IMG/VR virus record: IMGVR_UViG_3300025865_000006 | Location: 32,001 to 96,000 of that record | Length of the DNA stretch: 64,000 nucleotides | Source: a virus | Direction: 5' to 3' (one strand) | Shown here: positions 1 through 64,000 of the stretch, in pieces | Layout of the letters: every line of letters starts with the position of its first letter | How positions within the stretch are numbered: the stretch's first letter is position 1 | Translations under genes and position numbers: made by a program | Notes under the pieces: generated by a model | What the model saw: only the letters and a program-made list of their open reading frames with translations | What the model was told of the DNA's origin: nothing | Database searches by the model: none

Positions 1-1611
1 GTTCCAGTTAGGTATGATGCTACTGTAAGTTTACAGTATTGGGATGGTGCTTGGCAGGAGCTTATACAGGGTATATCGTTTAACGTAGGAATCTTCGATC
101 CGATTGATGCTTCAAAAGCTATAGCAGGGGAGCTACCTTCTATAACAACAAGTCTTTGGAGATTACTGGTAGATAATCTTGGTACAAATAATGGGGTATC
201 TATTCTAACGTTTGAGTTAGGATTTGCTACAGTTAAATCTGGAACATTTGCTCAGGCACAAGCATCCTTTGGACACTTTGCTGTAGGACAAGCTGGAACC
301 CTCTTGTGGCCCGCTTTTGGCCTTACCGCCTTTGGACAGGCCCTAGTAACTATTATCACTACGTACCAAACGAGCAGTCAATCCAATACATGGGTAATCC
401 CACCTACAGTAACAGGACTTACCACTGTTGATATTTTACAAACATTTAATACATATAACCAAGCAAATACTTGGATTATACCCCCTACTGTTATTGCTAA
501 TGCGCAAGCACGGATAATAGCTTATGATGTTTCTCAATTTGGGCAGGCTAAGGCTAGGGTATTGCAAACATATGTAAAGACAGGTTATGCAAAGGTATGG
601 ATTACTAAGCCACAATGGGCTGGACAGGCCCTAGTAACTATTTTGGATAGGAGACACGGTAAAAGCTATGGTCAAACCAAAGTTTATATAGGCCACTTCC
701 AATTTGCTAGTACCCAAGCATACATTACCAAGAACTGGAAATGGGCGCAAGCAAAAGCTCTTATTAGAGGGGTAGGTATACAGAGATACGCACAGGCAAC
801 TGTATATATTTATCCTTGGCCTAGTTCCCAAGTACAGGCAGCTATTAGGCAAACCTATAGAGAAATTGGCGGGGCGGTAGCACTATTAAATACAGGTCTA
901 GAAACAGCGCAGGCACAAGCAGATATGGTGCAAACCTATTATTCGGAGGGTAATTCACGAGTTTGGATTAAACAAGTATACTCTCCGATTGCACAAGCCT
1001 TGGCAGTGTTGTTTGAGAGACATTGGGTAGGGGCACAAGCCAGAACGCGGATATCCAAGCAATACAAAGTCACAGGACAAGCTATGGTTTGGGTAGGGTA
1101 CCATAAGTTTAGTCAGGCCCAAGCACGCATAATAGCCTTCAATGTCCCTAAATTTGGCCTAGCAGCGGGTTATATAGTAGTGGGACAGGCTATTCCCCCC
1201 GGTATAGGGCCAACTAGTGACTATTATACATATCTTGTGCGATTCAATGGTCACGACTTGCCGGGGTATGCCCAGTCAGAATCCTACTCAAATGAAGTAA
1301 GTCTTAACTCATATCCTGCACCATATATTGATGGTGCATTATCTGAAGATACAGGGCTTAAAAATACTGTAATAACAATAGAAATGCTTGTATGGGAACC
1401 AACCTATGAAGCATGTAAGGATAAGGTTAGATTAGCAGCTACAATTATGCGGTCAGCACGGGGATTTGCTCCGCTATATATACAGCATAGAGATAAGTAC
1501 TATTTAGCCATTGCAAACTCTTTGGCTGTTTCAAAGCAGGTACCAGAGAGTTCTACAATTCTAAAGTACACTCTAACATTCGAGGCACGTCCAGTTAAAA
1601 TAGATAGTTAA
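1..1611 (+). CDS. Tail protein, 5'-partial; repetitive beta-strand region plus C-terminal distal-tail-like domain
   Basis: Frame is open from base 1, so the ORF-track start at 304 is internal. Many ~14-aa (A/G)QA(Q/K)AxI repeats; C-terminus VRFNGHDLPG...YTLTFEARP resembles Dit-like domains; sits upstream of the tail-tip gene. Confidence 0.65.
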   Translation, partial: VPVRYDATVSLQYWDGAWQELIQGISFNVGIFDPIDASKAIAGELPSITTSLWRLLVDNLGTNNGVSILTFELGFATVKSGTFAQAQASFGHFAVGQAGTLLWPAFGLTAFGQALVTIITTYQTSSQSNTWVIPPTVTGLTTVDILQTFNTYNQANTWIIPPTVIANAQARIIAYDVSQFGQAKARVLQTYVKTGYAKVWITKPQWAGQALVTILDRRHGKSYGQTKVYIGHFQFASTQAYITKNWKWAQAKALIRGVGIQRYAQATVYIYPWPSSQVQAAIRQTYREIGGAVALLNTGLETAQAQADMVQTYYSEGNSRVWIKQVYSPIAQALAVLFERHWVGAQARTRISKQYKVTGQAMVWVGYHKFSQAQARIIAFNVPKFGLAAGYIVVGQAIPPGIGPTSDYYTYLVRFNGHDLPGYAQSESYSNEVSLNSYPAPYIDGALSEDTGLKNTVITIEMLVWEPTYEACKDKVRLAATIMRSARGFAPLYIQHRDKYYLAIANSLAVSKQVPESSTILKYTLTFEARPVKIDS

Positions 1612-1618
1612 GGTAAGG

Positions 1619-4363
1619 GTGAATACGATTCTACAGATTAGGCTTTCGTTACCAAATTTTGCCAGCGGGGTAAGCTTTGTAGACCCGGTAATTATTGAGC
1701 GGGCGGAAAATGTTTCACTAGTTAAGACAGTAAGCTCTAGTGACGAAACTATTACATTTGAGATGCCCCTTAATGATCCCAAGATGCAGTATGTTACTTA
1801 TATCCGTTGGTGGGAATGTTGGGATACAGATACAAACGTGCGACTAAATTATGGGCCAATTACTGCAATTAGTTATACTAGTGGACAAACTAAAAAGATA
1901 TCTGGTCCCGGTAGATCGGCCTTACTGGAAGAGTTTTATAAGAGCACCCAAACATTCTATTATCCAATTAACCAGTTCTTTGATGACCTGCGTTACGAAA
2001 ATATTGCTGGTGAGCCTCGTACTTCAACTATCATTAACAAGGCTACTAGTTCTGATTACTACGGCTTAAGTCTACGTACCAAAGATTTTGCCATTGATGA
2101 GCAAACAGGGTTTATCTCTATTGGTAGAGATACGCCAGAGCGAGGAACAAAAAAGAGCGATGCTTTCTGGACAGGGATAGACAAAGCAGATTATCTTACA
2201 GTTAATCTAGGGGACAAGTATACCATTTCTAAAGCCCTAGTGTTACTTCCTTGGTGGGGTGGGCCAACAGTTTGGAATACTAGAACATACGAGTGGGATT
2301 GGTCACACTCAGATAGTCCTGATAGCGGATTTACTACTGATTTTACTACTGTTGGACCTCATGATGGTGCTTGGATGGACCCGGCTATTGGTGGGACACC
2401 TATTTACTATGGGGGGGAAACAGGATTTGATAATCATCAGATAGCGGTAGATGGGGATGCAGTAGAAGCACAATATTGGAAGGTAAATATAAGGGATGCA
2501 CATGCTTGGTATGGAAATGCCCTAGCTGGTGTCTCTTCTGATGAGTGGGGTTGGGAATGTGGGGAAAGTAATGTGCTGTTTGGAAATAGTGCTATTTCCC
2601 CAACAGTAAGTGGGGGAATTATTCCTAAAACTGACTTAAATCCATCAAGTAACTGCCATGCTTCGGTAGTAGAATTAGGTGTATATAGAAAAATTCTAGG
2701 TAGGGATAACATCCCTAACCTAGCATACCACCAAATACAAGATGATAATAGACAGATTACTTATTATCATGTACCCGACGCTAGTGAAATGATTAGTGCT
2801 GGTTCCGGTACTAAGTTTGAACCGGGTGGATTTTTTAGAAGGGTTACATACACATCTGGTGGGGGAAATATAGTAAAGAGTGAGTTTAATAATATTTTAT
2901 ATACAGGTGGAAGTTATACCTTATCGTGCCCCGCTTATTCTAGACTGCTGTTATTTAGCGATGCCTCTACCCAAGTAACGCAAGCTGACGCATGGATAAG
3001 TACTGTAGATGCCTTTTCTTATGGGGGAAGTTACTCCCACACTATTGTACAGAATGATACGGCTGTTCTACACTTTAGGGGAGTCTCACTAAAATGGTTT
3101 GCCACCATACCCGAAGGCTCTACAGCAGGTCGAGTATCCATTGAATTGCGATCCAAGGATGGTGCAGGTATATGGACTGACTGGGACACATTAGAAGCTG
3201 GTCTTACGCTTCCTGTAGGTGTTTCAGCAGAAAAGGTCTATGAGATAACCTATGAGTCTGCTCTACTTCAAGACGACACAAATTATGAATTAAAAATTAC
3301 CAATCTAAATGGTGGTTATGTATCTATTGATGCCTTTGCAGGATATTGGTCAGCCTCTTTCTCAGAAATTAATGAGGATGATAATAGGTTTGGAATAGCG
3401 GCGCTAACTGAAGCAACACAGCTTTTTAATTCAGCAGACTCCTTCGGTAGTGTATATGAGTTTAAGGATGTAGGGCATGTTGCGAAGATGGGCTTCACCT
3501 TTACAGGGGATAGGATTATTGTTTATGCTAAGAAGGGTCCGAACTCTGGCAAGATTCAGGTATTCTTATGGAATCCCTTTGGACCGGGTACGTATCCCAT
3601 TCCCGGTGGGGAAGCAGATGGCTCACTCATAGTTGACCTACAGAGTGCCTATGAGGTTCCACAAGTGGTCATCTTTGATTCTAATGATTTCTTTACTGAT
3701 ACCGGCTTACCTTGGGCACATCACCAACTTTATATTTGGAAACCGGATGATACTGCTCCTATGTATGTAGATGGCCTAGGGGTTCATGAGACAAGCGGAC
3801 TTAGCGTTAAGTTTGTAAACACAACACATCTAGAGATACTAAAAAATACATGTGAAGCACTACAACTAGAGTGGGATGTAACGGAAAACGGTATTTTAGT
3901 TGTCCCAAGAATTGGAACGGATACAGATGTAATCTTTGCAGAGGGCAGGGGAACTACGATTAGTATCCAAGATGATGAGGATTCTAGCCAAGTAGCAACT
4001 ATGCTTATATCTTCAGGCTCAGATATTGATGGATTACCCTTAACAACGGTAGTAGAGAACAAGGTAACTAGAAAGCTGTTTGGAAGAACCATTCAGCGTT
4101 TGTATGACTTTAGAAATATTGGAGATTACTTTACACTTATTGGGGCATCTAGAGCAGAGTTATTAAAGCGTAGAACACCGCAGAAGAAAATTATAGTTAC
4201 CTATGCCCCCGGTCCCCTACCTGTAAACTTAGGTGATAGTTTTATAGTCAAGAACACTGATTTGGAAGTTCGTGTTAGAGCAATAACAATTACAAGGAAT
4301 CAATCTTCCAGTGCGGGTACAGACTATTCAATGGAGTGTATAACATGGCCGCAGATCATATAA
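1619..4363 (+). CDS. Tail tip/hub (Tal-like) protein with inserted carbohydrate-binding-like domains
   Basis: 914 aa. N-terminal ITFEMP and C-terminal LGDSFIV...RVRAITITR resemble siphophage tail-tip proteins. Internal F5/8-like LTVNLG and repeated FTFTG/FRG...VYA...GPNSG beta-sandwich motifs. Confidence 0.7.
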   Translation: MNTILQIRLSLPNFASGVSFVDPVIIERAENVSLVKTVSSSDETITFEMPLNDPKMQYVTYIRWWECWDTDTNVRLNYGPITAISYTSGQTKKISGPGRSALLEEFYKSTQTFYYPINQFFDDLRYENIAGEPRTSTIINKATSSDYYGLSLRTKDFAIDEQTGFISIGRDTPERGTKKSDAFWTGIDKADYLTVNLGDKYTISKALVLLPWWGGPTVWNTRTYEWDWSHSDSPDSGFTTDFTTVGPHDGAWMDPAIGGTPIYYGGETGFDNHQIAVDGDAVEAQYWKVNIRDAHAWYGNALAGVSSDEWGWECGESNVLFGNSAISPTVSGGIIPKTDLNPSSNCHASVVELGVYRKILGRDNIPNLAYHQIQDDNRQITYYHVPDASEMISAGSGTKFEPGGFFRRVTYTSGGGNIVKSEFNNILYTGGSYTLSCPAYSRLLLFSDASTQVTQADAWISTVDAFSYGGSYSHTIVQNDTAVLHFRGVSLKWFATIPEGSTAGRVSIELRSKDGAGIWTDWDTLEAGLTLPVGVSAEKVYEITYESALLQDDTNYELKITNLNGGYVSIDAFAGYWSASFSEINEDDNRFGIAALTEATQLFNSADSFGSVYEFKDVGHVAKMGFTFTGDRIIVYAKKGPNSGKIQVFLWNPFGPGTYPIPGGEADGSLIVDLQSAYEVPQVVIFDSNDFFTDTGLPWAHHQLYIWKPDDTAPMYVDGLGVHETSGLSVKFVNTTHLEILKNTCEALQLEWDVTENGILVVPRIGTDTDVIFAEGRGTTISIQDDEDSSQVATMLISSGSDIDGLPLTTVVENKVTRKLFGRTIQRLYDFRNIGDYFTLIGASRAELLKRRTPQKKIIVTYAPGPLPVNLGDSFIVKNTDLEVRVRAITITRNQSSSAGTDYSMECITWPQII

Positions 4364-4599
4364 TAAGAGTTGGGAATAAGATAAGGCGCTTTCAGGATGA
4401 GACAAGGGATACCACTAATTACATTGCTGAAAATCTTAACCTGATAGAAAAATCAAACGACTTACTTGGTGTTCTATACCCTTATACCCTGGAATTTAAA
4501 ATATATGGGGGCGGTAGTGCCTATCTAACTTTAACCTTTTACGAAAAATTTAGGTCGCTTAGAGCAATTCACCCTGCGGGTGTACTATGGACAAAGTAA
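4345..4599 (+). CDS. Small tail-associated protein (shares N-terminal domain with next two genes)
   Basis: ATG at 4345 after GGAGTG; overlaps both neighbours; N-terminus aligns by eye with 4587 and 5309. Confidence 0.55.
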   Translation: MAADHIIRVGNKIRRFQDETRDTTNYIAENLNLIEKSNDLLGVLYPYTLEFKIYGGGSAYLTLTFYEKFRSLRAIHPAGVLWTK

Positions 4600-5309
4600 A
4601 AGATACAGGCCAGAAAATAGATAAGATACGTAAAGAATCGGGACTTAATGCTAAGCGTATATCTGAAAATTTTCTACAGCCCCACAGAACAGTAGAGAAC
4701 TTTAATAAAATTACCCCTCATCTAACTACGTTTACTGCAACCCCCGGTTCATCTGCAATATTAAACCTTAAAGTAACAGAGTTTCCTATACTCTGCACAG
4801 TTAATCCTCCACTTCTTCATATTTCTACAGACGCAGCCTTTAGCTACTCTAATCCGGGTAGTGTAACAAGTCTCGCTAGTAGCAACCTAATAGACCCCCC
4901 TAATAACGATTTTGTACTAGCAGGGGGTGGGGTACAAGTACCTGTAGATGGTTGTTATAGTGTGTTTTGGACTTCTAATGCGTGGGGGATGGGATATTTT
5001 GATGATAAGGTTGTTAATGTAACAATAACAAGAATACGTGGGGGTTCCGTATATGGCATTAGAACAGTAGGACAAACTCCTACTGGTGTCCTTATTCTAT
5101 TCGGTCCGGGGATTTATTGTTATGCCCCTGCCTCACCAGTATGGGCGGTTGTAGAGTGCATGGCGGGGGATATTATTTCTGCTGCCTTGACAGAAAATGA
5201 TATAGGCCAAACGTATCCTTGGATTGGTGGTGGACTCGGGGGATTCTTCAGCGCCGGTTTAGGCGATAGTAACATGTTAATTACTCTAATAGCGGAGTTT
5301 GAAACGTAA
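4587..5309 (+). CDS. Putative receptor-binding/minor tail protein (C1q/TNF-like beta domain)
   Basis: GGVQVPVDGCYSV...ECMAGDII is a C1q-like pattern; tail-module position. Confidence 0.5.
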   Translation: MDKVKDTGQKIDKIRKESGLNAKRISENFLQPHRTVENFNKITPHLTTFTATPGSSAILNLKVTEFPILCTVNPPLLHISTDAAFSYSNPGSVTSLASSNLIDPPNNDFVLAGGGVQVPVDGCYSVFWTSNAWGMGYFDDKVVNVTITRIRGGSVYGIRTVGQTPTGVLILFGPGIYCYAPASPVWAVVECMAGDIISAALTENDIGQTYPWIGGGLGGFFSAGLGDSNMLITLIAEFET

Positions 5310-6409
5310 TGAAAAGATTAGATCAATTAGCCAAAGGAATTTCTAACACACGAAAAGAAGCAGCTTTAAATACAAGGCAGTATCAGACTAATTTTCCACT
5401 TGTAGAAAGAAAACTTGACATACTATCAAATAATAATAGCTATACTTTAGAATTTCCTCTGACCAAAACCAACCATTCCGCACTTCTTACCATAAATATA
5501 AAACCAGATAATTGCTGTGAGTGTGAGCCGGGAGCCGCAACAACGGGCAGAGATTGCGAAGGTTACTTTAAGGCGGAATCATTTGGACCCCCTGATGCAC
5601 TGGATTACGAGTTTAATAAGCCCTATCCAGCTATATACGAAGGGGATGCTACTCCTGCTTGGGAATATAACGTATGGGAGCCTACAACAACTAGAACTCA
5701 TATGGGGCTAATTCAAACAGGAGCTAATTTTAACTACGGGTATCAAAGTCCCTTTGTTGTTCCTATATATCAGCCTTTTGATGATATTGCAGGCTACTCT
5801 ATTGCCCCTAATGGAAGGATAAAAATACCAACTGATGGTGTCTACTCAGTTTTGTTCCAGTGTACCATAGGGGGAACAGCTATGAGTGACGCAGCCTTCT
5901 TTACTCAGTCAATTAGGGTAGATCGCTCAGATGCTTATCCCCTTATAGAAACCTTATCAAAAAAGATTTACTCGGTAGCCAATAATAAGCTTTCTTTTCC
6001 TACTAACTCTATTCTATACGCTACGTGCGTTAATCTCTATCAAGGCGATACAGTAGCGGGCTGGGTAGAAATTAATGATATTGCTGGATTTTCTGTTGGC
6101 TCCGGCTGGGGGGACGAGCAAAATAATACCCATATTAATTTGCTAGGAGTAGGTTATGGTTATTTAATAGGGCATGTTTACGATATAGCTAGTGGTACCC
6201 CATTAACGGGGGTAGCTATGTCATTTAGTAATCTGTTTGGTGGTCACGCTACAACAGATGAGTTTGGAGGTTATGGTTTTTATAGCCTAGCCCCCGGAAC
6301 GTACTCTGTTACAGCAACTTATGATGGCTACATAACCCAAACACAGTCAGCAACAGTTAGTTTTAATAATATAACAGAGTTAGATTATAACCTTACAGGG
6401 GGTGGTTAA
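5309..6409 (+). CDS. Putative receptor-binding protein with C1q-like domain and C-terminal carboxypeptidase-regulatory-like domain
   Basis: GRIKIPTDGVYSV...NLYQGDTV; C-terminal GHVYDIASGTPLTGV...TTDEFGGY...LAPGTYSVTATYDGY. Confidence 0.6.
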   Translation: MKRLDQLAKGISNTRKEAALNTRQYQTNFPLVERKLDILSNNNSYTLEFPLTKTNHSALLTINIKPDNCCECEPGAATTGRDCEGYFKAESFGPPDALDYEFNKPYPAIYEGDATPAWEYNVWEPTTTRTHMGLIQTGANFNYGYQSPFVVPIYQPFDDIAGYSIAPNGRIKIPTDGVYSVLFQCTIGGTAMSDAAFFTQSIRVDRSDAYPLIETLSKKIYSVANNKLSFPTNSILYATCVNLYQGDTVAGWVEINDIAGFSVGSGWGDEQNNTHINLLGVGYGYLIGHVYDIASGTPLTGVAMSFSNLFGGHATTDEFGGYGFYSLAPGTYSVTATYDGYITQTQSATVSFNNITELDYNLTGGG

Positions 6410-6677
6410 TTTGGCCTATCCGAGTGGCTTGAAAATATACATTGATGGTCAAGATGCAACTTATTTCCTTTTTAATTCTAATACGTTTAATCCTACATCA
6501 GAGAGAAACATTCTTCGTGATATAAACATAACCGCGTTCTTACGAAAGGCTACTTCTCCTATGAAGATAAAGGATCGTAATTATAAAGGGGACGCTGGAA
6601 ATTCCTCTGTACACACAATCGAGATTACTGCTGAGGATGGAAACGGCCGCGTGGAATGTCGTGTTGAAGTTAGGTAG
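6402..6677 (+). CDS. Small tail-associated protein
   Basis: LKIYIDG...DINIT...HTIEIT...GRVE beta-sandwich pattern. True start may be TTG at 6411. Confidence 0.5.
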   Translation: MVNLAYPSGLKIYIDGQDATYFLFNSNTFNPTSERNILRDINITAFLRKATSPMKIKDRNYKGDAGNSSVHTIEITAEDGNGRVECRVEVR

Positions 6678-6690
6678 GTAATGTGATACA

Positions 6691-6885
6691 ATGATTAAGT
6701 GGCAAATAGCGTCATCAATGGACCGAGACTATATACTTGAACTGGCAAAGTCCAAGGGGTGGCTTGAACAGCCTCCTAGGGTACAGGTAAAGAGGATACG
6801 GATGGATGAAGTATGGTGGGTAATAGAGCCTTATGAAGATGACTGCAACTGCCCTGATCTTGTTTATCCGGGGAGTTATGCATGA
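6691..6885 (+). CDS. Hypothetical protein
   Basis: Fills the gap in the operon; ATGA overlap with the next gene. Confidence 0.5.
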   Translation: MIKWQIASSMDRDYILELAKSKGWLEQPPRVQVKRIRMDEVWWVIEPYEDDCNCPDLVYPGSYA

Positions 6886-8084
6886 GTGGTTTAAAAATTC
6901 TGTGGGTGGGTGATTCGCCTACAGTCAACACAGGCTTTGGGGTTGTTAGTAAAAATATACTAAAACAATTACATAATAGGGGATACAAAATTACCTGCCT
7001 CGCGGTGAATCACCACGGAGAACCATACAATAGGGAAGAATTCCCTTATGATATTCACCCATGTGAGAGTGGCGGGGGACCAGAAGGGATATATGGTATG
7101 AACAGGTTGTGGCATATACTGCCCCAAGTTCAGCCAGATTTACTATTCCTATTCAATGACCCTTGGATTATTCGTAGTTACTTAGAGCATCGTCCTGACA
7201 ATATCTCTGCCCCCTACTTGAAGACCGTGGGCTACTATCCCGTAGATGCTGGCCCAATAAAGCCTGACACAGCCCGTTTACTAAGCGAAGAATTAGATGC
7301 TCAGGTCTGTTACTCCCACTATGCCGAAAGAATTATCATAGAGGCAAATGATGGGAAGCGTCCAGATAATCTTCATCAAGTATATCATGGGGTAGATACC
7401 AAAGTTTATCGCCCCCTTAATCAACAAGCTGTTAGAGAAGAGTTAGGAATTCCCCTCGATTCGTGGGTTGTTGGAATGGTAGCAAGGAATCAGTATCGCA
7501 AGAGGTTTGATATCCTTATAAGTGCCTTCGCAAAGTTTGCCAAGGACAAGGATGATGCTAGACTATACTTACATACGGTGCTATCAGATGTAGGTTATGA
7601 TATCAACGACTTAATAAATCAGTTTAAGATAGGGGGTAAAGTCATACTTACACAAGGTATGAACTCTCCTGCTAAGGGTGTGTCAGATACCGAGTTGAAT
7701 CTTATCTATAATTCCTTCGATGCTAACGCACTGATCAGTCTTGGAGACGGTTTTGGACTTCCAGTAGCCGAGAGTATGGCCGTTGGATGCCCACAAATCG
7801 TAAGTGACCATTCATGTTTGAAAGAGTTAGTAGAGGGTCATGGCGGAATTACCGTTAAGAACGCTGCTTGGTTACTCCACACTGCCGGAATAAATACTTG
7901 GGGTGGGGTAACAGATGAAGATGATCTTGTGGCTAAGTTAGAGTGGGCTTATAGCCATAGAGATATTATGAGAAAGTACGGAGAAGAGGGGTACAAATTT
8001 ATTATGAAAGATCAATTTAATTGGAACGAAATAGGGGATAAATTCGATTCTATAATCAAGAATCTATTCCACATTATAAATTAG
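6882..8084 (+). CDS. Glycosyltransferase family 4 (GT-B)
   Basis: KILWVGDSP...TGFG; HGVDT; GMVARNQYRK; DGFGLPVAESMAVGCPQI (variant of the EGFGLPxxEAMAxG motif). Confidence 0.9.
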   Translation: MSGLKILWVGDSPTVNTGFGVVSKNILKQLHNRGYKITCLAVNHHGEPYNREEFPYDIHPCESGGGPEGIYGMNRLWHILPQVQPDLLFLFNDPWIIRSYLEHRPDNISAPYLKTVGYYPVDAGPIKPDTARLLSEELDAQVCYSHYAERIIIEANDGKRPDNLHQVYHGVDTKVYRPLNQQAVREELGIPLDSWVVGMVARNQYRKRFDILISAFAKFAKDKDDARLYLHTVLSDVGYDINDLINQFKIGGKVILTQGMNSPAKGVSDTELNLIYNSFDANALISLGDGFGLPVAESMAVGCPQIVSDHSCLKELVEGHGGITVKNAAWLLHTAGINTWGGVTDEDDLVAKLEWAYSHRDIMRKYGEEGYKFIMKDQFNWNEIGDKFDSIIKNLFHIIN

Positions 8085-8087
8085 GGG

Positions 8088-8894
8088 GTGAAAAGTATGG
8101 TTCAAGCAAAAAATATTTTAGACAGATCGGCGCAGTTTCAATGGGATAGTGATTCTAATTGTAAAAGCACTAATTGTCGCCCTACTTCAGAAGCTATGAT
8201 AGCAGGGTACTATAAAGATACACATATTTCTCCTAACAGTATGCGACAAGCTATGGGCTATTCTAGCTGTGGCGGAACAGATACGGTCCACGGAGTAGCA
8301 GGATTGCAGCATTTTGGTGTTACTGCTTCATGGGGGCAATTAACATCTGCACAAGTTATATCCAAGGTTAATCAAAATATTCCTGTAGATTTAGCGGTAC
8401 TGTATAGCAAGATTCCAAGAAGCTATGTACAGGATACAGGTTTCTATGGACTACATTCAGTAGTCGCGTGTAAAAGGGCACTCTCAGGAACAACATATGG
8501 GTTGTTTGTTCGTGATCCTGATAGATGGGGTACGGGACAGGTAGACCACGTATTTTGGCCAGATAGTATCTGGATACCAGCATTTGCTGGTTCTAATTAT
8601 GTAGCAGTGTGGCCTAATAATACTAAGGTAATTACAGTAGCTACAGCAGCAAATTATAAGTTAACTATAGCTGCTAATACAAATGTAATGTTTGCAAGTT
8701 TAGGTACAGGAGGATGCATATCAGGGTGGTCTTATTATAAATGGGGACCAACTGCAAGTGCTGCACCAGCACAAGCACCTATAGTTAGAAAAGGATGCTC
8801 ATCTGGTAGCGCCACTACAGCTTACGTAACAGCGGGAGTATTCGCAGGAAAGCATGTAAGAATTGGTAATGGAACTAATATAGTAAAAATATAA
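8088..8894 (+). CDS. Putative endolysin, C39-like (papain-fold) peptidase plus C-terminal domain
   Basis: Q...NCRPTSEAM (Cys), HSVVA (His), VRDP (Asp); lies directly before a holin-like gene. Confidence 0.7.
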   Translation: MKSMVQAKNILDRSAQFQWDSDSNCKSTNCRPTSEAMIAGYYKDTHISPNSMRQAMGYSSCGGTDTVHGVAGLQHFGVTASWGQLTSAQVISKVNQNIPVDLAVLYSKIPRSYVQDTGFYGLHSVVACKRALSGTTYGLFVRDPDRWGTGQVDHVFWPDSIWIPAFAGSNYVAVWPNNTKVITVATAANYKLTIAANTNVMFASLGTGGCISGWSYYKWGPTASAAPAQAPIVRKGCSSGSATTAYVTAGVFAGKHVRIGNGTNIVKI

Positions 8895-8908
8895 GGTGGT
8901 GATATATT

Positions 8909-9241
8909 ATGCCAAGTTTATTTGGCTGGTTAGATTCAATTCCGTGGTGGAGAGATTTATCTTATCCTGTCAAGGGTGCGCTACTAAGGGCACTAAAATC
9001 AGGTCTATCAGTAATTGTAGGAATTCTTTTAGCAGCAGCAACGGGTGGAGTACTATTTCCTGTAACATATAGTCCTTTAATAGTTTTAGTTGTTACAATG
9101 GTTCTACAATCTATTGATAAATTCTTACGAGAGACACAGGTTGTAAATGAGGTTAAGGCAACAGATTCGACTTTGGGACCCGTAGTGGGGGAGAATACTG
9201 TGGTTAACACGGATGCTACTGTGGTTACACCAAAAGTCTAA
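8909..9241 (+). CDS. Putative holin
   Basis: Two hydrophobic segments with a charged C-terminus; follows the lysin; last gene of the late operon. Confidence 0.6.
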   Translation: MPSLFGWLDSIPWWRDLSYPVKGALLRALKSGLSVIVGILLAAATGGVLFPVTYSPLIVLVVTMVLQSIDKFLRETQVVNEVKATDSTLGPVVGENTVVNTDATVVTPKV

Positions 9242-9257
9242 GGGGAATTAATTATTG

Positions 9258-9286
9258 TTGAACTAATCCCTACAGATTGCTATACT
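9258..9286 (+). promoter_or_regulatory. Sigma70-type promoter TTGAAC-N17-TATACT
   Basis: Near-consensus with TG extension; intergenic, upstream of the replication module. Confidence 0.6.
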
Positions 9287-9407
9287 GTGCAATATAGAGC
9301 AGAGTAACACTACTCTGTACAGGATAAAGAGAGGTTCTTATATATAAATATATATAGGGGCCTCCTTTTTTCCAAATCTGACCGTGAAAGAAGGTGATGC
9401 GATTGAC

Positions 9408-9437
9408 TTGAACCTCGCCCCGCGCAAAGTGTACTAT
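9408..9437 (+). promoter_or_regulatory. Promoter TTGAAC-N18-TACTAT
   Basis: Shares TTGAACCTCG with the minus-strand promoter at 62484; upstream of the SSB gene. Confidence 0.5.
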
Positions 9438-9490
9438 CCAAAGGAAGCCCCGGCTAGTGGGCCAAATGATCAGCTAAAGGAGACAGCGTA

Positions 9491-10243
9491 ATGTCATTCT
9501 CAGACGAACTACAAACAAAATCTTTCGATGAAACTAGAAAGCGCACAGGCGCTCAGTATGTAAAGTTTACCGAAGACCACCGTACTGTCCTACGTATTCT
9601 TGATACACATGCAAGAACCGTATGGAAGCATTGGATTGGAGAAGCCAATGGTGGCAGGGGCATGATGGCAAACTGCCCAAATACTCCGAGTAACCGTATC
9701 TGTCCGGTATGTAAGCAGATTGATGGGCTATCAAATGATGATCCTACCAAGATGGAGCGTAAGGCAAAGCGTCGATTTATTGTTAACGCATTAGACAGAA
9801 CTCCAACCACAGTATGTACCTCCTGTAATACAGTTGTATCTGGAAAGGTTTGCTCTAACTGCCAAGCCAATCTTAAGAAGAACGATTTTGTTCCGCTGAA
9901 CAAGATCAAGATTCTTGAAGGTGGACCGAACCTATTTAACCAGACACTTAATGCTGTTGAAAAGATTCAGGCTGAGGATTTTGAGGTTGATATCACCGGC
10001 TATGATATTAATTTCACATCTACTGGTAAGTTGCGTGATCGAAAGATTGCCGCGCTGCCACAAAGTCCGTCTGAATTGTCAGAGGATGCATTAAATGATC
10101 CCGAGACAGATGAGCCGCAGAAGATTTATGATCTTGATTTACTTTCAGAGCCTACTCCTGTGGAAGAGATTGAAGCCATGTTGCGTGGTGCAACAATGGA
10201 CGAACTAAACGCTCTCCGTGGAGTGGTACCGACTCCTTTCTAA
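9491..10243 (+). CDS. Single-stranded DNA-binding protein, T4 gp32-like
   Basis: LRIL...HW...CP...CPVC Zn motif, KRRFIVNALDR, GYDINF, acidic C-terminus; strong RBS AAAGGAG. Confidence 0.7.
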   Translation: MSFSDELQTKSFDETRKRTGAQYVKFTEDHRTVLRILDTHARTVWKHWIGEANGGRGMMANCPNTPSNRICPVCKQIDGLSNDDPTKMERKAKRRFIVNALDRTPTTVCTSCNTVVSGKVCSNCQANLKKNDFVPLNKIKILEGGPNLFNQTLNAVEKIQAEDFEVDITGYDINFTSTGKLRDRKIAALPQSPSELSEDALNDPETDEPQKIYDLDLLSEPTPVEEIEAMLRGATMDELNALRGVVPTPF

Positions 10244-10256
10244 TTAGAGGCTAGCC

Positions 10257-10640
10257 ATGACAGAGGATACAAAAAAATCTCTGTCACAATGGCGCTTTGA
10301 GATAAAAAGATTTGGAAAGCCTATTTGGAGTAAGTTCTATACTTCCCAAGTAGGCTTTCCAGTATCTAATTATCCTAGATTCTATCAGGCTCTTAATCGT
10401 TATGGGGAATCTATTCTCTTTGAGGCAATCCTATCTTCATCTGATCGTACCTTTGATAATGATCCTTTAGCCTACGTGCTAAAGGTAGCGTTTAATAAGT
10501 GGAAAGAGGCAGAGGATGAGGCGGATGCTAGTGAGGAATACGAAGAGGAAATAACCAAGGCAAAGAAAGAGAGCCGTCGCCAAAGTGACGCATTACAGAA
10601 GAGATTAGAGAAGGCGCGGAGAGTGAAGAGTGATAAATAA
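10257..10640 (+). CDS. Possible DnaD-like replication/helicase-loader protein
   Basis: YGESILFEAI...LAYVLKVAFNKW resembles the DnaD YxxKILxxW motif; upstream of DnaB. Confidence 0.4.
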   Translation: MTEDTKKSLSQWRFEIKRFGKPIWSKFYTSQVGFPVSNYPRFYQALNRYGESILFEAILSSSDRTFDNDPLAYVLKVAFNKWKEAEDEADASEEYEEEITKAKKESRRQSDALQKRLEKARRVKSDK

Positions 10641-10860
10641 GTATGACCCATCGGATTGCCCCAAATGTGGTGATTGGCGTGACGGTCCACAATCTGATTG
10701 TGCTAATTGCGGTTATCATGGGCACCGTGCTTCCGAAGAGGATGATCGTGGTGGAGCAATGGACGCAAAGTGTATTGATTGTGGAGTAGTAATTTGGCGT
10801 TCAGGCTTTGGGCTTGTTGGTCCGTGGAGGGTAAAAATTGATAAACGAGATACCATTTAA
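10630..10860 (+). CDS. Small Cys-rich (Zn-ribbon) protein
   Basis: CPKC, CANC, CIDC; overlaps both neighbours. Confidence 0.45.
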   Translation: MINKYDPSDCPKCGDWRDGPQSDCANCGYHGHRASEEDDRGGAMDAKCIDCGVVIWRSGFGLVGPWRVKIDKRDTI

Positions 10861-12139
10861 CGAAGAGATGGAGCGGGCATTAGTTGTAGGCGTGTTACAA
10901 GACCCTTTGATCCTCCCGAAGATTATAACAGTAGTATCATCGGATGATTTCTTTAAAGAAGTCCACAGAGAAATATTTCGGGCTATAGAAAATAGCGAAA
11001 CAATAGATTCTCTTACCATAAAGAACGCATTGAAGCCAGAGACAAAAGAATACTTTCAGAAGTTAGTAGACAATGCAGATAGGTTGCTTCCCAATATTTC
11101 TAATATCTTCTATTACGCAGAAGAAATCCGGGGCAAGTCAAGGTTACGATCTGGTATCGAATTGGGTAGGCAGATAGCAACCTTGTGCTATGAGGAAGCA
11201 TCATCCGAAGAGGCGATGCACAAGTTAGAGGAAATGTTCTCATCATTCTTGTCACGTCAGGTAGTTAGCGACTACTTAGTGTCTACTAAGGAAGCGTTTG
11301 TCGAGTTTACAAAAGAGATTCACGAAAGAATTAAGAAGAAGGCTACGGGTATTGAGACAGGGTTTAATCAGATTGACCTGTTAATCAACAGACTAGAAGA
11401 TTTAGTAATCCTAGCAGCCCGGCCCGGAATGGGAAAAACAGCACTAGCAATCAACATCGCTAGAAATGTAGCAGTAAGTAAATCTGTTCTGTTCTTTTCA
11501 TTAGAGCAGTCTAGGGACCAGATATTTGAAAGAATTCTGGCAGCGGAATCAGAAGTAAATCATGAGGACATTAGAACTGGTGCATTTATTGCTGAACCGA
11601 AGGATAAAGAGAAGGTAGAGAAGGCGCAGGAAGCGCTCCTAAAGGTATTCGAAAGAATACATGTAGACGATAAGCCCGGCGTTAACGCCGCGTATATTGC
11701 CTCAGTTGCTAGACAAAAGAAGTATGAGTGGGGAGAGATAGGATTAATCATTGTTGACTATCTCCATATCATGCGCATGAGCGATAAGTTAAACACGGTA
11801 GAGGCTCTTGGAGAGGCTACTAAAGACCTTCGCAATCTAGGTAAGGAACTAGGTTGTCCGGTCTTGCTACTTGCACAGTTATCACGTCAGAATGAGAACC
11901 GGGAAGTTAATAAGAAACCTAATAAGCGGCCACAACTGTCAGACTTACGTGCTTCGGGTGAAATCGAACAGACAGCAGACATTGTAATGTTTCTCTATCG
12001 AGATAGTTACTATGATCTAGCAGGGATGGGTCCAGAAGATGACTCAATGGAAGTCATCGTGCAGAAGCATAGGAATGGACGCACAGGTATAGCAACAATT
12101 AGATGGCTTCCTCGCTTTGTCTTGTTTAAAGACTTTTAA
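10838..12139 (+). CDS. dnaB: Replicative DNA helicase DnaB
   Basis: N-terminal EMERALV...DFF...HREIF; Walker A AARPGMGKT; FSLEQ; IIVDYL; AQLSR; RPQLSDLRASGEIEQTAD; KHRNG. Confidence 0.97.
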   Translation: MINEIPFNEEMERALVVGVLQDPLILPKIITVVSSDDFFKEVHREIFRAIENSETIDSLTIKNALKPETKEYFQKLVDNADRLLPNISNIFYYAEEIRGKSRLRSGIELGRQIATLCYEEASSEEAMHKLEEMFSSFLSRQVVSDYLVSTKEAFVEFTKEIHERIKKKATGIETGFNQIDLLINRLEDLVILAARPGMGKTALAINIARNVAVSKSVLFFSLEQSRDQIFERILAAESEVNHEDIRTGAFIAEPKDKEKVEKAQEALLKVFERIHVDDKPGVNAAYIASVARQKKYEWGEIGLIIVDYLHIMRMSDKLNTVEALGEATKDLRNLGKELGCPVLLLAQLSRQNENREVNKKPNKRPQLSDLRASGEIEQTADIVMFLYRDSYYDLAGMGPEDDSMEVIVQKHRNGRTGIATIRWLPRFVLFKDF

Positions 12140-12150
12140 CGAGGTAGATT

Positions 12151-12792
12151 ATGTATAATAAAAATCAAAGGGTAAGGAAGCAGTATAAGTGCAGTATATG
12201 TAGTAAGGTATATTACCGATGGCAAGCAATGTGTTCTGCTTGTAAGAAGGCAGGAACATTAGAAGTTGATAATCAGATTGTTCCTAAAGTTAAAGCATCT
12301 CCATCACAAAGATCATTGATACGAAGATCAAAGCAGTCGGAGCGTGATATTGGTAAGAGAATGCTGGATGCCGATGGGCCTGATCCTATGTTCTCTAAGA
12401 TTGCCTCTTCTACAGGAAGGGTAGGGCACATTACAAGCCTTAGATTTGATACTGTTTCTAGGACATACGCAACAGAGAATAAGAATAGGAAGTTACCTGT
12501 CTGGCTAATTAAAGCATGGATACTGATCCAACAACGGGCACACGATTTTAATAAGAACGCTCTGCTACATATAGAGCCACCTAACCTTCCAAAAACTGTT
12601 CCCATTAATGGGCAGCAGCTAAAGATGGGAAATATGGCTATCATAACTCAGGAGCATCATGAAGAATTAATACACCATGAACAGGCACTAGCAGCAGTGA
12701 TAGGGATTTTACAGGAAGAAACATCTTCACTTAACGACAAGTTCTCTAGGATCACCGGCTACCTATTAACTAGCGACCATCTAAAGAAATAA
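12151..12792 (+). CDS. RadA/Sms-type Zn ribbon fused to a putative PD-(D/E)XK resolvase-like domain
   Basis: YKCSIC...W...CSAC...GTL N-terminus; ERD...D...ENK motif. Confidence 0.45.
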   Translation: MYNKNQRVRKQYKCSICSKVYYRWQAMCSACKKAGTLEVDNQIVPKVKASPSQRSLIRRSKQSERDIGKRMLDADGPDPMFSKIASSTGRVGHITSLRFDTVSRTYATENKNRKLPVWLIKAWILIQQRAHDFNKNALLHIEPPNLPKTVPINGQQLKMGNMAIITQEHHEELIHHEQALAAVIGILQEETSSLNDKFSRITGYLLTSDHLKK

Positions 12793-12800
12793 ATCGGGAG

Positions 12801-12829
12801 TTGCATTGTACGCCCTGTTCTGCTAGAAT
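12801..12829 (+). promoter_or_regulatory. Promoter TTGCAT-N17-TAGAAT with extended -10
   Basis: Intergenic; upstream of RBS AAGGAG and ATG 12870. Confidence 0.55.
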
Positions 12830-12869
12830 AGGGGGAGCCAGAAAGGGCAAAGAAGAAAAGGAGCAGCAA

Positions 12870-13031
12870 ATGAAAGAAGACGATAGCAGGGTTATCGTAT
12901 TGCTTGATGACTTGCTACACGACCTGAGGTACCAGATCAATGCAGCCGATAGCGGCGATGTGATCCGGCTAATTTCAACACTGGAGAATTTTTTCGCAGA
13001 TATTCTAGCTACGCTTAACGAAAGGACGTGA
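12870..13031 (+). CDS. Hypothetical protein
   Basis: ATG after AAGGAG; the track start at 12801 falls on the promoter. Confidence 0.55.
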   Translation: MKEDDSRVIVLLDDLLHDLRYQINAADSGDVIRLISTLENFFADILATLNERT

Positions 13032-13032
13032 A

Positions 13033-13263
13033 ATGAAATACAAAGCTGATATTGAAGTTGGAAATATATTTGGTTGGGCGGATGAAAAACGTCCCATGAT
13101 CTTTATAAAGAAGGGAAATCACATACTTATTCATGATGGATACTTTCTTGCACGTAAGCGCCCCCTACGTTGGTGGCACGTAGCATCTTGGTATCGTGTA
13201 TGCAAAGCCCTTTGGAAGATGCCTTTTGTGGAGGAAAGCAAGCCACTAAAGAGGGGGGTATAA
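13033..13263 (+). CDS. Hypothetical protein
   Basis: RBS and operon packing. Confidence 0.5.
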   Translation: MKYKADIEVGNIFGWADEKRPMIFIKKGNHILIHDGYFLARKRPLRWWHVASWYRVCKALWKMPFVEESKPLKRGV

Positions 13264-13394
13264 ATGGAGCACATTAGGTTCGGAGACTATATTGGCAGAA
13301 TGCTGCACTACTTCAAAGGGGATATCCGTTTCTATGGTGTTATCACAAGCAAGTGGGGCTTTGGCGCTATTCATTGGATACGAAAGGATGATGA

Positions 13395-13715
13395 ATGAAG
13401 ATAGTTTATATTGCTCATGCCCTAAGTGGAGCATGGGATGAAGGTATTTTAGCAGCCAAGCAGTATGCTTTACGAGCAGCGGTTCTTGGGTACATGCCTA
13501 TTGCTCCCTACATTCTTATGGACGGCGTTTTGGATGACACGGATATACAGGATAGAAACCTTGGGATGCAGTTAGATTTAAAGCAACTTACAAACTGCGA
13601 AGAAATCTGGCTCTGTGGGGAAAGAATTAGTAATGGTATGGAGAAGGAGCAAGAGTTAGCAGCCCTAATACATCTTACAGAAAAGAGATTTCTTAGCCCA
13701 TCGGAGTGTGTATGA
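13395..13715 (+). CDS. DUF4406-like (nucleoside deoxyribosyltransferase-fold) protein
   Basis: VYIAHAL...PIAP...LTNCEEIWL.G..ISNGMEKE. Confidence 0.7.
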   Translation: MKIVYIAHALSGAWDEGILAAKQYALRAAVLGYMPIAPYILMDGVLDDTDIQDRNLGMQLDLKQLTNCEEIWLCGERISNGMEKEQELAALIHLTEKRFLSPSECV

Positions 13716-13868
13716 AAATCTGCGAAGACTTTTGGGATGAGTTTCTTGTTACAGCGAAGATGCTGTATTACATCGATAAGGAAGCAGAGGTCTATGACGT
13801 ATTCGAATTTATCCGCTCTCACCAGCAGGGTGCAAGTCCCTACGGTGTAAACTTTCTAAAGCGGATCG

Positions 13869-14192
13869 ATGGGGAGATTGAGAAAGAGGAAGGACCATTT
13901 GAATATCACGGACTTATGGGATGAGGTAGAGACTTATCTTAGGCAAGTGAATGTGCATGAGGATGGAGAACACGTGTGGACTAACTACCAGAACGTGGTA
14001 GCCATTATCATGCGCCTACAGGAGATACACAATCAACTAGCACTAATGGAAGTAAAGAGTGAATCTACTGTAGAGATTAAAAGGTTTCGCACTATGATCG
14101 TTGATCCAACCATAGAACGTTTGGAAAAGGTAGCAGCGTTTGAGTCCCGCAAAATGACGGGCAAATCAATTGAAGCACAGTTAGAAAGGTAA
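13869..14192 (+). CDS. Hypothetical helical protein
   Basis: Operon packing; coiled-coil-like composition. Confidence 0.5.
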   Translation: MGRLRKRKDHLNITDLWDEVETYLRQVNVHEDGEHVWTNYQNVVAIIMRLQEIHNQLALMEVKSESTVEIKRFRTMIVDPTIERLEKVAAFESRKMTGKSIEAQLER

Positions 14193-14196
14193 AGAA

Positions 14197-14454
14197 ATGC
14201 AAACAGCCATGCGGAACACGGATCGAGTAGTTGTTGAAATGGATACCGCCAGTCGTTATAGCTATGTTATCAAGAAGCCAGTTGTTCGGGTAGAAATTTT
14301 AGACCTAGAAACAGGTTTACATGCTAATGGTAATGCTCGGTGTACTCCCGATGATGATTGGGACGAAGATTTTGGTATTAGCCTTGCTACTACACGGGCA
14401 ACTAAGCGGCTTTGTGGTAAGCAGGAAAAGTATTTAGTGCGAAGTACAGACTAG
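14197..14454 (+). CDS. Hypothetical phage protein (possible Rv2632c/dsRBD-like fold)
   Basis: GNARCTPDDDWDEDFGISLA..RA motif. Confidence 0.45.
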   Translation: MQTAMRNTDRVVVEMDTASRYSYVIKKPVVRVEILDLETGLHANGNARCTPDDDWDEDFGISLATTRATKRLCGKQEKYLVRSTD

Positions 14455-14645
14455 GAGATGCTGTTTATGGCGAGGGAATTATCCAAGACTAAGATTGGCA
14501 AGCATTCTATGAATGCTTTTAGACTTACAAGCTTGGCTGGCCAATTAGGTCGCCAAGGGGTAAAAGGGCCGGTGGAATTATTTGATAAGGCGTCTAAGCC
14601 CCCTCGTCCAAAGAAGAAAAGAACGCCTAGGGCGAGGGCTAACTA

Positions 14646-14909
14646 ATGCAAAGAAGGTTCCCCATTGGATTCTTTACGATTTTTGGAGAGGCACTAGCAG
14701 CCAAGACCAAGGAAATGTTGGAGAATCCAAACAACACATATCAGATCAGAAAGAGTTCGACGGGAGGCAAGAAAGGTAGCTCTGCCGCCCCTAAAGATGT
14801 ATTTAATTTGGTGCAAAGGGTAACAGCCAGTGAGGCTGATCAGGTTATCCATACAGCACAGAAGTTGAAGAGAAGGAAGAAACACCGTGTCAAAAATTAC
14901 CAAGGCTAA
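14646..14909 (+). CDS. Hypothetical basic protein
   Basis: TAATG coupling with the 14458-14646 ORF. Confidence 0.5.
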   Translation: MQRRFPIGFFTIFGEALAAKTKEMLENPNNTYQIRKSSTGGKKGSSAAPKDVFNLVQRVTASEADQVIHTAQKLKRRKKHRVKNYQG

Positions 14910-15183
14910 TTATAAAGCTATGACGGACACCCCCGGTAAAATCCAGTTGATTGCAGCCAACAGCATGTATGAGACTGTTATCTCTGATTCCTTGCAGTCT
15001 CTTTATAAGAGTGGTAGTAGGGTGAAGGCGCAGTTTTCCTTCAATGCAAACAAGCTTAACGTGCATCCGCTTACATACGTGTTCCTTGTTATTGGTGGGG
15101 ATATTACGGGAAGCTATTTATTGAAGCCCTCGATCACGGATATCACTGCTGTTCGTGCTCTCAATGTAGAGTGGGAGATTTAA
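14887..15183 (+). CDS. Hypothetical protein
   Basis: Operon packing. Confidence 0.5.
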   Translation: MSKITKANYKAMTDTPGKIQLIAANSMYETVISDSLQSLYKSGSRVKAQFSFNANKLNVHPLTYVFLVIGGDITGSYLLKPSITDITAVRALNVEWEI

Positions 15184-15828
15184 ATGGGCTACCAGCATTG
15201 TATCTGTGGTTGTGATAGTAAGTATGAGCGGAGTCACATCGAACAGTATCTCAAAGGCTCGGATCAAATGATTGACGATGATACTGAGCGCAAGGGGTTT
15301 AAATCAGGCATTCAAAGTGCCCTTAACGAATTGGATATGATGATGCCAGCAGAAATTAAGAAGCAGCAGGAATGCCTCTGGCCGGAATTCGGATGTGCTT
15401 ACCTTCAGAAATTTTGGCCGGAGGGAGTTAAGGCTAAGGAAGAACCAATGCCTAAGGAAACAATGTGGGAGCCACAAATGCAAGAGAAAACATTAGTAGA
15501 AAAGGGATGGGAGTACGCAAAAATGTTATCAGATAGAGAGGATCAGGACCTATTCGGTATACTGGTTGGCCCTGATAGGTATAAATTTAAGGTTGAGGTT
15601 TGGAAAGGTGACTGGAATAGTTGTCCTCCCGAAGAGGAACCTATCGAGTTAAAGGTAACTCGTGCAATGAGTTGGAAGCTTAATGATTGGAATAACGATG
15701 AGAGCGGCGGTCCGGGCCTATTGTTTTCCTCTGTATTTGAGACTCCGAATGGAAAGCCTTATACCTTTAATGTTGTTATTCCTAAGGGTGATTTAATTAA
15801 GGCACTAGCAACGTTAGAGAGAGATTAA
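15184..15828 (+). CDS. Hypothetical protein
   Basis: 214-aa ORF in the operon. Confidence 0.55.
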   Translation: MGYQHCICGCDSKYERSHIEQYLKGSDQMIDDDTERKGFKSGIQSALNELDMMMPAEIKKQQECLWPEFGCAYLQKFWPEGVKAKEEPMPKETMWEPQMQEKTLVEKGWEYAKMLSDREDQDLFGILVGPDRYKFKVEVWKGDWNSCPPEEEPIELKVTRAMSWKLNDWNNDESGGPGLLFSSVFETPNGKPYTFNVVIPKGDLIKALATLERD

Positions 15829-15834
15829 TGGTAC

Positions 15835-16269
15835 ATGCTCGCTATTAATGAGCAGTTAGAGATTGCCTATTTAGCAGGGTTTTTTGATGGGGAGGGCTGT
15901 ATACTTATAGCCAAAACTAAAACTAAGTTAGGTAGAGCCTCTTATGAATTAAGAATTGGTGCTACCCAAGTAGATACTAGACCGATATTGCTATTAGAAC
16001 AACAGTTTGGGGGGCTAGTTAGAAAAAGGACTTATAAAAATCAGCCGAAATGGAATGATCAGTATACGTGGAACCAAGTTTCACAAAAGGCTGCTTACAC
16101 ATTAAAATTACTACTACCATATTTGGTGGTGAAGTATGATCAGGCTGTATTTGCCCTAGAATTTGCTAATGTATGCAGTACTTATCATGCTAAAGTAAAG
16201 ACAGAAGAGGATTTAATTTGGTTCGAGGAACAAAAACGAATCCTTTCTAAGATGAAAGGAAGACTATAA
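15835..16269 (+). CDS. Free-standing LAGLIDADG homing endonuclease
   Basis: AYLAGFFDGEGCI; FGG; LLPYLVVK. Confidence 0.9.
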   Translation: MLAINEQLEIAYLAGFFDGEGCILIAKTKTKLGRASYELRIGATQVDTRPILLLEQQFGGLVRKRTYKNQPKWNDQYTWNQVSQKAAYTLKLLLPYLVVKYDQAVFALEFANVCSTYHAKVKTEEDLIWFEEQKRILSKMKGRL

Positions 16270-16270
16270 G

Positions 16271-17056
16271 ATGGTTACACATGTAAGCTATAGTTGGCTT
16301 CATACTTTTGCTTGTCCATATGCAAATTTCCTAAGGTATGACGGAAAATTTCGTGGGTCTACCACTAGATTCCTTGCCTTAGGAAGCGCATTACACTTGG
16401 CGTTAGAGCTATGCCATACACCTGAAAAGGACTTCAATCTAACAGGAGCAATTAAAACATTCAAGACAGAGTTTAGTCGTATTATTCAGGATGAAGAAGT
16501 ATTCATTACGTACCCTAATATGATCAAGGCCAATGCAGAAGGTGCAGAGATGCTTGGTCTGTATCAGCATGGGCTAGACACAGGAAAGATTAATCCAATC
16601 CTCATTGATGTAGAGAAAGAGTTTGCTATTCCATTTGAGGGTATTGAGATTGTGGGTAAGATCGACAAAGTTGAGGGAACGGAAGACGGTTCAGGATATA
16701 GTATCGTGGACTACAAATCAGGAAGTAAGAAGCCTGATCCTTGGTTCCTAAATCACAATCTACAGTTTACCGCTTACGCATGGGCTGGTTTGTTGTCTTA
16801 TGGGGATTTGCCACAGAAATTAGTGTGGCACCATCTACGTACAGGAGAATTACTAGAGACTACAAGAACCCTACAGGATATTGAAGAGTTAAAGCAGATG
16901 ATCCGTGACACACAACATATGCGGGAGCAGGGTATTCGTTACCGTGTCTACCACGAGCAGGTATGTGGGTGGTGTGAATTCAAGGGACCAGTCTGTGACG
17001 ATAGAGAGCTAGAGAAGAAGATTCTAAATGGCCAGAAAACTTCTACCCGCCGATGA
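16271..17056 (+). CDS. PD-(D/E)XK (RecB/Cas4-like) exonuclease
   Basis: SYS...CP; GSALH; EKEF...GKIDKV...IVDYKSG; QFTAYA; C-terminal CGWCEFKGPVC. Confidence 0.9.
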   Translation: MVTHVSYSWLHTFACPYANFLRYDGKFRGSTTRFLALGSALHLALELCHTPEKDFNLTGAIKTFKTEFSRIIQDEEVFITYPNMIKANAEGAEMLGLYQHGLDTGKINPILIDVEKEFAIPFEGIEIVGKIDKVEGTEDGSGYSIVDYKSGSKKPDPWFLNHNLQFTAYAWAGLLSYGDLPQKLVWHHLRTGELLETTRTLQDIEELKQMIRDTQHMREQGIRYRVYHEQVCGWCEFKGPVCDDRELEKKILNGQKTSTRR

Positions 17057-17270
17057 GTACCAAAGGATATTAGATAGTCAGGAAGGCTATTGTGCAATTT
17101 GTAGAATGTATAGATGTGGACACCCTTTGCGCCCGGATTATGACGCAGATGCCAAAATCGTTAGAGGTCTACTTTGTGATCGCTGTTCTCGTATTATATA
17201 TACTCTGTGGGAAAGTCCTACTGTCCTGCGTCAAGCAATTGGATATCTAGAGAAGTTTGGATGTGTCTAA
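17028..17270 (+). CDS. Endonuclease VII-like protein (degenerate active site)
   Basis: Q.GYCAIC...VRGLLCDRC; the usual DHDH is DYDA and the catalytic Asn position is Ser. Confidence 0.7.
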   Translation: MARKLLPADEYQRILDSQEGYCAICRMYRCGHPLRPDYDADAKIVRGLLCDRCSRIIYTLWESPTVLRQAIGYLEKFGCV

Positions 17271-17353
17271 GATTAAGTGTAGCCATCCCCTACCTCTTAT
17301 GAAGTATGGCTACATTCGTTGGTGCGTTACATGCGGAAAGTGGTGGAACATAA

Positions 17354-17902
17354 ATGGATAATCTACCCAAGCGATTAGAGCCTTACTTTAAGATAGCCCT
17401 AAAGGAAACTGATAAGTCTCCCTGCGTAAGACGTAAGTATGCAGCGATGATTGTTTATGATTGGTATGGTGACATTGGTGACGAGGGAACTGAATGGAAT
17501 CCTTGGCATCTAGCATATAATGAGGGAGTAACTAATCAATGTAAGGATCACTGTATTCGTGATCGTTACTCGACTGTTCATGGGCAAAATATGGAACGTG
17601 GAGCAGAAATCCATGCAGAGCAAGCCGCTCTGATCAAGGCAGGAATTCACCACCTTCATTCTTATTTTCTTGTTGTAGGAATAGGTAAGGAAGGAGTGGA
17701 ATTGCTTGGTAATTATAATCTTCCTTGCCATGCTTGTGCGGTAATGTTAAAGTGGGCAGGATATACGTATATCTATCACAAGGATGAGAACGGAGCAATT
17801 AGTCCCATTTCCGTTACTGACATTATCGAGTATCGGGAAGCTGAGACAGACGCCTTGTTAAGTAACTTCACATACAGGAAAGACGCTCCAAATGACTACT
17901 AA
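17354..17902 (+). CDS. dCMP deaminase-family protein
   Basis: SPCVRRKY; HAEQAAL; PCHAC zinc-deaminase motifs. Confidence 0.85.
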   Translation: MDNLPKRLEPYFKIALKETDKSPCVRRKYAAMIVYDWYGDIGDEGTEWNPWHLAYNEGVTNQCKDHCIRDRYSTVHGQNMERGAEIHAEQAALIKAGIHHLHSYFLVVGIGKEGVELLGNYNLPCHACAVMLKWAGYTYIYHKDENGAISPISVTDIIEYREAETDALLSNFTYRKDAPNDY

Positions 17903-18113
17903 GATGTATGAAAGTTTCTACGATTGTATGGTTGACCTAGGGAATACTTTAGGGATCAGCAAGGTAGAAGATTTGGATATAGCAATCAAGTTTATGGACC
18001 AGAATAACTTTAAAGAGATGGCTGACTACCTACGGAAACAGTCCCTTAAATTTGCTAGGCATACCAAAAAGGAGATGGAAGATGGGCCTTCGGTTACTAC
18101 ATGTCGAACTTAA
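17892..18113 (+). CDS. Hypothetical protein
   Basis: Operon packing. Confidence 0.45.
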   Translation: MTTKMYESFYDCMVDLGNTLGISKVEDLDIAIKFMDQNNFKEMADYLRKQSLKFARHTKKEMEDGPSVTTCRT

Positions 18114-18534
18114 GGAAGCTAATGCCTTCGTGGAAGAGTTTCATCGTCATCATCAGCGTGTTCAGGGCCATAGATTCTCGTTGGGTGCGTATGAAGAAGA
18201 TCACCTTGTTGGAGTGGCCATTGTTGGGCGACCAGTTGGTGGGCAGCACCAAGGCGATTGGCTTGAAATCACGAGACTTTGTACTGACGGTACTCATAAC
18301 GCTTGCTCCTTTCTATACGGCGCAGCAGCACGAGCAGGCAAAGTTTTGGGGTATAAACGCATTCAGACCTATATCCTATCGGATGAGCGAGGGACATCTT
18401 TACAAGCGGCTGGCTGGAAGTTTGATCGAATGTCGCATCCGATTGGGTGGCACCATGACGGTCCTACGCGATCTGCTCGGTCCGTTGAGCAACATTTGAT
18501 GGGGCCTAAGCAACTTTGGTATCGAGATATTTGA
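18082..18534 (+). CDS. XF1762-family / Mom-like GNAT-fold protein
   Basis: EANAFV..FHRHH; LVGVAIVGRPV; EITRLCTDG..NACSFLY; GTSLQAAGW. ATG 18082 follows AGGAG. Confidence 0.8.
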   Translation: MGLRLLHVELKEANAFVEEFHRHHQRVQGHRFSLGAYEEDHLVGVAIVGRPVGGQHQGDWLEITRLCTDGTHNACSFLYGAAARAGKVLGYKRIQTYILSDERGTSLQAAGWKFDRMSHPIGWHHDGPTRSARSVEQHLMGPKQLWYRDI

Positions 18535-18535
18535 T

Positions 18536-19084
18536 ATGTTAGCAACACCTAAACTGGCACCGGCAACCTATGTAAAACGGTATGCTTTCATGGGACCAAT
18601 GTGTTCAGGCAAGTCCTACTGCGCCGACTATCTTGTAGAAAACTACGGGTTTTACAAGATGGGCTTTGCCAGCAAGCTAAAGGCCATCGCCTATGACCTG
18701 TACGGGATCAAGGGAAAGGACGGCGACTCCCGTAGGATACTTCAAGAGTTAGCAGACGATTTAAAAAAGTACGATAAAGATTTATTTATTAAACACCTTT
18801 TATTTCGTGCTAAGAAGGAAGAAGATATGTCTATTGTAGTAGACGATCTTCGTTTCAAACCAGAAGCCGATGCTTTACGCAATAACGGTTTCAAAATCAT
18901 AAAGGTCACTTGTGAGGACTCACTGCGGCAGGAACGCATATCCCGCCTCTACCCTACGGCCCCACAGAGCGCGCAGGAGCACCGTTCGGAACAGGAGTGG
19001 ACCAGCATACCGGCGGACTATTCACTTGTGAGCAACAACATCAATGCAACATTTGACATGATCGATATGTTGGGGCTAGAATGA
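18536..19084 (+). CDS. Deoxynucleoside monophosphate kinase
   Basis: P-loop GPMCSGKS; FASKLK; R.ILQ; VVDDLRF..EA; HRSE. Confidence 0.85.
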   Translation: MLATPKLAPATYVKRYAFMGPMCSGKSYCADYLVENYGFYKMGFASKLKAIAYDLYGIKGKDGDSRRILQELADDLKKYDKDLFIKHLLFRAKKEEDMSIVVDDLRFKPEADALRNNGFKIIKVTCEDSLRQERISRLYPTAPQSAQEHRSEQEWTSIPADYSLVSNNINATFDMIDMLGLE

Positions 19085-19713
19085 CGTACACGCGCATTGT
19101 ATTCGTTGGAAAGCGTAAGCAGACCATAGTGTGGGCGTCTAATTACTTGTATCGTCGCCACAAATTAGCGCGGTGGAGATTACTAGACGGTGTTGGTCGT
19201 ATTTTGAATTTGATCTACGGTCATATCAGATACTATAAGTATCCGTGGGAGAAAAGGTTTAATGTTTACAACGCTTTATACAAACACGATCACGAAGTTT
19301 GGGTGCAGTATCTTGAACGAAGGCTTCGGAAACTTTATAGGGGGGTTACTGTTGACGATCCTCATTATAGCAATGAAGTTAACTACCTTGCTGACAAGTT
19401 AGGGTTTGTCGTAGTTCGAATAACAGTGGACACAGATAAGAAACCCGCTATCGGTAGGGCTTTATTGGATTCCGAACCGGGTACTGTTCTGTTGCAGGAG
19501 TACTATGGGGGAGAGAAGATAGCATACAAGGTAGACTATTCTATCTCTGTATCAGATCGTAAAGGATTATACATAGCGTTAGACGACCTTATGGAAAAGT
19601 TGAAGTTAAGGAATCTTAACATGTATAATACAAAGGAAGGTTCCCAAGAGGAATCGATTTTGGAGGTTATACATGAAGAAAACGGAGATAGCGTGGGCGG
19701 CGGGCTTCTTTGA
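19081..19713 (+). CDS. Degenerate dNMP-kinase paralogue
   Basis: Same layout (RIVFVG...VWV...VTVDDPHYSNE...GFVVVRI...DY), but the P-loop lacks GKS/T. Confidence 0.55.
   Translation: MTYTRIVFVGKRKQTIVWASNYLYRRHKLARWRLLDGVGRILNLIYGHIRYYKYPWEKRFNVYNALYKHDHEVWVQYLERRLRKLYRGVTVDDPHYSNEVNYLADKLGFVVVRITVDTDKKPAIGRALLDSEPGTVLLQEYYGGEKIAYKVDYSISVSDRKGLYIALDDLMEKLKLRNLNMYNTKEGSQEESILEVIHEENGDSVGGGLL
19600..19629 (+). promoter_or_regulatory. Internal promoter TTGAAG-N18-TATAAT with dyad GTTAAG-gaat-CTTAAC
   Basis: Consensus -10; palindrome overlapping the spacer; upstream of the second LAGLIDADG gene. Confidence 0.45.
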
Positions 19714-20077
19714 TGGAGAGGGCTGTATCTTAATCCGTAGCCACCACCACGAAAAGTACTATAGTTTAGAGATAAAGATAAGTCAAAAGAGGTTAGCACC
19801 CCTTACTTACTTCGCCAAACTATTTGGGAATGGGGGTAGTATATGGAGAAGTCCCTTAGGGGTATATCAATGGTCAGTTGAGGGCGCGAAGGCTGCCCGT
19901 ATTCTAACAATTATGTATCCATACTTTCAGATTAAGAAAGAAGAAGCAGACGTAGCATTTAAATTTAGAGAGGGTGTTCCTCCTTATCAACGATGGACGG
20001 ATAAGCAAAGACTTCTTTCGGCCTCCTTTAAACAGCAACTATCTGATATGAAAAAGGAGGCTTACGCAAATGGTTAA
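19673..20077 (+). CDS. Free-standing LAGLIDADG homing endonuclease
   Basis: AWAAGFFDGEGCI; RBS GGAGG. Confidence 0.9.
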   Translation: MKKTEIAWAAGFFDGEGCILIRSHHHEKYYSLEIKISQKRLAPLTYFAKLFGNGGSIWRSPLGVYQWSVEGAKAARILTIMYPYFQIKKEEADVAFKFREGVPPYQRWTDKQRLLSASFKQQLSDMKKEAYANG

Positions 20078-20543
20078 GAAAAGATCGGCGCATCTTACCA
20101 GAGTTTTAATAGAGGGTATATCAAACTTTTCGCCGTTCAAGGGAGGCCGCTTATCGTATGTTAGAGAATATGATTCGCAGCCAATGATTCAAATTGATCT
20201 AGCGACGAAAATGGATATTGAAAGAGCCATAAAGATACTCTATAAACGCAGGGAATTAAGTAAGCAAGAGATACAAATGTTACGCTATGTAATGTCCGAT
20301 GGAAGATTAAGTAGAAGAGATATTTCTGCTATGATCGAGAAGGACGAGGGATTCTATGTTGACCAGCGAACAATTAGTCGAAGGCTTGAATCTGCTTACC
20401 TTAAAATATCAAGGTTCCTTGGCTTCGACTATAGCGATGGTAGAGTCTTTAAGATGGTTGCAAGAAAATTGGGGTATCCCCCACCCTACGTGTTATCTGA
20501 TGAAGAAATTGAAAAGTATCAGACTATCATGGAGCGGGTTTAA
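20070..20543 (+). CDS. Sigma-factor region 4-like HTH transcription regulator
   Basis: DIERAI..L...LSRRDIS...QRTISRRLESAYLKI. Confidence 0.55.
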   Translation: MVKKRSAHLTRVLIEGISNFSPFKGGRLSYVREYDSQPMIQIDLATKMDIERAIKILYKRRELSKQEIQMLRYVMSDGRLSRRDISAMIEKDEGFYVDQRTISRRLESAYLKISRFLGFDYSDGRVFKMVARKLGYPPPYVLSDEEIEKYQTIMERV

Positions 20544-20836
20544 TGGTTAGTAAATTTACATACTCTCCCGCAGCACAGAAGGAGTTTAAAGTGTTGGGTG
20601 GTGTAAGACCATCGGGTGCCAATGCTAGAGCGCAAGAGGCCCTAGAGAGTGCGCGTAAGCCAAGAGGTAGACCGCGTAAAGTCGTAATAGAAGTCCCACG
20701 GAATGGTAGTTTAGAGTTTGAAGTATCAAACATGCTATCTCATTTTTGTGGTATACCCGGATGCGGGCCTAAGTTTCATCTAGATGACGCATCAAGAGTA
20801 ATAGAGTTAGTAAGAAAAAAACTGGAAGGTGATTAA
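20543..20836 (+). CDS. AT-hook-containing protein
   Basis: RKPRGRPRK. Confidence 0.5.
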   Translation: MVSKFTYSPAAQKEFKVLGGVRPSGANARAQEALESARKPRGRPRKVVIEVPRNGSLEFEVSNMLSHFCGIPGCGPKFHLDDASRVIELVRKKLEGD

Positions 20837-21050
20837 AATTAGCCGCTGCGTCGTTTGTGAAAGGCCAACATCAGGATCATTAGAATTCTGTAAGAATCAT
20901 TACAATGAGTTCAAAGAAGAAATTTTAGACAAGAAGCCTTGGGTTAAGGCCCTAAAAAATGAGGCTCAAAGAGAGCGTAGACGTAGAGATAAAGAATACA
21001 GCGATGTATCTCTCGATGCTATGCTTGAAAGCCAAACAAATAATTATTAG
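20829..21050 (+). CDS. Small Zn-finger protein
   Basis: CVVC...FCKNH. Confidence 0.5.
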   Translation: MIKISRCVVCERPTSGSLEFCKNHYNEFKEEILDKKPWVKALKNEAQRERRRRDKEYSDVSLDAMLESQTNNY

Positions 21051-21153
21051 TTATGACAAATAACTTAAAGAAATATAAAACTAAAGTCAAACAAAAGGCT
21101 CTTAGAAATCATAAGGATTATAAGAGAGAGCTAAGAACTAAGAAGGATGAGTT

Positions 21154-21915
21154 ATGTCAAAATGGACAGAGAAGGAGTTAGCCGCTCTAGATGAAGTAGA
21201 AGATGCCAGTATGGCGTCCTATCATAGATTTGGCGCACTAACAGATTACAGCAAGCCTTATAATGCTTTCGAAGTAAAGCGTAGACGAGTAGTTGGGGAG
21301 TCCCCTGCTAATATAAAAGCATCCGCATATGCTATTTCCCCTGAACAACTAGCACCCGTATTCTATAATGCTAGTTTTGGTAGCTTACAAACCTTTGTAG
21401 GATTAACAATGGGCTATTGGGATTTAGAGACAACGTTTTCTAATCAGCCCCTCGTTCTATGTGGGGCGATTGCTAACCAATTTGGGGATGTACAACAGTT
21501 TTCTAAAGGTAAGGATATAACTGACGATAAAAAGTTAGTGCATGATATAGCTGCCGCTTTGGGAGAGTATGATGTTTGGGTTACTTGGAATGGGAAGCTC
21601 TTTGACGTACCTGTGTTGAATGGTAGGCTCCGTTATCATGGGTTGCAGCCTCTTCCATTAGTAAAGCATATCGATGCTATGTACTATGCTACTGGCGGAT
21701 CGATGAGAATAGGGCGCAGATCGTTACAGTCGGTAAGTGAATACTTTGATGTACCCAACAGAAAGACTCCATTGACCGTTCGTAATTGGGACAAGGCAAT
21801 GAGCGGGGATAAAGAAGCTTATAACTTAATTTTAGAGCATAATTATGCAGACGTGCTTGTAACACGCGATGTATTTAATGTACTAAAAACACAAGTCGCA
21901 AACATACATAGGTAG
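21154..21915 (+). CDS. RNase H-like DEDD 3'-5' exonuclease (YprB-like)
   Basis: WDLET; TWNGKLFDVP; HIDAM; HNYADV. Confidence 0.85.
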   Translation: MSKWTEKELAALDEVEDASMASYHRFGALTDYSKPYNAFEVKRRRVVGESPANIKASAYAISPEQLAPVFYNASFGSLQTFVGLTMGYWDLETTFSNQPLVLCGAIANQFGDVQQFSKGKDITDDKKLVHDIAAALGEYDVWVTWNGKLFDVPVLNGRLRYHGLQPLPLVKHIDAMYYATGGSMRIGRRSLQSVSEYFDVPNRKTPLTVRNWDKAMSGDKEAYNLILEHNYADVLVTRDVFNVLKTQVANIHR

Positions 21916-21920
21916 ATTAT

Positions 21921-22262
21921 ATGGAAATAGGAATAGCTATCATAGTTGTATTGGTTGTTATACTGCTTGGTGTACTCCTGGTGGAGACAAAAGAATACAG
22001 CGAGCATAAGAAAATAGTTGTGCGTTATAATGAAGCAAATTTGCAGTTTATTGCGGCCTTTGAAACTGTCAAGGGCGCAATAAATCACAACGCTGATATC
22101 CAGAAGGATGTATTGGAAAAAGTAATGGTCCTAGAGAAGGCGATGGAAGTAGTGTTCACAATACTGGACCTACACGACAAAGCACTAGGACAGAAAGTAG
22201 CAACTAATCTGAAACGGATGTTAGATGAACCGTTTCTACCGCTTAAAAAGCTAGAAGATTAA
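21921..22262 (+). CDS. Membrane-anchored coiled-coil protein
   Basis: N-terminal hydrophobic helix. Confidence 0.55.
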   Translation: MEIGIAIIVVLVVILLGVLLVETKEYSEHKKIVVRYNEANLQFIAAFETVKGAINHNADIQKDVLEKVMVLEKAMEVVFTILDLHDKALGQKVATNLKRMLDEPFLPLKKLED

Positions 22263-22300
22263 AAAAAGAGAGCCGGGATCAAAACCCCGGCTCTCTTTCT
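22261..22300. terminator. Bidirectional intrinsic terminator
   Basis: 13-bp stem AAAGAGAGCCGGG/CCCGGCTCTCTTT with A- and T-rich flanks, at the convergence of two operons. Confidence 0.9.
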
Positions 22301-22302
22301 GT

Positions 22303-24314
22303 TTACCTGTATTGCTCAATCCAGTCTTTTACTTTCTCGGGTGATCCCCAACATCCCTGAGGGGCTTCATTGAAAAGCCATTCAGCCCATACATACATGT
22401 TTGCTTTATTAGTCCGGTCGGCTCTGCCGAATGCCTCTACTAGTTGATTACAGAGAACTGCATAAAGAAAGTCTCCGGGGGCTCTTCCCAATTCAATATA
22501 TTCCCGTGCAGCACTCTGCATATGTTCGGGAAGGTTGCTATAATTAATATCTGTGCCCATTACTCAACCTCAAATTGTTCCATGACTTTTTGCAGCAACT
22601 CATCATAGTTTCCGGCTGTTGCCTCAACAAAGAAATCATCCCTTATGTCTTTGTCTACTCCTGCCCTCTTCATGGCTCTATCACAGATGCCAAGGATGGA
22701 GAAGGCATTGCCGTTGGCCCCTACAATTTTAACCTTAATCCTTTCTCCATTTCTATCCAGTATTGGCTCCATTGTCATCCTCCTTGTTTAGGACTTCCTT
22801 ATAAAACACTACCATGCCATGAAGAAAATCCTCATAACAACCTGCTAGGTGAAAGTAAAGCGGACGCTGTAGAGCAGCAGCTACGATAATGTACTTCTCG
22901 TTTTCCTCTCTAATAATGGAGGTACTACAATGGTAACAAACCACTGTCAGGTCGGACTCCATTGATGGGGGTGTTGCAAAATAGATTTGGTACTTGTTGT
23001 AGTCACGATCCCCGCCATAATTATACACTACGCCTCCTGCGTTTTATGCGGCTTGGGCTTCCGGCTCATGCGTCGGCAGTTGCAGCGTTCACCCATCCAG
23101 ATAACGGAGCACGATCCGGTGGCACCGGACGGGTGCCACCAATGCCCACAGTTGGGGCAGCTTATTAGGTTGCGCGAGTCCATCGGATCAATCCTCCTGC
23201 GTGTCCATCATGCGGCGGCCCCGCAGCCCTGCCCAAATCTCTGCAAAAGAATCTGGATTGCCTAGATCAATGTTGAAGTGACCGTTATCTCCATTGTCAC
23301 CATCGCTCTCATTAATACCAAGATAGATATCATGGCTGATCCGATGCTTATCATTCGTTACAGCCCAATACTTATCTACATTGAAGAGAAAGTCACAGGT
23401 AACTGTTCGAGGTTCAAGTCTATCAAGAGGCTCATAACCATAGTCTCCGCTCGCAGCAATCTCATCAGTCAAATCCTTGGCATAGTTGATCCCTGCCTCT
23501 ACAAAATCTGTACCGCCCCAATGACTAAAGATCACTGGGGCATCAAAATCATTTTCCTTGCTGTTAGTAAATCGAATGCTAACCCTGTCACCCATTATAC
23601 TGCCTTCCGTACTTAATTCGCCAAGGACAGTAAGTTAGATGGTAAAACCACCACCCACTCTTAGTGTCACAAATACAATCCTTCATTCTTTAAACCATTC
23701 CGTATCATCTTCTAGATCGTCCAAAAACTCTGGATCACAAGCCCCTACCATATAGGGCTGTCCCTCAGTTTCCTCCCCCTCTTCACCTGTTTCTAGATAG
23801 GTATTATAAAATTGCTTAGCTTCTTCTAGACTTTCAGCTTGAATTAGATATCGTCGATGCCAACGCTCTGCTTGGCTAACCTTAAAGAGTGGCATTTAAT
23901 CCTCTTTCAGAGTAATTTCCCAAATTCCTGCGCCCAAGTGCTTACCAACAATAAGCCACATGGCTCCACAGGCCAGTATTCTTCCTTGTTCAGCCAGCAT
24001 TACCTTACGATAGGTTTTAATGTCAACGACGGCTCGATAATATCGGGGCAGTCTAAAAGCGTTATCAGGTAATCGTCCATCAACAATATCAATTTGAGCC
24101 ATACTTACTCACTCTCTTTCTCAAACTCAAAGCGATGAAGCTCTTTTCCGTCACGATACACCGTGACATATCCTGATCCATCCCTATGAATGGTTGCGGT
24201 TGTAAACGTTCTCCATGTATTAGCCTGTGCTTCGGCCCATTCAGAACCTAGTCTATGAGTTTCCTTGATGCGGGAGCTATCGTATCCGATAGCCTTAGCG
24301 ATTGTTGCTGCCAT
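22303..24314 (-). other. Run of small hypothetical CDSs (22303-22560, 22560-~22750, 22753-23028, 23188-23595, 23683-23895, 23896-24102, 24105-24314)
   Basis: Head-to-tail packing with overlapping start/stop codons. Confidence 0.65.
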
Positions 24315-25231
24315 TAGATTTCTCCTAACTTAACTCGTCCTCTACCTGTCCTATCAATCAAGCCTGTTTGCATGAGATAGGGTTCGATTTCTGTTTCGAT
24401 TGTAACTACGTCCATGCTGGTGACTGCTGAGATATACTGAATACCAACAGGTCTATCGTCAGGCATGGCCGCAAGATATTGCTTATCCCTATCAGTAAAT
24501 CCAAGCTTGTCAACCCCAAGCCTGTAGAATACGCTATCAGTAACATACTTGTTGATTACTCTGGTAGAGGTTACTGCCATATAATCAAAGACTGTGGCAA
24601 GATACATCAATCCAGTTCTTGGATTGAACCTACTGCGTGCTGCAATTCCTGTCAACTCATCATTAGGCTCGTAGCCCTTGCGTCTTGTAGTGTAGGCTAG
24701 GATAGTTGCAATATCACTTACACTGTACGGAGTTAAATTCACAGCCCTAAATCTACTTCGAAATGCCGATGATAGAAGCCCCGGATTTGTTGTGCATCCA
24801 ATGATGCTTAGTTTGCCACTGTCAATTACAAGGTTCAAACTATCGGCTGTCTCAGGATTTAGGTTGTGAATTTCGTCTACGATGATCGTGCCTTTAGTCG
24901 GAGTGGCACGGTTGACCGCCGCTGCGTCAAACAGGGCACCAGAGCCATTGTAGGCCGTCAGGGCGAGCCGCGCAAGGGTGGTCTTGCCCGTGCCGTACGG
25001 CCCTGTTATCATAATGTTGGGGAGAAGACGATGTTCAATCTTAGCCGCATCAATAATGATACGAATAATATCTTTCGCATTCTCTTGGCCAACATAATCC
25101 CCAAAGGTTTGGGGGGCAAAGATATCTGTAATTGGTTCTACATAACGTACCTTGTGTTGTACTGCGCTTTTATTTAGATTGCTGAGATACCTGTCTCGGA
25201 ATGTCATTGACCGGGCAACCTTTCTGCCCAC
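24314..25231 (-). CDS. ruvB: Holliday junction branch-migration ATPase RuvB-like
   Basis: PQTFGDYVGQ; GPYGTGKTTLA; VDEIH; GCTT.PGLLS..FRSRF; EPYLMQTGLIDRTGRGR. Confidence 0.9.
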   Translation of the reverse strand: MGRKVARSMTFRDRYLSNLNKSAVQHKVRYVEPITDIFAPQTFGDYVGQENAKDIIRIIIDAAKIEHRLLPNIMITGPYGTGKTTLARLALTAYNGSGALFDAAAVNRATPTKGTIIVDEIHNLNPETADSLNLVIDSGKLSIIGCTTNPGLLSSAFRSRFRAVNLTPYSVSDIATILAYTTRRKGYEPNDELTGIAARSRFNPRTGLMYLATVFDYMAVTSTRVINKYVTDSVFYRLGVDKLGFTDRDKQYLAAMPDDRPVGIQYISAVTSMDVVTIETEIEPYLMQTGLIDRTGRGRVKLGEI

Positions 25232-25960
25232 AATTAACAGTTTTGCAAAACGTATGTGGGTTTGCTTCTAGGTGACGTTGATTATGTCTATCCATTGGTT
25301 CTTTAACCCACTTAAAACAGGTGGGACATGGTTGCCCACTCATACTTCACTCTTTCTTAGATGCCGTGTCTAAACTTTGATTGTTGCATAGCTTAATGTG
25401 CCAGAGCCATCCGTCAAGTGACCATCGCTTTGAGTAGCCACACTTGGGACAAACTAAGTCTTTCGACTTCCTACTCATACCTCACTCTTCTTCTTTACTG
25501 GCTCAATGAAATCGTGTTCCTTAACACAAACTTCATGAAAGGACTCCAAATCAGGCACACTTACAATGGTTCCCCCATCCTTAGGGCATTGCTTAATAAC
25601 CCAACCATATTTATGACCTCTAAATGCAGAAGAAACTGCAACTTCTACAAAAGTTCCGTTCTTAATTGTCATTTGATTATAATCTTTGTCGCTTCGGAGG
25701 GGGGAACATGAACAAAGAAGCCTTGAAGTTGTAGCTGCTCACAAATCTCGTTAATATCACCGTCCTCACCCCAACCAATATAGAATGCCCCTCCAAACGG
25801 AAACATCCCATCGATAAGATGCTCTGTATCCTGAGTAACATAGTAAACGTACTTATTGGTATGAAATTCGGATGTAGAGCAGGTATTACAATCCCCTGTC
25901 GTATTGACTTCGTAACCCTTACTCTTTAGGGTAGCGAAAGCAAGATCGACTCGGGCAAGA

Positions 25961-26410
25961 TCAGACAACTGCATTTTCGGCATCCCTCTTTTCCTTTCGC
26001 AGAATTTTGAATGCGTGCTGCCTTGCCTCTCTAATATACTTATCGCAAAAAGCGCGTGAATGGTAAGTGTTTTCCGGTTCGGCCCACTTTACTTTGCAGA
26101 TAAAGCGCATCTCTTCCGCAGCAAGCTTATCACTATACCGCTGACTAAGAGTTTCCCCACGAGTCTGAACAATCCAAGTCTCGCTGCCGGGCGATCCCCA
26201 CATAAGGAAATCTTCGATATTAGTTACATGGTATCCCCTCACACACATCATTAAAGGTAGCTTTACTGCCGGAAGCCAAGGACCGGGCTCATTCCTACTG
26301 CCAAGCCAGCCCTCATATTTAAAGAACGAATATGGGCCTATATGCTTTCCGGCCCAAGTCGAAGCGAGAACCTTAACGTACAGATTGCAATCATCTTTGC
26401 GCATTTTCAT
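25961..26410 (-). CDS. Hypothetical phage protein (C..G[YW]H family; paralogue of 48412)
   Basis: LMMCVRGYHV...WIVQTRG...KLAAEEMRF. Confidence 0.6.
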   Translation of the reverse strand: MKMRKDDCNLYVKVLASTWAGKHIGPYSFFKYEGWLGSRNEPGPWLPAVKLPLMMCVRGYHVTNIEDFLMWGSPGSETWIVQTRGETLSQRYSDKLAAEEMRFICKVKWAEPENTYHSRAFCDKYIREARQHAFKILRKEKRDAENAVV

Positions 26411-27171
26411 TATCCTCTCAAAAGATTTCCATTACCGTGAGTACCACCAGCACCCATGCCCTGTTTGAAGGAAATTGTTTTGCCTGTTTCTTTTCCTGAA
26501 TTATACGCAGACCCGTACAAATTAAAGTTAGAGGAAGAGTTGCTTAGTCGTGGCCAAGTAGCCTTAACATATCGCTCAACTTCTTTATCGTTAAAGACGA
26601 TAACCGCGTTGATATTCTTATCCTCGCTTAGATTCTTCTTAGTCTCATTAAGGCGCTCCCCAATCGTATTGAGAGCACCATAATAGAAAGAATTCTTCCA
26701 AGTCTTGCCGTGGATATAACGCAGCGAGTAGTCTGTAAATAGACCTTGGCCGTACTTATCTTCAAGACTACGAAGCTTTAGAATGTCATTCCAACGCTTG
26801 GCACAGATATCTTCAAGGTCACGCGCCAAAGTTTCCCAAAGAAATTGCGCAACTTCAATATTACTTTTCTTTCCAATCCAAATAAGACTACGCCCGCTTG
26901 TTAGAATCCTACAGAGATTAGCACTAGAAACGCTGTTTGCAAGATCAACCTTCCAGTTAATCTTATTCTGTTGGAAGATTTCCTGATACTCGTGACTAAC
27001 CCGTTCTCGCTTTTCAAAGTCTGCCGAATCAATACGAGACATATCCAGATTATACTGGATGAGCAGCGCTTGCGCCTTTGCAGCCGCAGCAGCAGCCTCA
27101 TTCTCGTTGCTATTCTTCTTTGATAGCGCCAGAAGCTTCTTGATCTTTAGAATGATACTATCTTCAACCAT
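26410..27171 (-). CDS. DUF2786-domain protein
   Basis: KIKKLLALS...ENEAAAAAAKAQALL; SF..G; AY.SG..G. Confidence 0.85.
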   Translation of the reverse strand: MVEDSIILKIKKLLALSKKNSNENEAAAAAAKAQALLIQYNLDMSRIDSADFEKRERVSHEYQEIFQQNKINWKVDLANSVSSANLCRILTSGRSLIWIGKKSNIEVAQFLWETLARDLEDICAKRWNDILKLRSLEDKYGQGLFTDYSLRYIHGKTWKNSFYYGALNTIGERLNETKKNLSEDKNINAVIVFNDKEVERYVKATWPRLSNSSSNFNLYGSAYNSGKETGKTISFKQGMGAGGTHGNGNLLRG

Positions 27172-27275
27172 ATCCTAACTTTCCTTTCGTCCACGTTCGT
27201 ATCCTAGTGAGTAACAGTAGATGCCCACATTAAGGGACGTAAATAAAACCATGAGCAGGAGAAAAGTTCCGTCAC

Positions 27276-30048
27276 TCATTCAATTCTCTCAACACAGCCA
27301 CAATAATAGGTATCAACTTGCCTTCCCGGCATATACCGGAACATATTCAGGCTTAGGTTTGATTGAGTCTCGCCATGCCGAATTCCACCGGGCTGTTCAC
27401 CCACCCAACATGCAGCCATTCGACTGCGCAATGCTTTTAGCGGTACAATGGTTTTAGCCTCTTTACGAGACTCTGCATTGGCATAGGTAGCGGTATAACA
27501 CTTACCACAGACTGGCGATCTATTTCCTTCGGGGTCAGTATAATTTGAGTCAGAAACATGCCCGCAAGCCATAAGGCTGCGCAATGACAAAGTGTAATTA
27601 TCCATTTCTCCAAACCGATTTAGCTAATTTTTTGGGGGAGTAATTTTCCCTAGTTTTTCAATCTACCACAACAATTCTGCCAATTCGAATCCAATGACGA
27701 GTCATATCGTTTGCTTCTAGACGCATCGCCTCATAGTATTCTTTTTGAATCTCCCTCGGCACATCAGGCTCATCAATCATTCCAGCGATTTTTGCGCCAA
27801 TATACAATTCGTGATAATGCTCTTTTTCAGTCTCATTGGTAATTCGGGCACTTTCAGCATCATAGAAGTAGCCGCAATTATTACAGCGCCAAAGACCGTC
27901 CTCGATCATTGTAGCGCCCCATTCACCTTCGCATTTTACACAGCTAACGGTATATCTATCCATATCATCCTTTCCGCAAAGTACCCTCTGAAAAGTCCGC
28001 AAAATACCCCCTCGGACGCCCTGAGCGTATCACAAAACGTAGTGGGTGTCAAGACTTTTCATTTTCCGCTGATTTAAGGTGCCACAAGAGGTCGGCCAAA
28101 CCGATTTCGGTAAAACCGTCCTTCTGTAACTCAACAATTGTTGCCCTTACATCATTAAGGTTAACCCTAACAAGATTTAGAACTCTATAATTAGGATCAT
28201 TGGGATCAATTTCTGTCACTTTAAGTTTCTCCATATTTAGCCCAACGTTCTGCTTCCCATTCTGCTTCCCACTTATCCTCCCATGCTTGGGCTTCTGCAA
28301 GGGATTTGGGGGCACCCATAGTATAAATCCCTGTATACTTGTCATTATGCTCATGAGTCAATTGACGCCATGAATGCCAAAATGTAGGCTTAATCCCATC
28401 ATTGAGATAGCCAAAAGTAATCATTCCGTATCTAGGTTTACAGGTTGATACAATACCCTCTTCCATGACAGAGTGCCAAAATCTATAAACATAGCTTAGA
28501 ACCGGCCATTTCATCCACGGAATATGGTTATATAGAGAGAATGTGATTTTAAAAACTTTCATGCTGCGATCAGAGTTACGTCTAGCAGCAGGAGACATAG
28601 AATTACGCAGGCTATCCCAATTAAAGGGTGTATATCTGGTCCAGCCGCAAATGCCACACTCAATCTCTTCGGGCATATCTTTGGCACAAACATGCTCATT
28701 TATATAGCATTCCACACACACGTCTGGCGAAGGCTCACCTACATGGTCGTGTGTTGCTCTATTCGCATCTTCTTGTTCAATCTCATTCACGCTATTCTCC
28801 TAAATGCTCTAAAAGATTTTCAATTGCGGCTGCTGGTCCGCGTCTAAATTTTTCTGTGCCCATTCCATCAAACCCGTATATGCGAGGATTACTGGTACGA
28901 GAAGGATTTACTACCCATATTGTCCAGTTCCCTCCAATACTTCGACGTAAATTAATCTCCCACCCTTCTATTTTTCGGTGTAGCCTAATCTCTAAGAGAG
29001 CCATTGCTTCATCTAGACTCATGTTTATCACACAACGGTCCTATATAAATACCATTACTCATCAACCAATGAGCGTGTTTTCGCGCAATATGAAGATAAA
29101 ACTCTTTGGATGGGCAATCCTCCCATTTATGGGGATACTCCTTAGTTGCACAGCCTTTATGTAAGATTACCTGTGCATAGGTAATAAGATACGGAGTCAT
29201 ATAATCTTCTTGAAGGAGCGACGAATATTGATAAACACTTTAAACTCAATGGCGAAGAGATACTTAGGTTTATGGGAAGGGGCAGTTTCCAGCACCTTAA
29301 ATAGGAGCGGACCAAACCAAAGATAAGCTGCTCCAAAGGAGGGAGATTTTGTAACGTGTAGAGCAATCATTTTATATGCGGCCACGCCATGAGGGACATA
29401 ATCACTCCCCAAAACGCCCCACTAATAAGGCAAAAAATTTCATATGGCATAAATGGGGGATGGAAAATCGCCCCTAATAGACCAACTATAGCTGGCCAAA
29501 TAAGGAAAACTGCCACTCTCTTAATTGCTACTTTCACAGTTGCCCTGCCATTTCAAACTTACAGATACAATGATCAAGACAGTTTCCACAATTAGTGCAG
29601 TGGTCACTGGTGTAGTAAGTAATATATGCCCTATTACAGTCATCGCACTGACCAACATACTCCATATCATAATGCTCTTTATTGTCTCCATATTCATCGG
29701 AGACAAAGAGAATAGAGGCACCAGCATTCCTACTGGTTGCATCGTCAAGCATTCCCCATGCTTGCTTTGCAGCATCTAGACTGTTTTCTGCTTCCACAAT
29801 AACAGACCACTCAACACAAAATGTAGTTTCCATTAATCATCTTCCCCATTAAATTCTTCTGGACCAAAATACTCATCTAGATGCGTCTGGCAGAAAATCT
29901 CTTTCCTAAATTTCCCTCTTTTACAGTCCTTTTCCTCACATAGCGGTTCGTCACATCTACACGTACCATTAGCTCGGTAGTGGGACGGAAGAAGGATTAC
30001 CATAGGGCATCTCATAATGTCTTTAATGTTAATAATCTTGATTTCCAT
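27276..30048 (-). other. Run of small hypothetical CDSs (27276-27605, 27658-28002, 28049-~28233, 28221-28790, 28792-29031, 29197-29412, 29534-29833, 29833-30048)
   Basis: Consecutive minus-strand ORFs, several with CxxC motifs. Confidence 0.6.
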
Positions 30049-30070
30049 TTTTTCTCCTTTTTGGGTAAAT

Positions 30071-30102
30071 AAAAAGGGCCGAAAACTCTTCCGGCCCTCT
30101 TT
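30071..30102 (-). terminator. Intrinsic terminator after the 30139-30708 gene
   Basis: AGGGCCG/CGGCCCT stem followed by a U-tract on the minus strand. Confidence 0.7.
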
Positions 30103-30138
30103 ACTTTGTAAGTGGGAATACCGTGGAATTGTTGGAAA

Positions 30139-30708
30139 TTACTGGTTGCCCATCGCTGCGTTAACCGCTGCACGAAGGCGAGAAAGAGCCTCAGGGTTAA
30201 TTCCCTTAAGAGTAGTCTCATCGATATCGTCCAGACTATCGAGGCGGAAAATCTTCCGCTTGGGACCACGCTTTTTCAGGAGATTGCGATTAGCCTTATA
30301 ATTGGCAACCGCATCCTTAAGATATGCGGGAGTCTTAGAGGTATTATCCTCAACAGACCCGCGCCAATACTGGACCATGAGTGCCGTAATTGCAGCCACA
30401 TCTGCAAAATCGGCAGGAGCCTCACCCTGCACCCAAAAGAGTGTAGGAATGAGTTCCAGACGCCGATTATGCTTGCTGATATCCTCGACAATGGTATCCA
30501 CATCGTACTGCGGATCACACGTCAGACTATCAACAAAAACACCCTCCGGCGTCACCCGGAAACTAGCACGCGCCCCAAACAGGTGATAAAGGCCCTGCCA
30601 AGCGGCAAGGATTGCACTACCCTTATCGGGACCGTAAAACTTGACCGGAGTACCATCAACCAAAGTCTCGGTATCGGTAGCCGGTGCGGGAGCAGTAGAC
30701 CTAGCCAT
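30139..30708 (-). CDS. Hypothetical protein, relatively GC-rich, first gene of the leftward unit
   Basis: RBS GAAAGGA; own terminator; basic KKRGPKRK patch. Confidence 0.75.
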   Translation of the reverse strand: MARSTAPAPATDTETLVDGTPVKFYGPDKGSAILAAWQGLYHLFGARASFRVTPEGVFVDSLTCDPQYDVDTIVEDISKHNRRLELIPTLFWVQGEAPADFADVAAITALMVQYWRGSVEDNTSKTPAYLKDAVANYKANRNLLKKRGPKRKIFRLDSLDDIDETTLKGINPEALSRLRAAVNAAMGNQ

Positions 30709-30911
30709 TGGAATAAATATCCTTTCTTTAGATATCTACTTCCAACTTTCCCACGGTATTCACTTGTTAAGTTTCGACGGCTATCGTAGCACTCGATATC
30801 TAGGAAGATCAACTCCTGAGTTTTGTAGATCGATACTTGTTTGTTTGATCGACCCTATTCACGAGAGCTACTTTCTAGCGTTTTCGAGCCATCCCCGCCG
30901 CTGTAAGAGGT

Positions 30912-30940
30912 ACACTAGCACAACGGGTTATGAGCGTCAA
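30912..30940 (-). promoter_or_regulatory. Leftward promoter TTGACG-N17-TAGTGT
   Basis: Located in the divergent intergenic region; weak -10 with TG extension. Confidence 0.45.
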
Positions 30941-31323
30941 CATTTTCTTTCAAAGTAGCCTTTAGGCGTGGCTTATTTCCTAATTAGAGTTACGACGAAC
31001 TTTCTGTTACCATTTGGTAGTTCATTTATGATTTTAGAGTATAAAACTTTCTGCTGTTACCCTGTGGAAACTGGGAATAATTATAGGCTGTAAAAACATT
31101 TCTTTTTACCACTCATTTTTTCCCGTACAATAGCTCAGGCTTCTATTCCTATACTATTACGTATCACCTAAGCCTAGGCAAATTTACAGTCGAACTTTCC
31201 AGTCCACAACCTCCCTCGCGCGGGCGCATAAACTGCTCCCGCGTGCAGTTTATATGGCACGCCGTTGTCAGTTCCCATTTCTAGGCAATTGTTGCGAACT
31301 ACAAAACATCCCCCTATTGTCTA

Positions 31324-31351
31324 TTGACATGGCGGATATTTGTGGTATGAT
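31324..31351 (+). promoter_or_regulatory. Rightward early promoter TTGACA-N16-TATGAT
   Basis: Consensus -35 and TG-extended -10; heads the 31.4-49.4 kb block. Confidence 0.7.
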
Positions 31352-32519
31352 TCTCGTAGAGATTTGATCTGGTGGTATTGCAGCGTTTCTACGGCGGGAA
31401 AAGCCGGTCGGCCATAATGTTGAGAAAAAAGAAAGGGAATATAAATGACACCGCAAGAAATGGCTGATTTGCTGAAAAACTATGGTACTCAGCAAAGGAC
31501 TGTGGAAAAGCAAATTGTCCATCGGTTGTATAATGTTGTGATTAGGGACGGCAATCATAGCATTGTGGAAATCGAAGAGTTGGTTTCTCTGCGAAAGGCC
31601 CGAGAAATCAAGAATGAGGCTCATGCAAACGGATGTACAGCCGATATTCTTGAAGATTGGACCATTGATTGCAATGATCGAGAAATCAATCCGAAGCCGA
31701 TTATTTGCAGTCCTATTCCTGCACCACGGGTTACGGCAATGAATACGCCGAGAATTCCCGAAAAGAAAGGACAACTTCGAACTCAGCAGAATATGGCTAA
31801 GGCTCAGGATAAGTTTTCTCGAAGCCATAAGAATGTGGAAAGCGAATTCCACATGTTTCGCATTGTGAATAAGGTCTTAGAAATCGATATCCAAGATACT
31901 GAAGCGAAGATTGCTGAGTATCTGGATGGGCGCAAGGATATCAAGGACTTCAAGATCATCTATTGTGGAATTGCAACTTCGTGGGGAGTGGATGCATAAA
32001 TGAAGATCAAAATCAACTGGGAAAAGACTGGACCGCATAGCGATCTATTTCCCCGCTCTTGGTGTCGAATTGCATGTGGATCAACTTGCTTTACCAAAGG
32101 AATTGTCCAGAGGTTGATTGATGTTTCAAATAACTCTAAAACGTTGGATACGTTGGAGTGACGACGAAAATAATAATCTAGAATTCGTCGTCTGGACCGG
32201 AACAAGAAGGAAAGAAGCACGAGGACAGATAAAAGCTCATACTCACTCTATCAAGGAAATGATGGAAAAGCACGGATGGAGTGACGGACAACGATTTGAT
32301 CCCGATAGAGGAATTCTTCAGTATTGGGATGATGAAGGTGTCTGGTTTGAGCAGACGTTTGAGATGAGTGAAGTAGATGGGAAAGAAGCAGCAGTGTGAG
32401 CATGATTTCCAACATTGTAACACACAAGATACGGAATTCATCAAGTTTTTGAATGTTCCGAAACCTTGTTGTGAGCAGTGTTGGAAATGCTCCACCATCA
32501 AAAAGTGTACGGAACATTG

Positions 32520-32598
32520 ATCCAGCACTCAAAGTTGCAATCACCTATTTTAATTTACACTTTCATGTGTAGGTTGATTGCAACTTTGAGTGCTGGAT
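32520..32598. repeat. 24-bp perfect inverted repeat (long hairpin)
   Basis: ATCCAGCACTCAAAGTTGCAATCA (32520-32543) / TGATTGCAACTTTGAGTGCTGGAT (32575-32598). Confidence 0.9.
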
Positions 32599-34138
32599 TA
32601 TTTCTATAGGAGAAAAGAATGATTGACGAATACGAGGACGGATTGTACGTCGGAACACGAATAGTCTTTACTCATCCTAATAAGGATATGCTTCGAAATC
32701 AAATCGGAGCATTTCTTTGTTTGTTTCTTATGGAAGCTACTGTGACAAGCAATGAGGGTCTTGATGCTCTAATCGAAACCAAAACAGATGAATTCCTGGC
32801 CATCCTAGAGGGAAAGAGAGCGTTTTAGATGAGTCACTTTATCAATCTCGATTGGGTGTAACAATATGAAGATTTGCTCATATATGATAACTCCCTCAAT
32901 GAGATGCACAAAGGAAGAGGATCATGTATATGATCCCACTAATGATAGCCATACCTCAATCGGTACTTGGTTGGAAGTAGTCGAGATAACCGAATATGCG
33001 ATTGGGCAACTTCGTAGATTGGGGCGGGAGAATTCCGCTCAGTATTTGGAAAATCATCTGAGAAAGTTTGGATTGTAATAATGGCTGAGTTTACGAGCAT
33101 TTGGGCAGCAATTGTTTTGATTGCTGCTCTCTCTCTTGTTTGGTTGGACCTTCATAAGGATGGTTAGATTGTGGAGTGACTATGAATTCAACCTCTGTAA
33201 AGAGTGCGGAAACAAGTCGTATCACGAAAGGGGCCATTCGCATTGTCGTGATTGTTGTCTAAAGAGGATGGGAAAATGACAGAGTATTGGGAAGACGTGA
33301 TTCCTGATCCGAATGAGGATGGGGTAGAAGCGTACATGAGGTTTTGGAATAGCCTCCATGACTTCGAACCGGGTGAGCGTGATCAATATGGATCGCGTAA
33401 GTGCATTGCAAAGGTTTACCGGAAAGACGGTATTACTTATGTCTGCAATGGTGGATCGCATAGCACTTTGCACAATCCAATTGATGGTTGCTGCTTTTGT
33501 AGGCACGGAGTTTTTCTTCACACTTCATATGATATCCCTTGTGGAGCATGTGAAATGGGAGATATATACGAAGAGGATTTCGAAGAGGAACGATAATGGG
33601 AGAAATTAAGAATAGAGATTACGTCACGATGAGTAACGAGGATTTGGAGGCTCTAGAGGTTAGAGCAAATAAGGCTCTCAATGATTTGATGCAGCCAAAG
33701 ATTGATTATGTCACCGAGAAGTCTGCAATTCTGCGAAAGCAGATGAATGGTCTTGGTGATATGGAATTCCTTGCTTTGTATACTGCTGTAATGCAGTCCA
33801 GAGAAGATCGACTGATTTCTCTCCGAATGCGTTTTCCGTTTTTGCCGAGGTAAGAAAGATGAAATGTGAATGTCCTGAGGTTGGGAATGCTTACGAAGAT
33901 GATCGCCCTCTCTATGTGGAGGAAGAGTATAAGGCTATGAGCCATCTTCCTAATGAGTGCCCCGGCGATTATGGAATGGAAAAGTGGAATAGGGACGGCC
34001 AAATTCTTTGGCTTTGTAGTTGTTGCTGCCTCCCCGGTGATACTTTTGTAAAGGAAGAAGAGACAGTTTTTGAGACTCTGCATAATCACTTCCCGTGGAT
34101 CAATGCAAATGACGGTAGTGTAGACGAAGGGTTTTTCG

Positions 34139-34528
34139 ATGCCTAATCCGATTATCATTGATACCGTCTTCACTGGCGATGTGAATGACGATGAGGATGA
34201 TCCTTGTAATTGGAAGAATGTGACAATTCCCTCTAAGTATGAAGTTTGTAGTACTTGCCAAGGTGAGGGAAAGTCAAGCACATATCTTGGTGCATATACT
34301 CAGTCCGATATGGACGAGATGAGCGAAGAGTTTATTGAAGACTACTTTGCCGGTTATTATGATAAGCCTTGCACCGAATGCAAAGGAAATCGCGTAATCC
34401 TAGTTCCTGATCGTGAGAATGCTGATCCTGATCTATTGAAGGAATGGGATAAGCGAGAGGAAGAGAATTATCAGACTGAGCAGATGTATCGAATGGAGTT
34501 GGAGGCCGAATATGGTACTAACTACTAA
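34139..34528 (+). CDS. Protein with DnaJ-type CxxCxGxG zinc-finger motifs
   Basis: CSTCQGEG and CTECKGNR. Confidence 0.6.
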   Translation: MPNPIIIDTVFTGDVNDDEDDPCNWKNVTIPSKYEVCSTCQGEGKSSTYLGAYTQSDMDEMSEEFIEDYFAGYYDKPCTECKGNRVILVPDRENADPDLLKEWDKREEENYQTEQMYRMELEAEYGTNY

Positions 34529-35241
34529 GCAAACAGAGTTGCGTATCAATCAGCTTGTAAAGAAGACTCTGCTAATAGAGCGAGCTAATAAGGGTTTGGG
34601 AACCTTCCAAGATATGACTCACCCTATTGCCCAGTTTCGTACAATGATGGTTGCCCATAATGATGTGGTGGGTGTCATCAATTCTCTAATTGACTACGTT
34701 GAGGTTTTGAAGCAGCGAGTCGAGGAACTGGAAAATGGGCGCGGATAAGGAAGTTTGTTGGTGGGGAACATTCGATAATAGTCCCCGCGATCCCAAACAC
34801 TTTGTCCAAGTCGATTGGATGAGGTTTATTCATGGTGTAAACAACCTGCTAACGAATGAGGAAAATCCCGAAGAGGATACAGATTATTCTGATATTGGTG
34901 GATTTGGTTCACCTAAACTTTTAGGGAGGAACATTTATGATCGAGTCCACAAGAAGTTGTGGGCCGGTTGTGAGCAATACCCTTCCTTTACAGTTTACAC
35001 TGATAATGGGCGCAGGGAAGCATTCATTGAATGCTATGATCGAGAGATGGAAGAGATTGCAAGTCGCGTATTTGGAGAGCTTCACCCATGAACGTAGATA
35101 TGTGGTTAAGCCTAATCGATAGGATCATGTGGTTCGTCCTAATTGTTTCTGCGTTTTTCCTTGTGGGTATCGCAGCAGCGCGATTAGCACTATTTGTAGT
35201 TGATCTGCTGAAAGGTGCTCTGATATACTAATATAGAGCCA

Positions 35242-35316
35242 TCAGGGGCTAGTTTATGAGGTAAAACACCGGGTTGTGGCCCCGAAAATGGAGTTCGAGT
35301 CTCCTTCCCCTGACCA
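35242..35316 (+). tRNA. tRNA-His(GTG), atypical
   Basis: D stem GTTT/AAAC; anticodon loop TTGTGGC; T loop TTCGAGT; encoded CCA. Several stem mismatches and an A discriminator. Confidence 0.75.
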
Positions 35317-35331
35317 ATTTAGAAAGGGATG

Positions 35332-36829
35332 GTATGAAAAACAAAGTTGGAACAGGAATTCTCTTCCTACTTATTGATGTGTTTTGGTGGGTGGGGGCAG
35401 TAACAAGCTTTTATCAGGGGTTGTTCGTGGAGCATAGCAGTGATCTTATCATTCTAAATGGCCTTCTTGGTGCAATGTTTCTTGTTGCAGCAAGTTGCCT
35501 TACATTCGTCATTGCCTACTTTGTTGGTGAAGGCTTCAAAGACGAGAGGTAAATCGTGAGAAAACTTATAGTAGACGGAAAGGAGTATACCTATACTGTA
35601 GGTAAATCCTATGCGATTATCAAGTTTGAGGGCCTAAAGATCGCAACCATTCCCCTGTGTGATATAAAAGGTTCTTGGGATAACTTGGAACGTGGTCGAT
35701 GGAAGAAGACCCGCGATGGAATGGTTTTTCCAAGTGAGATAGTGGAATACATTAGAGAAAGGAAGTAGAGATGGGATGCTACATTGATCCCTTGGAAGGC
35801 ACCAAGGAACAGTTTCTTATGAAGCATGGAAAGGAAGTGTATAAGAAGGACTTTTCTTGGGGGACTAGGCCCGAATTTTGCCTTCCGGTTGTTTTGGTGG
35901 ATAACAGACAGTTTACGGCTGCCGGTGTTGCTTATTCTAAGAGAGAATTGGAAGCATTTACCGATCCAACCGATCTTCGTCCGAAGCGATACTTTTATGT
36001 TGCTCTGGATGATCTAAAGGATGTTTCTCCAATCGAAGATTATCTGAAAGACTAGGGAGTATAGTGCAAGGTATCTACGTCAATTATCGTCGGCCCAAGT
36101 CAAAGAAAGAGGTTGTTGCCGCAGTAAAGGCTAATCCAAGTAAGGTTAGTCTAGAGGCTACTTCACTTTTTGGCAATGAGTATGATGGACCTATTACCGA
36201 AATGCCTGTCGATAAGATGGTGTATGTTGTTGGTCCTGATCCATATACTGCGCGCAACTTTTATCTCAATCTGACCCGAAAGGAAGATGGAACATTCAAG
36301 GTGGCCTAATGCATGAATGCAAACTGATCAGCGTATGCGGTGAAATGCTTTGTGGCATGTGCTTTGCAGAGAAGATGGAGACTGAAAAACTGATTGCTCC
36401 AAAGCGTCCACCAATTGAGATGGTTATGATCCATAAGGTAGTTATGAGGAAAGTGAAATGAGCGATTGTCGGCACTGGTATCATGAATCGATTGACGATG
36501 TTGAGCATTGCAAGGATTGCAACGTCATTCTCGATGTGAAGCCTTTTTGGGAAGGCAAAATCACCATCGGAAAGTTGGAACATCTGTACGAAATTGAAGG
36601 TGAAGACTTTGATTTCAAGGCCCTGATTGAAGATCAGGTTGGGACAACGGTTGAAATTGATACTGTTAGGATTATGGACGGTCCAAATTATTGGGATCGT
36701 CCATACTTGGTGGTATTCACTGTTGGTAGGGCTAGGTTGACGGCAACAGTATCGGTAGCTAAGTCCGATCATTATGTTCCTACGGATCAGTTTTATACTC
36801 CCGCAGTTGAAGAGGAAGTGACTCAGTAA
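35332..36829 (+). other. Small hypothetical CDSs (~35332-35552 membrane protein, 35556-35768, 35771-36055, 36064-36309, 36458-36829)
   Basis: Operon packing with RBSs. Confidence 0.6.
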
Positions 36830-36836
36830 TAGAATA

Positions 36837-36977
36837 CGGCTAGGATACTCGGCTAGTACCCTGAAAGGCGTACGAGGGGTTACGAAAATGTCTAGCGAGT
36901 CGGTCAAGGTATAAACCGACATGATTCTACAATTGTTTGAAGTCGCACAATTGTAGAAAAGAGTCCTGATCTAAGCC
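36837..36977 (+). ncRNA. Structured RNA element (motif copy A plus 12-bp hairpin) upstream of a strong SD
   Basis: GTCGGT/ACCGAC and TTCTACAATTGT/ACAATTGTAGAA stems; shares sequence blocks with 37739-37848. Confidence 0.6.
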
Positions 36978-36994
36978 AAAAGGAGGTGAAAATC

Positions 36995-37126
36995 ATGGAA
37001 TATGTTGCAATGAAATGCGGCTTCTGCAAAGAGGAACATTATTACGGTAAGCTTGTCGAAAAAGGCAAGGAAGACGTAAAGTGCCCAAATTGCAATAAAC
37101 TTCTTGTGGTGGTACCTAAGAAGTAG
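36995..37126 (+). CDS. 43-aa zinc-ribbon protein (not in ORF track)
   Basis: Perfect SD AAGGAGGTGA; MEYVAMKCGFCKEEHYYGKLVEKGKEDVKCPNCNKLLVVVPKK. Confidence 0.8.
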   Translation: MEYVAMKCGFCKEEHYYGKLVEKGKEDVKCPNCNKLLVVVPKK

Positions 37127-37133
37127 TAATTAT

Positions 37134-37207
37134 GATGGCGAAGGTTAGGTTGGCTAGACCTAATCTATTCGATGCCGTAAGGATAGGTTCGAGTCCTATC
37201 ACTACCT
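37134..37207 (+). pseudogene. tRNA-like element / pseudo-tRNA
   Basis: Intact T arm ATAGG-TTCGAGT-CCTAT and D arm GGTT/GACC at canonical spacing. Anticodon stem is unpaired (loop ATTCGAT), acceptor 5/7 paired, no CCA. Confidence 0.55.
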
Positions 37208-37850
37208 TTAGGTAGGTCGGGTATGAGTAGCGGAATAGCCCTTCGAATAGGAAGCTAGAGCGCGAGTCCGAAATAAATATCTGATAAGATATTTATTAGG
37301 TTCTTGACTCTAGGCCAGATATTCCTTCCAGAACGGGAGGCTCTAGGCCAACGCAATTCAGTTGGTGGGTGAAAACTTTTCGGGTGCCGAGAATAAAAGC
37401 CGAAAGCCGGATAAGTAACCGGCAAATCGTTTCCTAGTTTAGAATAAACTAGGGCGGGAAATATACATTGCAGTCCCGGTATGTCAACCTGCAAACCGGA
37501 TAATGTAACCGGTACACAAATCTATCTGGTCGAAGGCTAGGGGGATTGTCCTAGCTTATCAGTGTTCAAATCCCGCTGATAAGAAGTTAGAGTTAGAAAA
37601 GACCAATCGCTGGATACGGAGAAAGCCGTGTACAATCCGTCTGCGTTAGCGGACCTGTTGTAAAACAGAGTTAGAAATAGGATGGTTCGTGACTCTAGGG
37701 CCAGAAATTTTTTACAGGCTGGATAACAGGTTTTACGTCTAGGATACTGCTCTCAATAGTCAGAGAGTAAAGTTATGCAATGCCTAGCGTGCTGGTAAAC
37801 TGCAAACGCATTGAGCGTGGTACATGTGCAGACGGATATAAACCAGACCA
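37208..37850 (+). ncRNA. Large (~640 nt) structured non-coding RNA candidate between tRNA genes
   Basis: No credible ORF; more than a dozen local hairpins plus long-range pairings (see findings). Confidence 0.7.
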
Positions 37851-37853
37851 ATT

Positions 37854-37941
37854 GGATCGGGTGAGCATGTTTTGGTACGCTCAGGTGACTGTAAATCACC
37901 CCTCTTAGAGTTTGTAGGTTCAAATCCTATCCGGTCCACCA
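37854..37941 (+). tRNA. tRNA-Tyr(GTA)
   Basis: Acceptor GGATCGG/CCGGTCC; GGTGA-CTGTAAA-TCACC anticodon arm; long variable arm; GTAGG-TTCAAAT-CCTAT; ACCA end. Confidence 0.95.
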
Positions 37942-37946
37942 AAGAT

Positions 37947-38226
37947 TTAGGTATTCGATGTAGATAATTATCGTTGGACGGAACAATAATGGCTCTCCGT
38001 GGTAGCACCACAGCGGGAAATGTGGCCGCTAAATTAGAAATAGTTTGGCGCGGTATAGCCTAGATAATTATCTACATGGAGTATCTAACTCCGTAAAGAG
38101 TACGATAGGGACGCCGATATTACCACTTGTCGTCAAGAGACTCGTGAGTCCTACCAATTGAAGTAGGTCGATGTGGAATCCCCTCACAATGCGTATACTG
38201 CTCGATAAGATGTGATATCGAGCATC
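37947..38226 (+). ncRNA. Two further structured RNA candidates (37947-38088 and ~38090-38226)
   Basis: Long closing helix ATGTAGATAATTATC/GATAATTATCTACAT; GAAA-tetraloop hairpin; downstream multi-hairpin unit. Confidence 0.55.
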
Positions 38227-38245
38227 CGATTAGTTGGAGAAAGCC

Positions 38246-39657
38246 ATGTCAGAAACTTGGGGAAAAGTTGATATACAGGTTTCGGGGGAGTCTGAAATTC
38301 ACTTAGTCCCTGTTTTGGACGGAGATGTATTATCTACTCATCAGCCTAGTACGATGTGCAAATGCCTCCCTGAGGTACTACAGGATAAAACTTGGGTAAC
38401 TAATAGTCGTGTTGTAAACCATAGAGAACCCGGTTGGGCTGGCTGTAACAAGGAAAGGGTAAATTAAAATGAGTAAACGTAGTGGTCTTTCTCTTCTTGA
38501 AGAGTTGAAGAGGGGCTGGATAGATATCGGAAGATATCGCTACATGTTTCGTAAGATTGATATGGAGACTTGGAGGGATAAGATTTGCCCTATCTGTAAT
38601 AAGGGCTTTACTAGCGAACCCAATTTTAGCTATGAAAGCTATTCAATGCATTGGGGCTGCTACGATTCAGATAAAGGAGAAAAATGGGTTTTTGACCGCG
38701 AGGACGGATACGATCTGCCCTTTAGCATCCCCCATCTACCCGAGGGTACAGATACAGATGATTTACCCTGATACGTTTATGGAGATTCTAAATGAAGCAA
38801 TTTCAGAAACTCTTTAGAGTCACATTTACTTGTGATAAATGTGCAAAAATGGAAAGCATGGAACTGACTGAGGGACAAGCAGAGGATGAGGGATATACTG
38901 GAAAGTGGTATTCCCCGCCCGGATGGGTGCTAGGGCATCTTGATGCGCGCTATACAGGAGATAGCATTCCTACATTACAGTTTTGCAGTTGCGACTGTAG
39001 AGATAGATATCTTCGAGCCTACATTACTGGTATTCAAGCAAAGTTCTTTATCTAAGAATAGGAGAAAGAAAATGATTCCGACGATTGGTAACAAGGTGGA
39101 TATCCTGCGTCATAGTGACGATAAGGGTAGGGATACCCTTACGCGAATTATGACCCCTGAGAAGCGTGCAACGCGCCACGCAAAGAGTATTCGTACAGCA
39201 AGCCATAAGCCACAGGCAAATAGCAGCGGCTATGCTTTTCGGAATTCTTGTCGAAGCTATGGCTGCACTTGTGTAAAGCATGGGTCAACGCGAAAGCGAG
39301 ACTGAAAATGAAAGAACTTTTGGTGGGCCTAGTTGTACTTAGTGTAATCTTTTTTCTCTTCGGAATGACAGCACTTACAAATAACCTTATATGGGCCTTA
39401 CCCCTAGTTCTTCCAACGGTATTCCTTATGGCCTACATGATGGGAGACACTATTTTGGATATTTGGAGGCATAGGTGAGTTGGAGGCTTTATTGCAAGTG
39501 GTGCAAGTACTGTATTGTGGTGGGTGATCGCGGAATGCGAGGCCAAGATATGGGTGCAGGGGTAGAGGCCGCTAATTATATGCAAGAACACATTGAAACG
39601 GCTCATCAAAAGACTTGGGATGAGTTTTGTAGAAAGGAAGAGAATGCTCAACGCTAG
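38246..39657 (+). other. Small hypothetical CDSs (~38246-38467, 38469-38771, 38792-39055, ~39072-39305, ~39308-39478, 39475-39657)
   Basis: Operon packing; several Zn-finger-like or membrane peptides. Confidence 0.55.
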
Positions 39658-40195
39658 GCCAATTGATAACAAATTTTGGGTATCGGGTGGATGGGAGAAT
39701 ATTGAACGAGATATCAAATGGCTGAAAGAGCACAATATTCGGGCAGTTCTTGATCTACAATATACTCTAGATGACAATCCCAATCTTCCTGCCTTTGTCA
39801 AGAACCGTCTTGCTGATGAGAATATTGAATATCATTCTATCCTTATGTGGGATGGGGAATGGAACAATAGCCTACATGCTATCTTTCTTGAGGGTGAGAA
39901 TAAACTAGAACTATGGGATAGTTCATTCACTGGTAAGAGGGATAAGATTCTTGTAAAGTGTGCAGCCGGTATTAGCCGTTCAGTTTCTCAGTATCTCAAC
40001 TATATCTGCTTCCGAGATAGGACTTCCTTCGCAGAAGCATTGGCTGACTTTAATCGCGCAGAATATAAGTGGGCTAGTATGTATGCAGAAACAAATTTCT
40101 GGCCCGGCAGTCCTGATTGGTGTTTCCGTAGCTTGCTATCTAGAAAATATTCTAGAAATGGTTCAGTATTTGGAGAAATAGTCCGCGATGGATAA
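39644..40195 (+). CDS. Dual-specificity / tyrosine protein phosphatase
   Basis: HNIRAVLDL; catalytic CX5R loop ILVKCAAGISRS. Confidence 0.88.
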   Translation: MLNARPIDNKFWVSGGWENIERDIKWLKEHNIRAVLDLQYTLDDNPNLPAFVKNRLADENIEYHSILMWDGEWNNSLHAIFLEGENKLELWDSSFTGKRDKILVKCAAGISRSVSQYLNYICFRDRTSFAEALADFNRAEYKWASMYAETNFWPGSPDWCFRSLLSRKYSRNGSVFGEIVRDG

Positions 40196-40654
40196 AATTG
40201 ATGAGCTAACAATCAAGAATTTTTTGGGGGAGCTTTTATCGGCATATGATTTTGGGGAGTCTGCGGATGAAGTTATGAGCGTTGTCTTTGAGTTCAAGAA
40301 TGATCTTGAACTAGTACTGATCAATCTAACGTTGGGCGATAAGGAGAATTAAATGCCTGATAACGTCGATATTACTCCTAGTCTCAATTCCTATACTCCA
40401 AGTATGGTGAAATTGAAGAATTACTTGGAGTGGGTGTTGTCTAAAGCAAACGATGAGACTTTAAGTGGTGACCTATTCAAGAAATTGGTTGCTGGTAAGA
40501 CAGATTATTTCAAGCGAGAAATGTCTATCGTTTTGGCGCAGGACATTCTTTATAAGGCAGGAGTGAAGTATAAGCCAGAGAGTTTCCGATAGCAGCCTGT
40601 TACCTATTCCTGGCATAGATTAAATCTATATCAATATAAGAGAGGAACATTTCA

Positions 40655-41410
40655 ATGGGTTTGGACGTGTATCTGGAACGGTGTGATAACTGGTCCGATA
40701 AAATTCAACGGGAAAAAGAATTTAATGATCAGGTAGAGGATCAGGCAATTGTGTGGGATAGTCCTGCTTATCGTAATTTGAGCGATAGGATGGGCCTTGT
40801 GGATGGGCACTTTCCTACCGAAAGTATTTCGCTCAATTCCAACGTTGATCCCGAGCATCTTATGAAGGTCGGATATTTTCGTAGTTCCTATAATGGATCA
40901 GGACTCAATAGCGTTTTGCGTGGTCGCATTGGGAAGGATTTGTACTACATCTTTTCCGAGGCTGAAAACTATCAATTTGTCCCTAACTGGGCAGTTGCAC
41001 TTGTAAGGTGCAATGAAGTTATCGAAGAGTTTGCTGAAAATCTCAAAACTACTGCTCAGTATTCAGTAATTGATGTTGGTCCTAATGTCTTTAGGACACC
41101 AGAAGTTCTTTCTGATAAGGAAGCGCTGGAAGCATTTCTAGAGGAAATCGGTCGAGAGAAGAAGTACGCATTTGACGGCTCTTATTCTAATGCTGTTGGG
41201 CATTTCTTTCCTAAGGGATTGAATATCAAGGCAGCAATTGAGGGTTTGGGCGTATTCGGAAAGCCTGTGATTTATCTTGTGTATGAGAATACCCAAGAAA
41301 CAGCAGACTGGAAGTGGTATACTGATGCCCTTCTGATTGTCAGAGAGACTATTCTCTACGTGCTAGAGCAGAGTGATCCGTCTGAATACGGATTGGTTTG
41401 GAGTTCATAA
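40655..41410 (+). CDS. Hypothetical phage protein (MGLD... family)
   Basis: MGLDVYL...VGYFR...W.S termini are typical of a common phage family; RBS AGAGG. Confidence 0.65.
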   Translation: MGLDVYLERCDNWSDKIQREKEFNDQVEDQAIVWDSPAYRNLSDRMGLVDGHFPTESISLNSNVDPEHLMKVGYFRSSYNGSGLNSVLRGRIGKDLYYIFSEAENYQFVPNWAVALVRCNEVIEEFAENLKTTAQYSVIDVGPNVFRTPEVLSDKEALEAFLEEIGREKKYAFDGSYSNAVGHFFPKGLNIKAAIEGLGVFGKPVIYLVYENTQETADWKWYTDALLIVRETILYVLEQSDPSEYGLVWSS

Positions 41411-42477
41411 TGAGTACGCATAGTGATATCGCTAAAGCATTCGTAACACCTTACCATTGGAGGCAGGGGCCAAAGAGCGGACACAATGTATTCCGTGAGC
41501 CTTGGGATAACAGTTACAATTCTCAGGCTGGATCGGGAGATATCATCTATTCTTATGGTCGCCACTTTCCAGTGGCGGTTCGTAACGATAATGATAAGAC
41601 ATTCCTTGTCAATGGTGATAGATGGGGTCATTCTACTGCTGGCCACCAAAGTCAAGTTCGTGGAGCTATTGCTAGTCGAAATAGCTTTAAAGATTATAAG
41701 GTTCTGACAGTCCCATTCTCTATCTTTCGACGGGCATATAGTGTTTCTGATCTTACTCGATTGCATGTGTCTGTAATCGATGTTGGTGTGGACAAGGAAA
41801 TCTGCAAGTGCATTACTTGTGATACAGACTTCACTAATTACACTGCTCTTTATGAGCATCGTAATGCTACGAATAGGGACGCTGAAAATAATTGGACTCA
41901 GCCCCATAAGACTAGGTATTTCCACCAGTTGGCTCCCTCTACATTTAGTGTGAAGATGCAGGATAATAGTACTCCTAGGTATTTCATTAGTGGTTTCGAT
42001 GAGACTGCTAATCAGCGCAATCACGATGGATATTTCCTTAGTGAGTTGCCAGCAAAGCCTAGGGATATTGCCCACGCATTTGAGATGCTTCGTCCTACAC
42101 AGGTAAAGATTGCGGATAAGATTGAGACAAAGGTTCTCCGTCAGGGAGATATCTTTGCAATCCCATCTAAGTTGACTACTCGCTTCCTAAAGAAGCATGG
42201 TGCTGATTATCAGAAGGGTGGTCTAATCGATAAGTATGTTTGGGGTACAGCAATCAAGGTGCTTGATTATCCTCGATTGTTTGGTACTAGCCATGTGGCT
42301 AATGAAACCATTACTTATCGTGGAATGCTTTTTGCTCGTGGTACGCTTCGGCATCGGCCTACTGAATTTGGTAGGACATTGCCCGAGCATATGAATGTCA
42401 CAATTGGTAAGGATTGGCATCGCATTGTTCGCAATACTGCTTTGGCATCCTATACTACTGGCGGAAGGGTTGACTGA
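41410..42477 (+). CDS. Hypothetical protein
   Basis: 355 aa; IYSYGRHF and LRQGDIFAIP motifs; ends in VD. Confidence 0.7.
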   Translation: MSTHSDIAKAFVTPYHWRQGPKSGHNVFREPWDNSYNSQAGSGDIIYSYGRHFPVAVRNDNDKTFLVNGDRWGHSTAGHQSQVRGAIASRNSFKDYKVLTVPFSIFRRAYSVSDLTRLHVSVIDVGVDKEICKCITCDTDFTNYTALYEHRNATNRDAENNWTQPHKTRYFHQLAPSTFSVKMQDNSTPRYFISGFDETANQRNHDGYFLSELPAKPRDIAHAFEMLRPTQVKIADKIETKVLRQGDIFAIPSKLTTRFLKKHGADYQKGGLIDKYVWGTAIKVLDYPRLFGTSHVANETITYRGMLFARGTLRHRPTEFGRTLPEHMNVTIGKDWHRIVRNTALASYTTGGRVD

Positions 42478-43253
42478 TGGAGCTAATCTTTGTGGGCGAG
42501 GAATTCTATTCACGCTCATCTACAATGATGAGCAGCCTATATACAACCGATTTCCAGAGGTATGACTGGGGATTTGTGCAGCGTGATCTGCGTAATGGTA
42601 TGGAGATTCATATTCGTCCTGCTTATAAGGGCGAATATGATGCTCTAAAGAAAGAACTTGATAGGCGGATCGATGAGTCTGCTTCCGCCAAGAATTGGTC
42701 CGGCCATCCTTGGGTATATGGACTAGGCAATCTTGAAAAGGATGGAGAAGGGTATAAGGATACCCGAGGTAATCACTATACCTATCTAGAGCTAGAGGAA
42801 GCGGTTAGAAAAGCTAAGGATTTCTAAATGACTGTAAGCATCGTACTTAGTGTTGATCGTAGTCTATTGCTTGATATCATTGTTGATGGCATGGATTATG
42901 TTTGTAGGGGGTATTGGGGGCAAATCGAAGATTATAAATGGGAGTGGTGGTATACTGCTGATAAGGTTGGCGATCCAACAGGTACAATCAATCCTGATAT
43001 CACCGACGATACTGTACTTTGTCGCATTCGAGATGATGATGACGGCATGGCAGAAGAGGAAGATCGGCCATTTGTTGATATTACTCTCGCTAAATTGGAA
43101 CAAGCATTTGGCTGGACACTACAGTATTTCCCGCATACCGTTGTTCCTTTTGAGACTAATAGTAGTGGCACAATCATTGATTGTAATCAAGATGCTGAAA
43201 CTCAGGATATCATGATCCAGTACATTTGCTTTGGAGAGGTTATCTACGGATGA
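42477..43253 (+). other. Two hypothetical CDSs (42477-42827, 42828-43253)
   Basis: Coupled start/stop codons. Confidence 0.6.
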
Positions 43254-43951
43254 AAGAATACGCACATATTGATTCTGTATATAAGCGGGATCAAAAGGGT
43301 AAGTTTATCCTTGGTGAATACTCTACTCCTGAATTTAAATATCTAAAAGATAATCCTTGGGCTTGGACTGAGAAGATTGATGGTACAAATATTCGTATCA
43401 TGTGGGATGGTGCAGATGTACGTTATGGTGGAAAGACTGATAACGCACAACTTCCATCTAAGCTTGTCAATTGGTTGAATACCCAAACTATTAGAGAAAA
43501 CTATGATGGGGACGATACCGAAGGGGATCTGGCCTTCAATCCTTACACTTTCAATAGATTGTTTGGGGGCGAAGGAAATGTCTGTCTTTATGGAGAAGGC
43601 TATGGTGCTGGTATTCAGAAGGGTGGTGGACTCTATTCCCCCGAGCAGAAGTTTATTCTCTTTGATGTAAAGGTTGGTCCTTGGTGGCTTTCTCGATTCG
43701 GAATTGAAGATGTTGCAAAGAAACTCAATCTCGATGTTGTGCCAATTGTTGGAACACAAACTCTTGAAGAGATGATTGCATTTGTTGGTGATTATCGAAC
43801 TCCCGAGGGAGAGCGCCACCTAACAGAAATTCCCCAATCTGCAATTGGTACCGCTAAGATGGAGGGATATGTTGGCCAACCAGTAATTCCCTTGTTTGAT
43901 CGTAGAGGACGACGTATCATTACAAAAGTCAAATACAAGGATTTCGCATGA
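43250..43951 (+). CDS. RNA ligase (Rnl2-like nucleotidyltransferase)
   Basis: Motif I TEKIDGTN; LYGEGYG; FILFDV; EGYV; ITKVK. Confidence 0.85.
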   Translation: MKEYAHIDSVYKRDQKGKFILGEYSTPEFKYLKDNPWAWTEKIDGTNIRIMWDGADVRYGGKTDNAQLPSKLVNWLNTQTIRENYDGDDTEGDLAFNPYTFNRLFGGEGNVCLYGEGYGAGIQKGGGLYSPEQKFILFDVKVGPWWLSRFGIEDVAKKLNLDVVPIVGTQTLEEMIAFVGDYRTPEGERHLTEIPQSAIGTAKMEGYVGQPVIPLFDRRGRRIITKVKYKDFA

Positions 43952-44078
43952 TTGAAATCCTTCTTGGCATTAGTTTGGGTATCAATGTAATCCTATTCTT
44001 GAGACTTAGAGTTGCCTCAACCATGAAGAAGAATGAGGATAATATAGTTGATTACCTTCTACAGAAAGCCGCAGAGCG

Positions 44079-44735
44079 ATGAGTACTAATATCTTGCAGT
44101 TTGCCCCAATCTTTAGGGCAGCTAATATTCGTCTTGATCTTGACTCTTATAATCTCGATCTAAGGGTTGTTGATAGTCCCAAAAGTATTGAAGATATAGT
44201 TGATAAGGCAGTCAAAGAGATTGCTCTGTATGAGTTTAGTGCAACTTATACAGATGTGCTTGCTGCGCTTGCTTGTATTGAGTCTATCGATAATGAGCCA
44301 ATCAGCATTACAGATAGAGCAAGGAAAACCTTGCTTACATCTGTCGGGATTATGGATAAAGGTAAATTCATTAGTCAAACTCTGGCTACACTCAAAGTGA
44401 ATAGGAGTTGGCATCTAAGTCCTACTCCTAACGCCTGTGATTATTTCGGAGATATGTGTACCAATCGAGGTATTGAAAATGTTCCGGGTAAGCGCGGGCG
44501 CAAGTCATATCGTGATCCCGAGGAATATCATTCTATCAATAATAAGGATGAGGGTAGTCGTGAGCAATTGGTCACTCCTGCTCTTGAAGATTTGTATCGA
44601 TCAATCCCTGCAAGTAACCTAATCTCTAAGACCAAGAGTAGTCCTATCATTGATGTTAGTCGTATGACACCAGATGAATTGCGTGAGATGGCTAAGAGAT
44701 TAGAGTCCCTAATGGGAGCAACTAGTAATGTATGA
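44079..44735 (+). CDS. Hypothetical protein
   Basis: 218-aa ORF with a KRGRK patch. Confidence 0.6.
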   Translation: MSTNILQFAPIFRAANIRLDLDSYNLDLRVVDSPKSIEDIVDKAVKEIALYEFSATYTDVLAALACIESIDNEPISITDRARKTLLTSVGIMDKGKFISQTLATLKVNRSWHLSPTPNACDYFGDMCTNRGIENVPGKRGRKSYRDPEEYHSINNKDEGSREQLVTPALEDLYRSIPASNLISKTKSSPIIDVSRMTPDELREMAKRLESLMGATSNV

Positions 44736-44980
44736 CAGGAAATATGAGGCTCTAGAAGAACTTCTTATTTGGGTAACAGATGAAATCAAAGAAAGTGGCG
44801 GATGTGATCATGATGTGGGTATCTGTTTCTGTGGTGTTACCTCTAACGTCGTACTAGGATATGTCATTCTACATTCTAATGATCCATCCAAGCATAATTG
44901 GATCGGTGATTTTGAGTGGGACGATAGAGGTAACATAAAGAAGATTTATCGTTGCGATAAATGCTACGAGGATAAGAACT

Positions 44981-45469
44981 ATGTCAAAGCTGACCCGAGT
45001 AAGTGATAATATTCTTGCCAAGTGTCCTAAGTGTGATCATAGTTTCAATGTCTATGAGTCTAACTTTTCTACAATAGTTAGGACACCGCGAGATATTTAT
45101 AATGCATTTATGTATCTAGCTCCACTAGATCATGAGGAATTGCATATTGCAGTGATGAATACTAAGAATAAAATTCTTAGTAGGCATCTGATTTATCAGG
45201 GTAATATATCTGCATCTCTTGTTAGAGTTGCAGAGGTTCTTCGTGAACCTGTACGTGAAAATGCATCTGGTTTTGTATTGGTGCATAATCATCCATCCGG
45301 TGATCCTACTCCATCTCCCGATGATCTACATCTAACTGCCGAGGTATTGGCAGCAGCCCGTATCTTTGATATTGATCTTCTCGATCATGTCATTGTTGCG
45401 GGTACTGAATATGTATCTCTACGTGATCGTGGAGTTTGTTTCGATAGGAAAATTCCAGGGGTTGCATAA
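44981..45469 (+). CDS. radC: RadC-like JAB-domain protein
   Basis: EELH...VHNHPSGDPTPSPDD...LLDHVIV; lacks the N-terminal HhH region. Confidence 0.9.
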   Translation: MSKLTRVSDNILAKCPKCDHSFNVYESNFSTIVRTPRDIYNAFMYLAPLDHEELHIAVMNTKNKILSRHLIYQGNISASLVRVAEVLREPVRENASGFVLVHNHPSGDPTPSPDDLHLTAEVLAAARIFDIDLLDHVIVAGTEYVSLRDRGVCFDRKIPGVA

Positions 45470-45560
45470 TGAGTACTCTATTTGATTTGGTCTATCGATA
45501 CCGCTATTGGCATCAGCTAAAGCGCAATCGTAATTGGCAGCTAAAGCACAGGGGTTGGTA

Positions 45561-48347
45561 ATGGAGATAACTTGTAAAGTTTGTGGTGAGGCTGCTAATA
45601 CTGTTCCATATAGCATGGCAGGAGAGTATCATAAGTACGGTCCATTAGCCCATGATTTTCAACCTAAGTATCCACCATACTATATGGAAGAGTATATTAG
45701 CATTTGTCCCGCTTGTGGCAATCCTATTGATTACTGTCAGGGTCATGGAGAGTATGGTGATCCGAATGGTAATGATATTCTAAATATGCATGATAACGAC
45801 GATCATTCTGAATGTCATGAGAATTCAGATTGTAGTCCTTATTATATTGAACCTGTAAAAAACGAGGAAGATTAAATGGGCTATTACACTTCATTTACAA
45901 TGTCGGTTGATAAGAACGAGGAAGCAGTCGCAAAGTATATTGATGACGCGGATGATAGAAATCTTCACTATGTTTTCCAAGATGTTGGGGACAACGATTG
46001 GTACGGTAATTCCAAGTGGTATGATCATGATGAAGATATGCGTGCTCTCTCTGCTGTATTTCCTGATGTGCTTTTCACTCTAACTGGTGAAGGAGAAGAG
46101 GCAGGGGATATTTGGCGCAAATGGTATCGTGAAGGTAAGCGTATTGATGCTTGGAAAGCTGATGTACAAATTCCTGAACACCCATTTAGTACAACACATT
46201 TGGAAGATTGATAAGGGATTATAATAATTATGAATGGACTGCGTGCATATAAGGTAATTCGGTCCTATTTCGATAGGCCCGGATATCATAGAACAATCAT
46301 TGAACGCTGTACACTAAAAGAAGCACAAGACCATTGTAGTGATCCTGAAACAAGTAGTTCTACTTGCACCAATAAAGCAGGTAAGGCTAGGACTCGCAGA
46401 ATGGGTATGTGGTTCGATGGGTACACAGAACGTTAGGAGAATGCTGATGAATGAATTTGAACATCCAAATCTTGGGAACCATGCAATCGGTTACGATGCA
46501 CCACTTTGGCCATTGGGCCTTGTTGTGATTGCTATGTGCCTATTGCTAATCGTTGCTATTGCACAAGGATTAGGCTGATATGGATGAATTTCTTATTCAG
46601 ATAGGGCGCTATAAAAGCGCATACAAAACTAGGTATAAGTGTGCTAATCTAATACAAGCATCTCTCTGGTACCGAGCAATCAATATTGGTAATGGATATA
46701 AGAAACGTCTTATCATGAATGGTAAAGTAAAGATCAGGGAATTTAGCTAATGTCTAAGATAGCTGATAGGTTCTTTAGGTTTGCTGCTGTTGTAGGATGT
46801 ATTCTACTGGGTACAGATTCACTATTCAGATGTGCAAACGATACAACACCATTTACTGTAGTGGGTGACTTCATTATAGTATTGTGGGCCTTTGGCTTGG
46901 CATATTGGTGGATGTTTAATGCAAAGCAGGATTATAGTGGATGATCCAATTGCCCCTATTCGTGGTATCTATCATGGATTACTGTTGGGCTGTTCCTTCT
47001 GGTATGTATTAGGTCTTATTGTTTTATGGGTGGTAACTAAATGAAACTTATTCGTTGGCTACTATATAAATTCGGGCGCATGAATGACTGTCAGTATCTC
47101 CATCCTAATGAAACCCATCATAGATGGGAAAAGAGACAGATCGACTTAATGATTGGGTGTATTGATAATGACCTTTCCTAGAATTTCAGCGAGTATTACA
47201 TTTGCATTTGATCTTGATGAAGAGGGCCTATTTTATCTGCGGCCCGACTGGTTTGATGAAAATGGAGAATTTATTGCTACGATTGGTACGGTTTTACATT
47301 GGATTAATTTTAGTGGGGGCAAAGATATACTGACTGGGTACTTTGGTGATGATGTAGAAGCTCTAGTTCAGCAGGGTGATCAGTATGCGATGGATTGGGT
47401 AATTGAGGTTGAGAAATGATTGATCTTAGAACCTCGCTTTACTATCATCTACATAGTAATCATTTCCCGCCTATTGATCCTGTATTCATTGATACAGCAA
47501 TTTGGGCAATTGGTAAGGTCAATGATTGGGAGGGTGGTTCCACAATAGTCATGCCTAATGGGATTGAGAAATCGGCGTGGGATATTGTGGGTGAATTACA
47601 CCTAAGTTTTTATATTGGTAGTTATGATGATGAGGATACTAGTTTCTATGATGAGGAACCAGAAGTACCGTCAGGTGGGCCATTCTAATGTATAAAGCAA
47701 TTCTCTTCTCAGTTGACGGCGAAGATTTTGTTATCGATTATCGAAACAAGAAAACAATCAATGAAGTAGAAGAACTACTTGCTAATCAGGGTAGCCGATG
47801 GTTCTTCTATCCTTGGGAATTTGTGATTACAGATAACCATAAATATTTTGGAGCGGTTCCTAAACAGAGAATTGTATCTGTTCCAATGTGGCCAGAGGAA
47901 TTGCAAGACTTAAAGGGTAAGACTATTAGAACAGTAAAGAAGTATCTCAAAGAGAATGGTGTACCATTGGCGGTGGCAATCTCATGATTCATAAATTCAA
48001 GCCTAAGCCCGGATATATGGTTAGTGGGCCATGTGCTAAGTGCGGAAATACAAATACAAATGAGGCCCAACATGGGCACTCATGTACGGGTAAGATTATA
48101 TCACCAATGGGAACCGAAGCATATTGTTATGAGTGTTTCACAAGATATGAACGGTCTGATATTCCAGCATTTGTGAAAGCGAGATAAGATGAAGCGTTTA
48201 GTTAGATGGTTCAAATTCAAAATTGGGCACATTGATTGGTGTGAGTATACTCATCCTAATGATACTCATTGGGGGTGGGAGCAAAAGGTTATTGCTAAAG
48301 ACCCCTATGCTCTAGAGAAATTCTATGGAGTGAAGAAAAAGAGTTGA
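45561..48347 (+). other. Run of small hypothetical CDSs (e.g. 45876-46211, 46230-46436, 46750-46944, 47041-47181, 47416-47688, 47688-47987, 47984-48187, 48189-48347)
   Basis: Tight packing; 47041 and 48189 are unlisted paralogues. Confidence 0.6.
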
Positions 48348-48373
48348 ACTTCGGGGGCAAGAAGGGCTATAAT
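48344..48373 (+). promoter_or_regulatory. Promoter TTGAAC-N18-TATAAT
   Basis: Consensus -10; TTGAACTTCG motif. Confidence 0.65.
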
Positions 48374-48411
48374 AGTCCATAAGCTATAGAACCAGAAGAA
48401 AGGAAAGGCAG

Positions 48412-48903
48412 ATGACAACTAAGAAAGTTGAACCGATTACCTTTGCGCTCAAAGGTGTAACAACTAGTGCCACAGGTAGATACGGATTCTACTCAGGCTA
48501 CAGCTATGACCAATTGATTGCTCATCGTAGAACTAAGTGGTCACGTAAATATCTATCTCTTCGTATGTGTGAACGAGGATGGCATGTTGTGCTTCCTCAG
48601 AGTTTTTCCGAATATGGCCCTTCTATCCACGGCTTCATCAATGGCTATCTTAGAGCAGATCAGATTTGGCTTGTTGCTGTAAGGGGTAATCAACGTATCG
48701 ATAGCCATAAAGCAGTATTCGGTCAGATGAAGTTTCTTAGTCTTATTAGTAAAGCTAAGCGCTACTCACTATATGCAAGAAAAGGCGACCTGCAACCTGA
48801 TAAGTTGCATAAACTGTTTGACGAAGCAGTAGCCAAAGTCAAAGCTAATCCCAAGTATTACGGAATTGAAGAGGGCTGTTGGAATGCTAAAGACAACGTA
48901 TAA
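48412..48903 (+). CDS. Hypothetical phage protein (paralogue of 25961)
   Basis: LRMCERGWHV...WLVAVRG...KAVFGQMKF. Confidence 0.65.
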   Translation: MTTKKVEPITFALKGVTTSATGRYGFYSGYSYDQLIAHRRTKWSRKYLSLRMCERGWHVVLPQSFSEYGPSIHGFINGYLRADQIWLVAVRGNQRIDSHKAVFGQMKFLSLISKAKRYSLYARKGDLQPDKLHKLFDEAVAKVKANPKYYGIEEGCWNAKDNV

Positions 48904-49091
48904 GCTGATCTGCGATCATTGTGAGGATGAGATTATGATTGGTACAAAAACAATCACACTCATTGAGGGAACTTTTCTAGGCATCAATGCAACAACAAAT
49001 GATTCTGATGATATTAAGAATCGAAAAGATCGGCACTATCATCCTACCTGCTTTGATGAGTATTGTCAGTCGTAAGGGGGTGTAAATAATT

Positions 49092-49187
49092 ATGGGTCAT
49101 GATGGGTTTTATATTACTTTGAATGTTGTGCGCTGGTCTTTTTGGGTTAGCGTTATCGCTATTGCAATCCTTACAGTTACGAGTTAG
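49092..49187 (+). CDS. 31-aa membrane peptide (not in ORF track)
   Basis: MGHDGFYITLNVVRWSFWVSVIAIAILTVTS; paralogue at 50489. Confidence 0.7.
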   Translation: MGHDGFYITLNVVRWSFWVSVIAIAILTVTS

Positions 49188-49602
49188 AGATGAAACATAG
49201 ATTGATCAGTATCCACAAAGACGTGTCAACTCACGTAAATGTGGAATTCTGGATTACAACATTTATCTGTGAGTGTGGCTTCACAGGCTATGCTGAATCA
49301 GCATTTGATAGCCATATCCTAGAGATGGGTGTTGAGGATATTACTGATGCTATGATGAAAGCATTTTCAGAGTCTTTCAAGAAAGACGATTCCTGAAACA
49401 TTCAGAAAAGGGCGCATGGTAGTATCTCATTATAACGTATATACTGATACACTAAGTATAGATGCTAGACTAAAGACAATAGCTGGATATGTGACTATAC
49501 GGTAACATATCAGTAATTGCAAAGCAGTTGCGCAACCATAATAGTGTTACTAAATCAATTCTGTTACCTAGACCACAAATTAATTCAATGTATATCGCTA
49601 TT

Positions 49603-49643
49603 GCGGAGCTATTTATCATTTGATAAGTGGCTCCGCTTTTTTT
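49603..49643 (+). terminator. Intrinsic terminator
   Basis: GCGGAGCTATTTATCA-tt-TGATAAGTGGCTCCGC followed by T7. Confidence 0.9.
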
Positions 49644-49752
49644 CTATCTAAAATAGCTCTATTTTCATGCTATAATCCAGGTGTTTGAGTAGCGTACAAT
49701 ATACGTTCATTATCATTCACTATATGTTCATTATATAAATATCGATATCCAC

Positions 49753-49876
49753 ATTGATTTAGCCAATGGAGCATTGAGGGTACTCTGCTGTTACCTGGAA
49801 CAATCTATTATTATATCTATATAAAATAAAACATGCCTATCTCTATTGAATTAGCCAATGGAGCGTGGGAGGGTAC
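49753..49876 (+). repeat. Imperfect ~31-bp direct repeat ATTGAWTTAGCCAATGGAGC..GAGGGTAC x2
   Basis: Cores at 49759 and 49851; TTAGCCAAT recurs at 50841 and 51697. Confidence 0.8.
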
Positions 49877-49930
49877 GGGCGCGGCGCAGGGCGGAAAATA
49901 GCCAATTACACCTGGCATAAAACTATCTCC

Positions 49931-49959
49931 TTGACAACGAATTGTGGCGGGTGTAAACT
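49931..49959 (+). promoter_or_regulatory. Promoter TTGACA-N17-TAAACT
   Basis: Consensus -35; precedes the small-ORF unit at 49.98-50.7 kb. Confidence 0.65.
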
Positions 49960-50488
49960 TGAGAGAGGCACAGGAAATAGGATGACAGAAATAGCATCCA
50001 ATTACATAGATAAGGAAAACCACATGATGATTGCGGAAGCAATTATCAATCGCAGAAAGGAAATCAATCGAAATGGCTACTAAGCTGAATGACAAGCCAG
50101 TTCTAATCTATGGACCAAACGGTAAGCCACTCGTTTTCACCGAAAAGAGGACCATTGGCTTTGGAAAGCCAATCTCATCCCCCACGCAATGCGAAATTGA
50201 TATCGAACTTCAAGATCGTTTTGAGTTCGCTTTCCCCGATAGCAGAAAGGTCAACTAATCCAATGGCATATTGTGAGCGCACTCCTGAAGAAGTTCAATT
50301 TGGGCGCATGATCAATCGAAAGATTGAAGAATGCAAGTGTGCAATTGATAATTGCATTGGTGCTGCTCCAATCTACACTTTCGATAATCCTCTAAACAAG
50401 GAACGCATTCTGGACGAATTGTCATTCGCAAAGAGTTTGATCAATCAATTGATGAGTGAAATCTCAGAAAGCGAGAAGTAAAAACATC

Positions 50489-50581
50489 ATGGGTCACGAT
50501 GGTTTCTGGATTGCATTAGACATTGTGCGTTGGTCTTTCTTCGCCATTGTTATCATCATCTCAATTCATATCGCTTTCTAG
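50489..50581 (+). CDS. 30-aa membrane peptide (not in ORF track)
   Basis: MGHDGFWIALDIVRWSFFAIVIIISIHIAF; paralogue of 49092. Confidence 0.7.
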   Translation: MGHDGFWIALDIVRWSFFAIVIIISIHIAF

Positions 50582-50764
50582 AAATGAAAAACTATCTGTT
50601 TGAAACGCTACAGGGTTTGGGCATTGTATTAGGTTCTGTTCTGTTCTGTTGGATACTAGCATACGCTATCGCTATGCTAATGCTACAAATGGGAATTGTT
50701 ATACATTTGAATTAGAGTTACTATTCTGTTACCGTTACCTATAGATAAAAACATTTATATCTAT

Positions 50765-50812
50765 ATTCAAATATTCATATATACAAACATTCAAATATTC
50801 ATATATACAAAC
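50765..50812 (+). repeat. 24-bp tandem duplication ATTCAAATATTCATATATACAAAC x2 in an AT-rich tract
   Basis: Read directly from the sequence. Confidence 0.9.
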
Positions 50813-51072
50813 ATTTATATTTATATCCCTTTCCATATTTTTAGCCAATGGAGAAAGCGCATATATGCGCTCATGCGCATATGCGCATATGATCCCCGCT
50901 GCGGACAGGGTAGAGGCACGCGCGCGTATATCACAAACGCTTAGCGCTGTCAAGTGCCAAACGGCCCTAATTCTAATGACCTTTGGCACTGGATACAATG
51001 ATTGCCCGGTGTACAATAGCAGCATACCCGAACAACAAAGGGTCGGGGCGCACGAAAGGATCGAAAAAAAGA

Positions 51073-51381
51073 ATGGCAACAAAGACGGTCACGTACCACG
51101 TCAACGCGATGCGGGTAACGTTCCCCTCGCCCAAGGTCGCAGCGAAAAACCCGGAAAGGTTCGCGACAATCGCGGGCACGTTCGCGGACACAAAGGGCGT
51201 CAAGCTCTCCATCGTGACAAAGAACGTCACAAAGGCCGAGGCGGGCAACGCGGCGACGGTCATCGATGCCGATGCGGGCATCCTGACACTCCCCGCCGGT
51301 CAGCGTGGACGAAAGCCCGCTGTCGGAGCAACCGGAAGCGCGGTCAAGGCGGCTCTCGCGGCCCTGCGCGGCGCCAAGTAA
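51073..51381 (+). CDS. GC-rich 102-aa basic Ala/Lys-rich protein
   Basis: RBS GAAAGGA; almost all third codon positions are G/C; GQRGRKP motif. Confidence 0.75.
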   Translation: MATKTVTYHVNAMRVTFPSPKVAAKNPERFATIAGTFADTKGVKLSIVTKNVTKAEAGNAATVIDADAGILTLPAGQRGRKPAVGATGSAVKAALAALRGAK

Positions 51382-51392
51382 GGCCCAAAAAA

Positions 51393-51650
51393 CAAGTGCC
51401 AAACGGCCTAAAGAAAGGGGCCGTTTGGCACTATACAATGGACACTACTTTCAAGAAGGTAGTGTATGGTGGATGGTATCCTGTACACTATTGTAGTGTC
51501 CATTGTATAGTGCCGTTTGTCACAAAAGAATAATGACCTTTGGCACTACACAAAGAGGTAGAAAGTTACGCTACAGGCCCGATAGGGTCTGGATGGGCGG
51601 GCAAGTATGCCTCTTTGTATAGTGCCAAAGGTCACAAAAGAATGTGACCA
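51393..51650. repeat. Cluster of nested/overlapping inverted repeats built on TTTGGCACT
   Basis: AGTGCCAAACGGCC/GGCCGTTTGGCACT; GGCACTATACAATGGACACTAC/GTAGTGTCCATTGTATAGTGCC; TGACCTTTGGCACTACACAAAGAGG/CCTCTTTGTATAGTGCCAAAGGTCA. Confidence 0.9.
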
Positions 51651-51731
51651 ATGGCCCTTGACAAAGGCAAATAGAATATCCGTTCTGTTTGCGTTTTTAG
51701 CCAATAGACTAAGGCTGTTCTACTGTTCTGT

Positions 51732-51821
51732 TATATGCATATGCACATATATGCATATGCGCATATACGCATATGTACTAGGCACCATACACATGCACGT
51801 ATGCGCATGTATGCATACATG
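51732..51821. repeat. Perfect purine/pyrimidine-alternating tracts (47 nt and 36 nt)
   Basis: 51732-51778 and 51786-51821 alternate R/Y without interruption. Confidence 0.9.
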
Positions 51822-51926
51822 ATTTTTCAGGGCGTATACTCCTGGGGAGTATCAAACGCTTGACACTGTATGCTATGCTCGGCCTATCGCACGAAAGCGA
51901 GCGGCAGAGCATAGAGGGTATGCACC

Positions 51927-52457
51927 ATGACAACGCAGGTCCGCTACTGGCACGGCGGGATCAAGGTCGGCAATATTGCCGAAGCGCTACAGGCTATGGT
52001 CGGCACGTTGGAATATCTCGACTCAGGATCATTCCGAAACGTGTATATCAATGCTGCGCGCAGCGTCGTCTATAAGGTGGAAGATGCTACTAGTACGCTA
52101 CAGGATGGGGCCGATAACACGCGCGAGTATGAGGCAGAGAGACTACTAGCCGAATGCGGTTGCGCCGCTCGCGCCTATGCCGTCCCATGTACCCTGTACA
52201 CTACTGGCACGGGCCGCACCATAATTGCCATGCCATATTATCCTCGGCCGGGATATGCGGCGTTCATTGGCACGCGCGAGCAGTTTGTACGGAATATCCG
52301 CGCGCATAATGCTCACGATCATGCTCCCGTCATCGCGGATATGTTGGAGGACAACTATCGCACCGATGCACGCGGCAACATTCGTATCACAGACTTGAAC
52401 CTAGATGTAGCCGAGTATCAATTCCTCGTGGAGACGGAGACTACGGGACGGCTCTAG
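51927..52457 (+). CDS. Minimal protein-kinase-like protein
   Basis: Gly-loop YLDSGSFRNVY; VVYKV; E (helix C) in NTREY; catalytic loop ADMLEDN; ITD. Confidence 0.7.
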   Translation: MTTQVRYWHGGIKVGNIAEALQAMVGTLEYLDSGSFRNVYINAARSVVYKVEDATSTLQDGADNTREYEAERLLAECGCAARAYAVPCTLYTTGTGRTIIAMPYYPRPGYAAFIGTREQFVRNIRAHNAHDHAPVIADMLEDNYRTDARGNIRITDLNLDVAEYQFLVETETTGRL

Positions 52458-52470
52458 ATGTAGGCTACCA

Positions 52471-52563
52471 GAGGGTAGGAAAAGGCTAGGGTACCCGCTA
52501 ATACCCTAGCCTTATACCCTCCCCGGTTATCGGCAGAATGGCCCATTATAGGCCATTCTGTTT
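52471..52563. terminator. Tandem hairpins at the convergence of the + and - blocks
   Basis: AAGGCTAGGGTA/TACCCTAGCCTT and CAGAATGGCC/GGCCATTCTG followed by TTT. Confidence 0.7.
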
Positions 52564-52701
52564 GAGCATGTTACTGTCCAAAAATAGTAGAGTAAAAACT
52601 GGGACTTTTTCTGATAGCATATAGCTCACCACATTTAGAACATTTAAAAGCTAGTACTCCTGTTTGATCCTTTGTCCAATCAATAAAGAGCGTGCTTGTG
52701 G

Positions 52702-55700
52702 TTACTCTTCGGCATAAAAGCTTCGTTCATAATAATAATCTCTAAAATCAAAGGCACCGTCATGATGATATGTTTCAACCATTCCCTTCTCTCTCCAAAC
52801 CTCTGCCATATAATAACCACAGATCAGCATGGAAGTATGGTGGACTTTCTCTTTGCCTGTTGTCTTATCATAGCTTACATGGGTAATCTGGTCTATACTG
52901 GCAGTTTCCGCTCCACAGTAGGAGCAGAAATTATGGTGCTTTTTGTTGAACACTATTTCCTCCGGGGCACTCATCAGCAAAGTGTATTTGTCGCATTGTT
53001 CTGGCATAGGTATTCCCATGTTGTTCACATTCAGGATCAGTACCGTCACCAACTAGACCACATTTCTCTTTTATACAGGAACATGCATCTTCTAGCCGAT
53101 GGCCACTCCAAGAGCGCCCATAGTGCTGTTTATAATTGGTTCGTACTTCATTCATAATTTCCTCCGGTGTAAAAGCTCTATTATGCACAGATAAAAAGGA
53201 TGCCCACTTTGGCGGTGCCCCATCTATGTATATTTCTGGTATTCTGTTATCAGGTACTACTACAGCAATATGATGCCATTTGTCGTCAATACGAATCCAG
53301 TCTTGAATAGTCATCCATTCATTTAGCGGCCAGTATCCTACTAAGCCGGGAGTCTTTTTAATTGTCTTTGCGTAACTTTTCTTTTTACCCTTCTTCATAG
53401 TACGGTATCCATTTACTACCTCATCTAGATCAACTGTCCTCATGATTTTAGAACCCCTGTTTTACGCTCTTCCCTAGAAATCCTTCTTTTCTTTTTAGGG
53501 TCACGAAATAGATTTAGATATTCTTCACGCTGAATAGGTGTAATCTCTTCTATCATCATTCGTCTATATGGCCATGTGTCAATAATAGCATCTTCTTGCC
53601 CCAAAGCTGAGAGTAGGTGTAATCCATAATCACTGGGACTACCTCTCCATTTACATTGACAGGTCACATCATCGCTAGAGCAGCAAACCCCTTCTGATAT
53701 GCTTATTAAAACATGTTTAGTTATTAAGATATCCTCAAAGTCAATGTTCATTTTTACCTCAGTTCTACATGGACAATTCCGGGGCAGGATGCCCGTTCGG
53801 CATTAGTTTTTGTTTTCATAAAACCACACCGACGACAAGATAGAAGGGGTTTACCACCATCGTCCTTTAGGGCAAGATTAGGGTATTTGATAGCGGGATC
53901 AATCCAATCGTGGAGCAATCCAGTTTCTTTCATCTATATTTCCCCTCCTGTCTCAGTCGCCACGGGCAATAGGTAAGGTGAGTCCAAGAAAATCGATTCT
54001 TAGTATCACAGATACAGCCAGTCATAGCATGTTCTGATCCCATATGTGCATCATAATCTTCTTTTGTTCTTGGTTGATCTACCCGTCCCCATGAACAGAT
54101 ACCACAGGTATAACCATGATTATAGCTCGACGCTGCGCGATATTCGGCAAGGCCACCTATCGGAGCGAGAGCAGCGTACCACTCGGCAGACGAGTGGTCA
54201 TGCGAAACAACACTCCCACAAATAAAACAGGGGTGATAATCGTCAACGGCATGTGGGTCATCAACAGCATTAAGAGTATCAAGAGCTTCCAACGCCGAGT
54301 CTAGGTCAACAACACGAAAGGAATTGGCAATTAGGCTCTTTTTTATATCTTCAAGGGTCATCGGAGTCTCCTGACTTTAACAATCTGTACTCGGGGAATA
54401 ACATGCGCCCCAAAAACATTACCACCTTGACTCAACGCAGCAGCTAAAACAATACCCTCCTTATCATCAGCAAGGACATAGCCTACCGACCGTTGGCGAA
54501 TTTGGCGGCTCTGACGCATTACGCTTGCATGAGGTTCCCACCCACCAGTAAAAAATAAGCAGTCATCCCAAATGACTTCAGTAACAGGGGTGCGTTTCAT
54601 AGCGCAAACTCAGTCGATTGCATGTCCGGGTACATGTGGCATTTCGGGCACCACAAATTATCCAAGTCCGTCCCGCAGTCGGCGTGGACGAGTGACGTAG
54701 TGGAAGTCAACCTCGATGTGATTGGTGCTTTTGGGAGTGGAAAGGTTCCATTAAAGCCAATTCGCCGGCGCCCGTTGCGCCGCAGCGCCGCCCGCAACTG
54801 CTCGATCTCGCGCTCGGAACGGTCGTTGACCCCGTGAAGGTGGGCGATCACGGCGTCCGGGTTGTCGTTGTGGCACCGGGTCCTGTGGTCGGCCCATACG
54901 CCGTCGCTCTCGGCGCAGTACTGCGGCATAGCGTTTGCTGACTCAAAAAAGCGGGGAACTAAGCGATCTTCAAACTCCCCATAATCATTAACAGGGGCAC
55001 CACACTTTATGCAAGTTTTCATAGGGAAATATACTCCACTCTGTCATATCCTTTGGGTGAGACAAAGATCATTCGATATCGGCCCGGCGGCATTGGATCG
55101 TCATCCGCGAGCCATAGGTGAAAGGCGCAGTCGGTCAGGTTAGGACGGCAGGACGGTGGATGCTGCAAGCCAAAATCGTCTCCCGTGAATTCTACAATAT
55201 GTCCCTCGGCTTCGGCATTCCGCCATCGTTGACCATCCGCAATGATTGACGTTTCTTCTGTTTTAGAGGTTGACGTTTTAACGATTAGGGCAAGGTAACG
55301 GCAATCGCTAAGAATGCCTTGCGGATCGTATGCGAATGAGTGTGCTGCTATCCCACTAGAGTTTTTACTACAGACAACAGAATGCAGCACAGACTCAGAA
55401 GTATCACGGTAGACGGGATGGGTTTTATCCTCACATCCAAACTGCTCGCAAAGAATATCGTCTTCGGGTCGGCGTTCGTTAATCATTACCATCTCCATGA
55501 CAAAGACAACCACAACCACCACCATGTTTTGGTGATCCTGAACACTGTTTTGAGGCAGTTAGAAGTAACTGATAGTCTATTTGTAGTTGCTCTATTTCTA
55601 AATCTCTTGCATGTAGGGCGTAGCTAATTACCCCTGCAAACTCTTCAGGTGTTGCTGCTTTTCTAATCATTTCAGCGAGGTTATCCTTCATTTACTTTCT

Positions 55701-57824
55701 CCTGTAAAATCAAATCCACAAGCTGTACACTTATCACTTTCTAATTCTTCTATCGCATATGAGGGACCAAACTCGTCAATATCAATTAGTCTCGCGGCAC
55801 GAATTTTTCTTAGTCTATGGTGTTTAGCTGCTGGACATTCTAAGTTAGCGATACGGACCAAAATAGCGGCACAAGCACCGCAATTCCGATTACTGTTCAA
55901 AGCAAAGTGGCGATGATAATCGTCCAACACTGAACGGAGGGCACTATCAATCACCACAGCACCCGTCGCAGCCATGTATCCCCCAAGTTCCTTTTGAGCC
56001 TTTGGGAGAAACTGATTCCATATAGCTTACACTATCAGGATCAGGATGACCTACACCGTGCTTACACAATCGCTCAATAAGCGGATTAGCCCAAGTATCG
56101 GTTCTTAGGTTCATGGGCCACTCTCGCATCTTATGTTTAGTTGGATTATGGAAGATACATCTTTGCCCCACACATTTATCCTTAGTGTGGTATCTGATTT
56201 TATCTTTCTTTGCATTACCTGTGATTATCATTCAGGTACGTCCTCTACTTCCACGATAGTATTAGAGTAATCCAGATCATGCCACTCTAATCTAGAAGTG
56301 CCATCCTCTTCAATCGATGTTCTAACCTCTTCTACGTATTCTTCTTCTGAATCGTAATACTCACTCTCACTCTTTTCCCATTCGTAGTCTTCGTACCAAA
56401 CTAAAATCATTTGTACTCTAAAGCGTTTCATTTCTGCACTTGTGGATTTGTAGGGGCAACAACTGAAACAGTACTTAATTCTTGATTACGCTGAACCAAT
56501 CTGAACCCAAGTGCAGGAAGTGCTGTACTAAATGCATCCATTGAAACAAATACAATGTCCTTGTCTTCATACAACTGCCCTACATGGGAAGTAACAATAC
56601 CAAGAACTCCCCCGATTGGGATAAGATGGACTACCTGACAGTTTTCGGGATCAGCATTCCCGTCAATTTCTCGTAGGACAACCTCATGGACTTGGTGATA
56701 CTGCAAATGGTCAGCTTGTGAAAGCAGTGCTTGTGCCGCTTGTAGCATTTCATTATTGATCTTATAGTTAGGCATCTGGCATTTCTCCGCTTGTATAGCC
56801 GTCATGATAAGTAAGTAGTTCGGTAGGGTTTAAACATGCCCATCCTTTACGTTTGTTACGTTCCCCTGTCTTTGTATTGTATCCTCGTTGGCTAATAATC
56901 GCTGGCCCCATCTTGCCCCCACAATAGGAACAATACGGATCAGTTAATTCTCTATCGTGCTTGTCAAATCTAAGACTCAATGGGTTAGCTCCCTCAACTT
57001 TCTTTTATATTCTGGTAACTCAGTATGGTTACAACCATGCTTGACACACCAGACAGATATTGCATTGTGAAGTGCTATAAGTCCACACTTTCCGCAGTAT
57101 TGGTAAGATATTCTTTTAAACTTCAACCATGAGTGGGGTTCCACCTAATCCTCTGGATATTCCCAATACATGTATTTGACCTTTCTTTCCAACTTCCATC
57201 CTTTTGCATCAAGAATAGCTATAATTTCTGTAGCATCGTCTACTGGATCAGGTGCATCAGGCCACTTCGTCATTGGGTATGCTTTACGCAGAGCATCTAG
57301 CATAGCTTCTTCTAGTGTTTCAGTACTAGCAGTCATACTCATACTCCAAAATAATTGCTGCTGCTAATCTCCAACAATTGGTTGATGGGTCTGGATGCAG
57401 AGTCTCAATGTCATTCTCATCAAAGGTACCACACCAACAATCTAGTTCTCCGGTAGACCATGCCCTTCCATCGAATACTGAATGTAGAATAAGAGCTAGT
57501 TTTGTAATCTCATACTCATATCCAACAGCATCTTCCTCTAATTGTTTCCAATGAGCGTCCCAGTCATAACTAGCCATCTACTTTCTTTCCTGTATGGCGA
57601 TCATAGAATGGAGTTCTCTTTCCGGGCCTCCAATGAGCAAAGTGATCAAATCTTTTAAATTGATTATCGGCTGTCATATCAGTATAAGTGGTACAACCAA
57701 ACCATAAGCGCTCTTGGTTGTACCCATTTTTGATGGCATAGTCTGTCCAATGGACCATTACATTTCCGCATAGGGGACAGTATTCTGGAAGTGGGGAAAA
57801 CAGTTCACGTAACCAATCAAACAT
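52702..57824 (-). other. Run of small hypothetical CDSs (e.g. 52931-53443, 53440-53751, 53930-54361, 54358-54600, 54597-55022, 55688-55975, 55947-56231, 56228-56431, 56428-56805, 57145-57342, 57326-57577, 57570-57824)
   Basis: Overlapping start/stop packing on the minus strand. Confidence 0.6.
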
Positions 57825-58302
57825 TTCTTCTTCTTACCCCGTGTAAAAGTAGGCCGGGTGCGTAGGGATCGGCCTCGTCTGACAGTATATCACATCTGGC
57901 CAGTTCTGCAAGCAGCTTACCGCTATTGGGCATGAAGCGCCAGTAATCCTCGGGCCAGCCGTGTTCAGCGAAACCATTACCTCGGGTACTGATAAAGAGA
58001 TGCCCGTGGGAACGTAAGACACGGGCGATTTCCCCTAAGGTAATCCAAAAGGCAGAATCGTGTTCCAACATCTCTTGACATATGACAACATCAAAGGAAG
58101 CATCTGCAAATTGAAGATTATGGGCATTCATTACCATATCAACACCAGCCCCTTCGATGAAGTCTATTCCTATATACTTACCTTTAAATAGCCCACGGGA
58201 TGTTCCATTAACATCTCTGCTTCCGATTTCCAAAACATCCGTATCTGTTAATCTATAATACTCAACGCGCGTCTTAGTCCAGTCAATAATATTTTGGTGC
58301 AT
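57817..58302 (-). CDS. Class I SAM-dependent methyltransferase (type 11-like)
   Basis: VLEIGS; YIGID; FDVVICQEMLEH; EIARVLR..G; H..PEDYWRF. Confidence 0.85.
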   Translation of the reverse strand: MHQNIIDWTKTRVEYYRLTDTDVLEIGSRDVNGTSRGLFKGKYIGIDFIEGAGVDMVMNAHNLQFADASFDVVICQEMLEHDSAFWITLGEIARVLRSHGHLFISTRGNGFAEHGWPEDYWRFMPNSGKLLAELARCDILSDEADPYAPGLLLHGVRRRNV

Positions 58303-58542
58303 TATGGAATCTCACTATGTTTGTGCTGATCTTCAAATACTGCTACCATCCAAGTGTTTTCTTGAATTAGTGAGTGGGCGCAACTATGGCACAGCATAAA
58401 TCGCTTAGTCTCATCATCAAAGAACATTCCATAACCACCTACAAAGCCTATAAGCAAAGCATCTTGAAGAGGATACTTATACTCGTCTTCCTTACGTCGA
58501 TGAGGTATATCAGGAAATACTTCTGATAACTCTTTGCCACAT

Positions 58543-58920
58543 TTAACGCAATTCACGTTGCTTCCTTCTTGCTTCTTTACAAACAGGGCAAAGCGTTCGT
58601 ATCCAATAGGTACTCGTGTCTATTGATCCCTTATTGCCACACGTTTCACACGTATAGGCAGAGACAGATTCAAGTGCTTGAATCACATCAAAGTATGATC
58701 TATCCTCAAGCTTTGTAGATTCAACATAGATTCTTAGTGTGCCGTATTTTTCTTTTACTTGAACAATCTTAACATGGTCTGGTTTCATTCGTAGGGCAAT
58801 TTTAATCAAGTGACGCCAACCTTTACCTACCGATTGTAGCGCAAGTTTAGCAGTATATCCCTCGTAATAAACCGATGTTGGTGGTGGTAGATTATCAATC
58901 ATAGCATAGCCCAAATACAC
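58543..58920 (-). CDS. Conserved phage hypothetical protein (QVKEKFGxLR family)
   Basis: GW...QVKEKYGTLRIY...TCETCG...WIRTLC. Confidence 0.7.
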   Translation of the reverse strand: MYLGYAMIDNLPPPTSVYYEGYTAKLALQSVGKGWRHLIKIALRMKPDHVKIVQVKEKYGTLRIYVESTKLEDRSYFDVIQALESVSAYTCETCGNKGSIDTSTYWIRTLCPVCKEARRKQRELR

Positions 58921-59641
58921 TTTATAATGAACTTGTCAAAACTAGATATGTCTTCAAGTAATCCTGCTTCGGTCATATCGTCTTCAAGTTGACCTTCCCA
59001 ACCACTGTTCCCAAGTGGGCGCTTTCCGCTAAACCCTTCTTCCTGATCCCATAAGGCTGCTAACAGCGTTAAGAAGTAGTAACGAAGAGTACTAGGCCCA
59101 TTCATCTCCGTAATATTGAATTGATGGTCAAGTAGTAGTTTTGGTGCTAGTGTCATTCATTATCCTCCTAGCGTTCTCGAAATGTTCATTCTTACAGTGA
59201 TTAGACATAAAGTCATGGTGAGCTACCAGTTCACATAGTAAGTGTAGCAGATTGGTGGTGCTTAGATCAACGAGATTTAACCCTTGATTGGTTCTGCCGA
59301 CTTCCCACTTTTCCATTAGTGACTCTTGTACTCACACCCATACAGGGGGATATCGAGTTTGCTAACTGTAATAAGATCGGGTACCGTACCTGTACGAAGT
59401 GGAACTGTTATAGCAGTTTGACAGCCTTTACAGAAACCTGTGAGAAAAACAAGGTGCTGAACAGGGGCAATAGCATATGCCCAGTCATGTCGCAGTGCTT
59501 CCGGTGCAGGAATCTTGGAAGGCGCAGCTAGTGTTACTCTTGGTGCGTCTATAAGTGGGTCTATAAGAGGCAGTACTACTCCCTTTGGCGCTACCTTTCC
59601 TTCCCCGTGATTAGTTAATTGCTCTATCTTACCAATGTCCA

Positions 59642-59968
59642 TTATATTACCTCTTTTATATGTTCTATTGCTACTTCTTCTGTCATTGTTCTCCAATCAG
59701 GCCATTTTCTTGTTTCGTTCTTGGCCTGTTTAGCTTCTATGGCATAGATAATTTCTTGCGGTTCCCAACCAGCACGCCAAGCACCATCAAAAGCGAGAAT
59801 AATAACATCGGCCCACTCTTCAATATCAAGTGGGTTTTCCTCTATCTCTAACAGTTCTTTACGGATATGATCAATTACACCTTTTGTTCTATTGCCGGGA
59901 CCAAAAGTTTTCTCACTCCACTTTCTTTGGTGTTCAAGATACTCGGCATTAATTGCTGCGAAATCCAT
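59642..59968 (-). CDS. DUF550-family dATP/dGTP diphosphohydrolase
   Basis: WSEKTFGPG..GVIDHIRKELLEI...EWADVIILAFDGAWRAG...KQAKNE.R.WPDW. Confidence 0.88.
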   Translation of the reverse strand: MDFAAINAEYLEHQRKWSEKTFGPGNRTKGVIDHIRKELLEIEENPLDIEEWADVIILAFDGAWRAGWEPQEIIYAIEAKQAKNETRKWPDWRTMTEEVAIEHIKEVI

Positions 59969-61042
59969 CTACATAACCTCTGCTAATCTTGGATTAGACT
60001 CGTGTATCGTATTATTCGATACCTGTATAAATTCTGCGTTCTCTCGCAGTTCTTGTAGATTCATTGCGCCCGCATAAGACAGTCCAGATCGTATACCACC
60101 AACAAGATACTTTATCACGTTTGCTACTGGTCCCTTTTCTTCTACGAATCCAGAGACACCTTCCTTGACATATCTCTCACCATTAGCACCAAAAATGCTT
60201 TGACCACGATAGCGTCTATATCTGCGTCCCGTTACGTTTTCTAATACCTCGCCGGGTGTTTCCTGCGTACCGGCGAGCAGATTACCAATCATTACTGCAT
60301 CCGCACCAGCAGCAAGAGCTTTTACGATATCCCCACTGGACCTAATACCTCCATCCGCAATAACAAGTGGAAGAGTAGAGGGATCATGAATAGACCTATA
60401 TCGATGGGCTGCAATATCATAAATAGCAGAAAACTGGGGGTATCCGAACCCGGTTACAACTCTAGTTGTACAAGCAGAGCCGGGACCAATTCCAACCTTT
60501 ACAGCATCAGCACCAGTATTAGCAAGGAAGATAAATCCGTCCCACGTTGACACGTTTCCTGCTATGATCTTTACCTGAGGATAAGAATTCTTAATAAGAA
60601 GAATTAGTTCCCTAACTCTCTTATGATCCCCGTGGGCTACGTCAATACATACAATGAATGGGGGAGCGGGAACGTAGTTCTCTAACCTAAAGTAACCAGC
60701 GATAAATTCAATTTTTTCTAGCGCTTTACCAAAGTCCCTAATCCCCACCGAAATAGCAGTAGGAAAGTCTGAGAATTTTAAAAACTCTTCAATATCCTGT
60801 CGCTCCTTTTCCCAAGAATCATAAAATCTGTGCAGAATCCCTAATCCACCCACATCTCTCATGGCAAAGGCCATCTCTGCCCCTGTCACAAGGTCCATAT
60901 TAGCAGATATTATAGGGATATCCAGTCTCCATCCCAAAAAGTCTTGGGACAGGTCTATAGTCTCTCTGGAATTAATTTCAGAGAATTGTGGAACCAAGAG
61001 AACATCATCAAAAGTGAGCTTGATTCCCGGTAGAAAATTCAT
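59969..61042 (-). CDS. guaB: IMP dehydrogenase / GMP reductase family protein (no CBS domains)
   Basis: [67 protein letters not shown] versus GMPR is not resolvable by eye. Confidence 0.85.
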
Positions 61043-61253
61043 TTGTTCTTCCTATTTTTAATAGTTAGTGATACGAGAACGTGGTCTTTAGGTATAGATA
61101 AGTAAATTATGCTAGATACTGTAATCTCACTTCGTTCAAGATCAATTACACTCTCTGGAAGAAGCATACTAAGATAAGTAACCCTGTTTTCGCGTTTAAA
61201 TCCTACAGCAGTTATATTATTGGGAATAGGAAATTCTATTCCATCCACTCTTT

Positions 61254-61763
61254 TCATCTAATATATCTTACCCTCACGTCTATAAGTCCAAGTTTCATTG
61301 ATCCACCAATGGCCTTAAAATCGGCTAGATTCAAATCAATGATTCTGCCCGCACGTTGCATCGCCAGATCGGGTCCAGCGTCATTGCTGCGTCTGATTAT
61401 ACACCCGGCAGGACCACAAACTTCAACTTTTATGCCACGGCCTTCTGGTAGCGCGAGCAACCCTGCATATCCGGGTCCGTAAGTGGAAGCAGTTCCGTAC
61501 TTTACCTTATAGTATATCGAGACAGATTTAGGAGTGGGTTTTGGAGTTGGTTTGGGTGTAGGTTTAGGAGTTGGCTTTGGAGTTGGAATAGGGGTTGCTA
61601 CCAAAGTTGGAATTGGTGTTGGTGTTGATACTGGTTCAAAGATGAACGCCACTCTAAAATTTTCAGGGGCATAGCTAACTGGTTGATTAGAATTAGTGGG
61701 TGTAGGAACGGTCGCCGCTACTACAATTAGACCTAGCACTAAGGCTGGCAATTTTCTTTTCAT
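61254..61763 (-). CDS. Secreted RlpA-like (DPBB) protein with Pro/Thr linker
   Basis: Signal peptide; (PKPT)n linker; GTASTY...NDAGP...RIIDL...F...G.IDV. Confidence 0.7.
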
Positions 61764-62364
61764 AGGTCTACCTCCGTGTTACTAATTTATTTTAAAAATT
61801 TCTTTTTAGTCTTTTCTTTTCCTTTCGTGCCCACTCCCTACGTTGTTTACGATTCATATTAATTACCCGCTCGAACTCTTCGTCGGGTATTCTAATTTCC
61901 TTCTTAAGGAGTGGCTGTGCTACATCTATTGTTCTGATATATCCTGTATCTGAGTTCATTTTCTAGCCTCCCAACCGTCTTTACCATAAATTAATCCTAG
62001 TGTTTTTATGAACCCTTGTACTTTCCAATAACAATCATGGCAAGCGTCCCGCTCTACGCGAGTTTTGTCTGTACTTGTCCCAAATTGTATAATGTAGAAG
62101 TCTTCGATTCTCATTTCGTTTTTACAAAGGTCACAGAACCTTTTAATCACTACTTCTCCTTATCTGAAAACAAGGGAAAACTTGGACGTTGATCTAGTAC
62201 CGCGTCCTTTGGTATAATATCTACATCTCTTCCACCACATTTACAACATATCCAGATTTTGACTAATTGCTTTGTCCCCTTCAAAGTTTTCTTCCCAAGT
62301 CTAATTGGGGCGAAGCAACATTTACTCCTATATTTATAGTCTAGAAACAATACTTACATCTCCT

Positions 62365-62430
62365 TTGTACAGAATTCTGTACAACTCTGTTCAGTTCTGT
62401 ACAGAGTATAACAGTACTGTACAGTATATA
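62365..62430. repeat. 10-bp-phased CTGTACAG-like palindromic octamers
   Basis: TTGTACAG 62365, CTGTACAA 62377, CTGTTCAG 62387, CTGTACAG 62397, TATAACAG 62407, CTGTACAG 62417. Confidence 0.8.
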
Positions 62431-62455
62431 TCTGGACCCCCCTCCGCTCACTCTC

Positions 62456-62484
62456 AGTGTAACAAGGTTGGGTCCGAGGTTCAA
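62456..62484 (-). promoter_or_regulatory. Leftward promoter TTGAAC-N17-TACACT
   Basis: TTGAACCTCG, identical to 9408; heads the 62.3-52.7 kb minus-strand block. Confidence 0.6.
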
Positions 62485-62565
62485 GCTAGCCAAGGTTAAG
62501 AAAGGTTAACAATTCAACGAGGCCCGTCCAGCCTCCCACCCGTAGTGTAATATGAGGTACAGCGC

Positions 62566-63006
62566 ATGAAGCCCAAAATTTACGATTACTATGTTTTAGT
62601 GTACAATCCCAATCATGAAAGAGCGGTGGAAGCCGGTTACGTTTCAGAACAAATACTGGTTGCTGAAAAGGTTCTTGGGCGTCCACTGTCACAAGACGAA
62701 GATGTACGGCATGTAAATGGCGATACACAAGATAACAGCCCAAACAATTTAGAGATTGTTTCTGTTAATCACGGGTATAAAGTTTTTTCATTGGGGGAAA
62801 CTCCCAATAAACGATCCCTAAAAGGATCAAAGACGTATATGGCCTGTAAATATCAAAAGCCATGCTGGAAAATGATTAGATCACCCATCATTAAAGAGCA
62901 CAAGGTATTTTTGCCATATATATGCAGCTATCAAACAGCAGGTGATATCTATAAATGTTCCCATTTTTGGAATTTCCTGGGTGAGGATAAAGAAAGGAGT
63001 GAATAA
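62566..63006 (+). CDS. HNH endonuclease-like protein (probably degenerate)
   Basis: GYVSEQILVAEKVLGRPL..EDVRHVNGD..DN...NL; the usual EHR and HH residues are altered. Confidence 0.7.
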   Translation: MKPKIYDYYVLVYNPNHERAVEAGYVSEQILVAEKVLGRPLSQDEDVRHVNGDTQDNSPNNLEIVSVNHGYKVFSLGETPNKRSLKGSKTYMACKYQKPCWKMIRSPIIKEHKVFLPYICSYQTAGDIYKCSHFWNFLGEDKERSE

Positions 63007-63008
63007 TA

Positions 63009-64000
63009 GTGGTCTATGAACCAATGGGTTTATCTAAGACAATTTTTAAAGAAAGGTATACAATTCATCCAGATGAGACATGGGTAGAGGCTTCAAGACG
63101 AATATCAAGACATGTAGCCTCTGCGGAAGACAATGGGCATAAGCCTGTAACAGAGGAACTATTCTACGAAGAGGTTGTAGAGAACCGATTTATGCCCGGT
63201 GGGAGAATATGGTATGGTAGTGGTCGCCCTCGTGCTCAGTTACTTAATTGTTTCGTTGTCCCTACGAGTGATAGTCGTGAGGGTTGGGGTAAAACAATAT
63301 CCGACGTTATTGTGGTCAGTGGTATGGGCGGTGGTGTCGGTATCAATTGCTCTCCTATTCGGCCTAGAGGGAGCCGCATTAGTGGGACTGGTGGCATTGC
63401 TACTGGTGCTGTTTCTTTAATGCAAATGATCAACGGCGTGGGAGATGTACTAGTCGGCGGCGGTGGCCGAAGATTAGCATTAATGTTAGACCTAAATATA
63501 ACACATCCCGATCTTTCTGAGTTTCTAGACAAAAAATTAGACCAAAATGAGTTAACGAACGCTAATATATCTGTTATAATTGATAAGCGACTTCCTGCTG
63601 AGTCTTTTGTTAAGAAAGTAAGAAAAGGCGAGGATTTTGAACCAGTCTTTGGTAGTACACGTTTTCCAAAGGTTAATGCCAAAGATATTTGGGAAAAAAT
63701 CGTTACCAATGCTTGGACTAGTGGAGAACCGGGAGTTCTAAATGGCGATCTTGCGAACAAGGAAAGTAATATTTGGTATCATAAGCCTCTTATCTCTACT
63801 AACCCATGTGGTGAGATTTGGTTGGAGGAATACGGTAGTTGTGATCTTGGCGCTCTTGTCCTACCCCGTTTTGTTTCTAACAATAGGATGTTGGACTGGG
63901 ATCAATTACGTAAAACTATTAACACAGCGGTTCGTTTTTTGGATAACGTTTTAAGTGTTAATGAGTACCCATTACAGGCTATAAGAGATAATAATAACTA
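63009..64000 (+). CDS. nrdJ: Ribonucleotide reductase, probably class II (B12-dependent), 3'-partial; not in ORF track
   Basis: GTG 63009 after AAGGAG. My translation gives FMPGGRIW..G...QLLNCFV, GGGVG, GEPG, TNPCGEIWL..YGSCDLG, VRFLDNV. Confidence 0.88.
   Translation, partial: MVYEPMGLSKTIFKERYTIHPDETWVEASRRISRHVASAEDNGHKPVTEELFYEEVVENRFMPGGRIWYGSGRPRAQLLNCFVVPTSDSREGWGKTISDVIVVSGMGGGVGINCSPIRPRGSRISGTGGIATGAVSLMQMINGVGDVLVGGGGRRLALMLDLNITHPDLSEFLDKKLDQNELTNANISVIIDKRLPAESFVKKVRKGEDFEPVFGSTRFPKVNAKDIWEKIVTNAWTSGEPGVLNGDLANKESNIWYHKPLISTNPCGEIWLEEYGSCDLGALVLPRFVSNNRMLDWDQLRKTINTAVRFLDNVLSVNEYPLQAIRDNNN

Follow-up and report, generated by a model that had tools for sequence, protein, structure and literature searches.

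A cluster of non-coding RNA genes in a Ro60-encoding phage

We analysed a window of 64,000 nucleotides from the 117,070-bp record of an uncultured peat phage, and confirmed that a small folded RNA domain occurs in it twice, at genome coordinates 68840 (copy A) and 69739 (copy B). The domain belongs to an island of non-coding RNA genes of about 1.1 kb (Table 1) in this Ro60-encoding, tRNA-rich phage. Copy A lies between the stop codon of an ORF and a 12-bp hairpin, and copy B between the YrlA-like RNA Y-II, which ends 30 nt before it, and a tRNA-Tyr gene; a third copy, found in the related phage G005, lies between the Y-like RNA of that phage and a hairpin. Copy B and the G005 copy are each located 3' of a YrlA-like RNA with a GNCGAAG motif. 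The motif was regarded as free-standing in an earlier note based on the sequence of this window; this view had to be abandoned, with two of the three copies being the 3' neighbour of a YrlA-like RNA within the island.

Table 1 Features of the island (positions in the window).
Feature	Position	Strand	Remarks
123-aa ORF, function unknown	36458..36829	+	Stop codon 10 nt before copy A
Motif copy A	36840..36920	+	Direct reading; MFE fold with P1, P2 and P3
Copy A, P1	36840-36844 with 36891-36895	+	Extra G-C pair 36839/36896 possible
Copy A, P2	Base 36847-36850 with 36877-36880; apical hairpin 36856-36873	+	
Copy A, P3	36899-36904 with 36915-36920	+	10-nt loop CAAGGUAUAA
Perfect 12-bp hairpin	36925..36958	+	Inverted repeat I4; 4 nt 3' of copy A; without U-tract
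43-aa zinc-ribbon ORF	36995..37126	+	CxxC...CxxC
Y-I, YrlA-like RNA	37136..37323	+	UGGCGAAGG at 5' end, hairpin H1, closing GGCCAGAUAUU
Y-II, second, paralogous YrlA-like RNA	37526..37709	+	CUGGUCGAAGG ... GGGCCAGAAAUU
Motif copy B	37739..37848	+	Direct reading of the sequence
Copy B, P1	37739-37743 with 37783-37787	+	
Copy B, P2	Base 37746-37748 with 37771-37773; hairpin 37750-37754 with 37763-37767	+	
Copy B, P3	37792-37796 with 37842-37846	+	
Strain-specific insert in copy B P3 loop	37799..37837	+	Replaced by four letters in contigs from runs X6 and X7
tRNA-Tyr(GUA), second gene	37854..37941	+	Encoded CCA, long D-loop; alignment with three tRNA-Tyr genes

The GNCGAAN0-1G motif near the 5' end, the marker of YrlA RNAs (PMC4201824 and PMC12135203), is present in both Y-I (37137-37144) and Y-II (37528-37536). 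In Y-I, one helix carries a T-arm, an acceptor-like hairpin and a D-arm-like module, and a helix H3 follows; G005 and the related sequence L063 match its first 42 nt without a difference. The H3 insert of Y-II is homologous to that of L063. Both RNAs are predicted to fold with minimum free energies (MFE) lower than those of all 200 shuffled sequences (z-scores of -3.26 for Y-I and -4.21 for Y-II; 0/200 as stable in each case). Searches with the Y-like 5' domain returned G005 only from viral_contigs and L063 only from the metagenomes. The tRNA-Tyr gene of the island was missed by ARAGORN and by Rfam RF00005, its sole Rfam hit being a weak one to tRNA-Sec (23.1 bits); it aligns over its full length with genuine tRNA-Tyr(GUA) genes found in this phage and in its relatives G004 and G005, and blastn gave matches to tRNA-Tyr genes of Bacillus phages. 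The 123-aa ORF serves as a synteny anchor to G005 and L063. Words are re-used throughout the island (direct repeats D1, D2, D5, D10 and D11), and CTAG is found 15 times in 1,404 nt, where windows of equal size average 4.6 over the genome.

The Ro60 gene is located at genome positions 101828-103411, and at 7348-8853 in G005; the protein of this phage matches TROVE (2.8e-34) and also vWA_Ro60. The phage carries many tRNA-like RNAs; its Ro60, Y RNAs, tRNAs and mini-tmRNA would make up an RNA-surveillance kit. A conserved Ro60-linked array of Y-like RNAs, with six units in this phage, lies apart from the island described here.

Sequence and predicted fold of the motif

Both copies begin with the same 5' block, CTAGGATACT (36840-36849 in copy A, 37739-37748 in copy B), an exact 10-mer that occurs at these two sites only, in the window as in the whole phage record. 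In copy A, this block is followed by a variable hairpin with a C-TGAAA-G loop and by GTTACGAAAATGTCTAGCGAG, after which the 3' part reads TCGGT (36900-36904), 10 nt ending in TATAA, and ACCGAC (36915-36920). Copy B continues with a CTCTC/GAGAG hairpin (37750-37767) and GTTATGCAATGCCTAGCGTG, and its 3' part consists of CTGGT (37792-37796), a long loop, TATAA and ACCAGAC, which ends at 37848.

A gap-tolerant chained local alignment of the collinear blocks common to A and B scored 41.4, compared with 18.1±3.5 for dinucleotide shuffles of B (maximum 34.4; 0/1000 as high), and the B region was the best non-self match to copy A among 5,848 windows of 120 nt on both genome strands. Under stricter gap scoring the similarity was much weaker (27 vs 15±2.5; 2/1000 shuffles as high), and one unrelated genome window reached 28. 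Direct reading bore out the earlier note in all that it had said of the two sequences, and the shuffle test (0/1000 at 41.4) agreed with its claim that A and B are copies of one motif. The same holds for their placement: copy B ends 5 nt before tRNA-Tyr (CAATT, 37849-37853), and copy A precedes a zinc-ribbon gene. The compensatory stem changes that it had described proved to be real and in register: P1 closes with a G-U pair in A, where B has G-C, and two adjacent P3 pairs are U-A and C-G in A but C-G and U-A in B, with both sides changed.

The motif would constitute an independently folding RNA domain of the + strand. P1 (CUAGG/YCUAG), predicted as a stem of 5-6 bp, encloses the variable hairpin P2 and would lead into an asymmetric internal loop, with AU on its 5' side and 5-10 A-rich nt ending in AUG on its 3' side, which P2 would close; a linker CGWG would then connect to hairpin P3, whose 10-nt loop would have UAA at its end. 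P1, the internal loop and P2 were predicted in all three copies, as a prediction only and without covariation in P1. Standard pairs occupy 32 of the 33 pair cells of the three full copies, and sliding the partner columns by 1-3 positions reduced pairing to 21-42%. The unpaired blocks AUAC, AAUG, CGWG and UAA are invariant in 3/3 copies. Covariation was not significant, with 61 of 500 shuffles matching the observed score, because there are just three full sequences; P1, invariant apart from one G-U, therefore says little. Copies A and B were no more stable than shuffled sequences (z = -0.59, 49/200 as stable, and z = -0.84, 38/200, respectively), and the G005 copy was more stable (z = -2.42, 4/200; with its outer stem, z = -2.68, 1/200).

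No outer stem or long-range pairing common to all copies was found. A candidate outer stem P0 comprises 9-10 bp in G005, 6 bp in A (UAGAAU/AUUCUA) and none in B, and is thus not shared; in A it competes with the 12-bp hairpin and falls outside the MFE fold. Pairing of AUAC with the P3 loop in a pseudoknot would give 5 bp in A and 4 bp in G005, in registers shifted by two, and 2-3 bp only in B and in the form of copy B found in X6 and X7, and was dropped. Between the 5' ends of the Y-like RNAs and the motif, we found no conserved pairing partner. A third candidate copy in the window, at 37608-37655 (CGCUGG-AUAC...UUAGCG), was also rejected: MAFFT gave no alignment, the covariance model R1, built from the three full copies, gave no match with filters off, the strands sit in other helices of the Y-II MFE fold, and the X6 strain alters UUAGCG while keeping CGCUGG.

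Contigs from related strains in runs X6 and X7 provided natural variants of both copies. An insert of about 39-41 nt falls exactly within the P3 loop of copy B: in the X6 and X7 contigs 37798 is joined to 37838 with GACA between, so that four letters replace the insert and the P3 loop is 10 nt long, the same as in copy A and the G005 copy. The insert has an 11-nt word in common with 37486-37496 (repeat D11). In the X7 contig the P2 arms of copy B read CCCGC/GUGGG instead of CUCUC/GAGAG, with both strands altered and pairing kept. In the X6 strain, 77 letters without alignment at 80% stand in place of 36849-36926, the body of copy A, between flanks that are about 92-95% alike; the sequence of copy A is therefore not tightly held.

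Inverted repeats that occur twice in one genome could also mark a site acting in DNA, such as an origin, a recombination or packaging site, or a palindrome bound by a protein. The P3 half-sites of A and B differ within one genome while their complementarity is kept, which speaks against a DNA palindrome recognised by a single protein; furthermore, the G-U pairs in P1 and P2 of copy A and in P2 of the X7 variant make sense solely when the + strand is read, being A-C on the other strand, and spacing differs by tens of bases both within P2 and within the loop of P3. We consider such a site extremely improbable. These results support the view that the motif behaves as a selected RNA fold, unlike a chance repeat or DNA site. 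The earlier note's proposal of such a fold is upheld by the compensating helix changes, the loop insertion and the homologue in G005, whereas the covariation itself (61/500 shuffles) carries small weight.

Homologues and comparison with known RNA families

The search for homologues that the earlier note had suggested yielded one, the third copy, at the matching locus of the 106-kb phage G005 (L049 1803-1880; genome position 94313-94408), whose terminase is 65% identical to that of this phage. The 3' half of copy A (36886-36926) is 88% identical to the G005 copy, and the non-coding DNA around the motif in G005 is largely unalignable. R1 scored the three copies at 95.2, 92.1 (A) and 75 (B) bits, these same three copies being its training set. 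Overall, the motif was found in 2 of 29 records, and its distribution corresponds to one small clade, in which a genome has one copy or two; G003 and G004, both complete, are without it and without the entire locus, and L063 lacks the motif yet keeps the Y-like RNA.

In wider searches, the motif pattern returned 0 matches in the metagenomes and 0 in GTDB genomes, the 3' block returned G005 only from viral_contigs, and blastn against cultured phages gave tRNA-Tyr matches only (7 records). Single-query searches of viral_contigs with ORFs 36458-36829 and 38469-38771 and with the Ro60 protein gave no confirmed relatives. A looser pattern (CTAGGATACT...GTTAYGNAA) returned 16 loci in viral_contigs, which we regard as chance matches because the CTAGCG / TAAACC blocks expected downstream are missing from all 16.

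The similarity of the copies could be a neutral leftover of modular RNA pieces recombining in the island, due to recent duplication and shared blocks such as CUAG stems. The island is rich in re-used words and modules, with its direct repeats and CTAG excess; the X6 strain has not kept the body of copy A; A and B do not exceed shuffled sequences in stability; and L063 manages without the motif. Against this stand the copy kept by G005 at the matching position, despite a terminase of 65% identity and diverged adjoining non-coding DNA, the compensatory nature of the P3 and P2 changes between copies, the confinement of the sole large indel to a loop, and the invariance of the single-stranded AUAC, AAUG, CGWG and UAA blocks in every copy. 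On balance, a neutral origin appears fairly unlikely.

The motif is without a match to any described RNA family. Rfam 15 (4,227 models, among them every curated riboswitch and self-cleaving ribozyme) gave no cmscan match on copy A or B, neither in the whole window at gathering thresholds nor in 34500-39500 at E≤10, in agreement with the earlier note, which had recognised no known family; the G005 copy was likewise without a match in Rfam. The description of the motif was not found in Rfam or in the literature by a search directed at Y RNAs rather than at the motif sequence. A T-box-like reading, suggested by a UAC Tyr codon in AUAC and by UGGU/ACCA in P3 of copy B, was rejected; Rfam gave no T-box match, and A and the G005 copy carry CGGU/ACCG instead.

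A self-cleaving ribozyme, or a processing signal made of RNA only, could free a Y-like RNA, tRNA-Tyr or the zinc-ribbon mRNA, and the motif does lie at boundaries of RNA genes or cistrons in 3/3 cases, with conserved unpaired nucleotides beside helices; small ribozymes are, in addition, common in phages. However, no Rfam ribozyme model matched at E≤10, RNase P alone suffices for the tRNA 5' end 5 nt downstream of copy B, and the motif is confined to a single small clade, whereas known small ribozymes are widespread. We therefore find no basis for the new ribozyme that the earlier note had proposed as one possibility, in that no ribozyme model resembles the motif, and judge this explanation quite improbable.

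The motif might alternatively regulate in cis, as a riboswitch or as a put-like antiterminator that senses a ligand or RNA polymerase and controls downstream expression. The putL and putR sites of phage HK022 are antiterminator RNAs just downstream of early promoters that act on RNA polymerase; the present motif resembles them in having two copies per genome, a length of about 70-110 nt, two stem-loops and compensating differences, and copy A, within the zinc-ribbon gene leader, comes directly after a promoter-like TTGAAG-17-TAGAAT (36807-36835, 9/12 matches). No sequence relation to put is claimed, however, and no promoter-like site precedes copy B; the scan itself was not above chance, with 10 promoter-like sites in the region compared with 7.8±3.4 in shuffles. 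Downstream of copy B lies a tRNA gene, and downstream of the G005 copy further non-coding RNA, rather than an ORF, so that the layout of a riboswitch, an aptamer and expression platform before an ORF in all copies, was not found. Neither a shared terminator nor an alternative structure sequestering a Shine-Dalgarno (SD) sequence was observed; 36800-38250 contains no terminator-like site, and the 12-bp hairpin is not among such sites. Cis-regulation of this kind is very improbable.

Candidate protein partners and significance

We compared the motif with YrlA RNAs (RF02553; Chen et al. 2014, PMC4201824) and with Yrl1/Yrl2 of Thermus phage phiLo (PMC12135203). It could represent a Y RNA reduced to its minimum, or one module of a Y RNA, to which the phage Ro60 binds and in which P1, the internal loop and P2 form a stem-bulge-stem site serving as a second Ro60 site or a tether beside the YrlA-like RNAs. 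Ro60 is encoded by this phage and by 4 of 5 large relatives, and a Thermus phage Ro60 is reported to bind small stem-bulge-stem Yrl RNAs (PMC12135203). The motif is predicted to have the same general shape of stem, asymmetric internal loop and stem, and adjoins RNAs with the YrlA 5' motif and tRNA-like arms, two of its three copies being directly 3' of such an RNA. The Rfam consensus of YrlA has AUGC after stem 1 (AU(A/G)C covering both), whose 3' strand comes after an A-rich run ending in UG; in the motif, likewise, the stem leads into AUAC, and its 3' strand comes after A-rich nucleotides that end in AUG. The inner stem of the six Ro60-linked units is followed by (A/U)UACUUC and its partner by CGAC, and at the equivalent positions the motif has AUAC and CGWG.

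Several differences weigh against this assignment. GNCGAA/CGAA is absent from copy B and the G005 copy, two of the three, and copy A has CGAA in the 3' strand of the internal loop and nowhere else; the T and D arms of YrlA are missing as well, no T-loop or D-loop being found by reading and neither RF00005 nor RF02553 giving a match, the latter even at E≤10. Unlike YrlA, the motif has an additional hairpin P3 with a conserved 10-nt loop. R1 does not group it with the Ro60-linked Y-like units of the phage, its best score there being 7.9 bits (E 8.7), and homology to these units is not significant. The motif is on the same strand as Ro60 but distant from it, by 32 kb here and by about 86 kb in G005, whereas nearly all published YrlA genes lie within about 4 kb of Ro60 on the same strand (PMC4201824). 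Finally, Ro60 is clade-wide and the motif occurs in only 2/29 records, G003 and G004 having Ro60 without it. We thus rate a Ro60-bound Y-RNA module as somewhat unlikely.

The other candidate partner is the 43-aa zinc-ribbon protein. Among 16 related records its gene was found only in G005; an alignment search matched 1 of 233 stretches in viral_contigs (the one in G005) and 0 of 600 in genome_contigs, and only 3 other relatives of the protein were found among 5.8 billion proteins. The motif and the gene are both present in G000, G005 and the X6 strain, and both absent from L063 and the complete relatives G003 and G004; this co-occurrence rests on very few independent lineages, and G003 and G004 add little to it because the whole locus is missing there. 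Copy B is 610 nt from the gene. The AF2 model of the protein has a pLDDT of 85, and Foldseek against PDB returned 56 rows at E≤10, all of them generic zinc ribbons, with none at E≤0.001. A PDB sequence search gave nothing significant, and the matches to Pfam (Pellino_RING only, E 0.009, below cutoff; no Com family) and PHROG (6417, 'translational regulator', E 0.018 over 15 residues) were not significant either.

Phage Mu offers a precedent in Com, a zinc-finger protein with an RNA hairpin in the mom leader. The resemblance lies in a tiny CxxC...CxxC protein encoded beside a structured RNA element in a gene leader, and in the label of the best, non-significant PHROG match. Several points set the present case apart: searches with the zinc-ribbon protein gave no significant similarity in sequence or in fold, the RNA element occurs two or three times and also beside non-coding RNA genes, and it is located in the leader of the zinc-ribbon gene itself rather than in that of a separate target.

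The analysis established the sequence of the domain and its duplication, its conservation in G005, compensation that is in register, the toleration of an insertion in a loop, its genomic context and its lack of a known family. The reading we tentatively prefer is that the motif is a protein-binding module of this non-coding RNA island, for which the zinc-ribbon protein would be the likeliest partner, because its gene occurs exactly where the motif occurs; the phage Ro60 would be the second candidate. The YrlA-like neighbours and the Ro60-encoding phage make a protein-binding or processing module the likelier function; accordingly, of the roles put forward in the earlier note (ribozyme, processing element or protein-binding motif), the last two gain and the ribozyme loses. 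The preferred module may mark or protect RNA ends, or may control processing or translation, within the island, and copy A may be the product of a duplication, now placed in the zinc-ribbon gene leader. Transcription of the motif and its effect on RNA fate are steps that we infer. None of the 10 runs listed for the stretch is an RNA run, an outcome that has no bearing on whether it is expressed. A bolder version, which we regard as distinctly unlikely, would make the motif a new class of phage RNA element working with the RNA-surveillance kit, either as RNA partner of the 43-aa zinc-ribbon microprotein, capping or marking 3' ends against host exonucleases, or as a new small ribozyme punctuating a non-coding RNA operon.

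The study of phage-encoded Ro60 and Y RNAs is just beginning, as illustrated by the structure-function work on a Thermus phage (PMC12135203). The present clade holds a second RNA island, with YrlA-like RNAs that have the canonical motif, an extra tRNA-Tyr, a zinc-ribbon microprotein and an unclassified domain. If this domain is merely a recombining building block, it would illustrate the modular evolution of structured RNAs, through loop insertion and duplication into an mRNA leader. If the microprotein or Ro60 binds to it, domain and protein would form a compact, testable RNA-protein pair, and would provide a handle on how a phage organises, processes or protects its own non-coding RNAs.

Sequence and fold of the two motif copies

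We re-read both copies of the motif, in which a helix P1 encloses a second helix P2 and is followed by a third, P3, and the sequences given in the earlier note were exact for copies A and B alike. The elements occur in the same order in both copies. The exact 10-mer CTAGGATACT has two genome sites only, namely copies A and B, and the best non-self match to copy A among 5,848 genome windows was the copy B region. Gap-tolerant alignment of A against B scored 41.4 (shuffles 18.1±3.5, with 0/1000 reaching 41.4); only a weak signal is left under ordinary gap costs, because variable inserts separate the conserved blocks.

Elements of the motif copies and neighbouring features (window coordinates; L049, locus of the related phage record G005; L063, metagenome contig)
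Feature	Position	Strand	Description
Copy A	36840-36920
Copy A P1	36840-44 with 36891-95	+	CUAGG pairs with UCUAG
Copy A P2	36847-50 with 36877-80	+	ACUC pairs with GGGU, hairpin-capped; AU between P1 and P2
Copy A return strand		+	UACGAAAAUG, from P2 to P1
Copy A P3	36899-904 with 36915-20	+	GUCGGU pairs with ACCGAC; loop CAAGGUAUAA; CGAG between P1 and P3
Copy B	37739-37848
Copy B P1		+	CUAGG pairs with CCUAG
Copy B P2		+	base ACU/AGU; hairpin CUCUC/GAGAG
Copy B return strand		+	UAUGCAAUG, then linker CGUG
Copy B P3		+	CUGGU pairs with ACCAG; 46-nt loop with UAUAA at its end
G005 motif copy	L049 1803-1880		CUAGG, AUAC, P2, AUAAAUG, CCUAG, CGAG, UCGGU, CAAUGCGUAA, ACCGA
Zinc-ribbon gene	36995-37126		43-aa CxxC...CxxC ORF
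Y-I	37136-37323		YrlA-like RNA; z −3.26
Y-II	37526-37709		YrlA-like RNA with GGUCGAAGG; z −4.21
G005 Y-like RNA	L049 1661-1795		single YrlA-like RNA; whole RNA z −5.72
L063 Y-like RNA	L063 132-415		single YrlA-like RNA
Second tRNA-Tyr(GUA)	37854-37941
Inverted repeat	37944-38091		29 nt, 86% complementary, around 90 nt; candidate structured RNA
Third conserved element	38100-38232; L049 2085-2215		AAGAGUACGAUAGG ... CCUCACAAUGCGUAYACUGCYCGAU ... AUGUGAUAUCGRGCAUCCGA

In a model-based alignment of copies A, B and the one from G005, 32 of 33 pair cells held standard pairs, and shifting the partner columns by 1-3 lowered pairing to 21-42%. Compensatory stem changes had been claimed from A and B, and the changes themselves were confirmed: P1 is unchanged across copies except for a G-U pair in A that is G-C in the other two, and at two adjacent P3 pairs B has C-G/U-A where A and the G005 copy have U-A/C-G. 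With three sequences, and 61 of 500 column shuffles as good as the observed covariation, this signal is suggestive rather than proof.

Contigs of related strains, from metagenome runs X6 and X7, provide independent support for the fold. Both carry GACA in place of 39 letters (37799-37837) of copy B, and the resulting P3 loop is 10 nt, AAGACAAUAA, as in A and the G005 copy; the long loop of copy B is thus a strain-specific insertion, placed exactly within a loop. The P2 arms of copy B in the X7 contig are CCCGC/GUGGG versus CUCUC/GAGAG, with both strands altered at two pairs and pairing kept, one as G-U. The G-U pairs of P1 and P2 are compatible with the plus strand only, the strand of all neighbouring genes, and it is hardly credible that the motif acts as a DNA site. 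On their own, copies A and B showed no stability beyond that of shuffles (z −0.59 and −0.84), which only the G005 copy exceeded (z −2.42). Where the body of copy A would lie, the X6 strain has 77 other letters, unalignable at 80%, between flanks ~92-95% alike; we nevertheless regard a functionless recombining module as an unlikely explanation of the motif.

Distribution of the motif

Rfam 15 cmscan returned no match on either copy, which upholds the statement that the motif belongs to no known family. At gathering thresholds the sole match was tRNA-His (35243), and a 5-kb scan at E≤10 added only a weak tRNA-Sec-like match (37855-37936) and one short chance match. The motif appeared in no paper found by a literature search aimed at Y RNAs. 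A ribozyme or RNA-only processing signal seems very doubtful, and a riboswitch or put-like cis-regulator highly improbable.

A terminase query yielded 28 related IMG/VR loci. Among the five largest related records, blastn with 36400-38300 revealed a matching locus in G005 only (105.7 kb; terminase identity 65%), where a homologue of the 123-aa ORF, a zinc-ribbon ORF, a structured RNA and one motif copy follow in that order. The covariance model R1, trained on copies A, B and the G005 copy, recovered these same three and nothing else in 29 records (two in the phage under study, one in G005), with zero copies in the other 27, complete genomes G003 and G004 among these; when filters were turned off, the highest score after these was 12 bits (E 0.9). 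No additional copy came from pattern searches in IMG/VR, JGI metagenomes and 185,579 species genomes, and in cultured phages tRNA-Tyr was the sole similarity to the searched region.

The surrounding RNA island

The source record is 117,070 bp (the window being its bases 32001-96000) with 29 ARAGORN-detectable tRNA genes, and its DNA is present in peat and soil metagenome runs. Its Ro60 gene, a 527-aa ORF (genome 101828-103411), matches TROVE (2.8e-34) and vWA_Ro60. After it come six Y-like units built on one scaffold, one of them with a sub-threshold YrlA match (30.9 bits); gene and units are kept in 4/5 large relatives tested. The scaffold (L018 3810-5000; L064-L067) comprises an outer stem, YAGUGNAG, an inner stem, (A/U)UACUUC, a variable insert, often tRNA-like, and a partner strand, and is conserved downstream of Ro60 in G001, G003, G004 and G005.

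The RNAs 3′ of the zinc-ribbon gene are a different family. A 42-nt block opening with UGGCGAAGG is identical in the window (37136-), G005 and L063, three phages with protein identities of only about 65-85%. The sequence GGCGAAGG fits the YrlA 5′ motif GNCGAAN0-1G, thought to contact Ro60 (PMC4201824); PMC12135203 describes a CGAA motif within a stem-bulge-stem. In the window, the following helix encloses a T-arm, an acceptor-like hairpin and a D-arm-like element, which is the YrlA order, and the 5′ ends of Y-I and Y-II pair with a conserved GGCCAGAWAUU block; GNCGAAG and this block occur in all four RNAs. Rfam YrlA (RF02553) gives no score on Y-I, Y-II or the G005 RNA, so "YrlA-like" describes the features as we read them and is no database annotation. 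At the helices that close them on the 3′ side, Y-I and Y-II contain a direct repeat, GGTTC(T/G)TGACTCTAGG (94% identity, 37299-37314 and 37684-37699), consistent with their origin by tandem duplication. Copy B starts 30 nt 3′ of the GGCCAGAWAUU block that closes Y-II, and the G005 motif copy 13 nt 3′ of the one that closes the G005 Y-like RNA. L063 has the Y-like RNA, which leads straight into the ribosome-binding site of the next gene; the motif and the zinc-ribbon gene are both absent.

The weak tRNA-Sec-like match marks a genuine second tRNA-Tyr(GUA) gene, aligning end to end with the ARAGORN-detected tRNA-Tyr of the phage and with those of G004 and G005. It encodes CCA and was missed by ARAGORN and Rfam RF00005, by ARAGORN probably because of its 12-nt D-loop, which has one U fewer in related strains. 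Its D-arm form is common to G004, closer to the main tRNA-Tyr there than to the phage's own (genome 6643-6728). The zinc-ribbon gene occurs among 16 related records in G005 only, a second listed match, in G002, lying inside a 529-aa frame and not being a homologue; among 5.8 billion proteins, the protein has three other relatives only.

Directly 3′ of this tRNA-Tyr lies the inverted repeat, and beyond it the third element, which G005 also has; its word CAAUGCGUA recurs as the loop of P3 in the G005 copy. Within the copy B insert, 37806-37820 is complementary to 38180-38194 of this element (I5; 80% over 15 nt, with a perfect core of 8 bp), and the insert has an 11-nt word, 91% identity, in common with 37486-37496 (D11), similarities that suggest that modules move about within the island. 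CTAG reaches its genome maximum in 36830-38233 (15 per 1,404 nt; genome mean 4.6 per equal window), and CUAG underlies many island helices, including P1, H1 and H3. In the X6 strain, 37262-37307 is replaced by 6 other letters and 37370-37491 by 34, the conserved Y-like cores still being alignable, which indicates that peripheral modules are swapped between strains.

Candidate role of the motif

In predicted shape, and in its AUAC and A-rich...UG flanks, the motif is similar to YrlA stem 1. That it is a minimal Y RNA, or a site for Ro60, is nonetheless rather unlikely: it falls short on the CGAA motif that defines such RNAs, on closeness to Ro60 and on model scores, and Ro60 occurs throughout the clade whereas the motif does not. 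The robust conclusion is that the motif is a small RNA domain that folds independently, is conserved in a narrow phage clade, is duplicated here and belongs to an island of non-coding RNAs. Each of its three contexts places it 3′ of an upstream RNA and directly before another structured element: 123-aa ORF, motif, 12-bp hairpin and zinc-ribbon gene for copy A; Y-II, motif and tRNA-Tyr for copy B; Y-like RNA, motif and hairpin in G005. RNase P cleavage at the tRNA would leave the upstream fragment with copy B at its 3′ end. Its unpaired blocks AUAC, AAUG, CGWG and the UAA of the P3 loop are invariant beside variable peripheral parts, a pattern that fits a protein-recognised element. From this pattern and the position before structured elements, we tentatively infer a protein-bound module, which may mark or protect RNA ends, or control processing or translation, within the island. 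Co-occurrence and adjacency make the zinc-ribbon microprotein the foremost candidate partner of such a module; Ro60 would be the second.

The motif is best placed among phage and bacterial Y-RNA-associated structured RNAs, rather than as a demonstrable new class. Known from only three full sequences, it is real and part of an unusual RNA-centred phage locus.

What the first reader, a model, noticed from the sequence alone, without database searches (positions are those of the whole stretch)
37208..37850. ~640-nt densely structured non-coding RNA flanked by tRNA-like elements
Seen local hairpins: CTAGAG...AATAAATATCT-gata-AGATATTTATT...CTCTAG (37255-37313), CCTTCC/GGGAGG, CCAAC/GTTGG, twin loops GCCGG-ATAAGTAA-CCGGC (37406) and ACCGG-ATAATGTAA-CCGGT (37495), CCTAGTTTA/TAAACTAGG, and CTTATCAGTG-TTCAAATCC-CGCTGATAAG with a T-loop-like sequence. 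Seen long-range pairs: GGCCAGATA(37313)/TATCTGGTC(37523), TAGAGTTA(37588)/TGACTCTA(37690), ATCCGTCTGC(37635)/GCAGACGGAT(37828). Seen repeats: CTCTAG(G)GCCA x3, AGAGTTAGAAA x2, CTGCAAAC x2. Known: large ornate RNAs such as GOLLD and ROOL occur next to tRNAs in phages and have no settled function. Inference: a member of that size class or a new class. With the duplicated motif and the Zn-ribbon gene, this is the best candidate for an undescribed system here.
Basis: partly seen in the sequence, partly recalled or inferred. Interest (0 to 1): 0.85.

Follow-up and report, generated by a model that had tools for sequence, protein, structure and literature searches.

The report
Tandem cloverleaf-like RNA array in phage
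This gene-free stretch of an uncultured phage is not one giant RNA: it holds two diverged tandem copies of a smaller folded RNA unit, which one related phage carries once, sitting upstream of a real tyrosine tRNA gene, and its function is still unknown.

Summary
The stretch has no credible ORF and folds far better than shuffles (z -6.4 on the + strand). It matches no Rfam family, so it is not GOLLD, ROOL, RNase P, tmRNA or an intron. It is also not one 640-nt RNA. It is the middle of a 1.4-kb RNA island (36835-38246) in a 117-kb phage that has 29 tRNAs and a Ro60 gene.

The core is a roughly 180-nt four-way-junction ("cloverleaf-like") unit, present twice: Yl-1 (37136-37317) and Yl-2 (37525-37705). 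Each is followed by a second, less well-defined motif. A real tRNA-Tyr(GUA) follows at 37854-37941.

One related phage (G009) has the unit once, in the same place after the same 43-aa zinc-ribbon gene. There, 42 nt of the RNA are 100% identical while the neighbouring gene is 74% identical. A covariance model built from the two orthologues finds the paralogue Yl-2 (26 bits, E about 1e-5).

The "5' tRNA-like element" is the start of Yl-1. No other homologues and no RNA data were found, so function is inferred only.

The scan has noted phage Ro60/RNA islands on other genomes, but found no look-alike of this one.

The parts
36807..36835 (+). sigma-70-like promoter match (TTGAAG-17-TAGAAT) just upstream of the island
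   Evidence: It matches 9 of 12 positions. The scan found 10 such sites in 5 kb against 9.6 expected, so this is a weak lead only.
36835..36925 (+). Motif A (CUAGGAUAC ... YCUAGCG ... GUCGGU-loop-ACCGAC), copy 1
   Evidence: Repeats. The 3' half is 80% identical over 54 nt to L162 1846-1899 in G009. RNAalifold gives a conserved 6-bp outer helix but no covariation support (term +0.12).
36995..37126 (+). 43-aa CxxC...CPxC zinc-ribbon ORF, the only credible gene inside the island
   Evidence: It is conserved in G009 (L162 1530-1652) inside a 222-nt alignment at 74% nt identity. Only sub-threshold zinc-ribbon Pfam matches were found.
37136..37317 (+). Yl-1: a four-way-junction RNA unit. Layout: P1 37136-39/37314-17; GAAG linker; H 37144-51/37157-64; P3 37165-74/37241-50 with an insert at 37177-37231 (T-arm hairpin plus a 5-bp hairpin); GAAG linker; X1 hairpin 37255-37313.
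   Evidence: Pair lists. The G009 orthologue folds into exactly this junction (z -5.05, 0 of 200 shuffles, MFE = centroid). 42 of 43 nt are identical to G009 over 37134-37176. Model R1 scores it at 153 bits, but it is a training sequence. Caveat: G0's own MFE draws P3 in another register.
37318..37524 (+). S1: a spacer of about 7 hairpins, including the duplicated alpha (37378-37423) and beta (37468-37513) modules
   Evidence: Fold z -4.28. In alpha and beta the helix UUUCGG/CCGAAA becomes UUGCAG/CUGCAA (6/6 pairs each), followed by GCCGG/CCGGC or ACCGG/CCGGU hairpins. There is no counterpart in G009.
37525..37705 (+). Yl-2: paralogue of Yl-1. Layout: P1 37525-31/37699-705; GAA linker; H 37535-42/37549-56; T-loop hairpin 37557-64/37574-81 in place of P3; AGAAG linker; X2 stem 37587-95/37690-98.
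   Evidence: The MFE is this four-way junction (z -4.25). Pair lists. Model R1, built without it, finds 37524-37588 at 26.1 bits, E 8.8e-06, while the next hit scores 9.5 bits. The 3' strand is 82% identical over 34 nt to that of Yl-1.
37734..37850 (+). Motif B: a diverged second copy of motif A, and the immediate 5' leader of tRNA-Tyr
   Evidence: On its own it folds no better than shuffles (z -0.26).
37854..37941 (+). tRNA-Tyr (anticodon GUA, long variable arm, encoded CCA end)
   Evidence: All 24 cloverleaf pairs form. It is 79% identical to the phage's main tRNA-Tyr at G000 6643-6728. blastn hits tRNA-Tyr genes of 7 Bacillus phage records. ARAGORN finds it only at a relaxed threshold. In Rfam its best match is tRNA-Sec at 23.1 bits.
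37947..38088 (+). L domain: an element closed by a 10 + 15-bp helix
   Evidence: 10/10 and 15/15 pairs. G009 has a differently sequenced domain closed by a 13-bp helix at the same relative place.
38095..38232 (+). R domain ending in the conserved hairpin CAAUGCGUAYACUG-stem-...GUGA-stem (38199-38224)
   Evidence: 86% identical over 50 nt to L162 2159-2208, with a second G009 copy at 2037-2072. The stems are UGCUCGAU/AUCGAGCA, UGCCCGAU/AUCGGGCA and UGUGGAU/AUCCAUA; all pair, and they include compensatory changes.

Best explanation
The finding is the central part of a 1.4-kb, same-strand, non-coding RNA island in the early-gene block of a 117-kb phage. It is not one ornate RNA. It is a modular array that grew by tandem duplication of a two-part unit.

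Part one of the unit (Yl) is a 130-180-nt RNA folded as a cloverleaf-like four-way junction. It has a short closing helix, a (C)GAAG linker, an 8-bp hairpin, a long arm whose tip is exchangeable, a second GAAG linker, and a variable hairpin. Part two is a roughly 90-200-nt A/B motif.

Shown:
- the fold statistics;
- the duplication;
- the single-copy orthologue in phage G009 in the same position after the same zinc-ribbon gene;
- much stronger conservation of the RNA core than of the neighbouring coding sequence;
- compensatory changes between paralogues;
- a genuine tRNA-Tyr immediately downstream.

Inferred:
- The island is transcribed rightward with the early genes as a long precursor.
- Maturation of tRNA-Tyr by RNase P necessarily releases the upstream structured RNA at 37853/37854.
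- The Yl units then act as stable protein-binding scaffold RNAs whose long arm carries swappable cargo. In Yl-1 the cargo is a tRNA-like T-arm/closed-acceptor module, in Yl-2 a T-loop hairpin, and in G009 a plain hairpin.
- The partner is unknown. My odds are about 0.2 for the phage Ro60 (Y-RNA-like use of the GNCGAAG motif), about 0.15 for the adjacent 43-aa zinc-ribbon protein, and the rest for host tRNA-handling or RNA-decay enzymes or something else.
For: - Structure on the + strand: z -6.36 against -4.52 on the - strand. Sub-domains score z -4.25 to -4.28.
- Excess of long perfect inverted repeats.
- Non-coding under any single stop reassignment.
- Tandem duplication: the global alignment of 37127-37524 with 37515-37860 scores 138.5, against 92.4 +/- 8.5 in 300 dinucleotide shuffles (maximum 128.5) and 88.2 +/- 10.4 for 85 other window segments (maximum 111). 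Local matches share offsets of 385-392.
- Orthologue: blastn finds an island in 1 of 7 further Ro60-bearing relatives (G009, E 5e-35). It has the same upstream ORF and zinc-ribbon ORF.
- Selection on the RNA: 42 of 43 nt are identical at 37134-37176, while the 222-nt alignment over the zinc-ribbon gene and this block is 74% identical and the upstream ORF is 63% identical.
- The G009 unit folds as P1/H/P3/X with z -5.05. Yl-2 folds the same way.
- All helices pair: 4/4 to 10/10, except one U-U in P3 of G0.
- Covariation between Yl-1 and Yl-2: H has 1 two-sided and 3 one-sided changes. P3 against the T-loop hairpin is 8-9 pairs with most positions changed on both sides. P1 gains a U-G pair through matching insertions on both strands.
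- Model R1, built from the two orthologues, finds Yl-2 at 26.1 bits, E 8.8e-06. The next hit in 15 kb scores 9.5 bits.
- No + strand promoter-like or terminator-like site lies between 36836 and 37960, so tRNA-Tyr has to be read through the array.
- tRNA-Tyr is intact.
Against: - There are only three Yl sequences (two orthologues and one paralogue), so covariation rests on very few independent events. MAFFT could not align them over their whole length, and the pair lists come from my own coordinates.
- In G0 the energy minimum draws P3 in a different register.
- The A/B motif has no covariation support, and motif B folds no better than shuffles.
- S1, Yl-2, motif B and the tRNA are absent from G009. 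Those G0-specific parts could be young, drifting duplicates.
- Three complete relatives (G002, G007, G008) lack the unit, so it is dispensable.
- There is no transcript evidence at all (none was listed).
- Promoter and terminator scans are at background level.
- Alternative pairings exist: 37313-21 or 37699-705 with 37523-31, and 37589 or 37667 with 37690-98.
Confidence: 0.6

Rival explanations
1. One ~640-nt ornate RNA of the GOLLD/ROOL size class, folding as a whole through the long-range pairs 37313/37523, 37588/37690 and 37635/37828.
For: The whole stretch folds at -214 kcal/mol, z -6.36, and the MFE uses the 37313/37523 and 37635/37828 pairs. All three complements are perfect or G-U only. 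GOLLD and ROOL are phage or prophage RNAs often found near tRNA islands (passages of bioRxiv 10.1101/2024.12.08.627333).
Against: No Rfam match at E<=10 other than the weak tRNA-type, tRNA-Sec and mir-1542 matches listed in Tried and rejected. The stretch is an internal duplication. The only orthologous island has one unit and none of the long-range partners. The start at 37208 cuts the conserved unit 37136-37317. The 37313/37523 pair competes with the P1 helix of Yl-2, which the paralogue and orthologue architecture supports.
Confidence: 0.08
2. Yl-1 and Yl-2 are Y-RNA-like partners of the phage's Ro60. The closing stem plus the GNCGAAG motif is the Ro60 site, and the arms (one a tRNA-like module, as in YrlA) tether an effector.
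For: The phage encodes Ro60/TROVE (62.5 and 55.9 bits). All 3 Yl sequences carry GGCGAAG or GUCGAAG directly after the 5' strand of the closing helix. This fits the GNCGAAN0-1G motif reported near the 5' end of YrlA RNAs (passage of PMC4201824) and the CGAA motif shown to matter for a phage Ro60 (passages of PMC12135203). The motif occurs 3 times in the 1.1-kb island against 42 on the + strand of 117 kb. The long arm of Yl-1 holds a T arm followed by a loop-closed helix, the YrlA order. The same design of scaffold plus tRNA-like cargo occurs in the units beside Ro60.
Against: The YrlA model does not hit the island at E<=10, although it hits a Ro60-adjacent unit at 30.9 bits. The island lies 32 kb from Ro60, whereas Chen et al. 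required 4 kb. The Ro60-adjacent units of G0 and G002 share a different handle (UAGUG ... UACUUC), which is absent from the island. Three complete Ro60-bearing relatives lack Yl. The tRNA-like module is missing in the G009 orthologue. Model R1 finds nothing beside Ro60 in G0 or G002.
Confidence: 0.2
3. The array is the RNA partner, or the structured untranslated region, of the 43-aa zinc-ribbon gene. The protein would bind the Yl unit that starts 9 nt after its stop codon, for autoregulation or as a small RNP.
For: Gene and Yl unit are adjacent in both phages that have either one (2 of 2). It is the only ORF in the island. Motif A and a 12-bp hairpin abut its ribosome-binding site in G0.
Against: Adjacency in two related genomes is weak evidence. 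No family assignment reaches threshold. More than 1 kb of structured RNA is far more than a regulatory site needs. In G009 nothing structured precedes the gene.
Confidence: 0.15
4. The G0-specific parts (S1, Yl-2, motif B) are recent, functionless duplication debris around a transposed tRNA-Tyr copy. Only the Yl-1 core is under selection.
For: These parts are absent from G009. Patches copy the tRNA-Tyr T arm (88% over 17 nt), its T loop (10/10) and its leader plus 5' end (74% over 23 nt). Motif B is not stably folded.
Against: Yl-2 keeps all four helices through many two-sided changes, and keeps both GAAG linkers. That is not expected of drift. S1 folds at z -4.28. Phage genomes rarely keep 0.7 kb of useless DNA (general knowledge, not tested).
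Confidence: 0.15
5. A DNA-level element (replication origin, packaging site or operator cluster) rather than RNA.
For: Short direct repeats are present. A strong promoter-like site lies on the - strand at 37487-37460 (11 of 12).
Against: Helices contain G-U pairs that would be A-C mismatches on the other strand (7 in the Yl helices). The + strand folds better than the - strand. GC content is at the genome average with no AT-rich tract. The repeats are diverged and 90-390 nt apart, unlike iterons.
Confidence: 0.04

Closest known systems
YrlA-type bacterial and phage Y RNAs bound by Ro60/Rsr (Rfam RF02553; Chen et al. 2014, PMC4201824; Thermus phage phiLo Yrl1/Yrl2, PMC12135203)
   Same: Small structured RNAs in a Ro60-encoding phage. 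A closing stem is followed by a (G)NCGAAG motif near the 5' end. One member carries a T arm plus a loop-closed helix inside a long stem, the YrlA order. The design is modular: scaffold plus cargo.
   Different: No YrlA model match. The island is 32 kb from Ro60 instead of within 4 kb. The units are 131-182 nt against 80-130 nt. They form a four-way junction with two GAAG linkers instead of stem-loop-stem. The tRNA-like module is not conserved in the orthologue. The clade's own Ro60-adjacent RNAs use a different handle.
GOLLD and ROOL large ornate RNAs (Rfam; cryo-EM paper, bioRxiv 10.1101/2024.12.08.627333)
   Same: Phage-borne, next to tRNA genes, heavily structured, and no known protein partner or function.
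   Different: No covariance-model match. This is not a single large fold but tandem ~180-nt units with spacers. It is known from two phages only. No evidence for multimer-forming palindromic loops was sought or seen.
Stable non-tRNA RNAs co-transcribed and co-processed with phage tRNA genes, and tRNA-like punctuation elements
   Same: Structured RNA lies directly upstream of a tRNA on the same strand, so tRNA 5' processing would set its 3' end.
   Different: Here the upstream RNA is a duplicated, conserved junction fold of its own. The orthologous island has no tRNA, so tRNA linkage is not essential.

Membership tests
GOLLD / ROOL (also OLE, RNase P, tmRNA, group I/II introns) | Match to the family's Rfam covariance model | tested here: not met
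   Nothing at gathering score in the window except tRNA-His. At E<=10 only tRNA-type matches and one mir-1542 match appear, in 34500-38700 and 37100-37960. The same holds for the G009 island. ARAGORN reports a 'permuted tmRNA' only at the relaxed threshold that also yields 22 extra dubious calls. That these families are in Rfam 15 is recalled, not shown by a call.
GOLLD / ROOL | One large (roughly 580 to over 800 nt) conserved fold | tested here: not met
   Internal tandem duplication. The orthologous island keeps one ~131-nt unit only.
GOLLD / ROOL | Phage or prophage location near tRNA genes | tested here: met
   117-kb phage record with 29 tRNAs. tRNA-Tyr abuts the stretch.
YrlA / Y RNA | Match to Rfam RF02553 | tested here: not met
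   No hit at E<=10. As a positive control, a Ro60-adjacent unit in the same genome scores 30.9 bits, itself below the 69-bit gathering score.
YrlA / Y RNA | Encoded within about 4 kb of the Ro60 gene on the same strand (criterion of Chen et al. 2014) | tested here: not met
   Ro60 lies at G000 101.8-103.4 kb and the island at 68.8-70.2 kb. They are on the same strand, 32 kb apart.
YrlA / Y RNA | GNCGAAN0-1G motif near the 5' end | tested here: met
   GGCGAAG in Yl-1 of G0 and G009, and GUCGAAG in Yl-2, each right after the 5' strand of P1.
YrlA / Y RNA | Nearly invariant T-arm and D-arm mimic of tRNA | tested here: inconclusive
   Yl-1 of G0 has a T arm (GAUAGG-UUCGAGU-CCUAUC) and Yl-2 a T-loop-like 9-nt loop. 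The G009 orthologue has neither.
YrlA / Y RNA | Binding by Ro60 | not testable with these tools
   Needs a gel shift or co-purification.
tRNA (3' flank, 37854-37941) | Cloverleaf, anticodon loop, CCA end, homology to tRNA-Tyr genes | tested here: met
   24/24 pairs, loop CUGUAAA, 3' ACCA. 79% identity to the phage's main tRNA-Tyr and alignment with those of G001 and G002. The score is below the default thresholds of ARAGORN and RF00005.
tRNA (5' flank, 37134-37207) | Cloverleaf scoring above the tRNA model threshold | tested here: not met
   15.1 bits against a 29-bit gathering score, with no anticodon arm and 5 of 7 acceptor pairs. The T arm is absent in the orthologue.

The most novel reading that the evidence does not exclude
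The Yl units are a previously undescribed class of phage scaffold RNA. It would be a cloverleaf-like four-way junction with two GAAG linkers and one plug-in arm that can carry a tRNA-like module. It would serve as a second, Ro60-distal kind of Y-RNA-like adaptor, or as the RNA half of an RNP with the adjacent 43-aa zinc-ribbon protein, and would diversify by tandem duplication inside the early region.
Probability: 0.2. Interest if true: 0.7.

Novelty: new variant of a known kind. Interest (0 to 1): 0.42.

Why it matters
Large phages with many tRNAs and a Ro60 gene keep turning up with gene-free "RNA islands" whose products are unknown.

This case gives a concrete, testable unit: a ~130-180-nt junction fold with a 42-nt invariant core, one orthologue and one paralogue. 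It also shows how such islands grow by duplication and cargo exchange. And it warns that a long, well-folding gene-free stretch need not be one giant RNA.

If the unit binds Ro60 or the neighbouring zinc-ribbon protein, it would widen the known repertoire of viral adaptor RNAs. If it does not, it remains a lineage-restricted curiosity.

Tried and rejected
Searches for homologues that found nothing useful:
- blastn against 50,697 phage records matched only the tRNA-Tyr part, in 7 records.
- The flanking proteins (123 aa, 100 aa, 359 aa) have no relatives in viral contigs, and the 123-aa alignment has none in metagenome contigs.
- blastn of the island on G001-G003 gave only tRNA-like or chance matches. 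The flanking ORFs are absent there.
- Pattern CCGGATAA..GTAACCGG: 120 stretches, all chance by follow-up blastn.
- Pattern for the X hairpin: 4 stretches, all apparently coding.
- Pattern for the shared 3' strand in metagenome contigs: 0.
- Invariant-block pattern: only G009 in viral contigs, 0 in genome contigs.
- Motif A pattern in genome contigs: 0.
- Motif regexes in G001 and G002: nothing.
- The 123-aa ORF has two homologues in the big protein collection, P0001 and P0002. Their contigs could not be fetched.
- Sequencing runs: no RNA holder was listed.

Ideas considered and dropped:
- The GUCCGA...UUGAC bulged helix in hairpin X1 as a vertebrate-type Ro site (the 3' partner sequence is recalled). 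GTCCGA..TTGAC occurs 3 times on the + strand of this genome, and X1 is not conserved in G009.
- A group I intron in a tRNA, a two-piece tmRNA and hammerhead-like cores. None has Rfam support.
- Coding under another genetic code.
- MAFFT alignments of the three Yl units (A5, A6, A7) misplace the 3' strands or the one-base gap, so the count of structure pairs was not run on them.
- A weak R1 hit in G002 (13.9 bits) is a terminator-like hairpin.

The supplementary tables of Chen et al. 2014, which list phage YrlA loci, could not be seen and might bear on whether similar RNAs were reported. My literature searches were only. I claim no exhaustive search of print.
Full report
**Context.** The window is bases 32001-96000 of a 117,070-bp IMG/VR phage record, estimated 98% complete. 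ARAGORN finds 29 tRNA genes in it. It also has a Ro60/TROVE gene at 101.8-103.4 kb, followed by Y-RNA-like units, one of which matches Rfam YrlA at 30.9 bits, below the gathering score. The finding lies in a block of small + strand early genes. Apart from a 43-aa zinc-ribbon ORF (36995-37126), the stretch 36830-38246 has no credible ORF. There are 76 stops in the three + frames of 37127-38246, and no frame opens up under any single stop reassignment. The short ORFs there have no Pfam or PHROG match.

**Observation.** The 643-nt stretch folds at -214.1 kcal/mol, z -6.36 against 20 dinucleotide shuffles. The opposite strand gives z -4.52. Perfect inverted repeats of 10 nt or more number 2, against a mean of 0.14 in 500 shuffles (6 of 500 reach 2). 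By sub-block, 37313-37531 scores z -4.28 and 37520-37712 z -4.25. 37127-37330 scores z -2.91. 37706-37853 scores only z -0.26, with 79 of 200 shuffles as good.

**Known families.** Rfam 15 gives nothing at gathering score except tRNA-His. At E<=10 it gives only a tRNA-Sec-type match over 37855-37936, a 15.1-bit tRNA match over 37134-37207 and a mir-1542 match on the 11-bp hairpin. The element at 37854-37941 is a genuine tRNA-Tyr(GUA):
- all 24 cloverleaf pairs form, the anticodon loop is CUGUAAA, and the 3' end is ACCA;
- it is 79% identical to the phage's main tRNA-Tyr;
- it aligns with the tRNA-Tyr genes of two relatives, with a compensated anticodon stem;
- blastn matches tRNA-Tyr genes in 7 Bacillus phage records.

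Default ARAGORN misses it.

**Internal anatomy.** The stretch is a diverged tandem duplication. The alignment of 37127-37524 with 37515-37860 scores 138.5. That compares with 92.4 +/- 8.5 for 300 dinucleotide shuffles (maximum 128.5) and 88.2 +/- 10.4 for 85 other segments of the window (maximum 111). Local matches share offsets of 385-392. Two blocks are kept in both copies.
- Block 1 is UGG(N)CGAAGG, an 8-bp hairpin and a further hairpin (37134-37215 and 37523-37583).
- Block 2 is GGUUCNUGACUCUAGG(G)CCAGAWAU (37299-37331 and 37684-37717, 82% over 34 nt).

Together they define two units of 182 and 181 nt: Yl-1 (37136-37317) and Yl-2 (37525-37705). Each is closed by a helix between block 1 and block 2. 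The MFE of Yl-2 is a four-way junction: P1, GAA, hairpin H, T-loop hairpin, AGAAG, stem X2, P1. Between and after the units lie two further segments:
- S1 (37318-37524), with the duplicated alpha and beta modules;
- motif B (37734-37850), a diverged copy of motif A (36835-36925).

Patches of the array copy pieces of tRNA-Tyr: the T arm at 88% over 17 nt, the T loop at 10/10, and the leader plus 5' end at 74% over 23 nt.

**Relatives.** Searches with flanking proteins, DNA patterns and blastn mostly failed; they are listed in Tried and rejected. A DnaB-type helicase query gave relatives G001-G003. A Ro60 alignment gave 8 loci, from G002 and G004-G010. The complete relative G002 is syntenic overall but has dense small ORFs and a lone tRNA-Lys where G0 has the island.

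blastn of the island on the 7 further Ro60-bearing records found a homologous island in one, G009 (105.7 kb, 88% complete): E 5e-35 for the zinc-ribbon gene plus the start of Yl-1, with further matches to motif A and to the last hairpin. In locus L162 the order is:
- a 130-aa ORF (homologue of my upstream 123-aa ORF);
- the zinc-ribbon ORF;
- about 640 nt without credible ORFs;
- the next gene.

No tRNA and no Rfam family is found there.

**What is conserved.** The upstream ORF is 63% identical. The 222-nt alignment spanning the zinc-ribbon gene and the start of Yl-1 is 74% identical. Within it, 42 of 43 nt at 37134-37176 are identical. Also conserved are GGRAUAGCCCWUCGAAUAGGAAGC (92%), the 3' half of motif A (80% over 54 nt) and the final hairpin motif (86%).

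The G009 unit (L162 1661-1791, 131 nt) folds with z -5.05, with MFE equal to centroid, as P1 (UGGC/GCCA), GAAG, H, a long P3 arm, GAAG, a hairpin X of unrelated sequence, P1. This is the same junction as in Yl-2, and in Yl-1 if P3 is drawn as CUAUUCGAUG/CUUCGAAUAG (9/10 pairs in G0, 10/10 in G009). G0's own MFE uses another register there, so P3 in G0 rests on the comparison.

The tip of P3 differs between the members. In G0 it is a T-arm hairpin plus a 5-bp loop-closed helix. In G009 it is a plain hairpin. Yl-2 has a T-loop hairpin in place of the whole arm. The 5' 'tRNA-like element' of the finding is therefore the first half of Yl-1, and its T arm is not conserved.

**Formal test of paralogy.** A covariance model (R1) was built from the 5' two-thirds of the two orthologues, with H, P3 and P3b as structure. 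With filters off over 15 kb, it finds Yl-2 at 26.1 bits, E 8.8e-06, aligned end to end. The linkers are kept and both helices are compensated. The next hit scores 9.5 bits. R1 finds no further copy:
- the ten whole records were searched with a loose first look only, and just the training sequences were scored (2 of 10 records);
- an unfiltered search of three loci (L181, L006, L025), two of which cover the Ro60 neighbourhoods of G0 and G002, also found none.

A pattern for the linker plus hairpin matches exactly only G009 among 9 records. The family as known therefore has three members in two phages.

**Function.** Nothing here shows function. No + strand promoter-like or terminator-like site lies between 36836 and 37960 (that scan is at background level overall). 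tRNA-Tyr is therefore most simply transcribed through the array, and its 5' maturation would release the upstream RNA. This is an inference.

In its favour:
- the GNCGAAG motif lies at the 5' junction of all three units;
- Yl-1 has a YrlA-like order of T arm and closed helix.

Against it:
- there is no YrlA model hit;
- the island is 32 kb from Ro60;
- the Ro60-adjacent units of G0 and G002 have a different conserved handle;
- Yl is absent from three complete Ro60-bearing relatives.

The zinc-ribbon gene is adjacent in 2 of 2 genomes, but it has no family assignment. I therefore commit only to this: a modular array of stable scaffold RNAs that grew by tandem duplication, with the partner unresolved.

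**Verdict.** The stretch is a new, lineage-restricted variant of the phage tRNA-linked or Y-like structured RNAs, not a GOLLD/ROOL-class giant. Its interest is moderate. The fold is real and under selection in its core, but three sequences and no expression data leave both the structure details and the function open.

Noticed in passing
window 37854-37941: A second, diverged tRNA-Tyr(GUA) sits alone in the early-gene block. It is 79% identical to the copy in the main tRNA cluster and has a fully compensated anticodon stem. Default ARAGORN and the Rfam tRNA threshold both miss it. Phage tRNA-Tyr has been reported to counter a retron defence (search listing and abstract openings of PMC11555353 and bioRxiv 10.1101/2023.03.15.532788). 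An early-expressed variant copy could serve that purpose.
   Followed up: partly
G000 103.8-105.0 kb (L006 5800-7000) and G002 98.1-99.3 kb: Ro60 is followed by a series of Y-like units that share the handle UAGUG.. / UACUUC / AAUYCUCC around variable inserts. One unit matches Rfam YrlA at 30.9 bits. The handle is kept between two phages whose Ro60 proteins are 57% identical.
   Followed up: partly
window 36995-37126 and L162 1530-1652: A 43/40-aa CxxC...CPxC zinc-ribbon ORF with a strong ribosome-binding site is conserved in the two phages that carry the Yl unit. Its stop codon lies 9 nt before the unit.
   Followed up: partly
window 38182-38229; L162 2037-2072 and 2159-2208: A conserved hairpin motif, CAAUGCGUAYACUG-stem-(A)UGUGA-stem, sits just before the next gene. 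The three copies have different but fully paired stems.
   Followed up: partly
window 37947-38088; L162 about 1890-1988: In both phages a domain closed by a long AU-rich helix (10 + 15 bp in G0, 13 bp in G009) follows the A/B motif. The sequences are unrelated.
   Followed up: partly
window 36458-36829: The 123-aa ORF upstream of the island has paired Cys/His motifs and no Pfam or PHROG family. It has homologues at 81-84% identity on two short metagenome contigs (P0001, P0002) and a 130-aa homologue in G009 (63% nt identity over the 227 nt that aligned).
   Followed up: partly
G002 78.3-86.8 kb: The complete relative G002 has six ORF-free gaps of 257-725 nt in this region. These may be RNA islands of its own and were not examined, except for one terminator-like hairpin at 83.0 kb.
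   Followed up: no
window 35243-35316 and 35380-35463: A lone tRNA-His lies in the early block. It is followed by a weak tRNA-like call (Asp, anticodon AUC) that appears only at ARAGORN's relaxed threshold.
   Followed up: no
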